Source: Thermoplasmata archaeon (GTDB lineage: Archaea; Thermoplasmatota; Thermoplasmata; Thermoplasmatales; ARK-15). From it: DNA of 64,000 nt. Made by a program: the position numbers and the translations under genes. Position 1 is the stretch's first letter; the number at the start of each line of letters is the position of its first letter. Location of the stretch: positions 3,153 through 67,152 of the forward strand of contig JAGDXS010000003.1 of NCBI GenBank assembly GCA_023261755.1. The letters are read 5' to 3'. This document shows, in pieces, positions 1 to 64,000 of the stretch. Below the pieces are notes generated by a model, which was given only the letters and a program-made list of their open reading frames with translations, had not been told where the DNA came from and searched no databases.

Positions 1-3000
1 GGCCTTTTAGATCCAATAATAAGGGAATGGTTTGAAAGTAAATTTAAGGATCTTACTGAACCACAAGCATATGCTATACCATATATACATAAGGGAGAAA
101 ATGTACTTGTCTCTGCACCAACTGGTTCAGGAAAAACATTAACAGGTTTTTTAACAATAATTAATGAATTATTTTTACTTGCAAAAAATGGAAATTTAGA
201 AGACAAAGTTTATTGTGTTTATGTATCTCCTTTAAAAGCTCTAGCCAACGATATTCACAGAAATCTTGAAGAACCTTTGGAAGAGATAAAAAAACTTGCA
301 AAGGAAAAGGGAATTGAAATTCCTAAAATTACTGTAGGAGTAAGATCCGGTGACACACCACAAAGTCAGAGGCAGAAAATGTTGAGAAAACCTCCGCATA
401 TCTTTATTACAACCCCTGAATCACTTGCTTTGGTTTTATCATCCATAAAATTCAAGGAAAAATTCAGATCCGTGAAATTTGCAATAATAGACGAAACCCA
501 TGAATTATCTGCAAGCAAAAGAGGCGTTATGCTTTCAGTAAACATGGAAAGGCTAGAGCGTCTTTCTGGTCATTTGATAAGGATAGGTCTTTCTGCAACA
601 CAATCACCGATAGAGGAAATGGCCAAATTTGTTGCAGGCTTCAATGAAAATGGAGATGTAAGAGATATTTACATAGCAGAAGTTGAAGCAAAAAAAATGC
701 TTGATCTGAGGGTAATTACGCCTGTTCCAGATCTTGTTAATACACCTTTTGAAATAGCAAATGAAAAAATGTATGATATATTGGTAGATTTAATAAATTC
801 CCATAGGACTACACTTATTTTTACAAACACAAGAAGTGGTACCGAGCACGTTGCATTTAAACTTAAGGAAAAGGGCATAAAAAGTCTTGAAGCGCACCAT
901 TCATCCCTTGGCAAATCAACTAGATTAAAGGTAGAAGAAATGCTAAAAAAGGGAGAATTGAAATGTGTAATATCATCAACAAGTTTAGAGCTTGGAATTG
1001 ATATAGGATACATTGATCTTGTAGTTCAGATTGGTTCCCCTAAAAGCATAGCCAAAGGCCTTCAAAGGATAGGCAGATCAGGTCATGCATATGGTAGAAT
1101 ATCAAAAGGTAGAATGGTTGTATTTGATATGGATGATCTCATTGAATGCACTGTATTGACAAAACAAGTTTATGAAAATAATATAGACAAGGTATTTGTA
1201 CCCAAAAATTCATTGGATGTACTTTCCCAGCTATTAGTAGGTATGAGTCTTGAAGATGTATGGAACATAAACGATGCGTATTCTTTAATTAAGAAATCAT
1301 ACTGTTTTAGGGATCTTCCATTTGAGAAATTCATGGAAGTAATTGATTATCTCTCTGGGAAAACGTATGGTGAAAAATTCTATTCAAAAATATGGTTTGA
1401 TGAAAAAGATGGAAAATTTGGAAAAAAGAAGTCTACAAGAATGATATATTTCATGAATCTTGGAACTATCCCTGAAGAGGCTGATTATGTTGTTCTTGAC
1501 GAGGAAAACATACCACTTGGAGATTTAAGTGAAAAATTTGTTGAGCATTTGAGACCCGGCGATATATTTGTTTTAGGTGGGAGGACATATGAATTTTTAA
1601 GATCCAGGGGATCGAAAGTATATGTAAAAAAAGCGGAGGGAAGAAGACCAACAGTACCGTCATGGGCTGGTGAAATGCTTCCAAGAAGTTTTGATTTGAG
1701 CATTGAAGTGGGGAAATTCAGAAAAAAAATTGAAGAAAAGATAAGAAATAAGGAAAATGTAATAGATTATTTAATGAAAGAATATTACATGGACAGATCT
1801 GGTGCAACTAGTATATATAATTACATAATTGAACAGATGGCTGATGTGGTTCCAACAAATGATCGTCTTCTTGTTGAGGGATATATTGACCCTTCAAAAA
1901 TGTACAACATAATATTCCATTTCCCATTTGGTAGAAGGGTAAATGATGCACTTTCAAGGGTTTATGCTCACAACATAGCAAATAAATATGGCCTTAATAC
2001 AAGGATAACCATAACTGATGACGCATTTATGATTACAGTATCAAAAGAAATTCCACTAAATTCAATTTTAAGTCTTGTGAGCTCCAGAAATTTTACAAAG
2101 GATTTAAAAAATTCACTAAAAAATACCGAACTTTTCAAGCAAAGGTTCAGGCACTGTGCTACAAGGTCTTTTATGATACTTAAAAAATACAAGGGTGCTG
2201 ATATATCTGTAACAAAACAGCAGCTTAAGAGTGATAAAATCCTTGAAATTCTTTCAGAAATTCCTAACTTTCCAGTAATTGAAGAGACCTACAATGAAAT
2301 TTTCAATATTGTAATGGACATGCCTCATGCAATTGAAATATTGAAAGGTATTGAAGATAAAAGCATAGAAGTAAAAATAAAGGATTATTCTGATCAACCT
2401 TCTATCTTTTCTAATAATGTAATACTTTCAAGTATTTCTGATATTGTTTTAATGGAAGATAGATCAGCTTTACTCAAGGAAATTCATATGAAAATATTGA
2501 AAAAAGTACTGCCTGAAGAATATGAGTCTATGTTTACGAGCGATATAATAAAGGAATACTTTGAAAATAAATTTTCCATAAATGGCCATGAAGATTTAAT
2601 TAAATTCATTAAGCAAGTTGGTGCCGCTGATGTATTATCAGAGAAGGGTATAAACATATACTCATTTTCAAAACTCCCCTTTGAAGAACTAAAATCAATT
2701 GCCTTAAACCTAATAAGAAATGGAGAGATTGTTTCAGCTTATACAGATAGATCCGTATTTACAATAAATGATTATTTACCATATTACAAAACATTGTATG
2801 GAAAAGAAAAGATTCCTGATGAAAAAATAAACAAAATTTTATCAATAATAGAGGGAAAAACAACTACAGAGGCATGGAAATTAAGTGGTCTAAAAAGGGA
2901 AGAATTTTTGGATATTTTAAGAGATCTTGAAAAATCTTATATAATATATAGAAAAGATATCATTGAAAATGAAATTTTATGGTCTAAAAGGGAAGTATCA

Positions 3001-5199
3001 TTGGCAGATAGGTATGAATCATTAAAGTTCATAATTGAAAAAATTCTGGAATACTACGGCCCATTAAATTTATCTGAAATTGCATACTATTCCAATTCGA
3101 AAGAGGATGAAATAATAAAAGTGTTGGAAGATCTTGAAAAATTGGGCATAATATCAAGTGGATTTTTCCTGCCCGGTTATGAAAAACAATACATGCTTAA
3201 AAGAGATCTTGATAATATAAAGCCAAAGGCATCAAAAACAAAGGATGATTTAAAAAGATATAGATTCTTTAAAACAACAAGGATTTTTGATAGCATAGAA
3301 GATGCATTCAATAATTATATTTTCTTTTCAACTCCTTACGAGGCAAGCGTAAGAGTGAAGAATTTCAATTTTACTGACTGGGAAGAATTAAGAATAAATA
3401 ATAAAATACTTTTTGGTAAATTCTTAAATAACAGGCTCGTGTACATAAATGAATTGAATGGACATAAATTAAAATTTAAAAATTTGGATCTTGATGAAAA
3501 TGCAAGGAATATTTTAATGAAGCTCGCTACAAAAGAAAAAGCTTCCATTCAAGAATTATCTGAAGATCTAAATTTGCATCCGAAAACTGTAAGAAATTAT
3601 ATAAATATTCTTGAAAATAATCTTTACGTTTCAAGATCATATGCTCCTGATGAAATTAAATATCCAAGTTCAAAATTCACAACTGTTGATGTCAAAACAG
3701 GAAATATTCATGATTTATTGATTGACTTAATAAAGAACCTGGGGCCATTTTCTATAAACGATCTTTCAGAAATGCTTGGCATAGACAAATCAACAATAAG
3801 GGACGCATTATTTAATTTAAATGTAGGTTCATTTGAAATATCTGGTGTAATTTATTACGGCGAAATCGGAGAGGTGGAAAATGATAATAAATCTTTACTT
3901 TTGGATTTTCAGGATCCATTTTTATTCCCTTATAGGATTGAACTTTTGCAAAAGTTTGGATCTGATTTTAATTTTTATCTGGTAAAAGATGGTGAAATTC
4001 TAGGGGCACTTTCAATAGACGAAAATTCTGATAATCTTTTAATTGTTGATATGAGCATACCTGATGATTTCATGGAAATTTTAATGAACAGAATAAATGA
4101 GTTAATGAAATTCTACGATAATGATGTCCTAATTATTGAAAAAATTAATGGGAAGAATGCTTCCGAATATTCTAAAATTTTGAGAAAATTTTCATTAAAG
4201 AGGCATGGAAAATATCTCATTAAAGGGGATATATACAGCAAAGATTTCCAATCTTCAGATCTTTTAAAAATCATGTTTTACCACCAGGGTATAGATATTG
4301 AAACAAGAAAAAAAACACCCATGGATCTTGATACACTTAATATGGGGATCAGAACAGAATTTGAAATACCAATAAGGTGCTGGCATTACATTTCAACAGA
4401 CAGATTAAAAAGAAGCAATTTGCTTTATTTAACTAGAGGTATACCAGATCAGCAAACATACGCCTCTTCAAAGAATATTAAAATTTTCCAATCAATAAGA
4501 AATTCACAGCTTGATAAAAAGCATCTCGTAATTATAAATATGCTAAGAAACAAGGGCTTTGTATCACCTCAAGAAATAATAGATGAATCACCTTTGGGCA
4601 GGGAAATAACATCTGACATTATTGATTATCTTTTTATTAACAATTTCATTGCAAAGGGCCCGAAGGATGATCTTATTCTAATTGAATCTGATATGGCAAG
4701 GAAAAATGCACTTAATAAATATATTGAAAATCTTTTAAGGATGTTCGGTGTCATAAATGTTAAAAGATCAGCTTACCTTCTAAAGGGATTTGTAAGCCAG
4801 ATGGATTTGAAGGATTCAATAAAAAAATTGGCAAACTACAAGAATCTAAAAAGAATATTCTTTGGTGATGAATTATTTTATGCAAATCCTGATGAAGTAG
4901 AAATGTTAAAATCAAGAAACATTGATTATGAATTCATTTTGGATCCTCATGACATATTATACCAATACATGATCCCTGACCTGAGAAAATATGTTAAACC
5001 AGGATATTTTATCGTAATGAAGGGTACAAGCATAATAGCATCATTCAGAGGAAAGCTTAAAAAGAAACAATTTGATATTTATGATTATGAAGGTGATGAT
5101 GAAGGAAAAAGGGTGATCAGAAGTATTACAGGATCTATGGGCGTAAAGGTAGAATTTACACAGAAAATTTCTGATGAAATTATTGATGAATTCCAATGA
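1..5199 (+). CDS. lhr: Lhr-family DExH-box ATP-dependent helicase, unusually long form (>1730 aa); 5' end lies outside the window
   Basis: Frame 1 is open from nt 1, so the ORF-track start at 277 is an internal TTG. The upstream translation reads GLLDPIIREWFESKFKDLTEPQAYAIPYIHKGENVLVSAPTGSGKTL (Walker A at 115-138). DExH box DETHEL is at 490-507. LSAT (motif III) and QRIGRSGH (motif VI) are present. The C-terminal ~800 aa consists of repeated wHTH-like segments. Confidence 0.85.
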   Translation, partial: GLLDPIIREWFESKFKDLTEPQAYAIPYIHKGENVLVSAPTGSGKTLTGFLTIINELFLLAKNGNLEDKVYCVYVSPLKALANDIHRNLEEPLEEIKKLAKEKGIEIPKITVGVRSGDTPQSQRQKMLRKPPHIFITTPESLALVLSSIKFKEKFRSVKFAIIDETHELSASKRGVMLSVNMERLERLSGHLIRIGLSATQSPIEEMAKFVAGFNENGDVRDIYIAEVEAKKMLDLRVITPVPDLVNTPFEIANEKMYDILVDLINSHRTTLIFTNTRSGTEHVAFKLKEKGIKSLEAHHSSLGKSTRLKVEEMLKKGELKCVISSTSLELGIDIGYIDLVVQIGSPKSIAKGLQRIGRSGHAYGRISKGRMVVFDMDDLIECTVLTKQVYENNIDKVFVPKNSLDVLSQLLVGMSLEDVWNINDAYSLIKKSYCFRDLPFEKFMEVIDYLSGKTYGEKFYSKIWFDEKDGKFGKKKSTRMIYFMNLGTIPEEADYVVLDEENIPLGDLSEKFVEHLRPGDIFVLGGRTYEFLRSRGSKVYVKKAEGRRPTVPSWAGEMLPRSFDLSIEVGKFRKKIEEKIRNKENVIDYLMKEYYMDRSGATSIYNYIIEQMADVVPTNDRLLVEGYIDPSKMYNIIFHFPFGRRVNDALSRVYAHNIANKYGLNTRITITDDAFMITVSKEIPLNSILSLVSSRNFTKDLKNSLKNTELFKQRFRHCATRSFMILKKYKGADISVTKQQLKSDKILEILSEIPNFPVIEETYNEIFNIVMDMPHAIEILKGIEDKSIEVKIKDYSDQPSIFSNNVILSSISDIVLMEDRSALLKEIHMKILKKVLPEEYESMFTSDIIKEYFENKFSINGHEDLIKFIKQVGAADVLSEKGINIYSFSKLPFEELKSIALNLIRNGEIVSAYTDRSVFTINDYLPYYKTLYGKEKIPDEKINKILSIIEGKTTTEAWKLSGLKREEFLDILRDLEKSYIIYRKDIIENEILWSKREVSLADRYESLKFIIEKILEYYGPLNLSEIAYYSNSKEDEIIKVLEDLEKLGIISSGFFLPGYEKQYMLKRDLDNIKPKASKTKDDLKRYRFFKTTRIFDSIEDAFNNYIFFSTPYEASVRVKNFNFTDWEELRINNKILFGKFLNNRLVYINELNGHKLKFKNLDLDENARNILMKLATKEKASIQELSEDLNLHPKTVRNYINILENNLYVSRSYAPDEIKYPSSKFTTVDVKTGNIHDLLIDLIKNLGPFSINDLSEMLGIDKSTIRDALFNLNVGSFEISGVIYYGEIGEVENDNKSLLLDFQDPFLFPYRIELLQKFGSDFNFYLVKDGEILGALSIDENSDNLLIVDMSIPDDFMEILMNRINELMKFYDNDVLIIEKINGKNASEYSKILRKFSLKRHGKYLIKGDIYSKDFQSSDLLKIMFYHQGIDIETRKKTPMDLDTLNMGIRTEFEIPIRCWHYISTDRLKRSNLLYLTRGIPDQQTYASSKNIKIFQSIRNSQLDKKHLVIINMLRNKGFVSPQEIIDESPLGREITSDIIDYLFINNFIAKGPKDDLILIESDMARKNALNKYIENLLRMFGVINVKRSAYLLKGFVSQMDLKDSIKKLANYKNLKRIFFGDELFYANPDEVEMLKSRNIDYEFILDPHDILYQYMIPDLRKYVKPGYFIVMKGTSIIASFRGKLKKKQFDIYDYEGDDEGKRVIRSITGSMGVKVEFTQKISDEIIDEFQ

Positions 5200-6211
5200 T
5201 GGGAATTTTCCTGCCACATACTTTGCAAGTTCCATCAGGATTTAGATTTCTTATTTCTATCCTATAACCTGACCTTTTAATCAATTCAGCGCCACAGTTT
5301 GGGCAGTAAGTAGTTTCATATTTTTCATCCCATACATTTCCTAAATATACAAAATTAATTCCTTCTTCCTTTGCTATTTCATAAGCAGAAAGCATTGTTT
5401 TCATAGGTGTTTCATATAAATTAGAAAGCATATAATCTGGATGAAACCTTGAAAAGTGAACAATTGCATTTTCTCCGAATACGTCAAATGCCCATTTTGA
5501 AAATTTCCTTATTTCTTCTGTATTATCATTCAATGTTGGTATGATCAGATACGTAATTTCAACGTGTACGCCCAGATCCTTAGCTCTTTTTACTGTTTCT
5601 AGCACAGGTTCGAGTTTTCCGGATACAATTTTTCTGTAAAAATCTTCTGTAAAACCCTTTACATCTATATTCATGGCATCTATGTATTTTGATATTTCTT
5701 TCAAGGGATCTTCATTTATATATCCGTTGGTCACATAAACACCATAAAGACCTTTGTCTTTTGCAATCTTACTTGTTTCAAGATTGAATTCAAACCATAT
5801 TGTTGGCTCATTGTAAGTCCAAGCAATTCCACTTGATCCTTCTTCAAGAGCAAGTTTAACAACATCCTCAGGGCTCATATGCCTGAGTGGAAGGTTATCT
5901 ATTGTGGCCTGGCTTATTTCCCAGTTTTGGCAGTGCTTGCATTTTAAATTACAACCTACTGTGCTTATTGAAAAAATCCACGTACCAGGATGAAAATGAA
6001 AAAGTGGTTTCTTTTCTATAGGATCCATAGCAATTGCACTGACCTTACCATAAACAAGTGAATACAATGAGCCATCAATATTTTTTCTCACATTGCATAT
6101 TCCTATTTTTCCATTTTCTATTATGCATCTATGAGGGCAAAGCTCACATCTTACTTTTTTACTTTCCAATTTTTTATAGTAAAGTGCTTCTTTCAAAATG
6201 TTCGTATCCAT
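5180..6211 (-). CDS. amrS: AmmeMemoRadiSam-type radical SAM enzyme (PflA-like activase fold)
   Basis: It has the CxxxCxxC cluster motif CNLKCKHC. An N-terminal CELCPHRC...C cluster and a C-terminal CPNCG...CKVCG zinc-ribbon-like pair are also present. Overall length and motif order match this family. Confidence 0.75.
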   Translation of the reverse strand: MDTNILKEALYYKKLESKKVRCELCPHRCIIENGKIGICNVRKNIDGSLYSLVYGKVSAIAMDPIEKKPLFHFHPGTWIFSISTVGCNLKCKHCQNWEISQATIDNLPLRHMSPEDVVKLALEEGSSGIAWTYNEPTIWFEFNLETSKIAKDKGLYGVYVTNGYINEDPLKEISKYIDAMNIDVKGFTEDFYRKIVSGKLEPVLETVKRAKDLGVHVEITYLIIPTLNDNTEEIRKFSKWAFDVFGENAIVHFSRFHPDYMLSNLYETPMKTMLSAYEIAKEEGINFVYLGNVWDEKYETTYCPNCGAELIKRSGYRIEIRNLNPDGTCKVCGRKIPIIGIHQ

Positions 6212-7130
6212 GATAATTAATCTTCACCTCCTTTCCATTTTTAACCATTATATTTTCACCATTCCAGGTTTCACCTATTTCATTAACTATTATTTCTTTT
6301 TTCTTCATTTTTTCTTTAAATTCTGGCCATAAATTTTTATTTATTGAAAATAAAAGCTCATATTCACCGCCAAAATTCAAACCTATTTCTTCCAATGATA
6401 TTTTGAACTCTTCGCTCACTTCCAATGCTAAAGGATGAAAAGGTAATTTATCATAGTAAATCTTAAAACCTACGCCTGTAAGTTTTTTAAGCTGCAATAT
6501 TGAGGAGAATACTCCATCTGAAAGATCCATTGCGGCCTTGACTCCATTTTTAGAGATTATTTTTCCTTCTAATATCCTTGGCTCTATTTCTAACATTTTT
6601 TCAGCTCCTTCTTTTATGCCATTTTTCCATAAATAATAACCAGCACCATTTTTACCCAAATAATTTGTTACAGCTAGCACTTGTCCAGGAACAAAATTTT
6701 TTCTTAGCATTATATTTTTTTTGCTCACATTTCCTAAAGCTATTCCTGCAGCTGTGAAATCATCACCCTCCTTTGTATCACCACCTACCATCCTTGTATC
6801 ATATTTTTCAAGGCATTTCTTTATACCCTTATTAAATTCCATGAAATAATTGAAATCAAATTCAGGATTAACAGAAAAGGATGATAGGAAATAGAGAGAA
6901 TTTCCGCCCATAGCTGCAATATCGCTCAGGTTTAATGATGCAAAAAAATATCCTGCCTTTTCAGGTCTTACATCATCAGGGATATGTGTTTTTTTGGTAA
7001 TTACATCGGTGGTAATCAATACAAATTTTTTACCATCATTAAAGTAAAATGAATCATCCTCTACAACGGTTCCGTATAATTTTTCCAATTTTTCTATTAT
7101 GGACCTTTCCCCTAGATCAAGAAGCTTCAT
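6174..7130 (-). CDS. thiL: Thiamine-monophosphate kinase (AIR-synthase-related fold)
   Basis: Motifs LGERSIIEKL, LITTDV..HIP, NLSDIAAMGG and MVGGDT appear in ThiL order. I prefer the ATG at 7130 (MKLLDLGE) over the ORF-track start at 7163. Confidence 0.65.
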   Translation of the reverse strand: MKLLDLGERSIIEKLEKLYGTVVEDDSFYFNDGKKFVLITTDVITKKTHIPDDVRPEKAGYFFASLNLSDIAAMGGNSLYFLSSFSVNPEFDFNYFMEFNKGIKKCLEKYDTRMVGGDTKEGDDFTAAGIALGNVSKKNIMLRKNFVPGQVLAVTNYLGKNGAGYYLWKNGIKEGAEKMLEIEPRILEGKIISKNGVKAAMDLSDGVFSSILQLKKLTGVGFKIYYDKLPFHPLALEVSEEFKISLEEIGLNFGGEYELLFSINKNLWPEFKEKMKKKEIIVNEIGETWNGENIMVKNGKEVKINYHGYEHFERSTLL

Positions 7131-7174
7131 GAATAAAGTGTAAGTTTTAATACTAATAAACATTTTTTGTAAGT

Positions 7175-7891
7175 GTGGATGAAATTAAATTAGAAGATTT
7201 TGTAATAACAAGATATTATTCAATTTACTTTCAAGATGAAAAAATAATAGTTATGAGTGATTTGCACATAGGATTTGAAGAGGTAATGGCCCAAAAGGGC
7301 CTTCTTTTACCAAAAATGCAAAAAAGAAGGATTATGGATCTTCTTGACAAGATTTTTCAATTTTATGATGTTGAAAAAGTTATAATCGATGGTGATTTCA
7401 AACACGAATTTTCCAAAAATGTAAAACAGGAATGGAATGAAATAGAAGAAATAATTAATTATATTTTAAAAAAATCTGATTTGATTGTTATAAGGGGGAA
7501 CCATGATAATTATTTGCAAACTATACTCTCAAAATATGGAATTGATATGATAAGATCGTTCAAATTAAAAAATTATGTTCTCATCCATGGTGATAAGGAA
7601 TATAAAGATTCAAATATAATTATAGGCCATGAGCATCCATCAATCAAAATAAGGGATAATGTGGGCGGTATTTTAAGCATGCCTGCTTTCCTCCATGGAA
7701 AAAATATTACAGTTCTACCTTCCCCTAGCATTTATTCATCTGGCTCAGATATCCTGGGAGGGGATATACTTTCACCTGTACTTAAAAATTTTAATCTTGA
7801 TGAATTGAACATATATGCTTTGGACGATAAACTTGGACTTATTGATATGGGAAAAATTGGAGAAATAAAAAAATTTGATAATAGATTTTAA
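7175..7891 (+). CDS. Metallophosphoesterase, SbcD/Mre11-related archaeal type (COG1407 / MJ0037-like; Rpe-like)
   Basis: It carries the calcineurin-type motif series SDLHIG ... DGDFKH ... GNHD ... HGD ... GHEHP. The start codon is GTG. Confidence 0.75.
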   Translation: MDEIKLEDFVITRYYSIYFQDEKIIVMSDLHIGFEEVMAQKGLLLPKMQKRRIMDLLDKIFQFYDVEKVIIDGDFKHEFSKNVKQEWNEIEEIINYILKKSDLIVIRGNHDNYLQTILSKYGIDMIRSFKLKNYVLIHGDKEYKDSNIIIGHEHPSIKIRDNVGGILSMPAFLHGKNITVLPSPSIYSSGSDILGGDILSPVLKNFNLDELNIYALDDKLGLIDMGKIGEIKKFDNRF

Positions 7892-7895
7892 TTCA

Positions 7896-8702
7896 TCATG
7901 ATATTTTAAAATAGTTTACTGATGGTTCATAGATCAATCCCTTGTCAAGAAGTGAATTTAGGATTTCATCCACCTGCGATCTTTCAAAATTGAATTTTAA
8001 AGCATTTTCCATTATATCATCGTATCTTGCGCCTTTACCATCGAAGTCAAGTTTTTCAACTAGATCAAGAATACTTTTTTCAGGATCTATATTCTCATTT
8101 TTCTCTTCTACCTTCATGCCTATAAGTTCTTTTACCATGGTTAAGTAAAAGTCAATATTTAAATCTTTAAACAATTCAATTGCCAATGAAGAACTTTCTA
8201 TATACGTTTTTGGAAAACCCAATTTTTCCAGCGTACCCTTGTCTGTGGAATTCTGCAATTCCCTTATTATATTTATTCTGTAAAGAAGATTTCTTATAGC
8301 TGTGAGCTTCCAATACTCCTCCATGAGTTCATCCACTTCTGCTATATTTTCAATTCTTAGATCTAAATTTTTTGATTCACCATATGTTCTTACTTTTCCC
8401 ACAAGCGCAATTCTTACAGGCGGATCCCTGGAAGTTAAAAATTTCCATACTGAAGGATTAGAATAATTTTTATCTGCGGAGAAATGTATTGTTCCAGTAA
8501 GATCATTTACGGTACCTGTAATAAATGAATTTTCATTTAGGATATTCCTATTTTCCATTATACCTACAACAAGAATTCTGTTTATTTTGGCCCCTAACCT
8601 TGTTAAAATATAATTTGCCTCCTTTTCCTCTCCTTTTTTTTCTAGAACTATACTATCATTAAATTCTCGAGCAAAAATTCTCCAGGCAGGTTCTCTTGTC
8701 AT
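7896..8702 (-). CDS. RPA-associated OB-fold protein (RPAP / RPA32-like) with C-terminal winged helix
   Basis: The N-terminus TREPAWRIFAREFNDS is typical of the archaeal RPA-associated family. A central OB-like segment and a C-terminal wHTH (DDIMENALKFNFERSQVDEILNSLLDKGLIYEP) follow. It overlaps the upstream RPA gene by 4 nt. Confidence 0.7.
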   Translation of the reverse strand: MTREPAWRIFAREFNDSIVLEKKGEEKEANYILTRLGAKINRILVVGIMENRNILNENSFITGTVNDLTGTIHFSADKNYSNPSVWKFLTSRDPPVRIALVGKVRTYGESKNLDLRIENIAEVDELMEEYWKLTAIRNLLYRINIIRELQNSTDKGTLEKLGFPKTYIESSSLAIELFKDLNIDFYLTMVKELIGMKVEEKNENIDPEKSILDLVEKLDFDGKGARYDDIMENALKFNFERSQVDEILNSLLDKGLIYEPSVNYFKIS

Positions 8703-9928
8703 TGTAACATCCCCTGTATATTCTCTTTCATTTTTTTCACATAAGATTCTTCTATGCTGTTAATCTGGTATGGATATAAAATTATTCTATTTGAATCCTT
8801 AATAGAAATCCTTCCGAAAATACTAAAGGGTTTAAAAAGCACTTTTTTTTCAAGTTCCTCTTTTACTATTGGTATACCAGGTGCAGATATGACTAACTTG
8901 ACCAAATCATCAAAGCTCTTTCCTATTATATCTTCCATCTGGCTTTTGTTTAATATTAGAGTGCATGCCAAAGTACCATCATCAAATGTTAATTTGCCTA
9001 TCATGTCGTTAACTGGTGTGACTTCACCATGCTCGGGGCATTCTCTCCCTTTTAATGTTCTGCCACAAATAGGGCATCTTGCTATTATACCAGTATCATC
9101 CCTGACATCAATTACTACACCCTCAAAATTTCCAAATTGCACATTTTTATTCAATAAATCTATTAGGTTTAGATAATTTTCATTGACCTCAATGTCCTCT
9201 ATAGGTGTTATTTCCATATTCTCATCTATGTTTAATGAGATCTTATCTTTGAATTCCCTCACGTATGCACCCTTTATCCTGTAACTTTTTCCCGCTTCAA
9301 GTTTTCTTCCCCAGGAGGTAAACTGTATTGCTCCAGTTTCATCTGCAATTAATCCTGTGTACCTTTTTTTTGATTTACCATTCTTTTCTTCAATGTAAAG
9401 TACCTTGCCTTTTATATCCAGGTTTCTGAAATTCTTTTGAAGTTTATCTATTGTGTACGAATTTAAAGAATATTTCACATTTTCTATCATTTTTTCATCC
9501 AGTTTCTCTATTTTACCATTGCTTGGTATGTATAACCTTAAGACATTGTTGAATGTAGATGTATATGCATTAGATATCCTAATTACATCACCCTTTTTTA
9601 TAGACACATTAATTGATGTTGTAAAGGGTATTGTTCCTGTTTCATCTCCCAATAAACCGGATGCTATCTTTCTACCTTCCTTCTCATTAATTTTCAATGA
9701 AACTATCTTTGCTGTTAGATTTAAATTCCTTATTTCACCTTTAATATCAAATATTTTCATGGCTTTTTCAGGCGCATACTTCTGAATTATTTTCTGTTTT
9801 ATTAGATCTGGTGGATAATGGAAAGAAAGCCAAAGATTAAAGAGCTTCTTTATCTCTTCCTTAGTTATCTGGCCATTTAGTATAGCGTATATTTCTTCAA
9901 CATATTTTTCAATTTCTTTATCATCCAT
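8699..9928 (-). CDS. rpa: Replication factor A (RPA) large subunit, multi-OB-fold with zinc finger
   Basis: Repeated OB-like blocks are present (GLLGDETGTIPFT, GLIADETGAIQFTSW). The last OB fold contains the zinc motif CPICGRTLKGRECPEHG. I prefer the ATG at 9928; the ORF-track GTG is at 9937. Confidence 0.8.
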   Translation of the reverse strand: MDDKEIEKYVEEIYAILNGQITKEEIKKLFNLWLSFHYPPDLIKQKIIQKYAPEKAMKIFDIKGEIRNLNLTAKIVSLKINEKEGRKIASGLLGDETGTIPFTTSINVSIKKGDVIRISNAYTSTFNNVLRLYIPSNGKIEKLDEKMIENVKYSLNSYTIDKLQKNFRNLDIKGKVLYIEEKNGKSKKRYTGLIADETGAIQFTSWGRKLEAGKSYRIKGAYVREFKDKISLNIDENMEITPIEDIEVNENYLNLIDLLNKNVQFGNFEGVVIDVRDDTGIIARCPICGRTLKGRECPEHGEVTPVNDMIGKLTFDDGTLACTLILNKSQMEDIIGKSFDDLVKLVISAPGIPIVKEELEKKVLFKPFSIFGRISIKDSNRIILYPYQINSIEESYVKKMKENIQGMLQ

Positions 9929-9953
9929 ATGTATCACATATCAGATGTTTTTC

Positions 9954-9962
9954 TTATAAAAA
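9954..9962 (-). promoter_or_regulatory. TATA-box-like element upstream of the RPA operon
   Basis: The minus strand reads TTTTTATAA about 26 nt upstream of the ATG at 9928. This spacing fits a leaderless archaeal transcript. Confidence 0.35.
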
Positions 9963-10139
9963 CTTATCTTTTTTTGATTCTTGAATTGAAATTGTTTATT
10001 TTTTATGTATTCAAAATTTATAATAAAATTTTTTGACAATTGTATGAATATTATCCTATCTAAATTAAAATTTGAATTTCCATCTGAAAAATAATTAAAA
10101 TTTATAATTGCCATGAACATTCAAACCATAATATGATCT

Positions 10140-12428
10140 TTATTTATAGTTATTTTCCTTCTTCCCGAAAGCTTCTTCCATAAATTTCAGGCCTATTTCA
10201 TTATTCCTTTTTAGAAAAGCCCTCCTCGTTTCCTGTTCCTCGTACTCAAAAACAACCCAAGTATCATTATCTACAGTATACGCAAAAATATCTGGCTTTA
10301 ATTCAGAATGTGGTTTGTATGCAACTGTACAAACAATTATGGGCTTTGTTGTTAATTTTTTAATTTTATCAAGAACTGCTTCCAATGTCTTTCCTGTATC
10401 TGCAATATCATCTACAAGTAAAATATAGTTTCTTATATCATCTAAGTTGTAATCGAAACTTCCCAAAGTTACATGCGTGCTCGGAACACCTTCATCTGTA
10501 TAATAGGATGCCCTTATACTTAGCATATCTTTAACGCCTAGATAATCACTAATCAATCTTGCTATTACCATTCCACCTCTTTCTATATAAATAATGATGT
10601 CCGGTTTGCCATATTTTTTAAGAATTTCCTCAGAAAGCTTTTTTCCATAGAATTTCATACTATCGAAACTTAGAAGGACATACCTTTTCTTTTCACTCTC
10701 AAATTTAAGAAAATCCAACCATTCTTTGGCGCTAAGCAAAAGGTCCTGTATTATTCCAGATTCCTTTAGCTTCATTGAAAGTTGAACTGCTTTTGGCGGT
10801 AATAGGGATGATTCTTTTAACAATTCTTCATTTTCAAATAATTTTTCAGGGGTGCCATCGAATATAAGTTTTCCCCTTTTCATTACAACTACTCTTCTGC
10901 AATATTCTGCGACTAACCTCATATCATGGGTAATTACAATAATAGTTGAGCCTTCCCTATTTAGTTCTAGCAGTATTTCCATAATTTCCCTAGACATTCT
11001 ATAATCCTGACCAGTAGTGGGCTCATCAACAATGAGGATTTCAGGTCTCATTGCAATGACACTTGCTAAAGCTAATCTCCTTTTTTCTCCCCTGCTCAAA
11101 AATAATGGATCTTCCTGTTTTTTATTGCTTAGCCCTACTCTGTTCAATGTTTCATCTACCCTCTCCCTTATCTCCTCTTCCTTCATTCCAATGTTTTTTA
11201 AACCATAGGCAATTTCTTCGTCCACCCTTCTATTAAATATTTGATGATCAGGATTTTGAAAAACATATCCAACCGTTTCAGGTATTGATAATCTAACCTT
11301 CTTTTCTGAAATATCCTTCCCAAATATTTTTACCTCTCCATCCCATTTTGTTAAATAACCTGAAATTATTTTTGAGAAAGTACTTTTTCCTGAACCATTC
11401 TGACCTATGAGCGCAATGAATTCTCCTCTGTTCACAGTCAAATTAACACCATTCAATGCCCTGGAACCATCAGGGTATTCATACTTAAGATCCCTAACTT
11501 CAAGCGCAGGCTCACCAATCTTTTCAAAGCGCCTTTTAGGCCTGTAAACTTTGGCTGCCTCAAGATCAATTTGTTTTACTAGATCTTCATCATTCTTAAA
11601 TATAGTCTCAATTTCGGATACTTCAATATACTTGCTTAGGCTAGGGTTTGAAAATATATTATCTGGCTTGTCTATGGCAATGATCTTTCCCTCATGTAAA
11701 ACAACAAGTCTATCAACAAATTTCTTTAGAATTTCTGGATCATGCTCAACAAGTATAACTGTAATGTCTCCTTTTTCCCTGAGTCTAGATATTGCTTCTA
11801 TAACCTCGATTTTCCCTGCAGAATCTAAATCTGAAGTGGGTTCATCGAGAATCAAGACTTTTGGTCTCATTGCCAAAAAGCTTGCAATTACAAGCCTCTG
11901 TTTCTGACCTCCTGAAAGCTCGGAAGGGTGAAGCTTATCTATCAATGGAAAAAGATCTTCAAGGCCGACCATTTCCAGTGCCTCTTTAATCCTTTTAACA
12001 ATCTCATCCTTTGGTAAACCCATGATTTGCAAACCAAGTGATAATTCGTTCAGGGCGCTCATGGTAAGGAATTGACTTTCAGGATCCTGCATGACGAGCC
12101 CTACTTCAGGTGCCATAGCACCTTTTCCAGATATTATGTAATCATTTCCTTTCTTATCAAGCTTTGATACAACATTGCCAAGAACTATTACCTCACCATC
12201 AAAATATTCATTAGCTTTTCCATAGGGTAATTTTATTTGGTGCGGAATTAAGCCAGCTATTAACTGGCATAAAGTGCTTTTACCTGAACCTGTTGCACCT
12301 GTAATTCCTAAAAATTCATTTTTGTAAATGGTTAAGTTAAAATTCTCCATGGAAAAGTTTGATTTCATTCCGCCAAAGTTTGGATAATGCCATTTTATAT
12401 TTTTTAATTCTACAATAGGCTCGTCCAT
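10140..12428 (-). CDS. Tandem ECF/ABC ATPase (EcfA-EcfA' / YkoD-like) fused to a C-terminal type-I phosphoribosyltransferase domain
   Basis: There are two ABC cassettes, each with Walker A, signature and Walker B: GATGSGKST / LSGGQKQR / LILDEPTS, and GQNGSGKST / LSRGEKRR / LIVDEPTT. The last ~190 aa carry the PRPP loop ILLVDDIADTGKTL (10383-10421) and a Gpt-like WVVFEYE. Confidence 0.8.
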   Translation of the reverse strand: MDEPIVELKNIKWHYPNFGGMKSNFSMENFNLTIYKNEFLGITGATGSGKSTLCQLIAGLIPHQIKLPYGKANEYFDGEVIVLGNVVSKLDKKGNDYIISGKGAMAPEVGLVMQDPESQFLTMSALNELSLGLQIMGLPKDEIVKRIKEALEMVGLEDLFPLIDKLHPSELSGGQKQRLVIASFLAMRPKVLILDEPTSDLDSAGKIEVIEAISRLREKGDITVILVEHDPEILKKFVDRLVVLHEGKIIAIDKPDNIFSNPSLSKYIEVSEIETIFKNDEDLVKQIDLEAAKVYRPKRRFEKIGEPALEVRDLKYEYPDGSRALNGVNLTVNRGEFIALIGQNGSGKSTFSKIISGYLTKWDGEVKIFGKDISEKKVRLSIPETVGYVFQNPDHQIFNRRVDEEIAYGLKNIGMKEEEIRERVDETLNRVGLSNKKQEDPLFLSRGEKRRLALASVIAMRPEILIVDEPTTGQDYRMSREIMEILLELNREGSTIIVITHDMRLVAEYCRRVVVMKRGKLIFDGTPEKLFENEELLKESSLLPPKAVQLSMKLKESGIIQDLLLSAKEWLDFLKFESEKKRYVLLSFDSMKFYGKKLSEEILKKYGKPDIIIYIERGGMVIARLISDYLGVKDMLSIRASYYTDEGVPSTHVTLGSFDYNLDDIRNYILLVDDIADTGKTLEAVLDKIKKLTTKPIIVCTVAYKPHSELKPDIFAYTVDNDTWVVFEYEEQETRRAFLKRNNEIGLKFMEEAFGKKENNYK

Positions 12429-13297
12429 ATATGCCCACCCAATACATTTGTTACGTTCATAGTTATTGAAATGTAAAGCGCAATGATTGAAAATATTATT
12501 GCTAAATAATCTGCAGATCCAATTCTCTTTTTAACAACAGGTTCTGAAAGCTTTTTTGATTTTGAGAATCCTCTCGCTTCCAAGGCAGAACCCATCTCTA
12601 CAGCCCTTTTTATCATTAATGCTGTAAGTGGTATGGATAAAGCCAGAAATTCCTTTACCCTTGATAGGGGATTTTTCTTTGCTGCCTTTCCACCCCTGGC
12701 AAACTGGGCATGCCTGATTGATTCCAAATCCTCTTCCATTATGTTTAGACTTCTAAATATTAAACTTATAAAAAATGTCTGCTTGAAAGGAACTTTTAGC
12801 TGGTTTAGTGCATCAACAATATCCACGTCCCTTGTGGTCATCAATATTAATAATGTAAGAAATGCCATAGCTGCATATCCAAAAACTTTTGCAACTCCTA
12901 CATATAAGGATTCTCTTGTTATTTTAAAATAATAATTGCCTATGTGCATGGAAAATAAAATGCTATTACCTATTTGGTTAAAAATTAGCCACCATATTAA
13001 GAAAACAATGAACGCAACAAAAAGTAATGATAAATAACTCTTAATTACATATTTCAATGTGCCTGATTCAAGCAGTAATGCAAGTACCACTATAAAAACA
13101 ATCAAAGAAAAAACAAGATCTGGATGGCTTTTAGTCATTGCCAATATTACAGCAATTGATAAAATAAAAAATAATGCAAATTTTGTAAATGGGTGAAGAT
13201 TTACGAATACTGAATCTGCTTTGGCAGAAAATAGTATGGTCTTAAGATATTTTTTTTGGCCTTCTCTGTTTTTTCTTTCAGCCATCGTATCACTCAT
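12410..13297 (-). CDS. ecfT: ECF transporter transmembrane (T) component, EcfT/CbiQ family
   Basis: It is polytopic and carries two coupling-helix Ala-Arg-Gly motifs (AQFARGG and ALEARGF). It overlaps both neighbouring genes. Confidence 0.8.
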   Translation of the reverse strand: MSDTMAERKNREGQKKYLKTILFSAKADSVFVNLHPFTKFALFFILSIAVILAMTKSHPDLVFSLIVFIVVLALLLESGTLKYVIKSYLSLLFVAFIVFLIWWLIFNQIGNSILFSMHIGNYYFKITRESLYVGVAKVFGYAAMAFLTLLILMTTRDVDIVDALNQLKVPFKQTFFISLIFRSLNIMEEDLESIRHAQFARGGKAAKKNPLSRVKEFLALSIPLTALMIKRAVEMGSALEARGFSKSKKLSEPVVKKRIGSADYLAIIFSIIALYISITMNVTNVLGGHIWTSLL

Positions 13298-13953
13298 GAA
13301 ATAATACCTTTTGTTGTCAAACCGAATCTCTCCACAATAGGTGTAAGCGCCCTTGCCAGGAATGGTGCAATAATCAAAACTATTGCATCACCAAGTATCC
13401 ATAGCCCTGCGCCATACCAATAGGCATTCGCAGGAACAAAACCAAGCTGTACAAGAACCCAAACACCCCAAAGGCCTCCAATAATATTGGTAATGCCCAT
13501 TACCCAAAAAACAAACCAGAATGCGGACATTTTTTTCTTTGTAATATCTCTGCCTAATGGGTCTACACCTATTTTATTCAGGAAACCGCGGTAGAAAAGA
13601 AGAACAAGAAGTGCAGGTACAAGGTCTCCTATGCTAAATGCAAGAGATGGTATTAAGGGCAAACCAGTTAATAGACCTGCTCCAATAAAACAGCCCAAAA
13701 ATGCAGCCAAAACACCCCACAATCCCCACCACCAAGTAAACACTATGAAAAATGGATATGCCCAATAAAGAAATCCAATACCAGGACCAACAACAGGGGT
13801 TGCAATAACGCCTAGCCAGGAAAGGAGTATAACCACTGCAATCTGTATCGCAAAAAGGGCATATTGCGTAGTACTCAATTTACCGCCAGAAAATAATTTT
13901 AAAGAATATTCATTACCATATGAATCATTCATGAATATACGTATAAATTTCAT
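13294..13953 (-). CDS. Putative ECF substrate-capture (S) component, ~6 TM, Trp/Gly-rich
   Basis: Size (219 aa), topology and its position directly upstream of ecfT (ATGA overlap) fit an S component. I could not assign it to a family. Confidence 0.45.
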   Translation of the reverse strand: MKFIRIFMNDSYGNEYSLKLFSGGKLSTTQYALFAIQIAVVILLSWLGVIATPVVGPGIGFLYWAYPFFIVFTWWWGLWGVLAAFLGCFIGAGLLTGLPLIPSLAFSIGDLVPALLVLLFYRGFLNKIGVDPLGRDITKKKMSAFWFVFWVMGITNIIGGLWGVWVLVQLGFVPANAYWYGAGLWILGDAIVLIIAPFLARALTPIVERFGLTTKGIIS

Positions 13954-14049
13954 ATATTTTATACTTTTTTATGTCCCTTTTTCCTATAATTTGGAATAAA
14001 TTTAAAATAATAGGAAAATATTTTAATTGTTAAGAAATTGTACTTTTGC

Positions 14050-14772
14050 ATGGCAGATTTCGTTATAATATTTGTATCACCAAAATACTCAGGTAATATT
14101 GGATCACTCGCTAGAATAATGAAAAATTTTGATCTTAATGATCTTGTAATAGTGAGTCCACAGACAAAAATAGATGATGATGCTTACAGATATGCAATGC
14201 ATGGGGAAGATATAATTAAAAATGCTAAGGTTGTTGATTCACTTGATGATGCTATAAAAGGTCTGAATTTGGTAATAGCAACAAGTGCAATTTCAACAAA
14301 ATCTGAAAAACATTTCCTTAGAATTTCAAAAACACCGGAGGAAATAGCATCGCTAGCAAAAGACTTTAATGGTAAAATAGGTCTCGTTTTTGGAAGGGAG
14401 GACATTGGGTTATTGAATGAAGAGCTAGAAAAATCAGATATGCTTTTAACAATACCTGCAAGTGCTGATTATCCTGTAATGAATATTACACATGCTGCTG
14501 CTATAATTTTTTATGAAATATTTAAGATAAAACCCCTGGGAAAGAATATTAATATTGCAAAAAAGAGCGATCTTGACAGGATCTTTGATACAATTGTTGA
14601 AATAATTAATTTAACAAGATACCCTGAACATAAAAAAAAGAATACATTTAGAATGATAAGAAGGATTTTAGGTAGATCTGCTATAACTGCTTGGGAATAC
14701 CATGTGTTAATAGGTGTCCTAAAAGATATTAAGGAAAAATTGAATCAAGGCCAGAAAATGACTCCTCCTTGA
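14050..14772 (+). CDS. SpoU/TrmH-class RNA 2'-O-methyltransferase (TrmJ-like)
   Basis: The N-terminus FVIIFVSPKYSGNIGSLARIMKNF and the C-terminal knot region LLTIPASADYPVMNITHAAAIIFYE match this class. I prefer the ATG at 14050 over the TTG at 14038. Confidence 0.75.
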   Translation: MADFVIIFVSPKYSGNIGSLARIMKNFDLNDLVIVSPQTKIDDDAYRYAMHGEDIIKNAKVVDSLDDAIKGLNLVIATSAISTKSEKHFLRISKTPEEIASLAKDFNGKIGLVFGREDIGLLNEELEKSDMLLTIPASADYPVMNITHAAAIIFYEIFKIKPLGKNINIAKKSDLDRIFDTIVEIINLTRYPEHKKKNTFRMIRRILGRSAITAWEYHVLIGVLKDIKEKLNQGQKMTPP

Positions 14773-15802
14773 CCAATGAAACTTTTCTTATTTGTCCCTT
14801 GTATTTTACGTTTGTGAATATGGCAGTTATTCTTATCTTATTTGTCATATCTTCCTCTATTCTCGTTCCTACTTTTATATCAGCATTGCTGTCCATTCCA
14901 TCTGTTATCTTTTCAACTATAGAATTCATCATGCTTAAGCTCATATCGGGCCCGGATACAATATTTATTAGTGCGCCGCTAGCGGTTGTATGGTCCACAT
15001 TATAAAACTTGTTTTTCAGCGTATCTTCAACAAGGCCCTGTATATTATTTAATTCACCTTCACCGTACATTATGGTTGATGATCCGCCGTTCTTCATTAT
15101 TTTCATTAGATCAGCAAAGTCTATGTGTATCATGGAAGGTTTGTTTATTGTTTCAGATATATTTTTAATTATATCGCTTATGAGATAATCCATAACCCTG
15201 AAAGCCTTCTGCAATGGTAATTTCGGTGCAATCTTTAAAAGTGTGTCATTTTCAAGCACTATTACCGTATTTGAATATTTGAAAAATCTTTCAAGTGAAA
15301 GTTTCGCCACATCAGATTTCTTTGTACCCTCTGCTGAAAATGGTAAGGATACAATTGATACCACGAGCGCTCCTGTGGACTTTGCTATTTGTGCAATAAC
15401 CGGTCCTGCACCTCCACCTGTCCCACCGCCCAATCCAGCAATAATGAAAACTATGTCATTGCCGGATATTTTTTCCTTTATATCATTGGCAGAAATTTCT
15501 GCAACACGTTGACCCAATTCCAAGTCACCGCTTGTTGACTGCCCATTTGTTATCTTTTTACCTAAAAGAAATTTAACCGGTGCATTGCTTGAATCTAGGG
15601 ACAATTTATCTGTATTCATGGATATTAATTTAAGGTCTGTTAAACCAATAGCGCTTAGAGTGTTTATGGTGTTGCAACCTGCACCACCCACTCCAATCGC
15701 AAGCATAGTTACCTTTGAATCGTATGATTTTGAATCAAATTCCATAGCTTCATTAAATAATAAGTCCCATCCCATTTTTATCACCATCTTTTCGTCTGAC
15801 AA
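14729..15802 (-). CDS. ftsZ: FtsZ-family tubulin-like GTPase (divergent paralog)
   Basis: [11 protein letters not shown] (T1), [19 protein letters not shown] (T4) and IDFADL (T7) are present. The T3 region reads NGQSTSGD instead of the usual GLGAG. Confidence 0.8.
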
Positions 15803-15902
15803 TTGTCATCATGATGCCCCCTATATATTAAATTTTCCACCAATATACCAAATTTTTAAATTCTTACAAAAAAAATATTAATTGATTTGCTTAGCATGTA
15901 TT

Positions 15903-16880
15903 ATGGATGCTTATGATATAAGGAAAAAATTAATAAAAAAAATTGCAGGGGAAAATTCAATAATATTTACACCTGAAGATAGGCTTGTAAGAAAATTATC
16001 CAAATCATTAAATTTTACATATATGGTAATTTCTAATGATAGCATATTTTATATAGTCCATGAAGCACAGGATGATGATACAATCGATGCAAATGATAAA
16101 ATATTAACCATAGATCCGGACAGCGAGTTAAAAAAAATTGTTCTTGGCAAAAAAATTCTATCTCCAGAACCAGAAAAATTTCGTAACTTAAAGGCTGAGT
16201 TTATTGATCTTACAGAAATTTTTAGAAAGCCTTACGATGATGAAATACAAATTTTTAAAAATGGAGCATCTTTAATAGACCAGGCTTTTGAAAAATTTAT
16301 AAACAATATAAAGATTGGCATGAAAGAGTTTGAAATAAAGGCTGAAATAGATTATGCAATAATGAAAATGGGTTTTGAATCTTTTTCATATCCTACTGTT
16401 GTTCTTACAGGAGAAAGAACATCTATACCTTTGGGAAAAACTTCAGATAGAATCCTAGAAAACGGGGATATTATTCAAATCGATTTTTCACCAGTTTTAA
16501 ATGGATATGAATTTTCAATGGCAAGGGTCATCTTCACAGAATTGAATGAAAATACTAAGGATCTATGGAAAAAATATAACAAAGTTTTTGAAATTGTTTC
16601 ACCATATCTTAAACCAGGGGTGGAATGTAATAAAATAGATTCTATAACAAGAAATTATATTCAAAATTTGGGTTTTTCGTATCCACATTATTCAGGTTAT
16701 CCGTTGGGAGGTTTTTCAAAGCCTAACATTTATCCTGGGAGCAATGATTATCTTGAAAGAAACAATGTGTTCGTATTTTCTCCTGGTTTATACATCAAGA
16801 AGAAGTTTGGTTTCAGAATAAAAAGAATGATACATATAAATGATGATGGTTTTGAAACATTTGACAAATTTGGAGAGTAG
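15903..16880 (+). CDS. M24 (creatinase/prolidase-fold) family protein with degenerate metal site
   Basis: The pita-bread fold motifs are recognisable (GDIIQIDFSPVLNGYEFSMAR, HYSGYPLGG, VFSPGLY, RIKRMIHI), but most metal ligands are replaced. I prefer the ATG at 15903. Confidence 0.65.
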   Translation: MDAYDIRKKLIKKIAGENSIIFTPEDRLVRKLSKSLNFTYMVISNDSIFYIVHEAQDDDTIDANDKILTIDPDSELKKIVLGKKILSPEPEKFRNLKAEFIDLTEIFRKPYDDEIQIFKNGASLIDQAFEKFINNIKIGMKEFEIKAEIDYAIMKMGFESFSYPTVVLTGERTSIPLGKTSDRILENGDIIQIDFSPVLNGYEFSMARVIFTELNENTKDLWKKYNKVFEIVSPYLKPGVECNKIDSITRNYIQNLGFSYPHYSGYPLGGFSKPNIYPGSNDYLERNNVFVFSPGLYIKKKFGFRIKRMIHINDDGFETFDKFGE

Positions 16881-16952
16881 CGGGGGGTGGATTTGAACCA
16901 CCGACCTACGGGTTATGAGCCCGTCGGGATTTCCTGGCTACCCCACCCCGCT
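16878..16952 (-). tRNA. Initiator tRNA-Met (anticodon CAT)
   Basis: The reverse complement folds by hand as AGCGGGG TG GGGT..TCCC G ACGGG CTCATAA CCCGT AGGTC GGTGG TTCAAAT CCACC CCCCGCT A. It has an A1:U72 pair and three G:C pairs closing the anticodon stem, the archaeal initiator hallmarks. No CCA is encoded. Confidence 0.9.
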
Positions 16953-16975
16953 TCACTTTAGAAAAGGTGATTCCA

Positions 16976-16988
16976 TTAATAAATTTTC
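16976..16988 (-). promoter_or_regulatory. TATA-box-like element for the initiator tRNA
   Basis: The minus strand reads AAAATTTATTAAT about 23 nt upstream of the tRNA 5' end. Confidence 0.4.
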
Positions 16989-16999
16989 CTAAGAACCTT

Positions 17000-19273
17000 T
17001 CAGAGCTTAGCCTGTGTAATATTCTCTTTCTTGGATGAAATATTCTTTGATATTATTTCTTCTATTTCCTTTTCGCTTGTTCCTTTGTAAAGAACTTGTT
17101 CCTTCTTACTTCTATCCCTGTATATTGTTATTCCTTTGCATTTGAGCTTGTATGCAAGCATATATGCCTTTTCTACTTCATCTATTGTTGCCTCATTTCT
17201 CATGTTAATCGTTTTGCTCACAGCATTGTCTGTATGCTTCTGGAACACTGCTTGCATAAGCACATGCCATCTATAATCAATATCATGCGCTGTTAAAAAA
17301 ATTCTTTTCATATCTTCAGGAAGATCTAGTGATTGTATACTTCCCAACCTTGACACCTGGCGCATAATTTCATCTGAGTATAAACCTCTCTTCCTTAACT
17401 CTTCCTCGAAAATTGAATTTACTTCAAGGAGCTCTGTATTTTCAAGTACTTGCCTTATAAATACTAAAGCAAATAAGGGTTCAATTCCTGACGAAGTACC
17501 AGCTATTATGGAAATGGATCCTGTTGGGGCTATTGTTGTTGTAGCAGCATTTCTCATCCTTATGCCCTTTTCATACCAAATAGAATTCTCCCATGCATTA
17601 AATGTTCCCTTTTTTGTTGATATTATTGAACTCTCTTCATGGCTTACCTTTTCAATGAATGACATCACTTCATCTGCTATATCTAGTGCTTCCTTTGAAG
17701 CATAAGGTATTCCAAGTTTTATGAGCATTTCTGCAAAACCCATTACTCCTAGACCTATTTTCCTTGTTTGCTTTGTCATGTAATTTATTTGTGGCAATGG
17801 ATATTTATTTGCATCTATTACATTATCAAGGAAGTGAACTGCAATTTTTATCGTTTTTTTCAGCTTTTCCCAGTTAATTGATCCATTTTCAACAAATTTG
17901 CTCAAATTAATTGATCCAAGGTTGCATGATTCGTATGGTAAAAGTGGTTGTTCACCACATGGATTTGTGGCTTCTATGTCACCAAGCAACGGTGTAGGAT
18001 TGTGTCTATTAATTTCATCAAGGAACACCACACCAGGATCACCTGTCTTCCATGCTTGTGAAATTATAAGATTCCATATCTGCCTTGCTGGAATCTTGGA
18101 AACTGCTTCCTTGTTTCTAGGATTTATTAATTCATACTCTTCATCAGATTCAACAGCATCCATAAATTCGTCTGTTATACCAACACTTAAATTAAAGTTC
18201 TTAAATCTACCCTCAAATCCCTTCGCATTTATGAATTGAACTATATCCGGGTGATCTACCCTTAGAATGCCCATATTCGCTCCTCTTCTCTTTCCGCCTT
18301 GCTTTATTATGTCTGTTGATACATCAAATATCTGCATGAATGAAACAGGACCAGATGCAACTCCTTTTGTTGACCCCACCATGTCACCCTGAGGCCTTAG
18401 CTTGGAAAATGAAAAACCTGTGCCACCTCCAGATTTGTGTATAAGTGCCGTATATTTTAAAGCATCGTATATGCTGTCTATGGAATCTTCAACAGGTATA
18501 ACAAAGCATGCTGAAAGCTGCCCGAGTGAAGTGTTAGCATTCATAAGCGTAGGTGAATTCGGTATAAATTCGAGATTTACCATTATTTCATAAAATTTTT
18601 TTGCTATCTCTTCAACGTAATCCCAATTATTATCAAGAATTTTTAATAGATCATCGAATGAAACTTTCATTGCCCTTTCCCTATTTAGTGATTCATATGC
18701 TCTCTGTAACATCTCTCTCTCATATGGTGAAATTGATACCTTTTTTAATGAATAATAGGAAATTATATCTCTTTCCTTCTGTTTTTTATTAATATCAAAA
18801 ACACTATCGTGGTAAAGAATATCTACCAATGCAACATACCTGGCAACACGCCAGAACATTTCTCTTGGTGTTTCAATAATTCTGCCATTGTCGTCTCTTA
18901 GAAGATACCTAGATTCTAGAACTTTGATTGCATTGATTGTTAACTTTAAATCATCCTTAATGCCAAAAAGATATTTTATTTCCCTTAGTTCTTTTCTCTT
19001 TTGCCTGTAAAGAATGTATGCCTTTGCTGTTTTTACAAGACCTTCTTCCATCAATGTTTCTTCAACTAAATCCTGAATATCTTCAACACTGGGTATTTCT
19101 CTATCAAATTTTTTTGTTAGTTTTTTTTCCACAATTTCCCCTATTTTTTCACTTTCTTCTTGAATGCCAGAAATTTCATTAGTTTCATTCAATGCCTTTT
19201 TAACTGCGTTTATTATCTTTTCTCTACTATATAAAACAAAATCACCATTTCTCTTCTTTACTAATCCAAGCAT
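17000..19273 (-). CDS. nrdJ: Class II (adenosylcobalamin-dependent) ribonucleotide reductase with N-terminal ATP-cone
   Basis: The N-terminus resembles an ATP-cone (KKRNGDFVLYSREKI). Catalytic-core motifs are NPCGEQPL and CNLGSINL. The C-terminus reads TIYRDRS. Confidence 0.9.
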   Translation of the reverse strand: MLGLVKKRNGDFVLYSREKIINAVKKALNETNEISGIQEESEKIGEIVEKKLTKKFDREIPSVEDIQDLVEETLMEEGLVKTAKAYILYRQKRKELREIKYLFGIKDDLKLTINAIKVLESRYLLRDDNGRIIETPREMFWRVARYVALVDILYHDSVFDINKKQKERDIISYYSLKKVSISPYEREMLQRAYESLNRERAMKVSFDDLLKILDNNWDYVEEIAKKFYEIMVNLEFIPNSPTLMNANTSLGQLSACFVIPVEDSIDSIYDALKYTALIHKSGGGTGFSFSKLRPQGDMVGSTKGVASGPVSFMQIFDVSTDIIKQGGKRRGANMGILRVDHPDIVQFINAKGFEGRFKNFNLSVGITDEFMDAVESDEEYELINPRNKEAVSKIPARQIWNLIISQAWKTGDPGVVFLDEINRHNPTPLLGDIEATNPCGEQPLLPYESCNLGSINLSKFVENGSINWEKLKKTIKIAVHFLDNVIDANKYPLPQINYMTKQTRKIGLGVMGFAEMLIKLGIPYASKEALDIADEVMSFIEKVSHEESSIISTKKGTFNAWENSIWYEKGIRMRNAATTTIAPTGSISIIAGTSSGIEPLFALVFIRQVLENTELLEVNSIFEEELRKRGLYSDEIMRQVSRLGSIQSLDLPEDMKRIFLTAHDIDYRWHVLMQAVFQKHTDNAVSKTINMRNEATIDEVEKAYMLAYKLKCKGITIYRDRSKKEQVLYKGTSEKEIEEIISKNISSKKENITQAKL

Positions 19274-19310
19274 AAAAATAAAAATAAATAGTTAGAGAAA
19301 AATTTTTCCT

Positions 19311-19967
19311 TTATTTAGATTTTTTATATGCTTCCATTACAAATTCAATGAAATTTTCCTCTGGGTATGCTCCAATAAATTGAACATCCTCATTAATTAC
19401 TATATGCGGTACACTTGAAACACCAAACTTATCTGCCCAATCCGGGAATTCAATAGCCTCTATCATTTCACCTGTTATATTCTCATTATATTGCGCAAAT
19501 TTATGAGCTACTCTTACAGCCTTAGGGCAATATGGGCAGGTAGGTGTGACGAAAACCTGTATTTTTATTGGTTTATCAATTTCATCAAGATGTTCCTTCA
19601 CGTGACCATCAAACTGGACCTTCCTCTTTGAAACACTCATGATATCTTCTACCAAGCTTGAGAATTCATATCCAGCTGGTATGCCCACATATCTTATCCT
19701 TGAACCATACTGTTTCCCATCCGTTACAACAGTAGTTGGTGCGTGCTCAATGCCCATTTTCTTTGCCATATCACTGTTAAGATCAAAATTTTCAACTTTT
19801 ATTAAATCTGATAATGATCCTAGTTCCTTAGCAATATCTACAGATTCTTTGCAATATTGACAGGAAGAATCATTGACAGTAAACACATATAAATTAACTT
19901 CTTCTTTAAGATTCTTCTCGAATTCTTCCATCAAATATTTTCTATCCTCTTCACTTATCAGTGCCAT
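19311..19967 (-). CDS. Protein disulfide oxidoreductase / glutaredoxin-like protein with two thioredoxin-fold units
   Basis: Two CxxC centres are present (CQYC and CPYC). The 218-aa length is similar to Pyrococcus PDO. Confidence 0.8.
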   Translation of the reverse strand: MALISEEDRKYLMEEFEKNLKEEVNLYVFTVNDSSCQYCKESVDIAKELGSLSDLIKVENFDLNSDMAKKMGIEHAPTTVVTDGKQYGSRIRYVGIPAGYEFSSLVEDIMSVSKRKVQFDGHVKEHLDEIDKPIKIQVFVTPTCPYCPKAVRVAHKFAQYNENITGEMIEAIEFPDWADKFGVSSVPHIVINEDVQFIGAYPEENFIEFVMEAYKKSK

Positions 19968-20075
19968 TTAAATCACCTTTTTTGTCAAAATCTCTTTTAG
20001 TATATATATCTTTCTTATCTATTCTCAATACATCAAATAGAAACTTTAATTAATGATGTTATGCATTAACCTACT

Positions 20076-21671
20076 ATGGCAGAAAAAATATCGCAAGGCT
20101 ATAAAAAAGATTTAACTTTGTTTAACCTTGTAATGCTGAATTCAATGGGGATGATTGGTTCAGGTTGGCTCTTTGCTTCACTTTATGCATCCTCATATGC
20201 TGGACCTGTTGGTGCAATTTTTGCATGGATAATAGCTGGAGTAATAGTAATACTAATGGCTCTTACATTTATGGAAGTATCGGCTGCTTTCCCTCTTGCA
20301 GGTGGATCAACGCCTATCGGTGAGTTCTCTCACGGTAAGCTTGTGGGCTTTGTTGCAGGTTGGGGAGCTTGGCTATCTGATTTAATGACACCACCAATAG
20401 AAGCAATAGCAATAGTAACATATTCATCCTTTTTTATAAAAGGAATTATATCATCTTCAGGAACTCTTTTGCCTTTAGGATATTTGATAGCAATCATTGC
20501 TCTAATAATAATGCTGATAATCAATTTACAAGCAGTTAAAATTTTTGGAAACATAACAAGTGGAATAATGATTTGGAAATGGGTTATTCCAGCTCTTACA
20601 GCAATAACACTTATAACACTTGCTTTCCATCCAGATAATTTTTCGGCATACGGAACGTTTTACCAAGGTTATTCAGGTATATTCTATGCCATGGTGCTTG
20701 GAGGTATAATATTTTCATTTGAAGGTTACAGAGGAGCAATAAATATGGCTGCTGAATCAAAACATAAGGATTACATATGGAAATCAGTAATAATTGCAAT
20801 TATAGCTGTTTTAGGCTTTTATTTGTTGTTGCAGGTATCATTTATAGGTGCATTGAATTGGTCAAATGCAGGTATTACACCCGGAAACTGGAATGCTTTA
20901 AGGAATTCTTCCTTACTTAGCGGACCTTTTGCTCAGGAAGCTGCAGCAGTGGGTCTTGGCTGGCTTGTGGTTATTTTGCTCATTGATGCAATTATATCGC
21001 CAGCTGGTGCAGGTATAAGTTATATGGCCTATCCAGCTAGGATATTCCAATCAATGGCAGAATTTGGTTATGCACCAAAATATTTTCAGAAACTTCATGA
21101 AAAGACAAGGATACCCGCTAGAGCTCTTGTTCTTAATTTCATTGTTGGTTTATTCTTCATCTATGAATTCCCGGGATGGAGTCTTCTTGTTGGAATATTG
21201 ACATCTACACTCGTAATTGCCTATGTTATAGGGCCTGCATCTGTAAATATTCTTAGAAAGACTGCACCAAATTTAGAGAGACCATTCACACTTAAAGGAT
21301 CAAAGATTATTGCTCCAATAGCTTTCATATTTACATTTATGATCATCTACTGGTCAGGATGGCCACTCTCAGGTGAAGTTGTAGTCGCTGTACTAGGTGG
21401 CTTAATAATGTTTGCTTATTTCTACCATAAAAATAAGTTTTCTTTCGATGAAATTAAATCTGGATTGTGGATCATTGTTCTTTTGATTTTTGTTGCAGTA
21501 TTTTCATACATTGGGCCTAGTCAGTATGGAGGTATTAACATAGTTCCTTTTCCTTGGGATTTTATCGTCCTTGGAATATTTTCTTTAATCATCTATTTCT
21601 GGTCCCAGGTATCTGGTAGAAAAACAAAGTCCTTGGAAAATTATCTCGAATCCTTGCATCAAGAAAAATAA
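20076..21671 (+). CDS. APC-superfamily amino acid/polyamine permease
   Basis: It has about 12-14 TM segments and the N-terminal motif typical of the family (GSGWLF...). Confidence 0.75.
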   Translation: MAEKISQGYKKDLTLFNLVMLNSMGMIGSGWLFASLYASSYAGPVGAIFAWIIAGVIVILMALTFMEVSAAFPLAGGSTPIGEFSHGKLVGFVAGWGAWLSDLMTPPIEAIAIVTYSSFFIKGIISSSGTLLPLGYLIAIIALIIMLIINLQAVKIFGNITSGIMIWKWVIPALTAITLITLAFHPDNFSAYGTFYQGYSGIFYAMVLGGIIFSFEGYRGAINMAAESKHKDYIWKSVIIAIIAVLGFYLLLQVSFIGALNWSNAGITPGNWNALRNSSLLSGPFAQEAAAVGLGWLVVILLIDAIISPAGAGISYMAYPARIFQSMAEFGYAPKYFQKLHEKTRIPARALVLNFIVGLFFIYEFPGWSLLVGILTSTLVIAYVIGPASVNILRKTAPNLERPFTLKGSKIIAPIAFIFTFMIIYWSGWPLSGEVVVAVLGGLIMFAYFYHKNKFSFDEIKSGLWIIVLLIFVAVFSYIGPSQYGGINIVPFPWDFIVLGIFSLIIYFWSQVSGRKTKSLENYLESLHQEK

Positions 21672-21684
21672 ATTTTTTATTTTT

Positions 21685-22536
21685 TTATATTATCTGTTTC
21701 AATATAATTAGGAGAAAAAGAACAGCTAGATAAGGTGAAGTTGTTTTAAAAATAATAAATGATAATTTTTCATTAGGCTTTATTAACAATTTTATAACAA
21801 GGTAAAGGATTAAAATATTTGCAATCAACATTATGAAAAACAAATAGATTGAAAGTACATAAAAAATGTAGAGTGAAAATATCATAAGTAATATTGTTGA
21901 TATGGCAATTATTCTGATTGTAAATTTGATGCCTTTTTTCACAGGTAGCATGGGTACATTTGCCCTTTTGTAATCTGAGCTGTATCTTATTGCAAGACTC
22001 CATATATGAATAGGTGTCCATACCACTATTGTGAGCATTAATATGAATGGTGTTAATGAAAAAAATGATTTTGTCATCGCTGACCATATTACCATGACGG
22101 GAGCTCCTCCTGCAAATGATCCTATAATTATGTTCCACGGTGTTTTCCTTTTTGTGAGATAATTATATAAAATAGGATCAAAAATAATACCAAAAATTAA
22201 CCATAAAATAGAATAAAAAAGTGAGAAATATAAAAATCCTACAACACCTATGATTATTAGGACTACACCAAAATAGATAGCTTTCTCGGGGGGATATATC
22301 CTTTTACTTGGTATTGGCCTGTTCTTTGTTCTTTCCATTATAGCATCTATATCCCTATCTATGTAGTTTGTAATTGAATTTGTTCCCATCACTGCAAAAA
22401 AAAGGAATAAGATGGAATAAAAATATATAAAATTAAATGGATGTGTTAAAAGTGCTCCGCCTGCAGCACCACCAAAAACAAGTAAAAGTGTTTCTTTGTA
22501 TTTTCCCAGGTCAAGGTAATTTTTAATGGTGCTCAT
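21685..22536 (-). CDS. ctaB: Protoheme IX farnesyltransferase (heme O synthase), UbiA family
   Basis: It carries the motif NYIDRDIDAIMERTKNRPIPS (the N..D..D..M.RT..RP pattern) and is polytopic. Confidence 0.75.
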   Translation of the reverse strand: MSTIKNYLDLGKYKETLLLVFGGAAGGALLTHPFNFIYFYSILFLFFAVMGTNSITNYIDRDIDAIMERTKNRPIPSKRIYPPEKAIYFGVVLIIIGVVGFLYFSLFYSILWLIFGIIFDPILYNYLTKRKTPWNIIIGSFAGGAPVMVIWSAMTKSFFSLTPFILMLTIVVWTPIHIWSLAIRYSSDYKRANVPMLPVKKGIKFTIRIIAISTILLMIFSLYIFYVLSIYLFFIMLIANILILYLVIKLLIKPNEKLSFIIFKTTSPYLAVLFLLIILKQII

Positions 22537-22615
22537 AGATTCCTTAATTTTACCCTCATATTTAATTTTAGTGAATTTTGGGGAATTATTTTTCTCATAG
22601 ATTGAATTTACATTT

Positions 22616-23290
22616 ATGGAAAAAATATTTTCAATTGAAGGTAATTTAGCGAAATACCATTTTTTAAACAGACCTAACAGATTTGTTATTGAAACAAAAG
22701 AAGGAAAATTGTGCCATGTTCATGATCCTGGACGTCTAAAAGAGCTCCTTATTCCAGATGCTGAATTATTGGCATTGAATAAAAATTCTGGGTTAAAATG
22801 CGAAATTTTATCTGTTATTAATGGAAAAGAAAATGTTTTTATTAATACTAAATACCATTCTTCCATTGCTGAATCTTTAATTTTGCACAGTTTATTAGAA
22901 AAAAATTTTAAAATAAAGAGAAGAGAAGTTAAGTACGGTAAAAGTAGGTTGGATTTTCTATTGGATAACAATGCCAAAGATTATTTTCTAGAAGTAAAAG
23001 GATGCACTTTGCTAGATGGAAAAATTGCAAAATTTCCTGATGCACCAACATTAAGAGGAACTAAACATGTGAATGATCTAATTGAAATCAAGAAATCAGG
23101 TTCAGAAGCCGGAATACTTTTTTTAATATTCAGAGATGCTGAGTATTTTTCTCCCAATAGAAAAACTGATAAAAATTTTTCAACATACCTTGAAAGAGCT
23201 TTGGATTTAGGTATAGATGTTTTTCCAGTAAAACTGACCTTCAATGGCAGAGACATTTTTTATAATGGTGTTGCAAAACTAAAATTATAA
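22616..23290 (+). CDS. sfsA: SfsA-family (sugar fermentation stimulation protein homolog) nuclease-fold protein
   Basis: Motifs LNRPNRFV, HVHDPGRLKELL, SRLDFLL and EVKGCTL match the family. Confidence 0.8.
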   Translation: MEKIFSIEGNLAKYHFLNRPNRFVIETKEGKLCHVHDPGRLKELLIPDAELLALNKNSGLKCEILSVINGKENVFINTKYHSSIAESLILHSLLEKNFKIKRREVKYGKSRLDFLLDNNAKDYFLEVKGCTLLDGKIAKFPDAPTLRGTKHVNDLIEIKKSGSEAGILFLIFRDAEYFSPNRKTDKNFSTYLERALDLGIDVFPVKLTFNGRDIFYNGVAKLKL

Positions 23291-23363
23291 TGGACCGGCG
23301 GGGATTTGAACCCCGGGCCTCTTCCATGCCAAGGAAGCGATCTACCAACTGATCTACCGGCCC
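23291..23363 (-). tRNA. tRNA-Ala (anticodon GGC)
   Basis: The reverse complement reads GGGCCGG TA GATC AGTTGGTA GATC G CTTCC TTGGCAT GGAAG AGGCC CGGGG TTCAAAT CCCCG CCGGTCC A. The G3:U70 alanine identity pair is present. Confidence 0.9.
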
Positions 23364-23387
23364 TTAAGCGTAAATGTAATTATCCTG

Positions 23388-23400
23388 ATATATTTAAATA
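23388..23400 (-). promoter_or_regulatory. TATA-box-like element for tRNA-Ala
   Basis: The minus strand reads TATTTAAATATAT about 24 nt upstream of the tRNA 5' end. Confidence 0.4.
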
Positions 23401-23431
23401 TTGTTGGATTATAAATTCAAAGGTTATTTTA

Positions 23432-24172
23432 TTATTTTTCCAGAAATTCAAATTTCTTTAACGAACATGCTGGGCAATCATTTTGCTTTTCAATTTTTAA
23501 TTTTTCAAGATTAATGTTCCAACCATCAAAATAATATATTGAACTTTCCACTTCATACCCAAGAAGAATTTTATAGGCGAGAGATACTGCAATAGATGCA
23601 ATTGCAGAAGGTATGGAATTCATTATTCCTAGAACAGAAGTTGAAAATTCATTTTTTGGAGGGTTTTTCATTAAACATCTTAAACATGCTGTTTTGCCTG
23701 GTATTATTGGCATAACCATTCCATAAGTGGCAAGAACACCAGAATATACCCATGGCTTTCCGTGCTTAACACATGCATCATTAATTATATACCTTGTTAG
23801 AAAATTGTCTGTTCCATCCATTACAATATCAACTTTTTTTACATAATCCTCAATGTTTTTATTATCAATTCTTTCATTAATTGGAATAATTTTCACATCT
23901 GAATTAAGGTTTTTTAAATATTCATAGGCAGCTTCAATTTTTTCCCTACCAATATCTTTTTCACTAAAAAGAAGCTGCCTGTGTATATTTGATAAGGAAA
24001 CACTATCGAAATCAGAAATGAACAATTCACCTATTCCACCCCTAACAAGAAGCTGTGAAACAAGTCCACCTGTGCCTCCTACACCTATAACCAGTGCCTT
24101 CTTTTCCATTAACTTTTTCTGCCCTTCATTTCCAAATTTGTCAAGCAATATTTGCCTAGAATATTTTTCCAT
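23432..24172 (-). CDS. ThiF/MoeB/HesA-family E1-like adenylyltransferase (UbaA-like)
   Basis: It has the nucleotide-binding loop GVGGTGG and two CxxC pairs (CLRC and CPAC). Confidence 0.75.
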   Translation of the reverse strand: MEKYSRQILLDKFGNEGQKKLMEKKALVIGVGGTGGLVSQLLVRGGIGELFISDFDSVSLSNIHRQLLFSEKDIGREKIEAAYEYLKNLNSDVKIIPINERIDNKNIEDYVKKVDIVMDGTDNFLTRYIINDACVKHGKPWVYSGVLATYGMVMPIIPGKTACLRCLMKNPPKNEFSTSVLGIMNSIPSAIASIAVSLAYKILLGYEVESSIYYFDGWNINLEKLKIEKQNDCPACSLKKFEFLEK

Positions 24173-24230
24173 ATGAATAGATAATTTTACTTTATGAAAA
24201 ACTTTTTCTTATAGAATTGATTGATAAAAT

Positions 24231-25388
24231 GTGGACCCTGATCTATGTATAAGGTGCAGAGGCATTAAAAACCTGTGCGGTTTAAAATCTTGTCCTTTGC
24301 TAAAATATACAAGTATATTTCCAAGGGCAAGTGACCTTTATACAGGTATTTCTCCACCTGACATATTTATTGGTAGATTTAATTATCCCAAGGTTATGGT
24401 CTCCACTTTATCATCAAACATAAATGTTCCAGAAAAACTTTATCCATTAAATCTTGATGATATAATAAAATACAGAACTTCATTGTACAGAGTAGGGAAC
24501 GTTCAAAGGATTGATAAACATTCAAAAATGGTTGAGAAGATTATGGAAATTTCTCTCTCAATTTCTTCTTTAGATATAAATGCTGAAATTCACAAAATAG
24601 ATTTGTCTCTTGACATAAATCATATATCAACACCTATGGGCCCAAAAATAATTGCAGCAAAGATAGATATTCTAAATGAACCTAAAATACCAAATAGAAT
24701 AGAAAATATATACGATGATTATGATATAAATGCAATGAATGCCATATGGGAAATATACACCCATGGGTATTCAAATGAATACATAACAAGGTTGTTGAGT
24801 GGTGGCACTTTAGGTAAAAAAACGGAAAGAAAATTAGTACCAACGAGATGGGCCATTACTGCAGTTGATGATATTTTGGGAAAAATGCTCATAGAAAAAA
24901 TTAAAAATTACGATCAATTGGATACTATCATGTTAGCTGAAAATTCTTACATGTGGAATAATTTTCTTATTATATTTTTGCCTGGCCCTTGGTCATTTGA
25001 AATGATAGAAAATTGGTATGGTAAAAATTATTTTAATATTAATGTTGAAAAAAGTAGTGATTATGAAAAATTTGAAGGAAGAAAAAGATATGCTGATGTG
25101 GTTGGTGGGGCATATTATGCAGCAAGGCTTGCTGTTCTGGAATATTTAAATAAAATGCAAAAACAGGCTTCAGTGATCGTTTACAGGACTATTGAAAGTG
25201 ATTATAAAATACCACTTGGAGTCTGGGTAATTAGAGAAACTGTAAGGGATGCATTGAAAAAAACAATTATTTTAAATGAAAAAAACATAAAGGAATTGAA
25301 CATTAATATGAATGTGAAAAATATTCTATTGAGATCAAAAACGGCAAAAAATATCTATTTCCAGAGGAGAATAGATTCTTATGAATGA
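24231..25388 (+). CDS. Nre-family archaeal DNA repair protein (DUF650/DUF651-like)
   Basis: The N-terminal Cys cluster is LCIRCRGIKNLCGLKSCPLL. The C-terminus is PIP-box-like (QRRIDSYE). It overlaps the PolD small subunit gene by 8 nt. The family was recalled from memory, not searched. Confidence 0.55.
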   Translation: MDPDLCIRCRGIKNLCGLKSCPLLKYTSIFPRASDLYTGISPPDIFIGRFNYPKVMVSTLSSNINVPEKLYPLNLDDIIKYRTSLYRVGNVQRIDKHSKMVEKIMEISLSISSLDINAEIHKIDLSLDINHISTPMGPKIIAAKIDILNEPKIPNRIENIYDDYDINAMNAIWEIYTHGYSNEYITRLLSGGTLGKKTERKLVPTRWAITAVDDILGKMLIEKIKNYDQLDTIMLAENSYMWNNFLIIFLPGPWSFEMIENWYGKNYFNINVEKSSDYEKFEGRKRYADVVGGAYYAARLAVLEYLNKMQKQASVIVYRTIESDYKIPLGVWVIRETVRDALKKTIILNEKNIKELNINMNVKNILLRSKTAKNIYFQRRIDSYE

Positions 25389-26700
25389 AAAAAAACAAAT
25401 TCTAGAACTTCTATGGAAAAATGGAATAATTGCCACACCGTCTGACGTTGACAAAATAATAAAAAATGGCGGTGTTAGTTATGCACTTGAGATGCTCACA
25501 AAGAAAAATAATAATGAAAAAAATTATGAAATTTTAAAGAGTAGGGATGTTTTTGATGCAACTGCAGGAAAAGTTGAAAGCTTTAAAAAACTATTCCAGG
25601 ACAGATACAGCAAAATTAGAAAAATATTGCAATCAAGGGTATCTATTTCTTCTGTGGTGGACATAGAATATGCTAAAAAAAATGAGGGGGATGTAACAAT
25701 AATAGGTATGATCCTTGATAAAAGGGAATCAAAATTCGGTTATATTTTTGAAATAGAGGATCTATCAGGCAGCATTGTAGCCTTTTCAGATCAAAATGTG
25801 GGAAAGGAAATACTTCCAGATGATATAATAGGGATTAAGGGATATGTGAAAAATGGTAAATTAACAATAAAAGAGATAACATATCCAGGCATAGATAACA
25901 TTAACAAAAAAGAGAAAATTGTTGAAAGTGAAAATGGAATTGTTTTCTTATCTGACATTCATGTTGGAAGTAAAATGTTCATGAAAGAGAATTTTTTGAG
26001 GTTTCTTGATTGGATAAATTCTGGTAAGGATCATGCTAAAAAGATCAAGTACATGGTTATAGCTGGAGATCTAGTTGATGGAATTGGAATTTATCCTAAC
26101 CAGGAAAAGGATCTTGAACTTGATGATATTTATGACCAATACAACTATCTTGCGAATTTAATCTCCAAAATAAGAGATGATATTACTATTTTTATGATAC
26201 CCGGCAACCACGATCTTGTTAGGGTAGCTGAGCCTCAGCCAGCATTAGGCAATGATATAAGATCTATGTTCACTAATAATGTAATTTTTCTTTCTAATCC
26301 ATCATACATATCAATAGAAGGTTTGAAAATTTTGATTTATCATGGCTCTAGCTTAAACGATGTCATTGATCTTATTAAAGGCATGAAGCTGGAAATGGCA
26401 GATAGGTTAATGATTGAACTAGTTAAGAGAAGGCATTTGGCACCTTTTTATGGAAAAAACGTGCCAATAGTACCGCTCAATGATGATTTCATGGTCATGG
26501 ATGAAATTCCGGATATTTTCGTGACCGGGCATATCCACGTGCACAAGGAATTCAATTATTATGGTATTTTACTCTTAAATGCATCAACTTGGCAGAAACA
26601 AACTGAATATCAAAAAATGCATAATTTTAATCCTAATCCTTGCATTGTAAGCATTAAATATCTAAATAAGCAGGGCTTTGTAAATTTAGAATTTAAATAG
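25381..26700 (+). CDS. dp1: DNA polymerase D (Pol II) small subunit DP1, Mre11-like phosphoesterase/exonuclease
   Basis: It has an OB-like middle region followed by the motifs FLSDIHVGS, AGDLVDGIG, PGNHD, YHGSS and GHIHV. Confidence 0.85.
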   Translation: MNEKKQILELLWKNGIIATPSDVDKIIKNGGVSYALEMLTKKNNNEKNYEILKSRDVFDATAGKVESFKKLFQDRYSKIRKILQSRVSISSVVDIEYAKKNEGDVTIIGMILDKRESKFGYIFEIEDLSGSIVAFSDQNVGKEILPDDIIGIKGYVKNGKLTIKEITYPGIDNINKKEKIVESENGIVFLSDIHVGSKMFMKENFLRFLDWINSGKDHAKKIKYMVIAGDLVDGIGIYPNQEKDLELDDIYDQYNYLANLISKIRDDITIFMIPGNHDLVRVAEPQPALGNDIRSMFTNNVIFLSNPSYISIEGLKILIYHGSSLNDVIDLIKGMKLEMADRLMIELVKRRHLAPFYGKNVPIVPLNDDFMVMDEIPDIFVTGHIHVHKEFNYYGILLLNASTWQKQTEYQKMHNFNPNPCIVSIKYLNKQGFVNLEFK

Positions 26701-27607
26701 GAACGAGCATTTCCATTAAATCCTTTGCAAGAATGGTATTTTTAAAAATTTTTTTTGCTTCCTCTTCAAGTATTTTTAGATCGCTTGACCTGTACCTTGG
26801 ACTTATATGAGTGAGCAATAAGTTTTCTGCATCCGCTTTTTTAGCTATTTCCGCCGCTTGCCTTGATGACGAATGACCGTATTCGTTTGCCTTTTCCTCA
26901 AGAGATGAATCCACTGTGGATTCATGTATGAGGTACTTGGCATTCTTAGCGAGATCTACTATGCACTGGCATGGAGCAGTATCACCTGTATAAACAATTT
27001 TTCTTCCTACCCTTGTTCCATCTGAAATATCGTCTATGGTAATTTTAGCATCGTTTTTAGCTATGAACCCTTTTTTTATTATTGTATCCACATCCCTACT
27101 GTTTAAAGAATATTTTTCCATGAGTTCTTGAGATATTCTTTTCTTATCCTTCTCTTTGATAGAATATGCTAAATTTGTAACGGGATGTATAGTCTTAACT
27201 GCAGAAACAATATAATCTCCAAAATCAATTGTTTCACCACTTTTAATTTCCCTTATTGAAATTGGAAATGAAAGTGAGTAATAGCCCAAATTAAGAAAAT
27301 TTGATATCTGCTTTATGGAATCTTCAGGACCATATATTTCAAGTTTTTCTTTCCTTTCATTGAGAACCATTGTTTGGATCAGGCCTGCAAGTCCAAGGAA
27401 ATGGTCTCCGTGAAAATGTGTAATGAATATTTTTGATATTTTCATAAAACTAATACTTGTAAACATCATTTGCCTTTGTGTACCTTCACCCACGTCAAAT
27501 AAAAGAACTTCTCTATCAAGTTGAATACCAACTGAAGGTAAATTCCTTTCAGGGCTGGGCCATGATCCTCCAGTCCCGAAAAAAACTATCTTAACTGTTG
27601 ATATCAT
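26693..27607 (-). CDS. rnz: Ribonuclease Z (tRNA 3' endonuclease)
   Basis: It has the metallo-beta-lactamase motif ITHFHGDH and a C-terminal HIS motif (LLLTHISPRY). Confidence 0.85.
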   Translation of the reverse strand: MISTVKIVFFGTGGSWPSPERNLPSVGIQLDREVLLFDVGEGTQRQMMFTSISFMKISKIFITHFHGDHFLGLAGLIQTMVLNERKEKLEIYGPEDSIKQISNFLNLGYYSLSFPISIREIKSGETIDFGDYIVSAVKTIHPVTNLAYSIKEKDKKRISQELMEKYSLNSRDVDTIIKKGFIAKNDAKITIDDISDGTRVGRKIVYTGDTAPCQCIVDLAKNAKYLIHESTVDSSLEEKANEYGHSSSRQAAEIAKKADAENLLLTHISPRYRSSDLKILEEEAKKIFKNTILAKDLMEMLVPI

Positions 27608-28272
27608 TTTTCTTTCACAACTGTACCTTTGAATTTTTCTCCCCTTATTGCCTTTTTAAAATTTTCTATATCTAGGCCATTTATGACATCTATTTCTATA
27701 TTACTTCTTTCAGCAATTTTTATTGAAAGAAAATCAAGGACTTGATTGGGTCCAGCGCTAGATAAATTTTTCATAAAAATTGTAAGCAAATCAGTGTATG
27801 ATATATTTTCAAATAGCTTTGCATCTTTGTATTTTTTTGGATCCCTGTCGTATATGCCATCTACAGTTGTTGCATTAATTACCTTTTTTGAATTTAGCAT
27901 TTCTGCTGTCAATAAGGCTACAGCATCTGTAGTATGACCTGGATGCGTGCCACCAGTTATTGCCACATTGAAATTATCAATTTCATCTATGGAATTTAAA
28001 AATTTTACTCCATCAATGCCTGCAAAGAATGATTTAAGTAAAAGTGCATTTACTCTCGTTATTTCTATTCCTATTTTGTCCAAAAAAAATTCATTCTCAC
28101 CATTTTCCCTGGCAATGGAAATGTAATCTCTTGCAATTTTTCCTCCACCTACTACTATAACGAAATGGTAATCCTTCATGAGAGAACTTATCATTTTTGA
28201 AAAATTCTCAAGGTACTCTTTATTATGAATATTCACTAGTGATCCTCCCATTGAAATTATTATATTTTTCAT
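27604..28272 (-). CDS. pyrH: UMP kinase, archaeal type
   Basis: Motifs MKNIIISMGGS, VVGGG and TTDAVA are present. I prefer the ATG at 28272 over 28305. Confidence 0.8.
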   Translation of the reverse strand: MKNIIISMGGSLVNIHNKEYLENFSKMISSLMKDYHFVIVVGGGKIARDYISIARENGENEFFLDKIGIEITRVNALLLKSFFAGIDGVKFLNSIDEIDNFNVAITGGTHPGHTTDAVALLTAEMLNSKKVINATTVDGIYDRDPKKYKDAKLFENISYTDLLTIFMKNLSSAGPNQVLDFLSIKIAERSNIEIDVINGLDIENFKKAIRGEKFKGTVVKEK

Positions 28273-28335
28273 GATTACCTTATATAGGTGAAGTGTTTTA
28301 TACATTAAAAAAATTTCGGAAGTGTGTGTTTGAAA

Positions 28336-29556
28336 ATGGAAAGTAAAAATGTATACGATTTCAAAAGGGATCTGGAAGAACTTTCCAAGTACGAGGGAAA
28401 AGGAACGGAGCTCATTTCACTTTATATCCCACCAAAAAGACCAATATCTGATGTAATAGCATATTTGAGGGATGAATATTCAACATCTTCAAACATAAAA
28501 AGTAAAACCACAAGGAAAAATGTAATGAGCGCCATAGAATCAATGATGAGCAGGCTGAAAATATATAAAATGCCTCCAGAAAATGGCCTGGCACTTTTTA
28601 TAGGTCATGTACCAACTAGAGGGGATCAAACTGAAATGGTTACATATATTATAGAGCCACCAGAACCTATTCAATCAATGTTGTACAGATGTGATTCTAA
28701 ATTTTATTTGGAACCATTATATGCAATGTTAGGCGAAAAGGATGTATACGGCCTTATAGTTATTGATAGAAGTGAAGCAACAATAGGCTTTTTAAGAGGA
28801 ACAAGAATTGAAGTTGTAAAAAATGTTCAATCACAAGTTCCGAGCAAGCACCACCAGGGTGGGCAATCATCGCGAAGGTTTGAAAGGTTGATAGAAATTG
28901 CAGCACATGAATTCTTTGTGAAGGTGGGTGAAATAGCAAACGAGGCTTTTCTAAACGAGAAAAATTTAAAAGGTATATTAATAGGTGGCCCAGGTGCAAC
29001 AAAGGAATTTTTTGCTGAAAAGGATTACTTGCACCATGAGCTTAAGAAGAAAATTATAGATTTATTTGACACAGGTTATACGGATGAATATGGTCTTAGA
29101 GAACTTGTGGAAAAGGCATCCCAGGTCCTTGAGGATTTAGAAATTGCACAGGAGAAAAAGGTAATAAACAGATTTTTAAGCGAGGTAAGAAAACCTGATA
29201 GTTCTCTTGCAGTATACGGTGAAAAACAGGTAATTGATGCCTTAAAAAATAATCAGGTTGATACTCTAATAATTTCAGAAGCACTTAGAAAATACAAGAT
29301 CATATGGGAATGCCCAAACTGTAAACAAAGATTGGAAGAAATTGTAACTGGAAATATACCTGAAAAATATTGCCCTACTTGTAATATACCTATGAATGTA
29401 GTTGAAAAAGTGGATATAATAGATGAATATTTTAACTTAGCAGAACAGTCCAATTCAAAGGTATATCTTGTCTCGGATGAGAGTGAAGAGGGAAAATTAT
29501 TTCTGAAAGGATTTGGTGGAATAGGTGCAATATTAAGGTACAGAAAAAAAGAATAA
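28336..29556 (+). CDS. prf1: Peptide chain release factor aRF1
   Basis: The NIKS motif (SSNIKSK), YxCxxxF (YRCDSKF) and GGQ (HHQGGQSS) are all present. A C-terminal zinc ribbon reads CPNC...CPTC. Confidence 0.9.
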
Positions 29557-29560
29557 AAGT

Positions 29561-29800
29561 TTATTTGAGTTCGAGGACAACCACATCCTTTACGGATTTC
29601 ATGCTCTTAAAGGGAAGTATTAGCCTTCCCTGAGCATCAGTTTGATAACCTCTTACCTCAAGATCTTCTGATGGAACAACTAGAAGGTGTTGAATTTCAC
29701 CTGAATCTGTATTTATTACGAAATTATCTAGTGTTCCTAGAATCATACCGTCCGCGGACATTACCGTTTTACCACGAAGTTCTGTAATGAATTTTCTCAT
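29561..29800 (-). CDS. PRC-barrel domain protein
   Basis: It is 79 aa, with the LRGKTVMSADGMILGTLDNFVINTDSGEI pattern. Confidence 0.6.
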   Translation of the reverse strand: MRKFITELRGKTVMSADGMILGTLDNFVINTDSGEIQHLLVVPSEDLEVRGYQTDAQGRLILPFKSMKSVKDVVVLELK

Positions 29801-29816
29801 TATTTACACCTCCAAT

Positions 29817-32039
29817 CTACCTGAAGTATTGCAAATCCTCCTTCTTTGTGCTTATTTTGGATATCAATTTACCAATTGCATCGTAGTATTTTATACTTTC
29901 CTCGTTCATGGATGGAGGTATCTTTTCAATGGCTTTCTCAAAGTCCTTCATTGTTACAACATCCCTGTTTTCTCTGATAGCAAACATTCCAGCTTCTCTG
30001 CAAATATTTTCTATGTCGGCACCCACATAATTATCAAGCCTCTCAGCTATTTTCTTAAGATCCACATCATTTGCCAATGGCATGTTTCTTGTATGTACTT
30101 GTAATATCTTTAGCCTTGCTTCCTTGTCAGGTGGTGGTATATATACCAATCTGTCAAATCTTCCTGGTCTAAGAAGAGCTGGATCTATTATATCCGGTCT
30201 GTTGGTCGATGCGATTACAACAATTCCCTCCATATTTTCAATACCATCCATTGATGTAAGTAACTGATTAACTATTCTTTCTGTAACGCCAGAATCTGAA
30301 TAGTAACCTCTTCTAGGCGCAATTGAATCTATTTCATCTAGGAACACAATAGCAGGAGCGCTCTGCTTTGCTTTCTTAAATATTTCCCTTATTGCTTTTT
30401 CTGACTCCCCTACCCATTTGCTTAGTACTTCAGGACCTTTTATACTTATGAAGTTCATTTCACTTTCTGTAGCTACTGCCTTTGCAAGTAACGTTTTACC
30501 AGTTCCTGGAGGACCATAAAGCAATATACCTCTTGGTGGTCTAATACCAAGTTTTTTAAACCTCTCTGGATTCTTTATAGGTAATTCGACTGCTTCCTTA
30601 AGTTCTTGCTTCACATCTTCCAAACCACCTATATCATCCCACTTTACATTTGGTACTTCTATTAGAACACCGCGCAGTATACTTGGTTCAATATCCTTAA
30701 GCGCTTCCTTGAAATCCTCTTTCTTTACTACCATCTTTTCAAGCATTTCAACTGGAATTGGCTTATCTAGATCTATTTCAGGAAGATATCTCCTTAAGGC
30801 GTGCATTGCAGCTTCCCTTGCAAGTGCAGCAAGATCTGCACCGACAAATCCATGAGTCATTGATGCAAGTTCATCAAGGAATTTGTATTTTTCTTCATCC
30901 GTCATGTCAAGCGGCATTAATCTTGTGTGTATTTGAAGTATCTCCAGCCTGCCTTTTTTATCTGGAATGCCTATTTCAATTTCTCTATCAAACCTTCCAG
31001 GCCTTCTTAATGCAGGATCTATTGAATCTACAAGATTAGTAGCTCCTATTACTATTACTTGACCTCTTTCTTTAAGACCATCCATAAGGGTAAGCAATTG
31101 AGCTACTACCCTTCTTTCTACTTCCCCTTGAACTTCTGCCCTCTTAGGCGCAATTGAATCTAATTCATCTATGAATATTATGGATGGAGCATTTTTTTCT
31201 GCCTCGTCAAATTTGTCCCTCAGGAATTTTTCACTTTCACCATAATATTTGCTCATTATTTCAGGGCCATTAATAAGGTAAAAGTTTGCACCTGATTCAT
31301 TTGCAACAGCTTTTGCAATGAGTGTTTTGCCTGTACCTGGCGGTCCATAAAGAAGAACACCCTTCGGGGGCTTTATACCAAGCCTTTCAAACATTTCTGG
31401 ATGTTTAAGAGGAAGTTCAATCATTTCCCTTACTTTTTGAAGTTCTTCTGAGAGACCTCCTATATCCTCGTAAGTTACCCTTCCTGTTTCTGATATATAC
31501 TCTTCAACAGGCTCTTCTTTGACTGTTATTTCAGTATTTTCCTTTATTACAAGAACGCCCTTAGGTTGAGCCCTCACCACTTTAAATTTCAAGCCCGTTC
31601 TCCCTATGAGTGTGAGACCAGGAATAATTAAAATATCACCTTCAACGATTGGCCTGTTCAATAATGCCCTTCTTACAAATTCCTCAATGCCCTCTCCCAA
31701 TCTAAGCCTCTGATCCTTTTCTATCAAAGGTGCAAATGTAACAGATTTTGCAGGTTGATAATTCGCCTTGGCAACTATTACCTTATCACCCAACGTTACA
31801 CCTGCATTCCTACGAATATCACCATCAATTCTTATGATTCCTTTTCCCTCGTCTTCAACGGGGACCCTGTAAACCTTAGCAGCTGTTGTTTTTTTGCTTG
31901 TAACACCTGTAATTGTTATAATTTCCCCTACCTCTATGTTGAGCTCTTCTCTTGACTGTGAATCTATCCTGGCCCTTCCTAGGCCAACATCCATTTGAGG
32001 AGCTTCATGTACTCTCAAAACTACCTCTTTCTTTTCCAT
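29817..32039 (-). CDS. cdc48: Cdc48/VCP-like AAA+ ATPase (VAT)
   Basis: An N-terminal double-psi-barrel-like domain is followed by two AAA modules (both GPPGTGKTL, with DELD/DEID Walker B). It is 740 aa. Confidence 0.9.
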
Positions 32040-32099
32040 TTTAATTCACCTCGGTTATTAGCCATTAGTTATCAACGAATAGTTAAGAAGTACTACTAT

Positions 32100-32525
32100 T
32101 TAAATGTTTCCCAATTCCTTTAACCTCTTGACCATTTTAATCGCGCTGTGCACAGCTTCTCTTGCCTTTTCTATTCTTTCCTGAGCCTGTAACCTAGTTT
32201 CTCCATGCCCTGTTATACCTAGGGCAACAGGTTTTCCATATTCAACCTGAAGATCTTCTATTTTCCTTGCTGCATTTTGCATGATTATTTCATCATGCTC
32301 TGTTTCACCTTCTATCACTGCTCCCAATGTTACAACAGCATCTATTTTTGGCATTTCAAGAAGCTTTTTTACACCTAGGGGTATTTCAAAGGTTCCTGGA
32401 ACTAAAAGTATTTGTGATACTTCTGCTCCAAGAAATTCAGCTTCCACTTTTGCTCTTTCTAGCATCATCATGGTTATATCGAAATTGTATTCCGAAACTA
32501 CCAAACCAAGTTTTATTTTTTCCAT
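32100..32525 (-). CDS. ribH: 6,7-dimethyl-8-ribityllumazine synthase
   Basis: It matches the short archaeal form (141 aa), with motifs LGLVVSEYNFDIT and VPGTFEIP. Confidence 0.85.
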   Translation of the reverse strand: MEKIKLGLVVSEYNFDITMMMLERAKVEAEFLGAEVSQILLVPGTFEIPLGVKKLLEMPKIDAVVTLGAVIEGETEHDEIIMQNAARKIEDLQVEYGKPVALGITGHGETRLQAQERIEKAREAVHSAIKMVKRLKELGNI

Positions 32526-32559
32526 ATATTACACCTCTTTTTAATTTAAATTTTTTATA

Positions 32560-33489
<930 letters not shown>

Positions 33490-33496
<7 letters not shown>

Positions 33497-34173
33497 TTTT
33501 CCACCTTTTCGATTATTTCTTTTCCTTCTATGAATGGATAATTATGTTCGATTGCATAATTTTTTGCTTTTGCATATGGTAATGATGAACCATCATCTGA
33601 CAACATTTCTACCATCGTTGCAGATGGTATAATACCTGCAAGGATCATTAATGTTGTAGATAATTCTGTATGTCCCCTTCTACCCTTTAAAAGGTTTTCG
33701 GATGCTATCAATAAGTGAACGTGACCTGGCGCTCTGAAATTTTTACCAAATTCAATTTTAGCTTGCTTATCATCCATAGAATCTAAATTTGAAATCAATT
33801 TGGCGAATTCAGAAATTGTGAGTGCTCTGTCTTTATCTGGTATTCCAGTAAATGTTTTTCTATGATTTATAGTAATTGAAAATGAAGATTTTTCATCATA
33901 TGGAATATCGTTTGGATAAAGATATTTGAAAATTTCCATACCACTTTTATTGAAAATGTTTACTAGAAAATCCAGGCCAAGTTTTTTGGCATGTTCATAA
34001 GTCAAAGAAGTGCAAATGAGGCCTCCTCCATACTTTCTCATTTCAAGTATATTTTCTTTTTTTATAAATTGAGAAGGTACAACTATGTCAGTTTCACCCT
34101 CTCTTTTATCTGAATCAAAAATTAATACGGGCGATCCATTTCTTATTTTTTCAAATACTTGTTCATTTAACAT
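33490..34173 (-). CDS. ribB: 3,4-dihydroxy-2-butanone-4-phosphate synthase
   Basis: Motifs DSDKREGETDIV, GGLICT, FRAPGHVHLL and RRGHTE match the family. Confidence 0.85.
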
Positions 34174-34228
34174 AAAGATGCAGAATACAAAACTGTTAAT
34201 TAATTTTTAGTATATACTCAAAAATAGG

Positions 34229-34777
34229 TTAATATTTAGGATTTTTTATCAGTGTTGGCCCATTTCTATCTATTACAAGAAATGAAAAACCTTTCTCCTT
34301 TATACTTTCATAATCATGACCAGCATCAGATTGATATATTGCAAGAAATATAAGTTTTTCTTTGCCAGTGTTTATGCTCCTATGCGCAAAATCAGGTTCA
34401 ACATTAATAATAGCACCTCTGAACATATTGTATGTTTTCTTATCTCCCGATCTGTTTTGAAGAAGTAAAATTCCTTCACCTTGAAAAATAATGTATATTT
34501 CAGCAGCAGATTTTGAATGGAAATGCCCCTTTGTAAAATAATATTCAGGACCTACTTTACCTGGTTCTATCTCTGTAACTGCATATGACAAAGAACCAGG
34601 CAATTCATATTTTGTTTCATATACTTTGTATATTAAAGGATCTTCTTTAATTAATATCTTTTCAACATCTTCTTGGTAATAAAAATAATCCTTGAGATCA
34701 CTTAAATGTCTCTCTTGCAAAACATTAAAATTTTTTATAAAGCCAGATTCAAAGTCAATTATATTAATATTTTCCAT
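34229..34777 (-). CDS. pgiA: Cupin-type glucose-6-phosphate isomerase (archaeal cPGI)
   Basis: It has the cupin metal motif TKGHFHSK...EIY and a second His motif (PDFAHRSINTG). I prefer the ATG at 34777. Confidence 0.7.
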   Translation of the reverse strand: MENINIIDFESGFIKNFNVLQERHLSDLKDYFYYQEDVEKILIKEDPLIYKVYETKYELPGSLSYAVTEIEPGKVGPEYYFTKGHFHSKSAAEIYIIFQGEGILLLQNRSGDKKTYNMFRGAIINVEPDFAHRSINTGKEKLIFLAIYQSDAGHDYESIKEKGFSFLVIDRNGPTLIKNPKY

Positions 34778-34973
34778 ATAAATAGTTATAAAACTCCCAT
34801 ATATCAAAATTTTCTTTACTACCTATAATAATTTTTTAAAATCTAAAGAATTAAAAAAATTATAAATTTTAAAACTAAATATATTTATATAAAAATAGAT
34901 TTTATCTATAAATAATATATATAATAGAAATATTTAAATAATAGGAAGTGCATTATTAATAGGAGGTATAAAA

Positions 34974-35420
34974 ATGATGAATCAACCTTCTGGAGGAATT
35001 TATAACCAACCACCTGATCAACATCAACAGTATCCGCCTACGGCTCCACCTTTTTATCAGCAGAGAAAAAACATATCTGAAATACTTACCAGCGACAGCA
35101 TGATTGTTTTATTCATTATTGGTGGCATATTTCTTGCTTGGCTAGGTTATCTTCTTGGCGTTGTGGGAAGAGGAGTTAACAATGGAACTGGAATTATAGA
35201 AGGCGGTATGATCGTCTTCTCACTTGGTATTACACTTATAATAATAATGCTTTTATTACTAGGCATACTTAGACTAATATTTCCTGCATGGAATAAGCAC
35301 GAAGGAGATCGCTGGGTAAGAGTTTTTACAATATTAGCTGGTGTATCAATCATCATAATTGGAATAGAACTTCTGATGATATTTGGTGCAATATTTTCAG
35401 TATCGTCGTTTTTACCATAA
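34974..35420 (+). CDS. Hypothetical membrane protein with a Pro/Gln-rich N-terminal tail
   Basis: GGAGGT lies 7 nt upstream of the ATG. About 40 aa of P/Q/Y-rich sequence are followed by 3-4 TM segments. No family was recognised. Confidence 0.45.
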   Translation: MMNQPSGGIYNQPPDQHQQYPPTAPPFYQQRKNISEILTSDSMIVLFIIGGIFLAWLGYLLGVVGRGVNNGTGIIEGGMIVFSLGITLIIIMLLLLGILRLIFPAWNKHEGDRWVRVFTILAGVSIIIIGIELLMIFGAIFSVSSFLP

Positions 35421-35466
35421 AAAATTTTTTATTTTTTATTTATATTTGAATATTTTTAATATAAAA

Positions 35467-35817
35467 TTATGAGTTCAATGATTTAATACGCCAGTATATA
35501 AAAACTAGTGATAACAGAATAAAAAATAAAATAACTATAATGTATGATAAATTATATTTAATAATTGTACTTGCAAGTAAAAGACTTACTATACCAAGGA
35601 AATAATAACCCCACACAAAAGAACTAACAATTTTTTTATTTTTAAAAATGGAATGAAGAAGATAAGAAATTATGGAAAATATTATGGAAATAATGCCTAA
35701 AAAAATTAAATCATTGAATTTATTTGGTGGAATTAATATGGCGTAAAAAATCAATATTGAAATTGCCAATATCAAAATTATTGAAATTATGCCGATGAAA
35801 TTTTTTGATTTTTGCAT
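35467..35817 (-). CDS. Hypothetical small polytopic membrane protein
   Basis: It is 116 aa with 4 predicted TM segments. No family was recognised. Confidence 0.4.
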   Translation of the reverse strand: MQKSKNFIGIISIILILAISILIFYAILIPPNKFNDLIFLGIISIIFSIISYLLHSIFKNKKIVSSFVWGYYFLGIVSLLLASTIIKYNLSYIIVILFFILLSLVFIYWRIKSLNS

Positions 35818-35909
35818 AAATGTATTAATATTTTTTCATATTTAAAAATTCTTACAATATGATATAAATTGACGATAAATTAATAAGTTTATGATCATTA
35901 TAATTAATC

Positions 35910-36443
35910 ATGGAAGCCCTGGTAATAATTGATATGATTAATGAATTTGTTAATGGGAAATTTGGATCTGATAGGGCTAAATCTATTGTAGGGAACATAA
36001 AAAAATTAATTGAAATATTCAATGAAAAAAATTTACCTGTTATTTATGCAAAGGATTCACATATTGATGGTGATCCAGAACTCAAAGTATGGGGCAACCA
36101 TGCTATGAAGGGCTCCTTTTCATCCGAAATCATAGATGATTTAAAGCCGGACACAAATGCAATAGTGGTTGAAAAGAGGACATACGATGCATTTTTTGAA
36201 ACTAATTTAAACGAAATTCTTAAGAGCAAAAATGTGGATAAAGTATTTTTTTCAGGAGTAAGTACAGACATATGTGTATTGCATACTGTTGCACATGCAT
36301 TCTTCCTTGGTTATGAAACTTACATAGTAAAAGAATGCACTGAATCGATTAAAGAAAGTAATAAAGACTTTGGTTTAAAATACATGAATAACATTTATGG
36401 TACAAAAATAATAAGCATAAAGGAAATAGGTGAAATTTTATGA
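35910..36443 (+). CDS. pncA: Isochorismatase-family hydrolase, nicotinamidase-like
   Basis: Motifs ALVIIDMINEF, K...D.H and the catalytic Cys context GVSTDICV are present. It overlaps the NAPRT gene by 4 nt. Confidence 0.7.
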   Translation: MEALVIIDMINEFVNGKFGSDRAKSIVGNIKKLIEIFNEKNLPVIYAKDSHIDGDPELKVWGNHAMKGSFSSEIIDDLKPDTNAIVVEKRTYDAFFETNLNEILKSKNVDKVFFSGVSTDICVLHTVAHAFFLGYETYIVKECTESIKESNKDFGLKYMNNIYGTKIISIKEIGEIL

Positions 36444-37615
36444 AATTTTATATTTCAAGTGAAGATGATATACTTTCGGGTAAAACAACAGATGTTTATT
36501 TTTTAAGGACAATGGAAATTCTAAAAAAAGAAAATGTTCATAAAAAAGTAGTTGCAGAAGTAACCACCCAAGATCAGCATAATGAATGGATTGTTTTTTC
36601 AGGTCTTGAAGAAGTTGCAAATCTATTAATTGGAAAAAAAATCAATCTTAGGTCGGTTAAAGAAGGGTCAATATTTACGCCATTTGATCAGCATGGAATT
36701 CCAGTACCTGTAATGGATGTGGAAGGTGATTATCAAAATTTTGCTATTTATGAAACACCTTTGCTTGGTTTAATTTGCCAGGCTTCTGGGATTTCAACAA
36801 AATCAGCGAGGTTCAAAAAATTGATTGGGAATAGAACTTTATTATCATTCGGTGTGAGAAGGATGCATCCTGCAATAGCACCTATGATAGATAGATATTC
36901 ATACATTGGAGGCTGTGATTTTGTTTCAAGTGTGATAGGTGCTGAAAAACTTGGTTTAAAACCTAGAGGAACCATGCCACATGCCCTTATTCTTGTATTG
37001 GGTGAAGAAAATGCCTGGAAAAAATTTGATGAAGATCTGGATCCAAGCGTACCGAGAATAGCTCTTGTAGATACCTTTGGGGATGAAAAATTCGCATCAA
37101 TAAAGGCAGCAGAATTGGTAAAAAATTTGAGTGGGATTAGGTTAGACACGCCATCATCTAGAAGAGGAAATTTTGCACACATCATAAGGGAAGTTAAATG
37201 GGAGCTTTCTATTAGAGGTTATAAGAATATTGAGGTAATAGTTTCAGGTGGAATTAAGGAGGAGAATATTAAAGAGTTAATGGATGCTGGTGCAGATGGT
37301 TTTGGAATCGGTACCACAATTTCCAGTGCTTCTACAATAGATTATGCAATGGATATTGTTGAAATCGATGGCAAACCTATTGCAAAAAAGGGAAAATTTG
37401 CAGGAAAAAAGGACGTATATAGATGCGAAAACTGTGGTACTTATTCCGTGGTAAAACATGGCTCAAATGCACCAATATGCGAAAAATGTGGCTCTGAAAT
37501 GGTGAATGCAATGGAAACAGTTATAGAAAATGGTTCATTAAAAGTTGATTTACCGGATGCAAAAAATATAAGGGAATATGTTCAAAAACAACTAAAATAT
37601 GTTTCAATTGATTAA
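36440..37615 (+). CDS. pncB: Nicotinate phosphoribosyltransferase, archaeal type with C-terminal zinc ribbon
   Basis: The ~390-aa length matches the Thermoplasma enzyme. Motifs are GTMPHALI, RLDTPSSRRG and SGG. The C-terminus reads CENCG...CEKCG. Confidence 0.8.
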   Translation: MKFYISSEDDILSGKTTDVYFLRTMEILKKENVHKKVVAEVTTQDQHNEWIVFSGLEEVANLLIGKKINLRSVKEGSIFTPFDQHGIPVPVMDVEGDYQNFAIYETPLLGLICQASGISTKSARFKKLIGNRTLLSFGVRRMHPAIAPMIDRYSYIGGCDFVSSVIGAEKLGLKPRGTMPHALILVLGEENAWKKFDEDLDPSVPRIALVDTFGDEKFASIKAAELVKNLSGIRLDTPSSRRGNFAHIIREVKWELSIRGYKNIEVIVSGGIKEENIKELMDAGADGFGIGTTISSASTIDYAMDIVEIDGKPIAKKGKFAGKKDVYRCENCGTYSVVKHGSNAPICEKCGSEMVNAMETVIENGSLKVDLPDAKNIREYVQKQLKYVSID

Positions 37616-37663
37616 AATTCATCTTAAAAAAATTTAAAATAATTTTATTAATTAATTCTTGTC

Positions 37664-38374
37664 ATGAGTAAAATATTGGTAATTTCAGATTTGCATGGTA
37701 ATTATGATGCATTAAATTCCATTCTTTCAGAAGATTTTGATTACCTCATTGTTTCAGGTGATCTTACAGATTATGGTCCTGAACCTCACCTGGTAATTGA
37801 TGAAATAAAAAATAAAGCTAATTTCGCTGTAATGGGTAACCATGATTCTGCTAATGGATTTAATATTGATTGCAGATGTTCTGAAAAGTTTCATGATCTA
37901 TCCGTTTATACAAGAGATTATTACAAAAAATTTCTTTCAGATGAACATATTAAATTTCTAAGATCACTACCACTTTTTAAAAATTTTGAGATTGATGGAA
38001 TAAAGTTCACAATGGTTCATGCATCTCTGGAGGATTATCTATACGATTATGTATTACCATCCGTTAGTGATGTTGATTTAATCAAAAAATTCAAAAATTC
38101 AACCTCTGATTTTGTAATTTTTGGCCACACACATTTGCCAATGTGGAGAAAATTGAATTCAACAATATTTATAAATCCTGGAAGCGCTGGTCAGCCCAGG
38201 GATGGAAACTGGAAAGCATCATATGCAACAATAAATACCAATGACAAATCATTTAATATAAAAAGAATAAAATATGATGTTGAAAAAACGATAAAAAAAA
38301 TAAATTCACTTGATATGAAAAATGATATAAAAGAATTGCTTATAAATATTTTAATGAAAGGTGGATCTTTCTGA
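37664..38374 (+). CDS. Metallophosphoesterase, YfcE/MJ0936-like
   Basis: Motifs SDLHGN, SGDLTDYG, GNHD and GHTH are present. Confidence 0.75.
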   Translation: MSKILVISDLHGNYDALNSILSEDFDYLIVSGDLTDYGPEPHLVIDEIKNKANFAVMGNHDSANGFNIDCRCSEKFHDLSVYTRDYYKKFLSDEHIKFLRSLPLFKNFEIDGIKFTMVHASLEDYLYDYVLPSVSDVDLIKKFKNSTSDFVIFGHTHLPMWRKLNSTIFINPGSAGQPRDGNWKASYATINTNDKSFNIKRIKYDVEKTIKKINSLDMKNDIKELLINILMKGGSF

Positions 38375-38377
38375 TGC

Positions 38378-38524
38378 TTATGTTCCTTTCCTTTCTTTTC
38401 TCTTTGGCCTCAAGCCTGTATAACCACATCTTCTGCATCTCGTGGCATTTGGTGGGTTCTTAGCATAACATTTCATGCATATTTTTTTATTCAATTTTCT
38501 ATTAACAGCTTCAGCGAATGTCAT
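38378..38524 (-). CDS. rpl40e: 50S ribosomal protein L40e (48 aa; below the ORF-track size cut-off)
   Basis: My hand translation of the minus strand gives [48 protein letters not shown]. It contains the CxxC...CxxC zinc ribbon and the GLRPK tail typical of L40e. GAGGT lies 9 nt upstream of the ATG. Confidence 0.85.
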
Positions 38525-38555
38525 TTAAATCATACCTCACATGCTTAATTAATAT

Positions 38556-39314
38556 TTAATCTTTTTTTCTTAAAAAGAAGATACCCATAATAATGAATAT
38601 TAAGCCAATAAATATACCTATTATTGAATATATTATAGCATCAGAATTTAATAAATTCACGCTTGTTAATGAACCGAATGAAATAAATGAATTTGATTCA
38701 ACAGTGCCATTACTGTTCTGAAGGATCTGATAAAAAGATTCCTCAGTTCCGTTGCTGGATGAGATGTAAAGTGATTGATTATTTGATGAATATTTAATTC
38801 TATTGAAACCAACAATTCTTGATTTTGCATGTATATTCAAAACATCTTTTAATGTAGTTGAATTGCTAATATTTCCTTTAACCAAATGTTCAAATATTAT
38901 TATAGATTCCTGGTTTGGCCCATTAATTATTATATTAATAAGAAGACCATATCCTGAATAATTGAACATTTTCTGTCCATTTAAAATAAAATAATTTATA
39001 TTTATTTTATCTTCGTAAAAATTTGAAGTCATTTTATAATTCATTACTCCATTCTTTAGGGTAAGAAAGCTAGAATGCCACATTATGTCCTTTAAAAATA
39101 TTTGACCTCTGTTTCCAAAAAGAATAGATGATATTATTAAATTATATTCAGTTCCATTTAAGTTAATTGATACGAAAGGATAATCTTTTGAGAATATAAT
39201 TGAAATATTATTTTTTTCAATTTTAATTGAGTGGATATTCTCAAAAACTGATGCCTGAGAAATTGATGAAAGAAAAATAAAAATTGTTAAAATTATGATG
39301 ATAAATTTCTTCAT
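38556..39314 (-). CDS. Hypothetical surface-anchored protein (signal peptide, Asn-rich ectodomain, C-terminal TM anchor)
   Basis: The N-terminal signal is MKKFIIIILTIFIFLSSISQA. The C-terminus is a TM segment plus the basic tail RKKD. About 9 N-x-S/T sequons are present. It overlaps the upstream gene by 4 nt. Confidence 0.5.
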   Translation of the reverse strand: MKKFIIIILTIFIFLSSISQASVFENIHSIKIEKNNISIIFSKDYPFVSINLNGTEYNLIISSILFGNRGQIFLKDIMWHSSFLTLKNGVMNYKMTSNFYEDKININYFILNGQKMFNYSGYGLLINIIINGPNQESIIIFEHLVKGNISNSTTLKDVLNIHAKSRIVGFNRIKYSSNNQSLYISSSNGTEESFYQILQNSNGTVESNSFISFGSLTSVNLLNSDAIIYSIIGIFIGLIFIIMGIFFLRKKD

Positions 39315-40258
39315 TTTTTCACCATCCTGTTAATAACAAAAGCACCTGAAATTGTTACCACTAAAATAATTGAAATTAAAATTATGAATGGCAAATTCTC
39401 GAAAATTAAATTATTTTTAGGCATATTCAAGCCGGCCAAAGATACAAGATATACAAATGTGCCGTTTATATTGCTCTCATTGTATGTGAATTGATCATTG
39501 TCTAAGACGCTAGAAAGTTGAGACTCTTTAAAATTTACGTTGTTTATTTCAATTTTCAAAGGATTACTTAAATTTTCCATAATAATTATTAAAAAGCCAT
39601 TTTCTTCTGTGAAATTTAAATTCAGGGAAAATAGATTATTTATGATTTTAAATGATAATATTCCTATGGATGAATTAACAAAATCAGAAGTAATATTCCC
39701 ATTATTAAAATAGAGATAACCATCAAATTCATTGGACATAATATACTGGCTCATATATCCCATTGTATTATTTATTTCAAGAAATATTTTTATATAAAAA
39801 TTATTAAATGTTGTTATATATACAGTAGAATTTAAAATGGATATATTTGCATTATTAACAAAAGAAACACAATTTATGCTATCTATTAAAAAACCATTAA
39901 ATGAAATTGATTTATAAATGGTAGTATTATTATTAAAATTAATTAATATTTTGTAAATACCTTTCCCCTCAATATCTATAATAGGGGTTTTAATGTTCAT
40001 TATCTTTAACTTAAAATCTTTTGAAATAAAATCATTAACTATTTTGTTATTTAACCAATTTCCATTTAAATTTGGAAATATATTAATCGATTTAATCAAT
40101 ATTTTATTTTCATAGGATAAATTTAGAATATTTCCGTCGTATGTTCCTTGAAAATTTACATAATTTCCATTATTTTTTAAATTGTTTCCTGTAGCTATTG
40201 AATAAACGATTCCAGGCGAAATGATTAAAATAGTAATTATTAATGCTAGAAGTTTCAT
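39311..40258 (-). CDS. Hypothetical surface-anchored protein (signal peptide, Asn-rich ectodomain, C-terminal TM anchor)
   Basis: The N-terminal signal is MKLLALIITILIISPGIVYS. The C-terminus is a TM segment plus NRMVKK. About 12 N-x-S/T sequons are present. Confidence 0.5.
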   Translation of the reverse strand: MKLLALIITILIISPGIVYSIATGNNLKNNGNYVNFQGTYDGNILNLSYENKILIKSINIFPNLNGNWLNNKIVNDFISKDFKLKIMNIKTPIIDIEGKGIYKILINFNNNTTIYKSISFNGFLIDSINCVSFVNNANISILNSTVYITTFNNFYIKIFLEINNTMGYMSQYIMSNEFDGYLYFNNGNITSDFVNSSIGILSFKIINNLFSLNLNFTEENGFLIIIMENLSNPLKIEINNVNFKESQLSSVLDNDQFTYNESNINGTFVYLVSLAGLNMPKNNLIFENLPFIILISIILVVTISGAFVINRMVKK

Positions 40259-40342
40259 TTTACTTAATTATTATTTTCATACTATTTTAGATTTTTTGTA
40301 CAATTATTTAAAAATGATTTTTTGAACATTTAAATAAAAAAT

Positions 40343-40707
40343 TTATGATAAAGATACTATTTCGGGCTCATTTTTTATATCATCAACAATAATAGCAGTT
40401 CCATTAGCTACCATTTCATTCATATAATTGCTAAGTTCCGAAGTATCAAATCTTATTTCTATTATAGCATTTGCACCAAGTTCTTTAGCAGCTTGCTTTA
40501 GTCTTTCCATGGCTGTATTTCTTGCATCGGAAAGCATTTTTGTGTATATCCCTATTTCAACCCTTTGCCCAGGATCTGAATATTGCAGCAATATTCTGTC
40601 CAATTCCCCTGCTTCTAACGGTTATGCCCCAATATAGGGCCTATTACCTTTGCTATCCTTTTTCCAGGAACATAGTTCATCGAAACCATTATTATATCAT
40701 TTTCCAT
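40343..40707 (-). pseudogene. YbjQ/UPF0145-family gene interrupted by two +1 frameshifts
   Basis: Three consecutive frames carry the family sequence. The first is MENDIIMVSMNYVPGKRIAKVIGPILG, which stops after HNR. The second is ITVRSRGIGQNIAAIFRSWAKG. The third is EIGIYTKMLSDARNTAMERLKQAAKELGANAIIEIRFDTSE... The first shift is at the C4 run at 40627-40630 and the second lies around 40556-40585. Confidence 0.6.
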
Positions 40708-40841
40708 AATATATATAATGTTCTAACATATAATATCTTTACCAAAATCTATTTATATTTTTTATGGCTTTAAATTTTTAATTGCTTGTATATGCAATTA
40801 ATAAAAATAATGTTTATATATTAATTACTTAATTAAGAATT

Positions 40842-41753
40842 ATGCTAAGCTTAACAGAAATTCTATCCAGTTACGAAATAGAATATATGACCTATTTAAA
40901 AAAGAATGATATAAATAATGCTAAAAAGGTAATGGAAAAAATTTTTAAGATGGTAGATGAGGAGGGTGTTATGCCATCTGAATTTCGCCAGGTGCATAAA
41001 ATATTCTTTAATCTCTTTGATAGCTATATCTCAATATCAGATTTTTTAAATGCTGCAAAAACATTTGAGTATTTGGTAGCTCTTAGGGCGAATCTAAATC
41101 AAATCAAACCAAGGGCAATAACATTAATAAAAAATGCTTATAACAAAAAAATAAACATAGATAATACTATAAAGACTATAAAAAATATATTTGGTAATGA
41201 TAAAGAGGTAATGGATGTATTTAACCAGTTCAATACATCTCACACACAGATTAACAAAACAGAAAATAAGGAAATTATTAAAACTGAAAAAAACGTAGAT
41301 TTAAAAGATAGAAAAGTTATAGATCTGGCATTGGAACTTGCTGATGTTTATGAAAAAAAGAGTAATTTTATTATGGCTTTGCAAATTATTAATGATTTAT
41401 TGAAAGATTATCCAAATAATGAAGATGCTTTAAAAATGAAATCTAGGTTGGAAATTAAAATTAAAAATAATGAAGAATTGAACACTATGCCTGAAACTAA
41501 AAATATTTTAAATCAAAATCCCATAAATGATATAATTAATCTTATAGACTCAGGTGATCTCGTAAAGGCAAACCAGAAAAGCCTGGAGCTAATTTCAAAA
41601 AACCCAAATGAACCTAAATTTTGGTTATTGAGGGCAGTAATCGCCTATAAAAATAAGGATTTCAATGCCTACAGAAATTTTATTTCTTACGCTTCAAAGT
41701 TGGACAAAAATATATTAAATGACAGCATTTATAAAAAATATATTGAGAAATAA
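40842..41753 (+). CDS. Hypothetical TPR-like helical-repeat protein
   Basis: TPR-like segments occur near the C-terminus (ALQIINDLLKDYPNNEDAL; LELISKNPNEPKFWLLRAVIAY). No enzymatic motif was seen. Confidence 0.45.
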   Translation: MLSLTEILSSYEIEYMTYLKKNDINNAKKVMEKIFKMVDEEGVMPSEFRQVHKIFFNLFDSYISISDFLNAAKTFEYLVALRANLNQIKPRAITLIKNAYNKKINIDNTIKTIKNIFGNDKEVMDVFNQFNTSHTQINKTENKEIIKTEKNVDLKDRKVIDLALELADVYEKKSNFIMALQIINDLLKDYPNNEDALKMKSRLEIKIKNNEELNTMPETKNILNQNPINDIINLIDSGDLVKANQKSLELISKNPNEPKFWLLRAVIAYKNKDFNAYRNFISYASKLDKNILNDSIYKKYIEK

Positions 41754-41990
41754 TTAAAAAATTATATGAATTTTTAAATTTATTTAATTAACAAGAAGCT
41801 ATTTTTAAAATCTGATTTTAATTACATTAATAATTTAAATGAGCCATAATATAATGCTAACTGCGTTAATTATATTTGCTTTCTGAATAATATTTCTATG
41901 TGGGCAGGAACTTTAAGTGGAATTTTTAATTCCAATATGTATTTGTTTATATTTTATTTTATGATATTTAAAAATAATATATATAAAAAA

Positions 41991-43442
41991 TTATTTGTGA
42001 GGATAATTTGGTACCTCCGTTATTATTGTAACATCATGTGGATGACTTTCCCTCAGACCTTCTCCTGTCATTCTTATGAACTTTGCATTTTTCCTTAATT
42101 CTTCTATATTGGAAGCTCCAACATATCCCATCCCCGATTTCAATCCACCAATTAGTTGGAATACAACATCCTCCACCTTTCCCTTATACGGTACAGCTCC
42201 CTCTACACCTTCAGCAACATACTTTGCTTCTCCTATTTTACCATATCTATCAGATATGCCTTTCTGTATTACTCCCAAAGAACCCATTCCTCTATATGTT
42301 TTGTATTTCCTTCCTCCTATAATTATTTCCTGACCTGGCGATTCATCTGTTCCTGCAAGAAGATTCCCAAGCATTACTGCGTTTGCTCCAGCTGCTATTG
42401 CCTTTACAATATCACCTGAATACCTTATACCTCCATCTGCAATGATAGGAATTCCATATGATTCAGCAACATCTGCCACCTGTGAAATAGCCTCAAGTTG
42501 AGGGACCCCAACTCCAGCGACTATTCTTGTTGTACAAATGGATCCTGGACCTATTCCTACTCTTAGACCATCTACGCCCAGAGAAATTAAGTCTTCAGCT
42601 GCTTCTGATGTTGCAATATTTCCAGCAATTATATCAATATCCAAAATTTTTCTAATTTCTTTAATACCATCCATTACCTTAGTGTTATGAGCATGGGCTG
42701 TATCTATTACAATCACATCAACACCTTCTTTTTCTAAGATCTCAGCCCTTCTTGTATCAAATGGACCTACAGCCGCTCCAACAATTAATCTACCTTCCTT
42801 GTCTCTTATTGATGTTGGATATTTTTCTCTCTTCAAAATATCCTTTGCCGTTATTAATCCCTTTAATTTACCATCTTTTCCAACTATTGGTAGTTTTTCT
42901 ATTTTCTTATCCTGCATGATTGAAAGAGCCTTTTCTAATGTTATGTCCTCATCCCCAACAATAAGATTTTTGCTCATTATATCGTTCACTTTTATATCTA
43001 AATTTTTTAAAAATCTCACATCCCTTTCTGTAATTATTCCAACTAATTTATCATCATCTATCACGGGAAGACCTGCAATTTTTTTCTCCTTCATTATCTT
43101 TATTGCTTCCTTAACATCCATTCCAGGTGAAATTGTTATTACATCCCTTATTATGAGGCTCTCTTCCCTTTTAACCATTCTTACTGCATTCCTCTGCTCC
43201 TCTATTGTTTGATTTCTATGTATAATACCTATACCGCCAAGATGTGCCATACCTATTGCCATCTCTGGGCCTGTGACAGTATCCATTGGAGAGCTTACAA
43301 TAGGAATGTTCAATACAATATTTTTTGATATCTCAGTTTTTGTTTCTGCCTCTTTTGGATCTATCCTAGTTTTTGATGGAATTAAAAGCACATCATCAAA
43401 GGTAAGACCTAGCTTAATTTTCTCAAACTTTTCGCTGTACAT
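41991..43442 (-). CDS. guaB: IMP dehydrogenase with CBS pair
   Basis: Motifs [26 protein letters not shown] and GGIRYSGD are present, along with a tandem CBS insert. Confidence 0.9.
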
Positions 43443-43466
43443 GCATTAATAATTATCCAAGATTAT

Positions 43467-43997
43467 TTAAATCTTACCAGTTGAACGCCAGAACTCAATA
43501 AAGCGTTCAACTATTTTGTCTGAGAAACTTTCTTTATATTTAATTAATGTCCTCGAGACAAGTTCTGGATCTTTAATAAAATAAAAAACATTTTTTCCCT
43601 CCTTTTCCGTTAACAATATTCCAGAGGATTCCATTTTCTTAATATGGTATAAGATAGTTTGATTCTTTAAATTTAAATTCCTTGAAATGTCAGTTAAACT
43701 TTCTTTCCCATTCATTAAAATTTCTACAATTATGCTTCTTTGCACAGGCTGCCTTAAGTATGGTAATATTTTCTTTTCCTGTGGAAATTCCATTGGATTT
43801 GGGTAATATCTCTTATATCCCATTTCTTCCTTTCCCACAATAAGATTTTCCTTTTCTAAAACTGAAAGATTATATTGAAGGTCTCCAACATTTATATCAA
43901 GTATTCTTATCAATTCCCTGAAATGCAATCCAGGATTCTTTTTGATTGCTTCGTATATTCTTTTCCTCTTTTCTATATCGAGAGGCAAATACCTCAC
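43467..43997 (-). CDS. Transcriptional regulator with two ArsR/wHTH-type domains
   Basis: Two wHTH units are present (IYEAIKKNPGLHFRELIRILDINVGDLQYNLSVLEKENLI and IIVEILMNGKESLTDISRNLNLKNQTILYHIKKMESSGIL). I prefer the GTG at 43997, which overlaps the upstream TGA as GTGA. The ORF-track ATG at 44060 would overlap the upstream gene by 67 nt. Confidence 0.6.
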   Translation of the reverse strand: MRYLPLDIEKRKRIYEAIKKNPGLHFRELIRILDINVGDLQYNLSVLEKENLIVGKEEMGYKRYYPNPMEFPQEKKILPYLRQPVQRSIIVEILMNGKESLTDISRNLNLKNQTILYHIKKMESSGILLTEKEGKNVFYFIKDPELVSRTLIKYKESFSDKIVERFIEFWRSTGKI

Positions 43998-44245
43998 CTT
44001 AATATAAGGGTAAGGTATAAAATAATCAATGCTGCAATATCTGGAATAAAATAATACCATATTGGAAAAGAAATTCCAGTAAAATCAGAAATAATAAATA
44101 TTATAGATTTCAAGGAAAAAATAAAAAATACAAAAGAAAGATAGATGAATCTCTTTTCTCTCATATTTCTCCATGATCTTATTCCTAGATATAGGAAAAA
44201 TATGGACAATGACAATAATATGCCCGCCAATATTTCTGCTATCAT
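43994..44245 (-). CDS. Hypothetical small membrane protein (3 TM)
   Basis: It is 83 aa with three hydrophobic segments and appears translationally coupled to the downstream regulator. Confidence 0.4.
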   Translation of the reverse strand: MIAEILAGILLSLSIFFLYLGIRSWRNMREKRFIYLSFVFFIFSLKSIIFIISDFTGISFPIWYYFIPDIAALIILYLTLILR

Positions 44246-44307
44246 ATTTTAACAAATATTCAATGGGAATATAAAGTTTTAATAAGTAAACATATTTTTT
44301 AAAAAAC

Positions 44308-45594
44308 GTGTGGATTGGAATAGATGATACAGATTCCAGTACTGGTATGTGTACAACTTACTTAGCCATGGTTATTGCAGGAACCATGGACCTAGATTTA
44401 ATTAAATTTCCAAGGCTTGTGAGATTAAATCCGAATATACCATGGAAAACAAGAGGTAATGCTGCAATTTCATTGAATGTTGGAATAGGCAAAGGAAAAA
44501 AAATAAAAATTGGGGAATTCAATTCAAATGAAATTTATTCATATGAATATGGAGATGATTCTTCCCTTGATGAAAGAGATATACTAGAAAAATTAAAAAA
44601 AATTGTGGAAAAATATGCAGTAATGGATGAGGAAAAAACTTCTCCTGGCATAGTTGTTACAAGAAAAAAAATAAGTGAAAAATTGTATTGGAAAGCGGTA
44701 AGGTCAGTAATTGATTTAAATGAAATTTTTTCTTATCTGGAAAATGCATCATACTTTGGATATAAATATAAAAGGGGTTTGATAGGCGCTTCTTCAGCAA
44801 TATCATGGAAACCAAAAAGAAAAACTTACGAGCTTTTGACTTATTTGCCTGAAGATAAATGGAACGGAGAGAGATTCATAGATAAAAAATCTGTAATCTT
44901 GATGGATAAAAAAATAAAAACAACATTTGAGAATTTTGATTACAACAACGATCATATTGCCATTAAACCTGAAACAAAAACACCAGTTCTTTTTGGCATT
45001 AGAGGTACAAATGTGAACGACCTTGAAATGGCAAGAAAAATTGTTAAAAGTGATCCATATTTTTCTTATTTAATTTTTGAAACAAACCAGGGAACTGACG
45101 ATCATCTTGTTAAAAAGAAAATTTCAGAAATAAAACCATATGATTCTGTAATACTAGATTGTGAGGTGTTGGAAAAACCTAAAACAATTCCTGGAGGACA
45201 TGTAATTTTCAAGGTAAAGGATAGAACAGGTGAAATTTTTGCTGCCGCTTATGAAAAAACTAAGGAATTCAGGGAAATTATAAAAAATCTAGATGTTGGT
45301 GATGAAATAAAAATATTCGGAAGCGTAAAAAAGTATCCTAAAACATTGAACATTGAAAAAATATTGATAAAGAATTTGGCTGAAATAAAAATAAAGGTAA
45401 TACCAATTTGTCCAAAATGTGGAAAAAAAATGGAATCCGCTGGTAAAAATAAAGGCTATAGATGCAGAAATTGTGGCACATTTACTAATGAAATAAAATA
45501 TGAAAAAATTGAAAGAAACATAAACCCAGGATTATATCAGGTACCTGTAATTGCAAGAAGGCATCTCTCAAAACCCGTTGAATTTTTCAGGTAA
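44308..45594 (+). CDS. tiaS: tRNA(Ile2) 2-agmatinylcytidine synthetase
   Basis: The N-terminus is WIGIDDTDSSTGMCTTYL. An OB-like region and a C-terminal zinc ribbon (CPKCGKKM...CRNCG) follow. The start codon is GTG. Confidence 0.85.
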   Translation: MWIGIDDTDSSTGMCTTYLAMVIAGTMDLDLIKFPRLVRLNPNIPWKTRGNAAISLNVGIGKGKKIKIGEFNSNEIYSYEYGDDSSLDERDILEKLKKIVEKYAVMDEEKTSPGIVVTRKKISEKLYWKAVRSVIDLNEIFSYLENASYFGYKYKRGLIGASSAISWKPKRKTYELLTYLPEDKWNGERFIDKKSVILMDKKIKTTFENFDYNNDHIAIKPETKTPVLFGIRGTNVNDLEMARKIVKSDPYFSYLIFETNQGTDDHLVKKKISEIKPYDSVILDCEVLEKPKTIPGGHVIFKVKDRTGEIFAAAYEKTKEFREIIKNLDVGDEIKIFGSVKKYPKTLNIEKILIKNLAEIKIKVIPICPKCGKKMESAGKNKGYRCRNCGTFTNEIKYEKIERNINPGLYQVPVIARRHLSKPVEFFR

Positions 45595-46347
45595 TATATA
45601 AGCTATCTTTTCCCCGCCATTTCTTATAATCTTTCCCTTAATTCCATAGGCAATTTCTATATTCTTCTCATTTATCACATTTTCAGGCTCTCCAAATGCT
45701 AGTATGTTACCATTATGAATTAAAGCAATTTTTGTGCAGTACCTTACTGCTAAATTTACATCATGCATGCTCATCAATATTGTTTTGCCTTGGGATCTCA
45801 TCCTCTCTATTATATCGAGAATTTCAATCTGATATTTAATGTCCAGATTGCTTGTTGGCTCATCTAAGAGAATTATTTCTGGATCCTGGGCAATTGCCCT
45901 TGCAATGAATACCCTTTGCCTTTCTCCTCCTGAAATTTGTCTAGTGCTTTTATTTCTTAAATCATAAATTTCAGTTTTTTTCAATGCTTCTATTATTATA
46001 TTTTTATCTTTCTCAGTTAAAGAATCCATTATGCCCAGATGTGGATACCTTCCCATGGAAACTATTTCAAATACGTTAAAATCGAATGCTGTAGATGTAT
46101 CCTGTGGGACAAAGGCCATAATCCTTGCCAATTCCTTTCTTGAATAATTTTCTATTTTTTTACCATTAATTAAAATTTCTCCCTCTTTCTTTTTCAATAT
46201 TCCGCCAATTAGATTCAAAAGAGTTGTTTTCCCTGATCCATTTGGACCGAGAATACCTAAAATTTCATTATTTTTGACAATAAAGGAAATTCCTTTCAGG
46301 ACTGAATGATCATTGTATGAAAACTTCAAACTTTTTACTTCTATCAT
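45568..46347 (-). CDS. ABC ATPase of the FepC/BtuD (iron-siderophore/cobalamin) type
   Basis: Motifs GPNGSGKTT, ISGGERQR and ILLDEPTSNLD are present. Genomic context is with FecCD-type permease and cob genes. Confidence 0.8.
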   Translation of the reverse strand: MIEVKSLKFSYNDHSVLKGISFIVKNNEILGILGPNGSGKTTLLNLIGGILKKKEGEILINGKKIENYSRKELARIMAFVPQDTSTAFDFNVFEIVSMGRYPHLGIMDSLTEKDKNIIIEALKKTEIYDLRNKSTRQISGGERQRVFIARAIAQDPEIILLDEPTSNLDIKYQIEILDIIERMRSQGKTILMSMHDVNLAVRYCTKIALIHNGNILAFGEPENVINEKNIEIAYGIKGKIIRNGGEKIAYILPEKFNGF

Positions 46348-46351
46348 AATT

Positions 46352-47353
46352 TTACCTCCAGTAATCCCTCTCCCTCATTAAAAGGTATAGGAAAACTGGA
46401 ACTCCTATAATTGAAGTTATTATTCCAACTGGCAATTCTTCAATTATATAAAACGACCTTGCAATTGTATCAGCAATTACCATGTAACCTCCACCTATAA
46501 ATATGGAAGATAATATAACTATCCTATTATTAGGCCCTGTTATAATTCTAACTATATGAGGTATTATTAAACCAACGAATCCTATAATACCTGAAAATGC
46601 TACACTTAACCCGGTTATCAAAGATGATAGGATGAAAAAAATTAGCCTTGATTTTTTTACATCTATTCCAAGGGAATATGCATGATCTTCACCTATCATC
46701 ATCGGATCAATATCTCTCCCCATAATACCCAAAATAATCATTGATGGAATGGCAAATATCATCATTATGTAAACATAATTCCACTGAGCACCACTAAAAC
46801 TCCCCATTAACCAGTAAAAAACTGTCTGAAGGTCCTTACCGTCCATGTACATTAAATATGATACTATTGCACTAAAAAATATTGAAATTCCCAAACCTGC
46901 AAGAAGCATGTTTTCGCTTTTTGGGCCTGTTGAATATGTTGCAATAATAGCAACTAATATTGTTGTGGCCGAAGCTCCTAAAAAGGCTAAAAGAGGCAAA
47001 AAATAGATATTTATTGAAACAAGACCTATTATGATTGAAATCGTTGCTCCAAGAGCAGCACCTGAAGCAGTACCAGTTACGTAAGGATCTGAAAGTGGAT
47101 TCCTAAATATGCCCTGCATAACTGCGCCTGATACAGCTAAAGATGCACCTACTAAAGATGCAAGAATTATTCTAGGCATCCTTAATTCCCATATTATTAT
47201 ATGATACGGACCAGATGCATATGGATTAAAAAGTTCATATATAATTTCCTGTAAAGGTATTGGCACTGGGCCTATTCCAATGGATATAATAATCACTAAA
47301 ATAAAAAAAATAATTGAGAAGGCAATAAATTTTAAACCTCCGATTTTTTTCAT
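46352..47353 (-). CDS. FecCD/BtuC-family ABC permease
   Basis: It has about 9-10 TM segments and the typical RNPLSDPYVTGTASGAALGA segment. Confidence 0.8.
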   Translation of the reverse strand: MKKIGGLKFIAFSIIFFILVIIISIGIGPVPIPLQEIIYELFNPYASGPYHIIIWELRMPRIILASLVGASLAVSGAVMQGIFRNPLSDPYVTGTASGAALGATISIIIGLVSINIYFLPLLAFLGASATTILVAIIATYSTGPKSENMLLAGLGISIFFSAIVSYLMYMDGKDLQTVFYWLMGSFSGAQWNYVYIMMIFAIPSMIILGIMGRDIDPMMIGEDHAYSLGIDVKKSRLIFFILSSLITGLSVAFSGIIGFVGLIIPHIVRIITGPNNRIVILSSIFIGGGYMVIADTIARSFYIIEELPVGIITSIIGVPVFLYLLMRERDYWR

Positions 47354-47934
47354 TATTCTTCACATTCGGTTTCAGGCAATATTTTTTCAATGAACTCCTT
47401 CAGCCATCCTGTTGCTTTACCGTATGCATCTAAAAGCATGGATCTACCTTCACATTCCCTCTTCCTGTATGGGTTTATTTTTAAATATTTATTATAATTT
47501 TCCCTTGCCTCTTTTGCCTCTTCATATAACTTTAATTTTGTACAAGCCACAGATAAAGAAAGCCAGGAATATGCATAATTAGGATCCTCTTTAACTGAAT
47601 TCTTGAACATAAAATATGCTAATTCTGTTTTACCAAGTTTTAATGCAGACCATCCTCCCCATAAATAGGCATGTGCCTTATTCTTATTTTTATCATTAAA
47701 TATGTCTATAAGATGGTATTCAAAAGCCTTTTCATAAGCTGTCTTGCTTCCATCAATGTCACCTATCTTTTCTAAGCAATCTGCATATCCATGCCAAGTT
47801 CCTGCTATCCAGATTGTTGATTTTTTTATTTCCATGTCAAAAATTCTTTTGTATATTTCAGCTCCGTAACTATACTTTTTCATGCAAACCATAGATTCAG
47901 CAACTTTATAATATAAATCAATTTCCTGGGACAT
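47353..47934 (-). CDS. Cytoplasmic TPR-repeat protein co-transcribed with the BtuCD-like genes
   Basis: TPR-like repeats are present (AYEKAFEY..., AYFMFKNSVKEDPNYAYSWLSLSVACTKL, YEEAKEARENYNKYLKINP). Its stop overlaps the permease start by 1 nt. I prefer the ATG at 47934. Confidence 0.5.
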   Translation of the reverse strand: MSQEIDLYYKVAESMVCMKKYSYGAEIYKRIFDMEIKKSTIWIAGTWHGYADCLEKIGDIDGSKTAYEKAFEYHLIDIFNDKNKNKAHAYLWGGWSALKLGKTELAYFMFKNSVKEDPNYAYSWLSLSVACTKLKLYEEAKEARENYNKYLKINPYRKRECEGRSMLLDAYGKATGWLKEFIEKILPETECEE

Positions 47935-47983
47935 CAAGTAAACTTTAAATAATTCAAGTATATTTACTTTTTGGAGGCAAAAA

Positions 47984-48988
47984 ATGAAAAACAGCATTGT
48001 TGCGATAGTATTAGTAATAATAATATTGGCATCATTCTATGGAGGATTTGCACTATCAAAATACCAAGAAAATTCAAATAGTGGAACAAACTCAACTACC
48101 GGTACCAATTTAAATAATCATGCTTTCTATATAACTGTGATAGATGATGAAAATAACATAGTTAAAATAAAACAACCAGTGAATAGAATAGTTTCTTTAG
48201 CACCATCATGCACAGAAATTGCATTTTCTATTGGTCTTGGCCCCAGAATTGTTGGAGATACAATATACGATGAATTTCCTCCTCAGGCTGTGAATATTAC
48301 AAAAATAGGCGGAGTGACAAATGTTTCAGTTGAAAAAGTAATTGAATTGAACCCTAATCTTGTGCTTGCCTATGGTGGATTGAGCAATCCCAATACAATA
48401 ACGCAAATTGAGCAGGCAGGGATTCCAGTAATTATTATGAATCCAAGTAATTTGCTAGATATTTTACATGATGTAATGATTCTAGGTTATGCTACGAATA
48501 CAACGGCGAATGCAACTAAGGTTGTAAATACTATTGAAAATTTTATGACTGATCTCTACAATGCCACATCTAGCATAGTTAATAGATCAACAGTATTTTA
48601 TCTTGGATGGTATCCTGATATGTATACAGCAGGTGAAGATACCTTCATTAATGATATGATAGTTGAAGCTGGAGGAATAAACATAGCTTCTGCAGGATAT
48701 TCATGGTTCATTATGAACCCTGAAACATTGGTAGAGGAGAATCCTCAGTGGATACTTGTATCCCAGAATCAATATTCGATGCTCCAAGAGTTTGAGAATA
48801 ATTCAGCATTTCAGAATATCACAGCTGTCAGATTGCATCATTTTATAATACTTGATGATTATTATATAGAAGAACCAGGTCCACAGATGTTCGTTGGTGT
48901 TGAAATTTTGTTCCAGACCATGTATCCAAATTTGGCAAATGAGATACCAAAAATAACATTGCAAGAACTATTTCCAGGTAATGTATGA
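47984..48988 (+). CDS. Membrane-anchored class-III (BtuF/FhuD-like) substrate-binding protein
   Basis: GGAGG lies upstream of the ATG. It has an N-terminal TM anchor, a Ser/Thr/Asn linker and the RIVSLAPSCTEI motif typical of BtuF-like binding proteins. Many N-x-S/T sequons are present. Confidence 0.7.
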   Translation: MKNSIVAIVLVIIILASFYGGFALSKYQENSNSGTNSTTGTNLNNHAFYITVIDDENNIVKIKQPVNRIVSLAPSCTEIAFSIGLGPRIVGDTIYDEFPPQAVNITKIGGVTNVSVEKVIELNPNLVLAYGGLSNPNTITQIEQAGIPVIIMNPSNLLDILHDVMILGYATNTTANATKVVNTIENFMTDLYNATSSIVNRSTVFYLGWYPDMYTAGEDTFINDMIVEAGGINIASAGYSWFIMNPETLVEENPQWILVSQNQYSMLQEFENNSAFQNITAVRLHHFIILDDYYIEEPGPQMFVGVEILFQTMYPNLANEIPKITLQELFPGNV

Positions 48989-49689
48989 TAACAAGAATAT
49001 ACCACATAACAAAATTTTTAGATCATTCATCATACATTTTTTTTAATGGGTGTAACTGGGACTGTGATTTCTGTATAATGAAAAAATATAAATTTGATAT
49101 ACACCTGCCAGAAAGCCAGATTTCAAATTTTAATTTAAAATTCCTTTCAGTTGAGGACGTGGTTAATATTTTAAAAGAAAACAAAATAATTGAAGTTTTT
49201 TTAGGGGGAGGTGAACCCACAATAGATCCTGCTTTAATTGAATTACTAGAAAGATTGAAATTCCATAATATAAAAATAAATATTCTTACTAATGGTGAAT
49301 TGCTCAATGATAAAATTGTTGATCTTGTAGATAGAATAGCTTTCAGCATAAAGACATTGGATAATGATGCCCACGAAAAAATAGTACACAGATCGAATGC
49401 TAAATCATTGGAAAATTTAAATAAATTTTTCAATGAAAAATTCACATTTGAAACTGTATATTTAAATGAACTTGGATGCAAAAATGTATTGAATATTGCT
49501 AAATTCATTGAAAAATTTAAAGTTGGAGTAACATTGAGAGTAGATCCATTAATACCTGTTAATGACAAATTTTCCATTCCAGACATTAACGAGATAGATA
49601 ATTGCATTGAAATGGTTTCTAAAGCAACTAGTGTAAAGGCCTTCAGAATAAAAGGTAAAGGAAAAAATGCAAAAGTGCTCTATCCATGA
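48985..49689 (+). CDS. Small radical SAM protein of unknown function
   Basis: It has the CxxxCxxC motif CNWDCDFC and the SAM-binding GGGEPT. It is 234 aa and overlaps both neighbours by 4 nt. Confidence 0.65.
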   Translation: MITRIYHITKFLDHSSYIFFNGCNWDCDFCIMKKYKFDIHLPESQISNFNLKFLSVEDVVNILKENKIIEVFLGGGEPTIDPALIELLERLKFHNIKINILTNGELLNDKIVDLVDRIAFSIKTLDNDAHEKIVHRSNAKSLENLNKFFNEKFTFETVYLNELGCKNVLNIAKFIEKFKVGVTLRVDPLIPVNDKFSIPDINEIDNCIEMVSKATSVKAFRIKGKGKNAKVLYP

Positions 49690-50582
49690 ATATTGAAATA
49701 ATTGTTTTAATTATTGCCATTGCAATTGATGCAATTGGTGAATATCCAAATGCAATACATCCAGTTGTATGGATAGGAAAAATTATCTATTTTTTTGACA
49801 ATAAAAGGAAAAGAAGATCAAAATATGTTGAATTTTTTGAGGGTTTTTTTCTCTTCATTTTTGAATCTTCAATTTTTATTCTTATTATATATATTATTTT
49901 AAATTTAAGTTATAAAAATCTCATTATTTATATAATTATACAAGTATTTTTACTTAAATCTTCATTTTCAATTGGATCCTTAATTAGGCATGTTAAAAGA
50001 TGTGAAACGGATGATATTGAAAAATTAAGGAAAAATGTATCCATGATAGTGAGCAGGGATGTAAAAAATCTCGATAAAAATCACCTTTATTCTGCAGCAA
50101 TAGAAAGTGGTGCTGAAAACATAGTAGATTCAATTGTTTCACCTCTTTTTTATTTTATGTTTTTCGGTATCTATGGTGCATTCTTTTTCAGGATTGTAAA
50201 TACTTTTGACGCAATGATTGGATACAGGAATGAAAGGTATGAATACTTTGGAAAATTTGCTGCTAGAATGGACGATATAATGAATTTTATTCCTGCTAGA
50301 ATAACAGGATTAATTTTAATGATATTTTCACCTAAAAGGGTATACGGAAATCTAAAAAAATATAGGAAAATAAAATTGAATGGAATGTATACAATTGCAT
50401 CCATTAGCGCTATTCTAGATGTTAATTTAGAAAAGATTGGATATTACAGAATAGAGGGAAAAAAGGATTGCACACCTTTGGATGTGAAAAAAACAATTAA
50501 TTATATATTGTTTGTAAGTATTATTTGGATTGGAATTGTAATGGCGGTGATGCTTGTTTATGGTTTACCATGGTGGAGCTAA
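49686..50582 (+). CDS. cbiB: Adenosylcobinamide-phosphate synthase
   Basis: The HPVVWIGKII motif is present, it is polytopic, and it sits in a cob context. Confidence 0.8.
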   Translation: MNIEIIVLIIAIAIDAIGEYPNAIHPVVWIGKIIYFFDNKRKRRSKYVEFFEGFFLFIFESSIFILIIYIILNLSYKNLIIYIIIQVFLLKSSFSIGSLIRHVKRCETDDIEKLRKNVSMIVSRDVKNLDKNHLYSAAIESGAENIVDSIVSPLFYFMFFGIYGAFFFRIVNTFDAMIGYRNERYEYFGKFAARMDDIMNFIPARITGLILMIFSPKRVYGNLKKYRKIKLNGMYTIASISAILDVNLEKIGYYRIEGKKDCTPLDVKKTINYILFVSIIWIGIVMAVMLVYGLPWWS

Positions 50583-51528
50583 GGAAAATGAAAAGGGTTT
50601 GTTGGATTTCTCCTATTCAGTGAATCCATACAAGGTACCTTTTATGCGTGATCTCTTAAAGGTGGATTTTAATTCATACCCATACTGCGACTCACTCGAA
50701 AATAAAATTAAAGAAAGATTAAAAATTTCACAAGAAGTTGTTATAGGTGCGGGTATTACAGAGCTCTTATACATGGTATCATATGCCCTCAGGAAAAAGG
50801 ATGCAATGTTTATGGCTCATACTTATGGTGAATATGAAAGAATGGCCGATATTTTTAATATGAGGAAACACTATGTTGAAAGTATTGATCCTGATTTAAC
50901 ATCCTTTGATATTAAAAACGGAATTATTTTTTTTGCAAATCCAAACAACCCTACGGGAAAATTTTATCATGATATAGAGATTCTTTTTGAAACAGCAGAA
51001 AAATATAATTCATTTATTGTTTTGGACGAGGCATTCATTGATTTTGTTGACTATGATAATGTAAATTATCCTGAAAATGTGATTGTTTTAAGAAGTTTTA
51101 CAAAGTCATTTGGTTTACCAGGTATAAGGGCAGGTTATGCATTTGGTAATGAAAATGTTATTAAAAAAATGAAAGAGTTTAGAATGCCCTGGTCCTTGGG
51201 ATCTCTTGGTTGTAAATTCATAGAGCTTGCTTTAAAAAATTATTATTACCTTAAAAATTCAATTAAAAAAATTAGCCAAGAAAGAAAGAGAATAGAGAAT
51301 ATAACTGGTCTAAAAACGGATGCAAATTTTTTCCTTGCTGATGCAGGATTTAAAGGATTGAATGAAATTCTAAAAAAATCTGGAATTTTGGTTAGAGATT
51401 GCTCTTCCTTTGGCCTTCCAAATGCAATAAGGTTTTCAATTAAGAAAAAAAGGGAAAATGATATTCTTCTTAAAGAGATAGAAAAATTTCATCTTAAACC
51501 GTTGGAAGGAATTGTTTATGAAGTATAA
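50554..51528 (+). CDS. cobD: L-threonine-O-3-phosphate decarboxylase (class I/II aminotransferase fold)
   Basis: It has an N-terminal HGG, PNNPTG, and the PLP-lysine context SFTKSFGLPGIRAGY. It lies between cbiB and cobQ. Confidence 0.7.
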   Translation: MFMVYHGGAKENEKGLLDFSYSVNPYKVPFMRDLLKVDFNSYPYCDSLENKIKERLKISQEVVIGAGITELLYMVSYALRKKDAMFMAHTYGEYERMADIFNMRKHYVESIDPDLTSFDIKNGIIFFANPNNPTGKFYHDIEILFETAEKYNSFIVLDEAFIDFVDYDNVNYPENVIVLRSFTKSFGLPGIRAGYAFGNENVIKKMKEFRMPWSLGSLGCKFIELALKNYYYLKNSIKKISQERKRIENITGLKTDANFFLADAGFKGLNEILKKSGILVRDCSSFGLPNAIRFSIKKKRENDILLKEIEKFHLKPLEGIVYEV

Positions 51529-52951
51529 ACCAATATTCATAATGGGAACTTCATCAGGTGCTGGAAAAAGCACTTTGGTAACAGCTTTATGTAGGATATT
51601 CACCAATATGGGTATCAATGTTGTTCCTTTTAAGGCTCAGAATATGTCATTGAATGCGGGAGTAGGTATAGGAGGTGAAATGGCATACGCTCAGGTCCTG
51701 CAAGCTAAAGCATGCGGGAAAATTCCAAATGTTAAAATGAATCCAGTGCTTCTTAAACCAGAAGAAGATAAGACCCAAATAATTCTTAATGGAAAATATT
51801 ATGGAACAATAAATGCTGAGAATTATATGAAATCAAGTAAAAATGATCTCTTTAAAATAATTCTTAGGGATTTTAAATATTTAAGTGATAGAAATGATCT
51901 TGTAATAATCGAGGGAGCAGGGTCTCCTGCTGAGATTAATATAAAACATGATATTGCAAATACCATATTAGCAAAAAAAATTAAATCAAAGAATATTTTG
52001 GTATCAGATATTGATAGGGGGGGATCATTTGCAAGCATTGTTGGAACCGTAGAATTACTTGGTAAAGATCTATTTTCAGGATATATTCTCAATAAATTCA
52101 GGGGAAATGAAAATCTTCTCAAAAATGGTTACGATTTTCTTTTTGAAAAATACAGTTTAAAGCACTACGGAACTATTCCATACCTGGAAAATAATCTTCC
52201 AGAGGAGGATTCACTGCGTTCCTGGCATGGGAAGAAAGGAAAAATAAATGTTTCAATTATTAAATTGCCACATTTAGCAAATGCAACAGATTTTCATATA
52301 TTTTCAAAAATAAGGGAAATAGGTTTCAATTTTTCAACTTCACCGGATGAAATAAATAATGCTGATATTGTTATTTTACCTGGAAGCAAACTTACAATAA
52401 GTGATTTAATTTTTTTAAGAAACGAGGGATTCGAGGATAAAATTCTTGAACTTTACAAGGATGGAACGAGAATAATCGGTATCTGTGGCGGATATCAAAT
52501 GATGGGTGAATATATTATTGACGAATTTGAAACAAAATATGGAAAAATAGATGGTTTAAAAATTTTAGAAAGCAGAACGGAATTTGATCGTAGAAAAAAA
52601 GTATCATTGATAAGAGGAAAGGTTTTGCATAAAGAATTTTTTAATTATAATATTTCAGGATATGAGATACATTTTGGAAAATCAATTTCTAAAAATCCTT
52701 TCTCATTGATAACTAATGAAAATGGAAAAAATGTTAACAGATATGATGGTAGTGCATCTAAAAATGCATTTGGAACATATTTCCATGATTTATTTTTCAA
52801 TTTGAATTTTGTTGAAAAACTTTTAAATGACATTGCAAAGGAAAAGGGATTGGATAAAATTGTTGTTAATTACAATCTTGATGATGAAATAAATTCAATT
52901 GCTGAAATATTTAAAAAGTATTTGGATGTTGAATCTATCCTTAATGATTAA
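51512..52951 (+). CDS. cobQ: Cobyric acid synthase
   Basis: It has the P-loop GTSSGAGKS, the motif IIEGAGSPAEIN and a C-terminal glutamine amidotransferase domain with ICGGYQMMG. Confidence 0.85.
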   Translation: MFMKYKPIFIMGTSSGAGKSTLVTALCRIFTNMGINVVPFKAQNMSLNAGVGIGGEMAYAQVLQAKACGKIPNVKMNPVLLKPEEDKTQIILNGKYYGTINAENYMKSSKNDLFKIILRDFKYLSDRNDLVIIEGAGSPAEINIKHDIANTILAKKIKSKNILVSDIDRGGSFASIVGTVELLGKDLFSGYILNKFRGNENLLKNGYDFLFEKYSLKHYGTIPYLENNLPEEDSLRSWHGKKGKINVSIIKLPHLANATDFHIFSKIREIGFNFSTSPDEINNADIVILPGSKLTISDLIFLRNEGFEDKILELYKDGTRIIGICGGYQMMGEYIIDEFETKYGKIDGLKILESRTEFDRRKKVSLIRGKVLHKEFFNYNISGYEIHFGKSISKNPFSLITNENGKNVNRYDGSASKNAFGTYFHDLFFNLNFVEKLLNDIAKEKGLDKIVVNYNLDDEINSIAEIFKKYLDVESILND

Positions 52952-52953
52952 CT

Positions 52954-53415
52954 CTATTTTTTAATTTTAGGTATTAGCATATTTACTCTTTTTTTATATT
53001 CTATATATTTTTCGCCATAAGCATCTTCTAGGTATTTTTCTTCATCTTTTATTAATATTCTGAAAATTATATATGCAATAAATGGAACGGGTATTAAAAA
53101 AATAAGACCTAAGATTAATACTATACCTGGTATAATAAAAAGAATCCACCCAGCATAAAGAGGATTCCTTGTATGGGCATAAAGGCCATCAGTAACAAGT
53201 TCCCCAAATTTGAAAGCACTCTGTAATTCCAGAACTGAAAAATAGATTATCGCTGTGCCTATTAAAATCATAATAATTCCTAAAATTAAAAATAAATTTC
53301 CAGAAAATTTTAATGCCCTAAAAAAATATGAATTTATTATATATAAGATGATTGTTATAGGTAGCACGATAATTGCAAGTATATGCCCTATTCCCAAAAC
53401 ACCCATTTTATTCAT
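52954..53415 (-). CDS. ICMT/PEMT-like membrane methyltransferase family protein
   Basis: It is 153 aa with 4 TM segments and the motif HTRNPLYAGWILF...EEKYLEDAYGEKYIEY. Confidence 0.55.
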   Translation of the reverse strand: MNKMGVLGIGHILAIIVLPITIILYIINSYFFRALKFSGNLFLILGIIMILIGTAIIYFSVLELQSAFKFGELVTDGLYAHTRNPLYAGWILFIIPGIVLILGLIFLIPVPFIAYIIFRILIKDEEKYLEDAYGEKYIEYKKRVNMLIPKIKK

Positions 53416-53473
53416 AGATTTTTCTATATAAGTTTATAATAAGATAAATAAAAATTTAATTGAAAAGATTATT

Positions 53474-54061
53474 TTATGCATCTTTTTCAATCGATTTATT
53501 CATTAATTTTAAGAATGCAATTGAAAGTGATTTACCTATTTTAGTTGCGAATCCACCATACTTTGTACCATTTTCCTCTTCAAAAGCCAATAAAAATGCA
53601 TCAGATGACGTGCCAACACCTTTACCATGCTGCATTAAAGCATAAACTTTCGTGGATATCATCACATTCAATAGATCCATTGCGCAGCTTGGCTCTATAC
53701 CTTTTTTTACAACAAGAATGGAATTTATTGTCCTTGACTTTTTGCAGTCTTCTCCTGGAATACATATGTATCCAAGACCCAGTGTAAGAACAATGAAAAA
53801 ATTTTCATCCTCATAAAAGGAAGAATTTTTTATTAGATCAACAGCTGTGAGAAAACCAACAAAATTTTGAATATTTTTAATTTTTTCAAAATTTTTAGCC
53901 AATTCGTACGGGTCCTCATTAAAATCTTCTTTTACTCTAATTATGAAAAAACCTGACCTTTCACCATATCCCCCATTGTAAAATGATGAGGATAAAGTTT
54001 TTAATCTTTTCTCAAATTCTGAATAAATGTAATTTTCATTTCTTTCCAGTGATATTACCAT
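53474..54061 (-). CDS. cbiZ: Adenosylcobinamide amidohydrolase
   Basis: Motifs LSSSFYNGG, LTAV, TINSILVV and GTSSDA appear in CbiZ order. It overlaps cobT. Confidence 0.7.
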   Translation of the reverse strand: MVISLERNENYIYSEFEKRLKTLSSSFYNGGYGERSGFFIIRVKEDFNEDPYELAKNFEKIKNIQNFVGFLTAVDLIKNSSFYEDENFFIVLTLGLGYICIPGEDCKKSRTINSILVVKKGIEPSCAMDLLNVMISTKVYALMQHGKGVGTSSDAFLLAFEEENGTKYGGFATKIGKSLSIAFLKLMNKSIEKDA

Positions 54062-55004
54062 AAATTTCTTCTACCTTTTGAATTATCTCATTTACATTTA
54101 TTCCCTTCTTCTCAGCTATGTAAATAGATCCTCCAGCACCCACACCCTCCTTAACAATACCCTTTTCATAATCTTTTAGGCCATTATACTTGGATTTTGA
54201 AAAGTCAAGATTCGCCTTATAATAATCAATACCTATCTCCTTAGCTGTTTTTTCAAATGTAGCACTTTTATCATTTATTACATACTTTGTTGTAAGTATC
54301 TTTTCTGGCATTTTTCCAGATTCCTTCATAAGGGCTGCTACTGCAAGCATTTGAGTTCCTCCAGCAAGGAATATTTTGCCTGAATATCCATGTGAAAAAC
54401 CTACAATAAATGCCATCATGGGATCACCAAGTTCTTTTAATGATGTATACCAGTCCAAATTTTTAATTCCTATTCTATCAATTGCTTTTTTTACTATTTT
54501 CATTTTAAGATCAATTGGATTTATTTGAGATGCAGAAGAAACTGTGGATTCATATCCTAATCCAGTTAGAACAGCCTGAGCTGTCGTAGTTCCTCCTGGA
54601 ACACTTTCACCTATGTAAATTTCATTCAAAAAAGACATTTCATGACCAAATAATTCTGAATTTTCTAAAATTTTTTCCAGATATGGTAATGCAGTTTTTT
54701 CTGCTATATTGTTTCCTGGAATGTTTGTTATATTCACAAATGGTATTTTGGGCTCAATTAAAGTTCCAGATCTTACTACAAGCAATGGAAAATTAGCAAG
54801 TATTTTCGATGCTTTTGTAATTATCCCAGGCGTAGGATGACCTTCTGGAGTCACGGGTATTGCATCTATTGACTTAGGTCTACCATAAAAAAGGAATTCA
54901 GCATCTGCTATTGGTGTATATTTAATGAGGTCCTGTTCCTTACCCGCCACTGTTATTCCAGGAATGGACGCCACATCCGTATTTGATATAACAAGTATGA
55001 ACAT
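54036..55004 (-). CDS. cobT: Archaeal-type nicotinate-nucleotide:dimethylbenzimidazole phosphoribosyltransferase
   Basis: The N-terminus FILVISNTDVASIPGITVAGK...TPIADAEF is typical of the archaeal CobT family. Confidence 0.75.
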   Translation of the reverse strand: MFILVISNTDVASIPGITVAGKEQDLIKYTPIADAEFLFYGRPKSIDAIPVTPEGHPTPGIITKASKILANFPLLVVRSGTLIEPKIPFVNITNIPGNNIAEKTALPYLEKILENSELFGHEMSFLNEIYIGESVPGGTTTAQAVLTGLGYESTVSSASQINPIDLKMKIVKKAIDRIGIKNLDWYTSLKELGDPMMAFIVGFSHGYSGKIFLAGGTQMLAVAALMKESGKMPEKILTTKYVINDKSATFEKTAKEIGIDYYKANLDFSKSKYNGLKDYEKGIVKEGVGAGGSIYIAEKKGINVNEIIQKVEEIYGNITGKK

Positions 55005-55031
55005 ATTTAAAGCAAAGTTGAAATAGATAAA

Positions 55032-55754
55032 ATGTATTTTAATATTTTGATGCTTTCATTAATTTCATTCTTTACAAACATTCCATCAAAAGGCACTTTG
55101 GAAAATGCTTCCAAAGAAACTTATTTGTTGCCTATAATAGCTTTAATTATATCCCTTCCATCTGCTATTGTTTTTTATTTCCTATTTTTTTTACCATCTA
55201 TTATTAGAGCTGTTATTGGTATTTTATTCATATATGCAATAAATGGAATTATACATCTTGATGGACTAGCGGATTTCTCTGATGGTATTATGATAAAAGG
55301 GCCGAAAGATAAAAAAATTAAGGCATTGAAAGATGTGAATACAGGGATCGCTGGCCTATTTTCAGTCCTTTTTGTAATACTTTTAGAGATTTTTTCCCTT
55401 TATTCTATAAGAATTTCTCTATTAAATGTATTGTCATTTTTCATAATCTCTGAATTTTCAGCAAAGTTTTCAATGTCCCTAGGTTTGATAAACAGGCCTC
55501 AAGGTGAGGGTTTAGGTGCAATATTTCAAAAAAATTTTAAAAAATGGTTTCTAGTTATCGCTATCTTGATAACTTTACCTTTCTTTCTTTTGTTCCATTA
55601 TTACTATTTTTTCTCTTTTGTTGGCTTTTTAATATCTCTAATAATATCAAAAATTTGTAAGAAAAATTTTGGCATGGTGAATGGTGATTGCCTGGGTGCA
55701 ATGAACGAGATATCTAGGTCAATTACAATGGTGGTACTATGCTCGGTTTTGTAA
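55032..55754 (+). CDS. cobS: Adenosylcobinamide-GDP ribazoletransferase (cobalamin synthase)
   Basis: It is polytopic and has the HLDGLADFSDG motif. Confidence 0.8.
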   Translation: MYFNILMLSLISFFTNIPSKGTLENASKETYLLPIIALIISLPSAIVFYFLFFLPSIIRAVIGILFIYAINGIIHLDGLADFSDGIMIKGPKDKKIKALKDVNTGIAGLFSVLFVILLEIFSLYSIRISLLNVLSFFIISEFSAKFSMSLGLINRPQGEGLGAIFQKNFKKWFLVIAILITLPFFLLFHYYYFFSFVGFLISLIISKICKKNFGMVNGDCLGAMNEISRSITMVVLCSVL

Positions 55755-56236
55755 TGGCAGGAGGTAAAAGTTCAAGAATGGGAACTGAGAAACCATTGCT
55801 CGAATTCAAGGGAAAAAAATTTGTTGACATATCTTGCGAAGCGGTAATAAAATCAGGTTTAAAGTGCATTGTAGCAGTTTCACACAATGCACCAAATACT
55901 ATGGATTATGTAAGAAATAAATATGAAACTATGATCACACCTGGAATTGATTACTGTGTTGATGTTAAATTTATTTTTGATAAAATTAAAGAGCCATTCT
56001 TAACAGTAGTTTCAGATTTACCATTTATTAGTTTTCTTGACATAAAAGAATTCATGAAAGATTATAAGGGTAAAAGTATGGCAGGTGTTATCATAAAAAA
56101 TGGAAAAATAGAGTATATTGGTATTAATATAGTTTCTGACGATATTAATGATGATATTCATATATTCAAAAATGATCTTTTATCTATAAATGTAAATACA
56201 TGGGATGATTATAAAAAAATTTTGGAAAAGGTTTAA
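55739..56236 (+). CDS. cobY: Adenosylcobinamide-phosphate guanylyltransferase, archaeal
   Basis: It has the NTP-transferase loop VMAGGKSSRMG, is ~165 aa, and overlaps cobS. Confidence 0.7.
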   Translation: MLGFVMAGGKSSRMGTEKPLLEFKGKKFVDISCEAVIKSGLKCIVAVSHNAPNTMDYVRNKYETMITPGIDYCVDVKFIFDKIKEPFLTVVSDLPFISFLDIKEFMKDYKGKSMAGVIIKNGKIEYIGINIVSDDINDDIHIFKNDLLSINVNTWDDYKKILEKV

Positions 56237-57702
56237 TCTCTGTATTTTGCAAGTAAATAAGCAATTAAGAATGGAATTAATATCCAAAGAAGTCCAGCAG
56301 CAATTAATGGTAAATATGTTAAGCCATAAGCAGAAGGATTTATTGTTATTCCACCAAATGATCCTAGTTTATTTGTGATTAATGTCTGGAAAAGATTAGA
56401 ATAGCCTGCAGGGCTTATGTAATCAAATATAATATTTGTAATAACATATGTTGAACTGCTAGATGAAATGCCCAAAGCGGATATAACAGCTAGAGGAATA
56501 ATCTCCCAGAAAAGATCCATAACAACAAATATACCTATTGCAGCTCCAAGAAGGGCACCCTGAGATTTAACTAAGTGTGAAATCATATATACAATGGATA
56601 AAAATGCCACACCTTCCACAAAATATGTCCATATTAATTCTGTTAAAAATATTACACTGAAATACATACTGAAATAATAGAAGTATATCAAGTCAACAAG
56701 GGCCATGGCCACAGCACTTGCAATGAATATTGCTATTGCATTTGATAGAAATCTTGTTGTAATTAATTCACCCCTTGTAACTGGTCTTTTTAAAACTGAT
56801 TCAATAACACCACTTGTCCTGTCCTTTCCATATGTAAGATATGCAGTGAATATTGCAAGGATAGGAATAAATAGATCAAGAATTGATGAGATTCCTGAAA
56901 ATACTAGGCTCTGAAGTCTAGATTGTGTCATTGGTGAATATGTTGATAGTTTACCCAATAAAATGATTGGGAATGACTTTCCTCCTTCAAGGCCAGAATA
57001 TATATTTACAAGGGTTCCATTGCTATTTTTAACTTCAATGTAGTATGTATCATTTATATTTTCAATTGTGGGGAATATTTTTTTAATTGATATTGATGTG
57101 AAATTGTAATAAAATGTATAGTTGAAAGAATTAGGAATGGATCTACTTGAATTTGTTGCAAGGAATATAAAGCTAAGATTTGGTGATGATGATCCATTGT
57201 TACCAACATACATTGCAAGTATTCCCATCCTAGTGGAATTTAATTTATTAAAAATATATGGATATATTTCCAATCCTGAATATTTCATAGCTAAATTAAT
57301 TGTGTATGCTATTGAAGGTGTTTCAATTTTGGTACCAAACCTTGTATATGTGTAATTAATTAAAACATTAATCTGACTAGAATATTTTACTTGGAATGTT
57401 GCATTAGCATAACCTTTTGATGATGAAATTGCCCTATAATCAGAACCATTGTATTGATAGTATATTTCCACATTCTTTACCGGATTTCCATAACCATCGT
57501 AAACATATGAAACCATTGTTAGGTTGTTATTATTTAAATAATAACCATATGCAACTTCAGGTGTTGTAGGAACATTTAATGAGTTTGATGTTGATGCAGT
57601 TTCATATGCCAAAAGTGCAGATAAACCTACTATTGCTATAATAAGTATAATAACAAACCTGCTTCTCATTGTTCTTTTTATTTCATATGATATGGATCTC
57701 AT
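56233..57702 (-). CDS. ABC-2-type permease with a large sequon-rich extracellular loop
   Basis: An N-terminal TM segment is followed by an ectodomain of ~230 aa with many N-x-S/T sites, then about 5-6 TM segments. It overlaps the ATPase gene by 4 nt. Confidence 0.6.
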   Translation of the reverse strand: MRSISYEIKRTMRSRFVIILIIAIVGLSALLAYETASTSNSLNVPTTPEVAYGYYLNNNNLTMVSYVYDGYGNPVKNVEIYYQYNGSDYRAISSSKGYANATFQVKYSSQINVLINYTYTRFGTKIETPSIAYTINLAMKYSGLEIYPYIFNKLNSTRMGILAMYVGNNGSSSPNLSFIFLATNSSRSIPNSFNYTFYYNFTSISIKKIFPTIENINDTYYIEVKNSNGTLVNIYSGLEGGKSFPIILLGKLSTYSPMTQSRLQSLVFSGISSILDLFIPILAIFTAYLTYGKDRTSGVIESVLKRPVTRGELITTRFLSNAIAIFIASAVAMALVDLIYFYYFSMYFSVIFLTELIWTYFVEGVAFLSIVYMISHLVKSQGALLGAAIGIFVVMDLFWEIIPLAVISALGISSSSSTYVITNIIFDYISPAGYSNLFQTLITNKLGSFGGITINPSAYGLTYLPLIAAGLLWILIPFLIAYLLAKYRD

Positions 57703-58622
57703 TGTCTCTCACCTATCAATTTAAAGAAATATTCTTCAAGTGATTCTCCAACGGGCTCGAATTTCCTTACCTTAATCTTGTTTGAAATTAAATCATCCAG
57801 AATATTAGGGATTTCATTATCCTGAACATTTAAATCTGTAAGAACAAGTTGCCCGTCCGTCTTTTCAATTGTTCCATATTTTTTTAGTATTTTTTCTACA
57901 TTCTCTCTAAAATCATTTAAATTGATTATTTCAATGTATATTTTCATCTTTCCAAGATTTTTTAATTCAGATTTGGTCAATGTTTTGATCAATTTTCCAT
58001 GACTTATTATGGCTACTCTATCCGCAAGATTCTCAATTTCCGTAAGAATGTGAGATGAAAGTAAAATACTTCTTTCACGTAATTTTAATTCAAGTATAAG
58101 ATTCCTTACAAATTTAACACCCTCAGGATCTAGACCATTTAAAGTTTCATCAAAAAGTACATTCTTTGGATCATTTATTAATGATTCAGCTATTGCGAAC
58201 CTTTTTTTCATGCCCTGAGAGTATTCCCTTAATTTTTTATTTAGATCGTTAGATAAACCAACCATATCTAGCAAATCTCTTATTCTCTTTTCCATTTCAT
58301 CATTGTTTTTGTAAAAACCTGCATAGTACCGCATCAATTGAAGTGGCTTTGCATTGGGTTCAAAATTAGGTAGTTCTGGTATCCAACCTACATTGTTCGA
58401 TGCTTTTACTTTTTCTCTTACAACATCAAATCCATCAACGCTGATTTTACCTGATGTGGGTAGCAAAATTCCTGCAATCATTCTTATTGTGGTTGTTTTT
58501 CCTGCGCCATTAAGACCCACTAGACCAAGTATTTCGCCATCATTGATTTTCAGTGTTAAAGAATTAACAGCCGGTGGATTATTTTTGCTGTATATTTTAG
58601 TAACATTATTAATTTCAATCAT
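57699..58622 (-). CDS. ABC-2/DrrA-type ABC ATPase
   Basis: Motifs GLNGAGKTT, YSQGMKKR and VLFDETLNGLD are present. Confidence 0.85.
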   Translation of the reverse strand: MIEINNVTKIYSKNNPPAVNSLTLKINDGEILGLVGLNGAGKTTTIRMIAGILLPTSGKISVDGFDVVREKVKASNNVGWIPELPNFEPNAKPLQLMRYYAGFYKNNDEMEKRIRDLLDMVGLSNDLNKKLREYSQGMKKRFAIAESLINDPKNVLFDETLNGLDPEGVKFVRNLILELKLRERSILLSSHILTEIENLADRVAIISHGKLIKTLTKSELKNLGKMKIYIEIINLNDFRENVEKILKKYGTIEKTDGQLVLTDLNVQDNEIPNILDDLISNKIKVRKFEPVGESLEEYFFKLIGERQ

Positions 58623-58664
58623 ATTTATCGCTTTTCCATAGATATATCTATTATCTATATAAAT

Positions 58665-59282
58665 CTATTTAAGAATTTTTCCAGTTTCCATGTACCATAA
58701 ATAAAGATCAAGAGTGGCAAGATCCATATTAAGAACTGACGCTAGTTTTTTAAGCTCTTCTTCTAATTTTAAATAATTTTTAGATGTTATTTTTATTTCA
58801 TCTGTCAAAGAATTTTCCTTCATGATTTTAAAAATGTGTTTGTCTATGATTGCATAATTTTTATATCCAACGTTCCTTAAAAAGTGTGATGATTCTTTAA
58901 AATTTACACCTTTAATATTTTTTATTAACCAATACCTTTTTTCCTCATCATTCATTTCAAAAATAATTTTTTTAATCGAATGAGCATATTTTTGATTTTC
59001 ATGGATATATTTTGCCCTTGTATTGTAAAATCTATAACCTAAATTTTTTAATCTTTCTGCAAGGGACATTTCATCAAGGCATGCGAATTCTTCTGGCGTG
59101 ATATTTCTTTGCATTTTTAAGCCTAATTCTGCTGATGTATTTGCTGTTAATATGCAAAAGCATAATTCTGAAAACCATTGAATATCATCTTTTCTATTCA
59201 TTTCTTCAAATTCCTTTATCTTTTTTTCAACATCTTTAGAAATTTTTTCCTTTAATTCTATTATTTTTTCTAGAATATTCAT
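58665..59282 (-). CDS. ogg: 8-oxoguanine DNA glycosylase/AP lyase, archaeal Ogg2 type (HhH-GPD)
   Basis: Motifs CILTANTSA, KGVNFKESSHFLRNVGY and IIDKHI are present. The product from the ATG at 59282 is 205 aa. The ORF-track N-terminal extension to 59570 overlaps speH and looks spurious. Confidence 0.75.
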   Translation of the reverse strand: MNILEKIIELKEKISKDVEKKIKEFEEMNRKDDIQWFSELCFCILTANTSAELGLKMQRNITPEEFACLDEMSLAERLKNLGYRFYNTRAKYIHENQKYAHSIKKIIFEMNDEEKRYWLIKNIKGVNFKESSHFLRNVGYKNYAIIDKHIFKIMKENSLTDEIKITSKNYLKLEEELKKLASVLNMDLATLDLYLWYMETGKILK

Positions 59283-59420
59283 TGACTTAAGATATAGTTG
59301 TGCACATATTAATCCTTTGTTATAACAAAAATTTAGGAAATAATAGGGGTAAAGTTCAAATATAATGTTTAATTCAACCTTTTCTGTATTCACTCTGGAG
59401 GTGAAAAAGAAATATGGAGG

Positions 59421-59825
59421 ATGCTGAAGATGGCCGTTGGAATTCATATAATCGCGGATTTTTACGGCGTTGATAGAGATAAGATTACATATGTTGAACA
59501 GATGAAACCTATTTTTGAGGATACTGTAAAATATGCAAAATTGACGAAGATATCTTCTGATTATTATCAATTCAGGCCTATGGGATGTAGTGGAATTGTT
59601 TTGCTTGCAGAATCACATCTCTCTTTTCACACATGGCCTGAACATGAGCTTATAACTCTTGATATATATACGTGTGGGGACCCCAATCAAGCACTAGTTG
59701 CTTTGGATTACCTTCAAAAAGTGCTTGATCCAAAGAAGGTTTCACATCTTATTCTTGAAAGAGGTACAGACGTTAATGAAAAAATACCTGAGAATGAGCA
59801 GGAAGTAACTAAGGTGGAAAGCTGA
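59421..59825 (+). CDS. speH: S-adenosylmethionine decarboxylase proenzyme (pyruvoyl, small archaeal/bacterial type)
   Basis: Motifs [10 protein letters not shown] and the self-cleavage site [12 protein letters not shown] are present. An alternative ATG lies at 59430. Confidence 0.85.
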
Positions 59826-60370
59826 TGTTTACAATTATACCTAGCAAGGTTTTTTTTACAAAGGGTGTAGGAAGACATAAATCAAGGCTTGGTTCTTTTG
59901 AACAAGCTTTAAGGGATGCAGGTATTGCTCAGTTCAACCTTGTTGAGGTAAGTTCTATATTTCCTCCTAATGCTGAAATTGTAACAAAGGATGAGGGACT
60001 TACCTATTTAAAACCAGGGCAAATTCTTTTTGTTGTACTTGCTAAAAATTCTAGTGATGAATTAAACAGGTTAATTTCAGCAGCTGTTGGATTGGCAATA
60101 CCCAAGGATAGAAATTTGTATGGATATCTTAGCGAGCATCATAGTTTCGGTGAGACTGAAAAAAGTGCTGGTGATTTTGCTGAAGATCTTGCAGCTGAAA
60201 TGCTCGCATCAACAATGGGTATAGATCATCATCTCATATGGGATGAAAAAAATCAAACTTGGGCACTTGATGATAGGATATTGCTTACACAACATGTAGC
60301 ATCAAGTGCAACTGTTGAAAAATCGGGTGAATGGACAACAGTCATTGCCGCTGCTGTTCTGATTCCATGA
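59825..60370 (+). CDS. pdaD: Pyruvoyl-dependent arginine decarboxylase
   Basis: Motifs FFTKGVG and [12 protein letters not shown] (the Ser-Ser cleavage site) are present. Its ATG overlaps the speH stop codon. Confidence 0.85.
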
Positions 60371-61241
60371 ACCTGTTTGCATAGATGTGAGCTAATTTAA
60401 TAGGATCCCCTTTTTTAAATAATTTTTTTATAAGAATGAAAGATGATTCCATAGATATATTGCTCCCTGGTGAAATGTATCTATTTTGAATGTACCATCC
60501 AATCTGTGCATTCCCTGATAAAATTTTATCATTAAATATATCACCGAATAGATGTGATTTAGCTATTCCTATGGTAGGGATATTTTTTATAACGCCAACA
60601 AAACTAGCAAGACCAAATCCTCTAGGATGCATAATTCCATTACCATCTATTAAAAGAAGATCATTTCCATCATAAAATTTTATGATCTCTTTACCTTCTC
60701 TGTAGGAGAAGTATGTTGGAATATAAGGAAAATTTACAATATCTTTATAATTTTTAATATCCAATATTTTTAGATTTTCATCTATTTTTACAAATGATAA
60801 ATATATGGTTCTTCCATTATATGATCCATCAATGGCAACAATTCCATCATAATTTACGTCATTAAGTGAAATTTTCTCTTTCAAAATTTGTTCATCATTT
60901 CTTAATTTTTTAAGAGGAAATTCTGTTTTGAAATCTTTGAATATTATTTCATTGAAATTTTCCACCACTCCATTTTTTATTTTTATACCTTCAGATTCAA
61001 GAAGTTCTATTTTTTTATTTGTTCCAAATGGATGATTATACCCACCTAATGTTCCATCACTTTTTATCACTCTATGGCAGGGAACTATTATAGGTGTAGG
61101 ATTTTCTGCAAGCATCTGACCTACAGCCCTTGAAGCAATTTGATCACCCAATGCAAGTGCAAGTTCCTTGTATGTTGTTACCATTCCCTTGGGTATCTGT
61201 TTAACAAGGTCGTAAAAATATGAATATAGATCAATATCCAT
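60342..61241 (-). CDS. Bifunctional O6-alkylguanine-DNA alkyltransferase (N-terminal) / endonuclease V (C-terminal) fusion
   Basis: The N-terminal part has the MGMT active site IVPCHRVI. The C-terminal part has the EndoV motifs [34 protein letters not shown] and PTIGIAKS. Confidence 0.85.
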
Positions 61242-61262
61242 ATTTTTACATTAAAAATGATT

Positions 61263-62903
61263 CTAAAATTTTTTTCCTTTTATTTCATCAGGATTAGTTG
61301 TAATTAATGAATTTTCTTCTTCAGTTGCAATTATTCTCAATGGAAATCTTAGTGGATGTGAAATAAAATACGCCTGGGAATTTCCTGAAAGATTTGGTTT
61401 CTCTGCATTCAATATGTAATTTTCTTCTGAATTTGTAAATCTATAAAATGATCTCATTTCATCACTTATGTATCCATGTTTGAAAATTATATGGAATAGA
61501 GCATTATTCATAATTGATTTTCCAAAAGGTGTAATAAGAAAGTCATCTGCTTTTTGAGATATTACATTCATACTGCACTTCCATCTCCTCACATGTCTGA
61601 ACATTGTATCAAGAAAGGATGCAGCATATTCATTTTTAAGGATCTTCCACGTTTCATCTATAACTACAAGCTTTTTTTCTAAATCATCTGTTATTCTACC
61701 ATATATAAAATCAAGCACCATAACCATATAAAAAGTCAAAAATTCATCACTCACATTCCTTAAATTGAATGATACTATGTTCCTATCTATTTTAATATAA
61801 GAATCTGAATCCAATGACTTTAAAGATCCTGAAATAAATTTTTCTAGGATGTAAGATATCTCAATTGATCTTTCATCCCCGAAAGATTTTAATGTATCTA
61901 TTAAGTCCTGGAATTTAGGTATTTTTTTCCTGGAATAAAGCATTGTTAAAGCCGCGTCTAAAATAGCCAAATCATTTTTTGTCAGATCCAACAGTATTGA
62001 AAATAATGTTCTTAAGCGCAATATTTTCTCATCTGTGTTTTTTTCATTACCAAGATCAAATATATTTATTTCGTTGCCTTTTATCCCAAGGTCAATTGAA
62101 TTTCCACCTAAAATTTTTATCAGGTCACTATATTCTCCCAGCGGATCTATTATGAATACTTTAGTATATTTATCAGAAATTAATTCTCTTATTATTGAAA
62201 GCTTGACAAAATAAGATTTACCAAAACCGGTTGTACCTGAAATTATTGAATGACTTGATGGAAATGACCATCTATTAAAAATAACAGGTGTTTGATTCTT
62301 ATCATTTATACCAAAAAATATACCATCTTCCATGGTAACGTAATCAACTAGAAAAGGAAAAAGTGTAGCAAGTGCATGTGTGTGAACATGCTGTGAATTT
62401 TTAGAATCAAATATACTTAATGGAAATATTTTATGGAAATTCTTTTTCTGATCATAAATTGGAATCCATGTATTAAAAATACTTTTCTTTGTTTCCCATT
62501 GAATATAACTAAATCCACTTTTTGATTCTTCTTCACTTTCTGCTTTGGAATAAAATGAAAGTGATACCTGGTATAAATGACCTTTACCTGAAATTATATA
62601 ATCTTGAAGGGCCTTTGTACTTACAAGTTTTCTTTCTAGTTTTCTTCTTCTAGAAGTATTTTCCCTTGAAGAATTTAATTCAGGTTCAATAGTTTCATTT
62701 TCCATATCGAGTATTTCTACCATTTTAGAATCATTTAGTGGAATTATATTCATAGAAACATCAATCGAGAAATTAGAGTTTAAAAAATTTTTTAGTATTC
62801 CAAAATGAACATTCTTAGGCAATTCCTTGCTTATTAAAATATAATAAATATATTTCCCAGCTAATACTTTATTCTTAAGATATATAAAATTAGATGACCT
62901 CAT
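61263..62903 (-). CDS. VirB4/TraC/CedB-like conjugation-type ATPase
   Basis: Walker A is GTTGFGKS (62214-62237). Other motifs are VFIIDPLGEY, INIFDL, Walker-B-like LVVIDETWKIL and NVISQKADDF. Confidence 0.8.
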   Translation of the reverse strand: MRSSNFIYLKNKVLAGKYIYYILISKELPKNVHFGILKNFLNSNFSIDVSMNIIPLNDSKMVEILDMENETIEPELNSSRENTSRRRKLERKLVSTKALQDYIISGKGHLYQVSLSFYSKAESEEESKSGFSYIQWETKKSIFNTWIPIYDQKKNFHKIFPLSIFDSKNSQHVHTHALATLFPFLVDYVTMEDGIFFGINDKNQTPVIFNRWSFPSSHSIISGTTGFGKSYFVKLSIIRELISDKYTKVFIIDPLGEYSDLIKILGGNSIDLGIKGNEINIFDLGNEKNTDEKILRLRTLFSILLDLTKNDLAILDAALTMLYSRKKIPKFQDLIDTLKSFGDERSIEISYILEKFISGSLKSLDSDSYIKIDRNIVSFNLRNVSDEFLTFYMVMVLDFIYGRITDDLEKKLVVIDETWKILKNEYAASFLDTMFRHVRRWKCSMNVISQKADDFLITPFGKSIMNNALFHIIFKHGYISDEMRSFYRFTNSEENYILNAEKPNLSGNSQAYFISHPLRFPLRIIATEEENSLITTNPDEIKGKKF

Positions 62904-63216
62904 ACTTTGCCTCCAAAATAATTAAATAAATAGAGAAAGTAAAAAGGAAAAATGTGCTAATCAATAGAAAAAATTTTAAATTAAGAATTAAATAAATAGC
63001 AACAAAGAATAATGATAAAATAATAATATGTTTTATTTTGTTCTTTGATAAAAGATAATAATAAAATGCAGAGATGTTTATTAAAAATATACCCCACATG
63101 AAAGTGCCAAAAATAAAAATTAATAATTCTGAAAATAATGAGAATGTAAGTAAATGAAGTAAATTGTAATTTTCCATGGAATCACCATATAAATGAGTAT
63201 AATTCTCCGTATTCAT
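62890..63216 (-). CDS. Hypothetical small polytopic membrane protein in the VirB4-like operon
   Basis: It is 108 aa with 3-4 TM segments and overlaps the ATPase gene by 14 nt. I see no sequence-level family assignment. Confidence 0.45.
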   Translation of the reverse strand: MNTENYTHLYGDSMENYNLLHLLTFSLFSELLIFIFGTFMWGIFLINISAFYYYLLSKNKIKHIIILSLFFVAIYLILNLKFFLLISTFFLFTFSIYLIILEAKYEVI

Positions 63217-63931
63217 GGAATTTCAATCTTCTTGTCCTTAAATTTATACTTTCTAATGAATTCATTATCAAATTTGCTCTTTCATTCAATATTTCAGATG
63301 CTCTTTTTAAGTCTATTTTGTATTTATTTTCGCTATATTTCAAATCTAAGACTATGATAAATTTCTTTTTTGAAATTTTATTGTTGTAATATTTTAATAA
63401 CTTTTCCTGAGCTTCCTTTACTCTTTTAAGATAAGCATTTTCATTGTTTAATTTAATTTCATAATTATCCTTATAAGAATAGATATAAATGGAAATAGGG
63501 AAATCTATTGAATTAAGGATTGAACAATATTGGCTATATATGCTTTCTTTACTGCTTTCATCCATAAATTCTAAACTTAATCCTGATGTTTCAATGGCAC
63601 ACATGTATCCATCAAAATATTCCCAAACTAGAGAATTTCTCGATAATGTTTTAAAATTTATAAATTCTATAATATCACTTCTTTCTTTTCTTTTTGGTAA
63701 AATTTTCCAAATTATAGCCTTTATAAAAAAAATGTCAAGATCCGTATTATTATATTTTTTCCATACTAAAATTACAGGTAAAATTAATAAAATAATTAAA
63801 AAAACAGATATGTATATTATAAGGATGATTATTGGCAAAGAATAAAACATTATTCTGATAATCTGGGTTAAGGAAAATGGACCCAAATAACTTTCATTTC
63901 CAAGAGGCTCGGGCACATCAACACTTATCAT
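63182..63931 (-). CDS. Hypothetical membrane-anchored protein (N-terminal TM hairpin plus soluble domain) in the VirB4-like operon
   Basis: It is 249 aa. The segment FSLTQIIRIMFYSLPIIILIIYISVFLIILLILPVILVW forms two TM helices. It overlaps the next gene by 35 nt. GGAGAG lies about 10 nt upstream of the ATG. Confidence 0.45.
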   Translation of the reverse strand: MISVDVPEPLGNESYLGPFSLTQIIRIMFYSLPIIILIIYISVFLIILLILPVILVWKKYNNTDLDIFFIKAIIWKILPKRKERSDIIEFINFKTLSRNSLVWEYFDGYMCAIETSGLSLEFMDESSKESIYSQYCSILNSIDFPISIYIYSYKDNYEIKLNNENAYLKRVKEAQEKLLKYYNNKISKKKFIIVLDLKYSENKYKIDLKRASEILNERANLIMNSLESINLRTRRLKFHEYGELYSFIW

Positions 63932-64000
63932 GGTTTACCACTCTCCTTCGGAAGTAATGAAAAATCTGATACTAAACTCTTTGAAACTGATCTATATGCT

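Follow-up and report, generated by a model that had tools for sequence, protein, structure and literature searches.

The window (the whole stretch of DNA that was analysed, 64,000 nucleotides long) ends in three overlapping minus-strand ORFs and the tail of a fourth gene, with a gene for an MGMT-Endonuclease V (MGMT-EndoV) fusion on the same strand below them. From the window edge inwards, the features are as follows.

63928..64000, minus strand: the final 24 codons (stop codon counted) of a VirB6/TrbL-like 347-aa gene; the rest lies beyond the window edge
63182..63931, minus strand: 249-aa protein, predicted to join a VirB3/PrgI-like TM hairpin to a VirB4 N-terminal domain
62890..63216, minus strand: small membrane protein of 108 aa (3-4 TM segments), located where VirB4 is split
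61263..62903, minus strand: 546-aa VirB4-type ATPase, holding the second half of the N-terminal domain and the RecA-like C-terminal domain
60342..61241, minus strand: MGMT-Endonuclease V fusion gene (Pfam DNA_binding_1 and Endonuclease_5), co-oriented downstream neighbour of the ATPase gene

The operon at the window edge

According to an ORF check, the 249-aa and 108-aa ORFs overlap by 35 nt and the 108-aa and 546-aa ORFs by 14 nt, and in the source genome a gap of 21 nt separates the ATPase stop from the MGMT-EndoV gene. The original prediction had described the three ORFs, the MGMT-EndoV gene, both overlaps and the gap exactly.

Near-identical contigs extend the window and give the order of five genes: putative VirB2-like pilin, VirB6/TrbL-like protein, 249-aa protein, 108-aa protein and VirB4 ATPase. 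The window edge cuts this five-gene, translationally coupled operon. On one of these contigs (L001) the full VirB6/TrbL-like gene occupies L001:3254-4297; the translation of window positions 63928-64000 ends ...AYRSVSKSLVSDFSLLPKESGKP*, the same as the C-terminus of the 347-aa ORF there, and the TGA of this gene shares bases with the ATG of the 249-aa gene (ATGA). All seven SNPs that separate the window from L001 leave the encoded proteins unaltered, and the 249-aa, 108-aa and 546-aa ORFs are all kept as genes in diverged genomes. The proposal of one operon in which membrane partners surround a VirB4-type ATPase was sound. The identification of the 249-aa protein as a VirB2- or CedA-type partner has to be corrected; the pilin-like and VirB6-like genes lie just past the window edge. 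The MGMT-EndoV gene may be co-transcribed with the operon and is at most a candidate part of the system.

The VirB4-type ATPase and its partners

The 546-aa protein contains the predicted series of conjugative-ATPase motifs, with the Walker A motif GTTGFGKS exactly at 62214-62237, the Walker B motif at 61638-61670, and VFIIDPLGEY, LVVIDETWKIL and NVISQKADDF all present. It carries VVIDE(T/A)W, RHVRRWK and SQ, and across 20 relatives the two Walker motifs, RHxRR and SQ either do not vary or change only conservatively. Three Pfam families score above their gathering thresholds (P-loop_TraG 44.2 bits, GA 25.8; DUF87 42.3, GA 23.2; AAA_10 36.1, GA 27.5), and in the PDB the protein matches best to the C-terminal domain of a VirB4 (4AG5, E 3.8e-14). 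The top NCBIfam model is conju_CD1110 VirB4 (1e-58; 199 bits, with a cut-off of 325), and the VirB4 model of mycoplasma ICEs also matches (2e-41), every NCBIfam score of the ATPase falling under the equivalog cut-offs. We classify the protein as a probable MPF-FATA-type VirB4, a class assigned from profile scores (CD1110, 199 bits). Membership of the HerA/FtsK clade, named in the original prediction as evidence that would count against it, was rejected: HerA_C (12.9 bits, GA 22) and HerA_antiphage (E 0.01) remain at noise level, as against 1e-58 for VirB4 models.

The 546-aa protein aligns to residues 321-853 of an unsplit 889-aa Thermoplasmata VirB4 (P0053), and profile comparisons place the preceding part of VirB4 in the 249-aa protein, which matches residues 80-283 of P0053 (hhalign 92%, E 5.8e-7). 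This relation is visible by profile methods only, BLASTP of the 249-aa protein against P0053 not being significant. Among NCBIfam models, VirB4_plasma is matched at positions 34-272 (E 4e-11) and CD1110 at positions 21-157, while the TrsD model matches weakly (15.9 bits, cut-off 200). Further hhalign matches connect the protein to the products of free-standing "TraC-like" genes in loci of Patescibacteria type (95%, E 3.6e-8) and to a 246-aa protein of an ICE-like locus, L020 (98.7%); a phmmer search of the PDB returned noise only. Hydropathy shows one hydrophobic stretch of 43 residues (residues 19-61), the N-terminal hairpin that had been predicted, and the PrgI model finds weak matches in three of five orthologues (16.3 bits, GA 27). 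Taken together, the 249-aa protein appears to be a VirB3-like hairpin fused to a VirB4 N-terminal (TrsD/TraC-like) domain, and VirB4 would accordingly be split across genes, its N-terminal domain and VirB3-type anchor being present on a polypeptide separate from the ATPase. The expectation of VirB3/VirB2- or CedA-like partners was thus right as to T4SS-family membrane proteins and wrong as to VirB2 or CedA.

The 108-aa protein has two long hydrophobic blocks in its hydropathy profile, in keeping with the 3-4 TM segments originally proposed. It has no Pfam or NCBIfam match, and hhalign finds no match to PrgI, to the 138-aa ORF of L020 or to the N-terminus of P0051. All four lineages have an ORF of 92-108 aa that resembles it in position and topology, and in one protein (P0011, 642 aa) the small TM protein is joined in frame to the ATPase.

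Of the two proteins encoded past the window edge, the pilin-like one (about 115 aa) has an apparent cleavable signal peptide, two long hydrophobic helices and a charged loop. Its leading Pfam families are TrbC/VirB2 and T4SS_pilin, each with matches among 8 of the 16 orthologues (best values 1.3e-4 and 1.9e-3, respectively), all below gathering; a PDB profile search and Foldseek gave no match. The 347-aa protein matches TrbL_3-labelled proteins encoded beside unsplit VirB4 (hhalign 93%, E 3e-7) and its counterparts in L019 and L020 (97-98%). The family has no match in Pfam, and the precomputed TrbL_3 label of the related proteins is not recovered by hmmscan. An AF2 model of low confidence (pLDDT 57.5) has six long TM helices, and its best five Foldseek matches in the PDB are all TrwI/VirB6 of R388 (probability 0.90-1.00, E 0.04-0.2). 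Profile matches and model together indicate a VirB6/TrbL-like polytopic protein, which would supply the VirB6-like part of the Ced/Ted class. Homology of the membrane proteins to unrelated families, which had been put forward as contrary evidence, was not encountered; their matches are to T4SS families.

Chromosomal context and inheritance

Contig extension places SNO and gcvT on the upstream flank of the cluster and MGMT-EndoV on the downstream flank. The comparison across related genomes that the original prediction had called for found the locus syntenic in diverged Thermoplasmata, with identical cluster order and flanks in genomes whose ATPases are 72%, 51% and 35% identical; a scan of genome contigs with a single protein yielded one locus only, L011, at 78% identity. 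The amino-acid divergence of the cluster ranks as in the flanking genes gcvT, SNO and PvlArgDC, and vertical inheritance of the syntenic locus is supported by these sequence comparisons. As synonymous sites are saturated and dS is unusable, pN was compared with pS instead. The ratio is 0.23-0.59 in most comparisons, which by this measure shows purifying selection.

The linkage to repair genes is narrower than had been proposed. MGMT-EndoV directly adjoins the ATPase gene in three of the four lineages, with spacings of 7 nt (L010) and 13 nt (L008) in two relatives, but in L006 and L007 about 3.3 kb of opposite-strand purQLS intervenes, and ogg is not linked to the cluster in L008 and L009. The AT-richness noted earlier is real, with 24-27% G+C in the 62-64 kb windows against 31.4% overall, but it is not anomalous: flanking gcvT and SNO have 27.4-27.6%, the whole cluster has 27.6% (about 1.7 sd under the mean of 4.1-kb windows), its GC3 is within the range of its neighbours, and G+C reaches its minimum in the window at 39-42 kb, away from the cluster. 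Since G+C and GC3 of the cluster are like those of its neighbours, we rejected a composition signal of foreign DNA.

No integrase, relaxase, coupling ATPase, tRNA or att-like repeat was found within 5-10 kb on either side, in about 70 kb of genome covered, so that the earlier report of their absence holds after contig extension and a search for repeats and tRNAs. A divergent 80-aa ORF was considered as a ribbon-helix-helix regulator and dropped, having no Pfam or PDB support.

Related systems and proposed function

Ced and Ted are defined as domesticated T4SSs composed of VirB2, VirB6 and VirB4 (PMC9905601). Ced, from Sulfolobales, consists of CedA1, CedA, CedA2 and CedB; Ted, from Thermoproteales, consists of the pilin TedC, the VirB6-like TedA and the VirB4-like TedB, and the components of the two systems have no recognisable sequence similarity to each other (PMC9905601). 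Like Ced and Ted, the operon is a chromosomal, relaxase-less, minimal archaeal set of a putative VirB2-like pilin, a VirB6-like protein and a VirB4-type ATPase, and the apparent cleavable signal peptide of its pilin-like protein recalls TedC (PMC9905601). Unlike them, it belongs to a Thermoplasmata lineage, has an apparent MPF-FATA-like ancestry, and divides VirB4 over two genes that enclose an additional small TM gene. The original designation as a Ced/Ted-like module is apt for the apparent minimal VirB2/VirB6/VirB4 set, but not as orthology with Ced; the ATPase was rejected as a CedB orthologue (NF041017, 43 bits where the cut-off is 700 bits; E 2.3e-11, residues 189-426 only).

The likeness to MPF-FATA modules of monoderm bacteria (PrgI/TrsC, TrsD, TrsE) lies in the best-scoring VirB4 models, those of CD1110 and mycoplasma ICEs, and in a putative PrgI-like hairpin and TrsD/TraC-like domain that are encoded apart from the ATPase. 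The bacterial modules differ in that the operon has an archaeal host, is chromosomally fixed, scores below equivalog cut-offs, and has no VirD4, relaxase, VirB1 or VirB8 homologue seen with it. The T4SSs of Patescibacteria (PMC12102498), which comprise PrgI, TrsD, VirB4, VirB6 and VirB2-like pilins, are similarly chromosomal and mostly relaxase-less, and they derive from MPF-FATA, the apparent ancestry of the operon. There, PrgI and the N-terminal domain protein are separate genes, whereas here they would be fused, in an archaeal host; no VirB3-VirB4 fusions are reported in the Patescibacteria dataset (PMC12102498).

By sequence, the closest unsplit relatives of the ATPase are in Thermoplasmata elements that also have a coupling ATPase. 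In L016/L017 (GCA_038870955.1) and L018, a VirB6-like gene is followed by an unsplit VirB3-VirB4 and accompanied by a VirD4/TraG-like ATPase of 959-1139 aa, and L016/L017 also carry restriction-modification genes. L020 has the split form (about 246 aa, a small ORF, about 567 aa) with an integrase, a DNA methylase and AbiEii nearby. These loci share with the operon a homologous VirB6-like protein and VirB4 in equal gene order, and they look mobile because of their unrelated contexts and their coupling ATPase, restriction-modification genes or integrase. Among cultured Thermoplasmatales, Cuniculiplasma has a five-gene cluster of VirB4 and membrane proteins (CSP5_1185-1189) that resembles the operon by its published gene listing, the only basis of this comparison (PMC5155288). 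It includes arCOG05340, VirB4 arCOG04034, arCOG05369 and a Thermoplasmatales-only membrane protein; the paper lists the genes and gives no function (PMC5155288).

Our best explanation, in which we have about even confidence, is that the operon derives from an MPF-FATA-type system by reduction and fixation in the chromosome, and is a Ced/Ted-like minimal T4SS that moves DNA, most probably inwards. DNA transfer we infer by analogy with Ced and Ted, and an importer is the most probable form because those systems are built of the three core parts that the operon appears to encode. The ancestor would have been an MPF-FATA-type archaeal conjugative element, which would have shed its coupling ATPase along with every mobility gene and passed to vertical inheritance in a clade of uncultured Thermoplasmata, in a domestication independent of and separate from those of Ced and Ted. 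A membrane-anchored VirB4 hexamer would power the assembly of pilin into a filament on the VirB6-like pore in a single membrane, and this conduit of filament and pore would carry DNA between cells, probably as an importer.

A domesticated apparatus might instead handle cargo other than DNA and serve adhesion, the exchange of protein or lipid, or contact with cells such as episymbionts. We consider this a serious though rather unlikely alternative. The operon has no relaxase, T4CP or DNA-processing gene, and beyond the archaeal clades the ATPase finds its next relatives, among others, in chromosomal loci of Patescibacteria type that have PrgI, TraC-like and VirB4 genes (27-29% identity); for the relaxase-less chromosomal systems of Patescibacteria, roles other than conjugation have been proposed (PMC12102498). 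However, the sole experimentally characterised archaeal systems so composed, Ced and Ted, transfer DNA (PMC9905601), and the directly adjacent gene in three of four lineages is one for DNA repair.

It is less probable still that the operon is a working conjugative donor system, exporting DNA with a coupling ATPase and DNA-processing enzymes whose genes would lie at other chromosomal sites, and mobilising chromosomal DNA or an unlinked element. The inspected sequence is indeed only part of the genome (about 70 kb), and close relatives retain a VirD4/TraG-like ATPase straight after VirB4, or in L019 an FtsK/HerA-like one of 670 aa in the same position. In all four lineages of the clade, though, a housekeeping repair gene holds the T4CP position, and the ten largest ORFs of the 64-kb window include no T4CP, relaxase or HerA.

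That the operon marks one end of an integrated conjugative element in decay, as the original prediction had allowed, and the split VirB4 a pseudogene, might be read from a VirB4 in pieces, the somewhat low G+C, and contigs of the population that end a few kb upstream, but it is hardly credible given a locus shared at 35-72% ATPase identity with its split form and small TM gene kept (an in-frame fusion also occurs), intact motifs, non-synonymous divergence below synonymous and in step with that of the housekeeping flanks common to all lineages, G+C and GC3 that match the neighbours, no integrase, relaxase, tRNA or att-like repeat within 5-10 kb, and the description of separate VirB4-NTD (TrsD) genes as VirB4-associated T4SS components in Patescibacteria (PMC12102498).

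Returning to a DNA-moving minimal T4SS, the possible co-transcription of MGMT-EndoV is a weak suggestion of a tie to DNA-damage repair. We advance more speculatively, as a proposal that is more doubtful than probable, that the operon would mark the third time that archaea independently domesticated a T4SS, and the first such event outside Crenarchaeota, made in Thermoplasmata from MPF-FATA-type elements still in circulation within the class, with a VirB4 in three pieces (VirB3-NTD protein, small TM protein and ATPase) and with MGMT-EndoV co-transcription wiring DNA uptake from neighbours to the response to alkylation and deamination damage. With Ced and Ted, archaeal conjugation machinery has been turned into a cellular organelle for DNA import in two crenarchaeal orders only. 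If our reading is true, chromosomal DNA exchange by T4SS-derived systems would be wider in archaea than known, and the route of domestication would be directly traceable, as mobile relatives with a coupling ATPase or integrase are visible in metagenomes. The operon supplies concrete candidates for experiments: the pilin, the split VirB4 and the Cuniculiplasma cluster.

Operon layout and extension past the window edge

The original prediction of three overlapping open reading frames, close to a downstream repair gene, holds in all its coordinates. The features, completed from the extension described below, are:

63928-64000: last 73 nt of a 347-aa gene, the remainder lying past the window edge
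63931..63182, minus: 249-aa ORF
63216..62890, minus: 108-aa ORF, overlapping the 249-aa ORF by 35 nt
62903..61263, minus: 546-aa ATPase ORF, overlapping the 108-aa ORF by 14 nt
61241..60342, minus: MGMT-EndoV fusion gene (299 aa), starting 21 nt past the ATPase stop
58665-59570, minus: Ogg ORF, mechanical call of 301 aa with TTG start, overlapping the opposite-strand AdoMetDC gene
L001:2291-2533 (+) and L001:2537-2779 (-): two 80-aa ORFs, beside the cluster in all four lineages

GTTGFGKS was confirmed at 62214-62237, as were the three other ATPase motifs quoted in the prediction. Hydropathy agrees with the proposed topologies: a hydrophobic hairpin at the N-terminus of the 249-aa protein, and 3-4 TM segments for the 108-aa protein.

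The window was extended by exact-protein look-up into near-identical contigs. Over 2.8 kb, 7 substitutions separate contig L001 (NCBI GCA_049976945.1) from the window, none of which alters an encoded protein. In operon orientation, the gene order of L001 is SNO(pdxT), gcvT, an 80-aa ORF, a second 80-aa ORF on the opposite strand, the pilin-like gene (~115 aa), the 347-aa polytopic protein, the 249-aa and 108-aa proteins, the ATPase and MGMT-EndoV. The junctions within the operon (an 11-nt gap, ATGA, and the 35-nt and 14-nt overlaps) indicate that the five genes form a single translationally coupled unit. The divergent intergenic region 5' of the pilin-like gene contains ~60 bp of repeated TTTATAA/TATATA elements (L001:2815-2885, window-equivalent ~65340-65410). 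Because this block is kept across loci with saturated synonymous sites, a promoter or operator role is likely. The 80-aa ORFs, one of which points away from the pilin gene, are well conserved (38-74% identity) and had no match in Pfam or PDB; they may be regulator or accessory proteins. Each contig of this population (L001-L005) stops 2.4-5.3 kb upstream of the ATPase, probably at a repeat that breaks the assemblies. L001:125-361 encodes a 78-aa fragment without a Pfam match, which may resemble the N-terminus of TnpB/IS605.

A VirB4 in two pieces and its membrane partners

The 546-aa ATPase exceeds the Pfam gathering scores of P-loop_TraG, DUF87 and AAA_10. Its top NCBIfam model is VirB4 of the CD1110 family (1e-58, model positions 201-719 of 752); other models are mycoplasma ICE VirB4 (2e-41), TraC (6e-31) and VirB4/CagE (6e-16), while HerA and TraD score no better than noise. 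Among solved structures, 4AG5, the VirB4 C-terminal domain, is the closest by sequence, and 20 relatives keep the Walker A, Walker B, RHxRR and SQ motifs. Together, model ranking, structure match and motif conservation argue that this is a monoderm-type (MPF-FATA) VirB4. Of the earlier label "VirB4/CedB-like", only the first half survives, since the CedB model reaches 2e-11 and 43 bits, where its cut-off is 700, ruling out a CedB orthologue. Membership in the non-conjugative HerA/FtsK group is ruled out by VirB4 models far ahead of a HerA model at noise.

The two small proteins had been proposed as VirB3/VirB2-like or CedA-like partners. Their membrane topology stands, but the roles need correction. 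Profile alignments show the 249-aa protein to be half of VirB4. It matches the N-terminal part of VirB4 models (VirB4_plasma positions 34-272, E 4e-11; CD1110 positions 21-157), with weak TrsD and PrgI matches. A profile built from five orthologues aligns with "TraC-like" genes that stand alone in Patescibacteria-type loci (95%, E 3.6e-8). It also aligns with part of the unsplit 889-aa VirB3-VirB4 of another Thermoplasmata MAG, at residues 80-283 (92%, E 5.8e-7). As the ATPase aligns with residues 321-853 of that same protein, the two genes are colinear pieces of one VirB3-VirB4. A split as such has precedent, since Patescibacteria T4SSs, derived from MPF-FATA, have separate, VirB4-associated TrsD homologues (PMC12102498). 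The ORF of 108 aa, located where VirB4 is split, is a genuine gene; every orthologous locus has a 92-108-aa ORF of like topology, and in the relative P0011 (642 aa) the small TM ORF is joined in frame to the ATPase. Pfam, NCBIfam and hhalign comparisons gave it no family match.

The 347-aa protein has no match in Pfam. Its AF2 model, of low confidence (pLDDT 57.5, pTM 0.51), has six long TM helices; with this model, the top five Foldseek matches among 350,542 PDB chains are all TrwI/VirB6 of the R388 T4SS (probability 0.90-1.00, TM 0.32-0.46), and all later matches have a probability of at most 0.21. Independent support for VirB6 likeness comes from profile alignments to proteins directly upstream of VirB4 at related loci: L016/L018 (93%, E 3e-7, with the common motif LP..S..L..P.TE..GKR), L019 (97%) and L020 (97.8%). 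L016:6674-7741 and L018:1033-2307 carry the precomputed label PF19590 TrbL_3; an hmmscan run on them here with Pfam gave no family at E<=1, probably a Pfam version difference.

The ~115-aa protein carries a signal peptide that ends in an Ala-X-Ala-like site. It also contains two long hydrophobic helices and a charged loop that is invariant (HKDDREG..KFKHD), and its AF2 model is all-helical (pLDDT 74). Across 16 orthologues, the commonest two Pfam families are TrbC/VirB2 (8/16, best 1.3e-4) and T4SS_pilin PF18895 (8/16, best 1.9e-3), all below gathering; the L019 gene in this position has a weak T4SS_pilin match in precomputed annotation. Assignment as a VirB2-like pilin is probable.

Chromosomal fixation and relatives

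The alternative originally considered was the end of an integrated conjugative element. The AT-richness noted by eye is real (27.6% G+C in the operon, 31.4% in the window), but it does not serve as an argument from composition: the value equals that of the flanking gcvT and SNO, GC3 is unremarkable, and the low G+C reflects TM-rich coding. The lack of mobility features reported for the 2.7 kb at the window edge persists after extension: the 5-10 kb on each side contain neither tRNAs nor flanking repeats, and no gene for an integrase, relaxase or coupling ATPase. The operon site is constant, with gcvT and the two 80-aa ORFs on one side and MGMT-EndoV/PvlArgDC/AdoMetDC on the other, also in contigs whose ATPase identity is 72% (L010), 51% (L006/L007) or 35% (L008/L009). 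At the protein level the five genes diverge in the same rank order as flanking housekeeping genes and to the extent seen for SNO and MGMT-EndoV. Non-synonymous differences stay clearly below the synonymous ones, which are saturated. The lack of mobility genes over these 5-10 kb, the constant site in diverged lineages and the vertical-type divergence contradict the ICE-end reading: the operon is not an ICE.

The window's 10 largest ORFs are ordinary archaeal chromosomal genes (e.g. Cdc48, PolD small subunit, TiaS, RNR, IMPDH, Lhr helicase). A 1640-aa ORF starting near the window edge (277-5199, +) has DEAD, Helicase_C, WH_Lhr and DEAD_assoc domains and a winged-helix HTH region at ~residue 1075 after the helicase domains; it is unusually long for an Lhr-type helicase. 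The lowest G+C of the window (0.23-0.26), below that of the T4SS cluster, lies at 39000-42000.

An exhaustive HMMER search gave 4,295 relatives. The closest unsplit VirB4s are the Thermoplasmata proteins P0053 and P0198, whose loci encode a ~260-aa protein, a VirB6-like protein, VirB3-VirB4 (898 aa) and a 959-aa VirD4/TraG-like ATPase, followed by ResIII, methyltransferase and UvrD-like genes. L018 has the same core adjoining a 1139-aa TraG-like ATPase. The split arrangement of the window operon recurs identically in L020 (VirB6-like 425 aa, 246 aa, 138 aa, VirB4 567 aa), together with a T4SS_pilin gene, on an element carrying an integrase, a DNA methylase and AbiEii. On another archaeal chromosome (GCA_964468585.1), a related cluster (L019:7056-12547) is flanked by Topo VI and GINS and encodes a pilin (113 aa), proteins of 347 and 191 aa, and VirB4 (516 aa), followed by a 670-aa FtsK/HerA-like ATPase; it could be an intermediate stage retaining a second ATPase. 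More distantly related are chromosomal loci of Patescibacteria type, in which PrgI, TraC-like and VirB4 genes occur. By this comparison, the window operon is the same T4SS module, with neither a coupling ATPase nor mobility genes.

Repair-gene neighbours and putative role

The proposed association with repair genes fares less well. MGMT-EndoV does start 7-21 nt past the ATPase in three lineages, but in the fourth the opposite-strand purQ-purL-purS (L006/L007:11613-14960), an insertion at this position confined to that lineage, lies between them, and ogg is not conserved near the operon; the link to DNA repair is weak. In L015, pur genes are found upstream of the cluster instead. The fusion protein, an MGMT (O6-alkylguanine transferase DNA-binding domain) plus Endonuclease V, is kept in all related loci; a bifunctional MGMT-EndoV from Ferroplasma has reportedly been characterised, in keeping with a host in the Thermoplasmata. 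For Ogg, gene callers give 205-242 aa on related contigs, with the Ogg-HhH domain from residue 114 of the protein, and the true start probably lies downstream of the mechanical TTG.

Established T4SS knowledge and the Ced/Ted systems (PMC9905601) suggest a model in which the VirB3-like hairpin and the small TM protein would hold both VirB4 pieces at the membrane, VirB4 would drive extraction and polymerisation of the VirB2-like pilin, and the VirB6-like protein would form the pore. Because coupling ATPase and relaxase are missing, the machine would more plausibly be an importer or generic conduit than a classical donor apparatus. Ced and Ted have been described for Sulfolobales and Thermoproteales only, Beltran et al. 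do not mention Thermoplasmata, and our literature search found no paper on a Ced/Ted-like system in Thermoplasmata. The Cuniculiplasma genome paper (PMC5155288) lists a five-gene cluster of VirB4 (arCOG04034) and membrane proteins "conserved in Thermoplasmatales only", left uninterpreted; it resembles the window operon in being a five-gene set of VirB4 and membrane proteins. We suggest that the window operon encodes a domesticated minimal T4SS.
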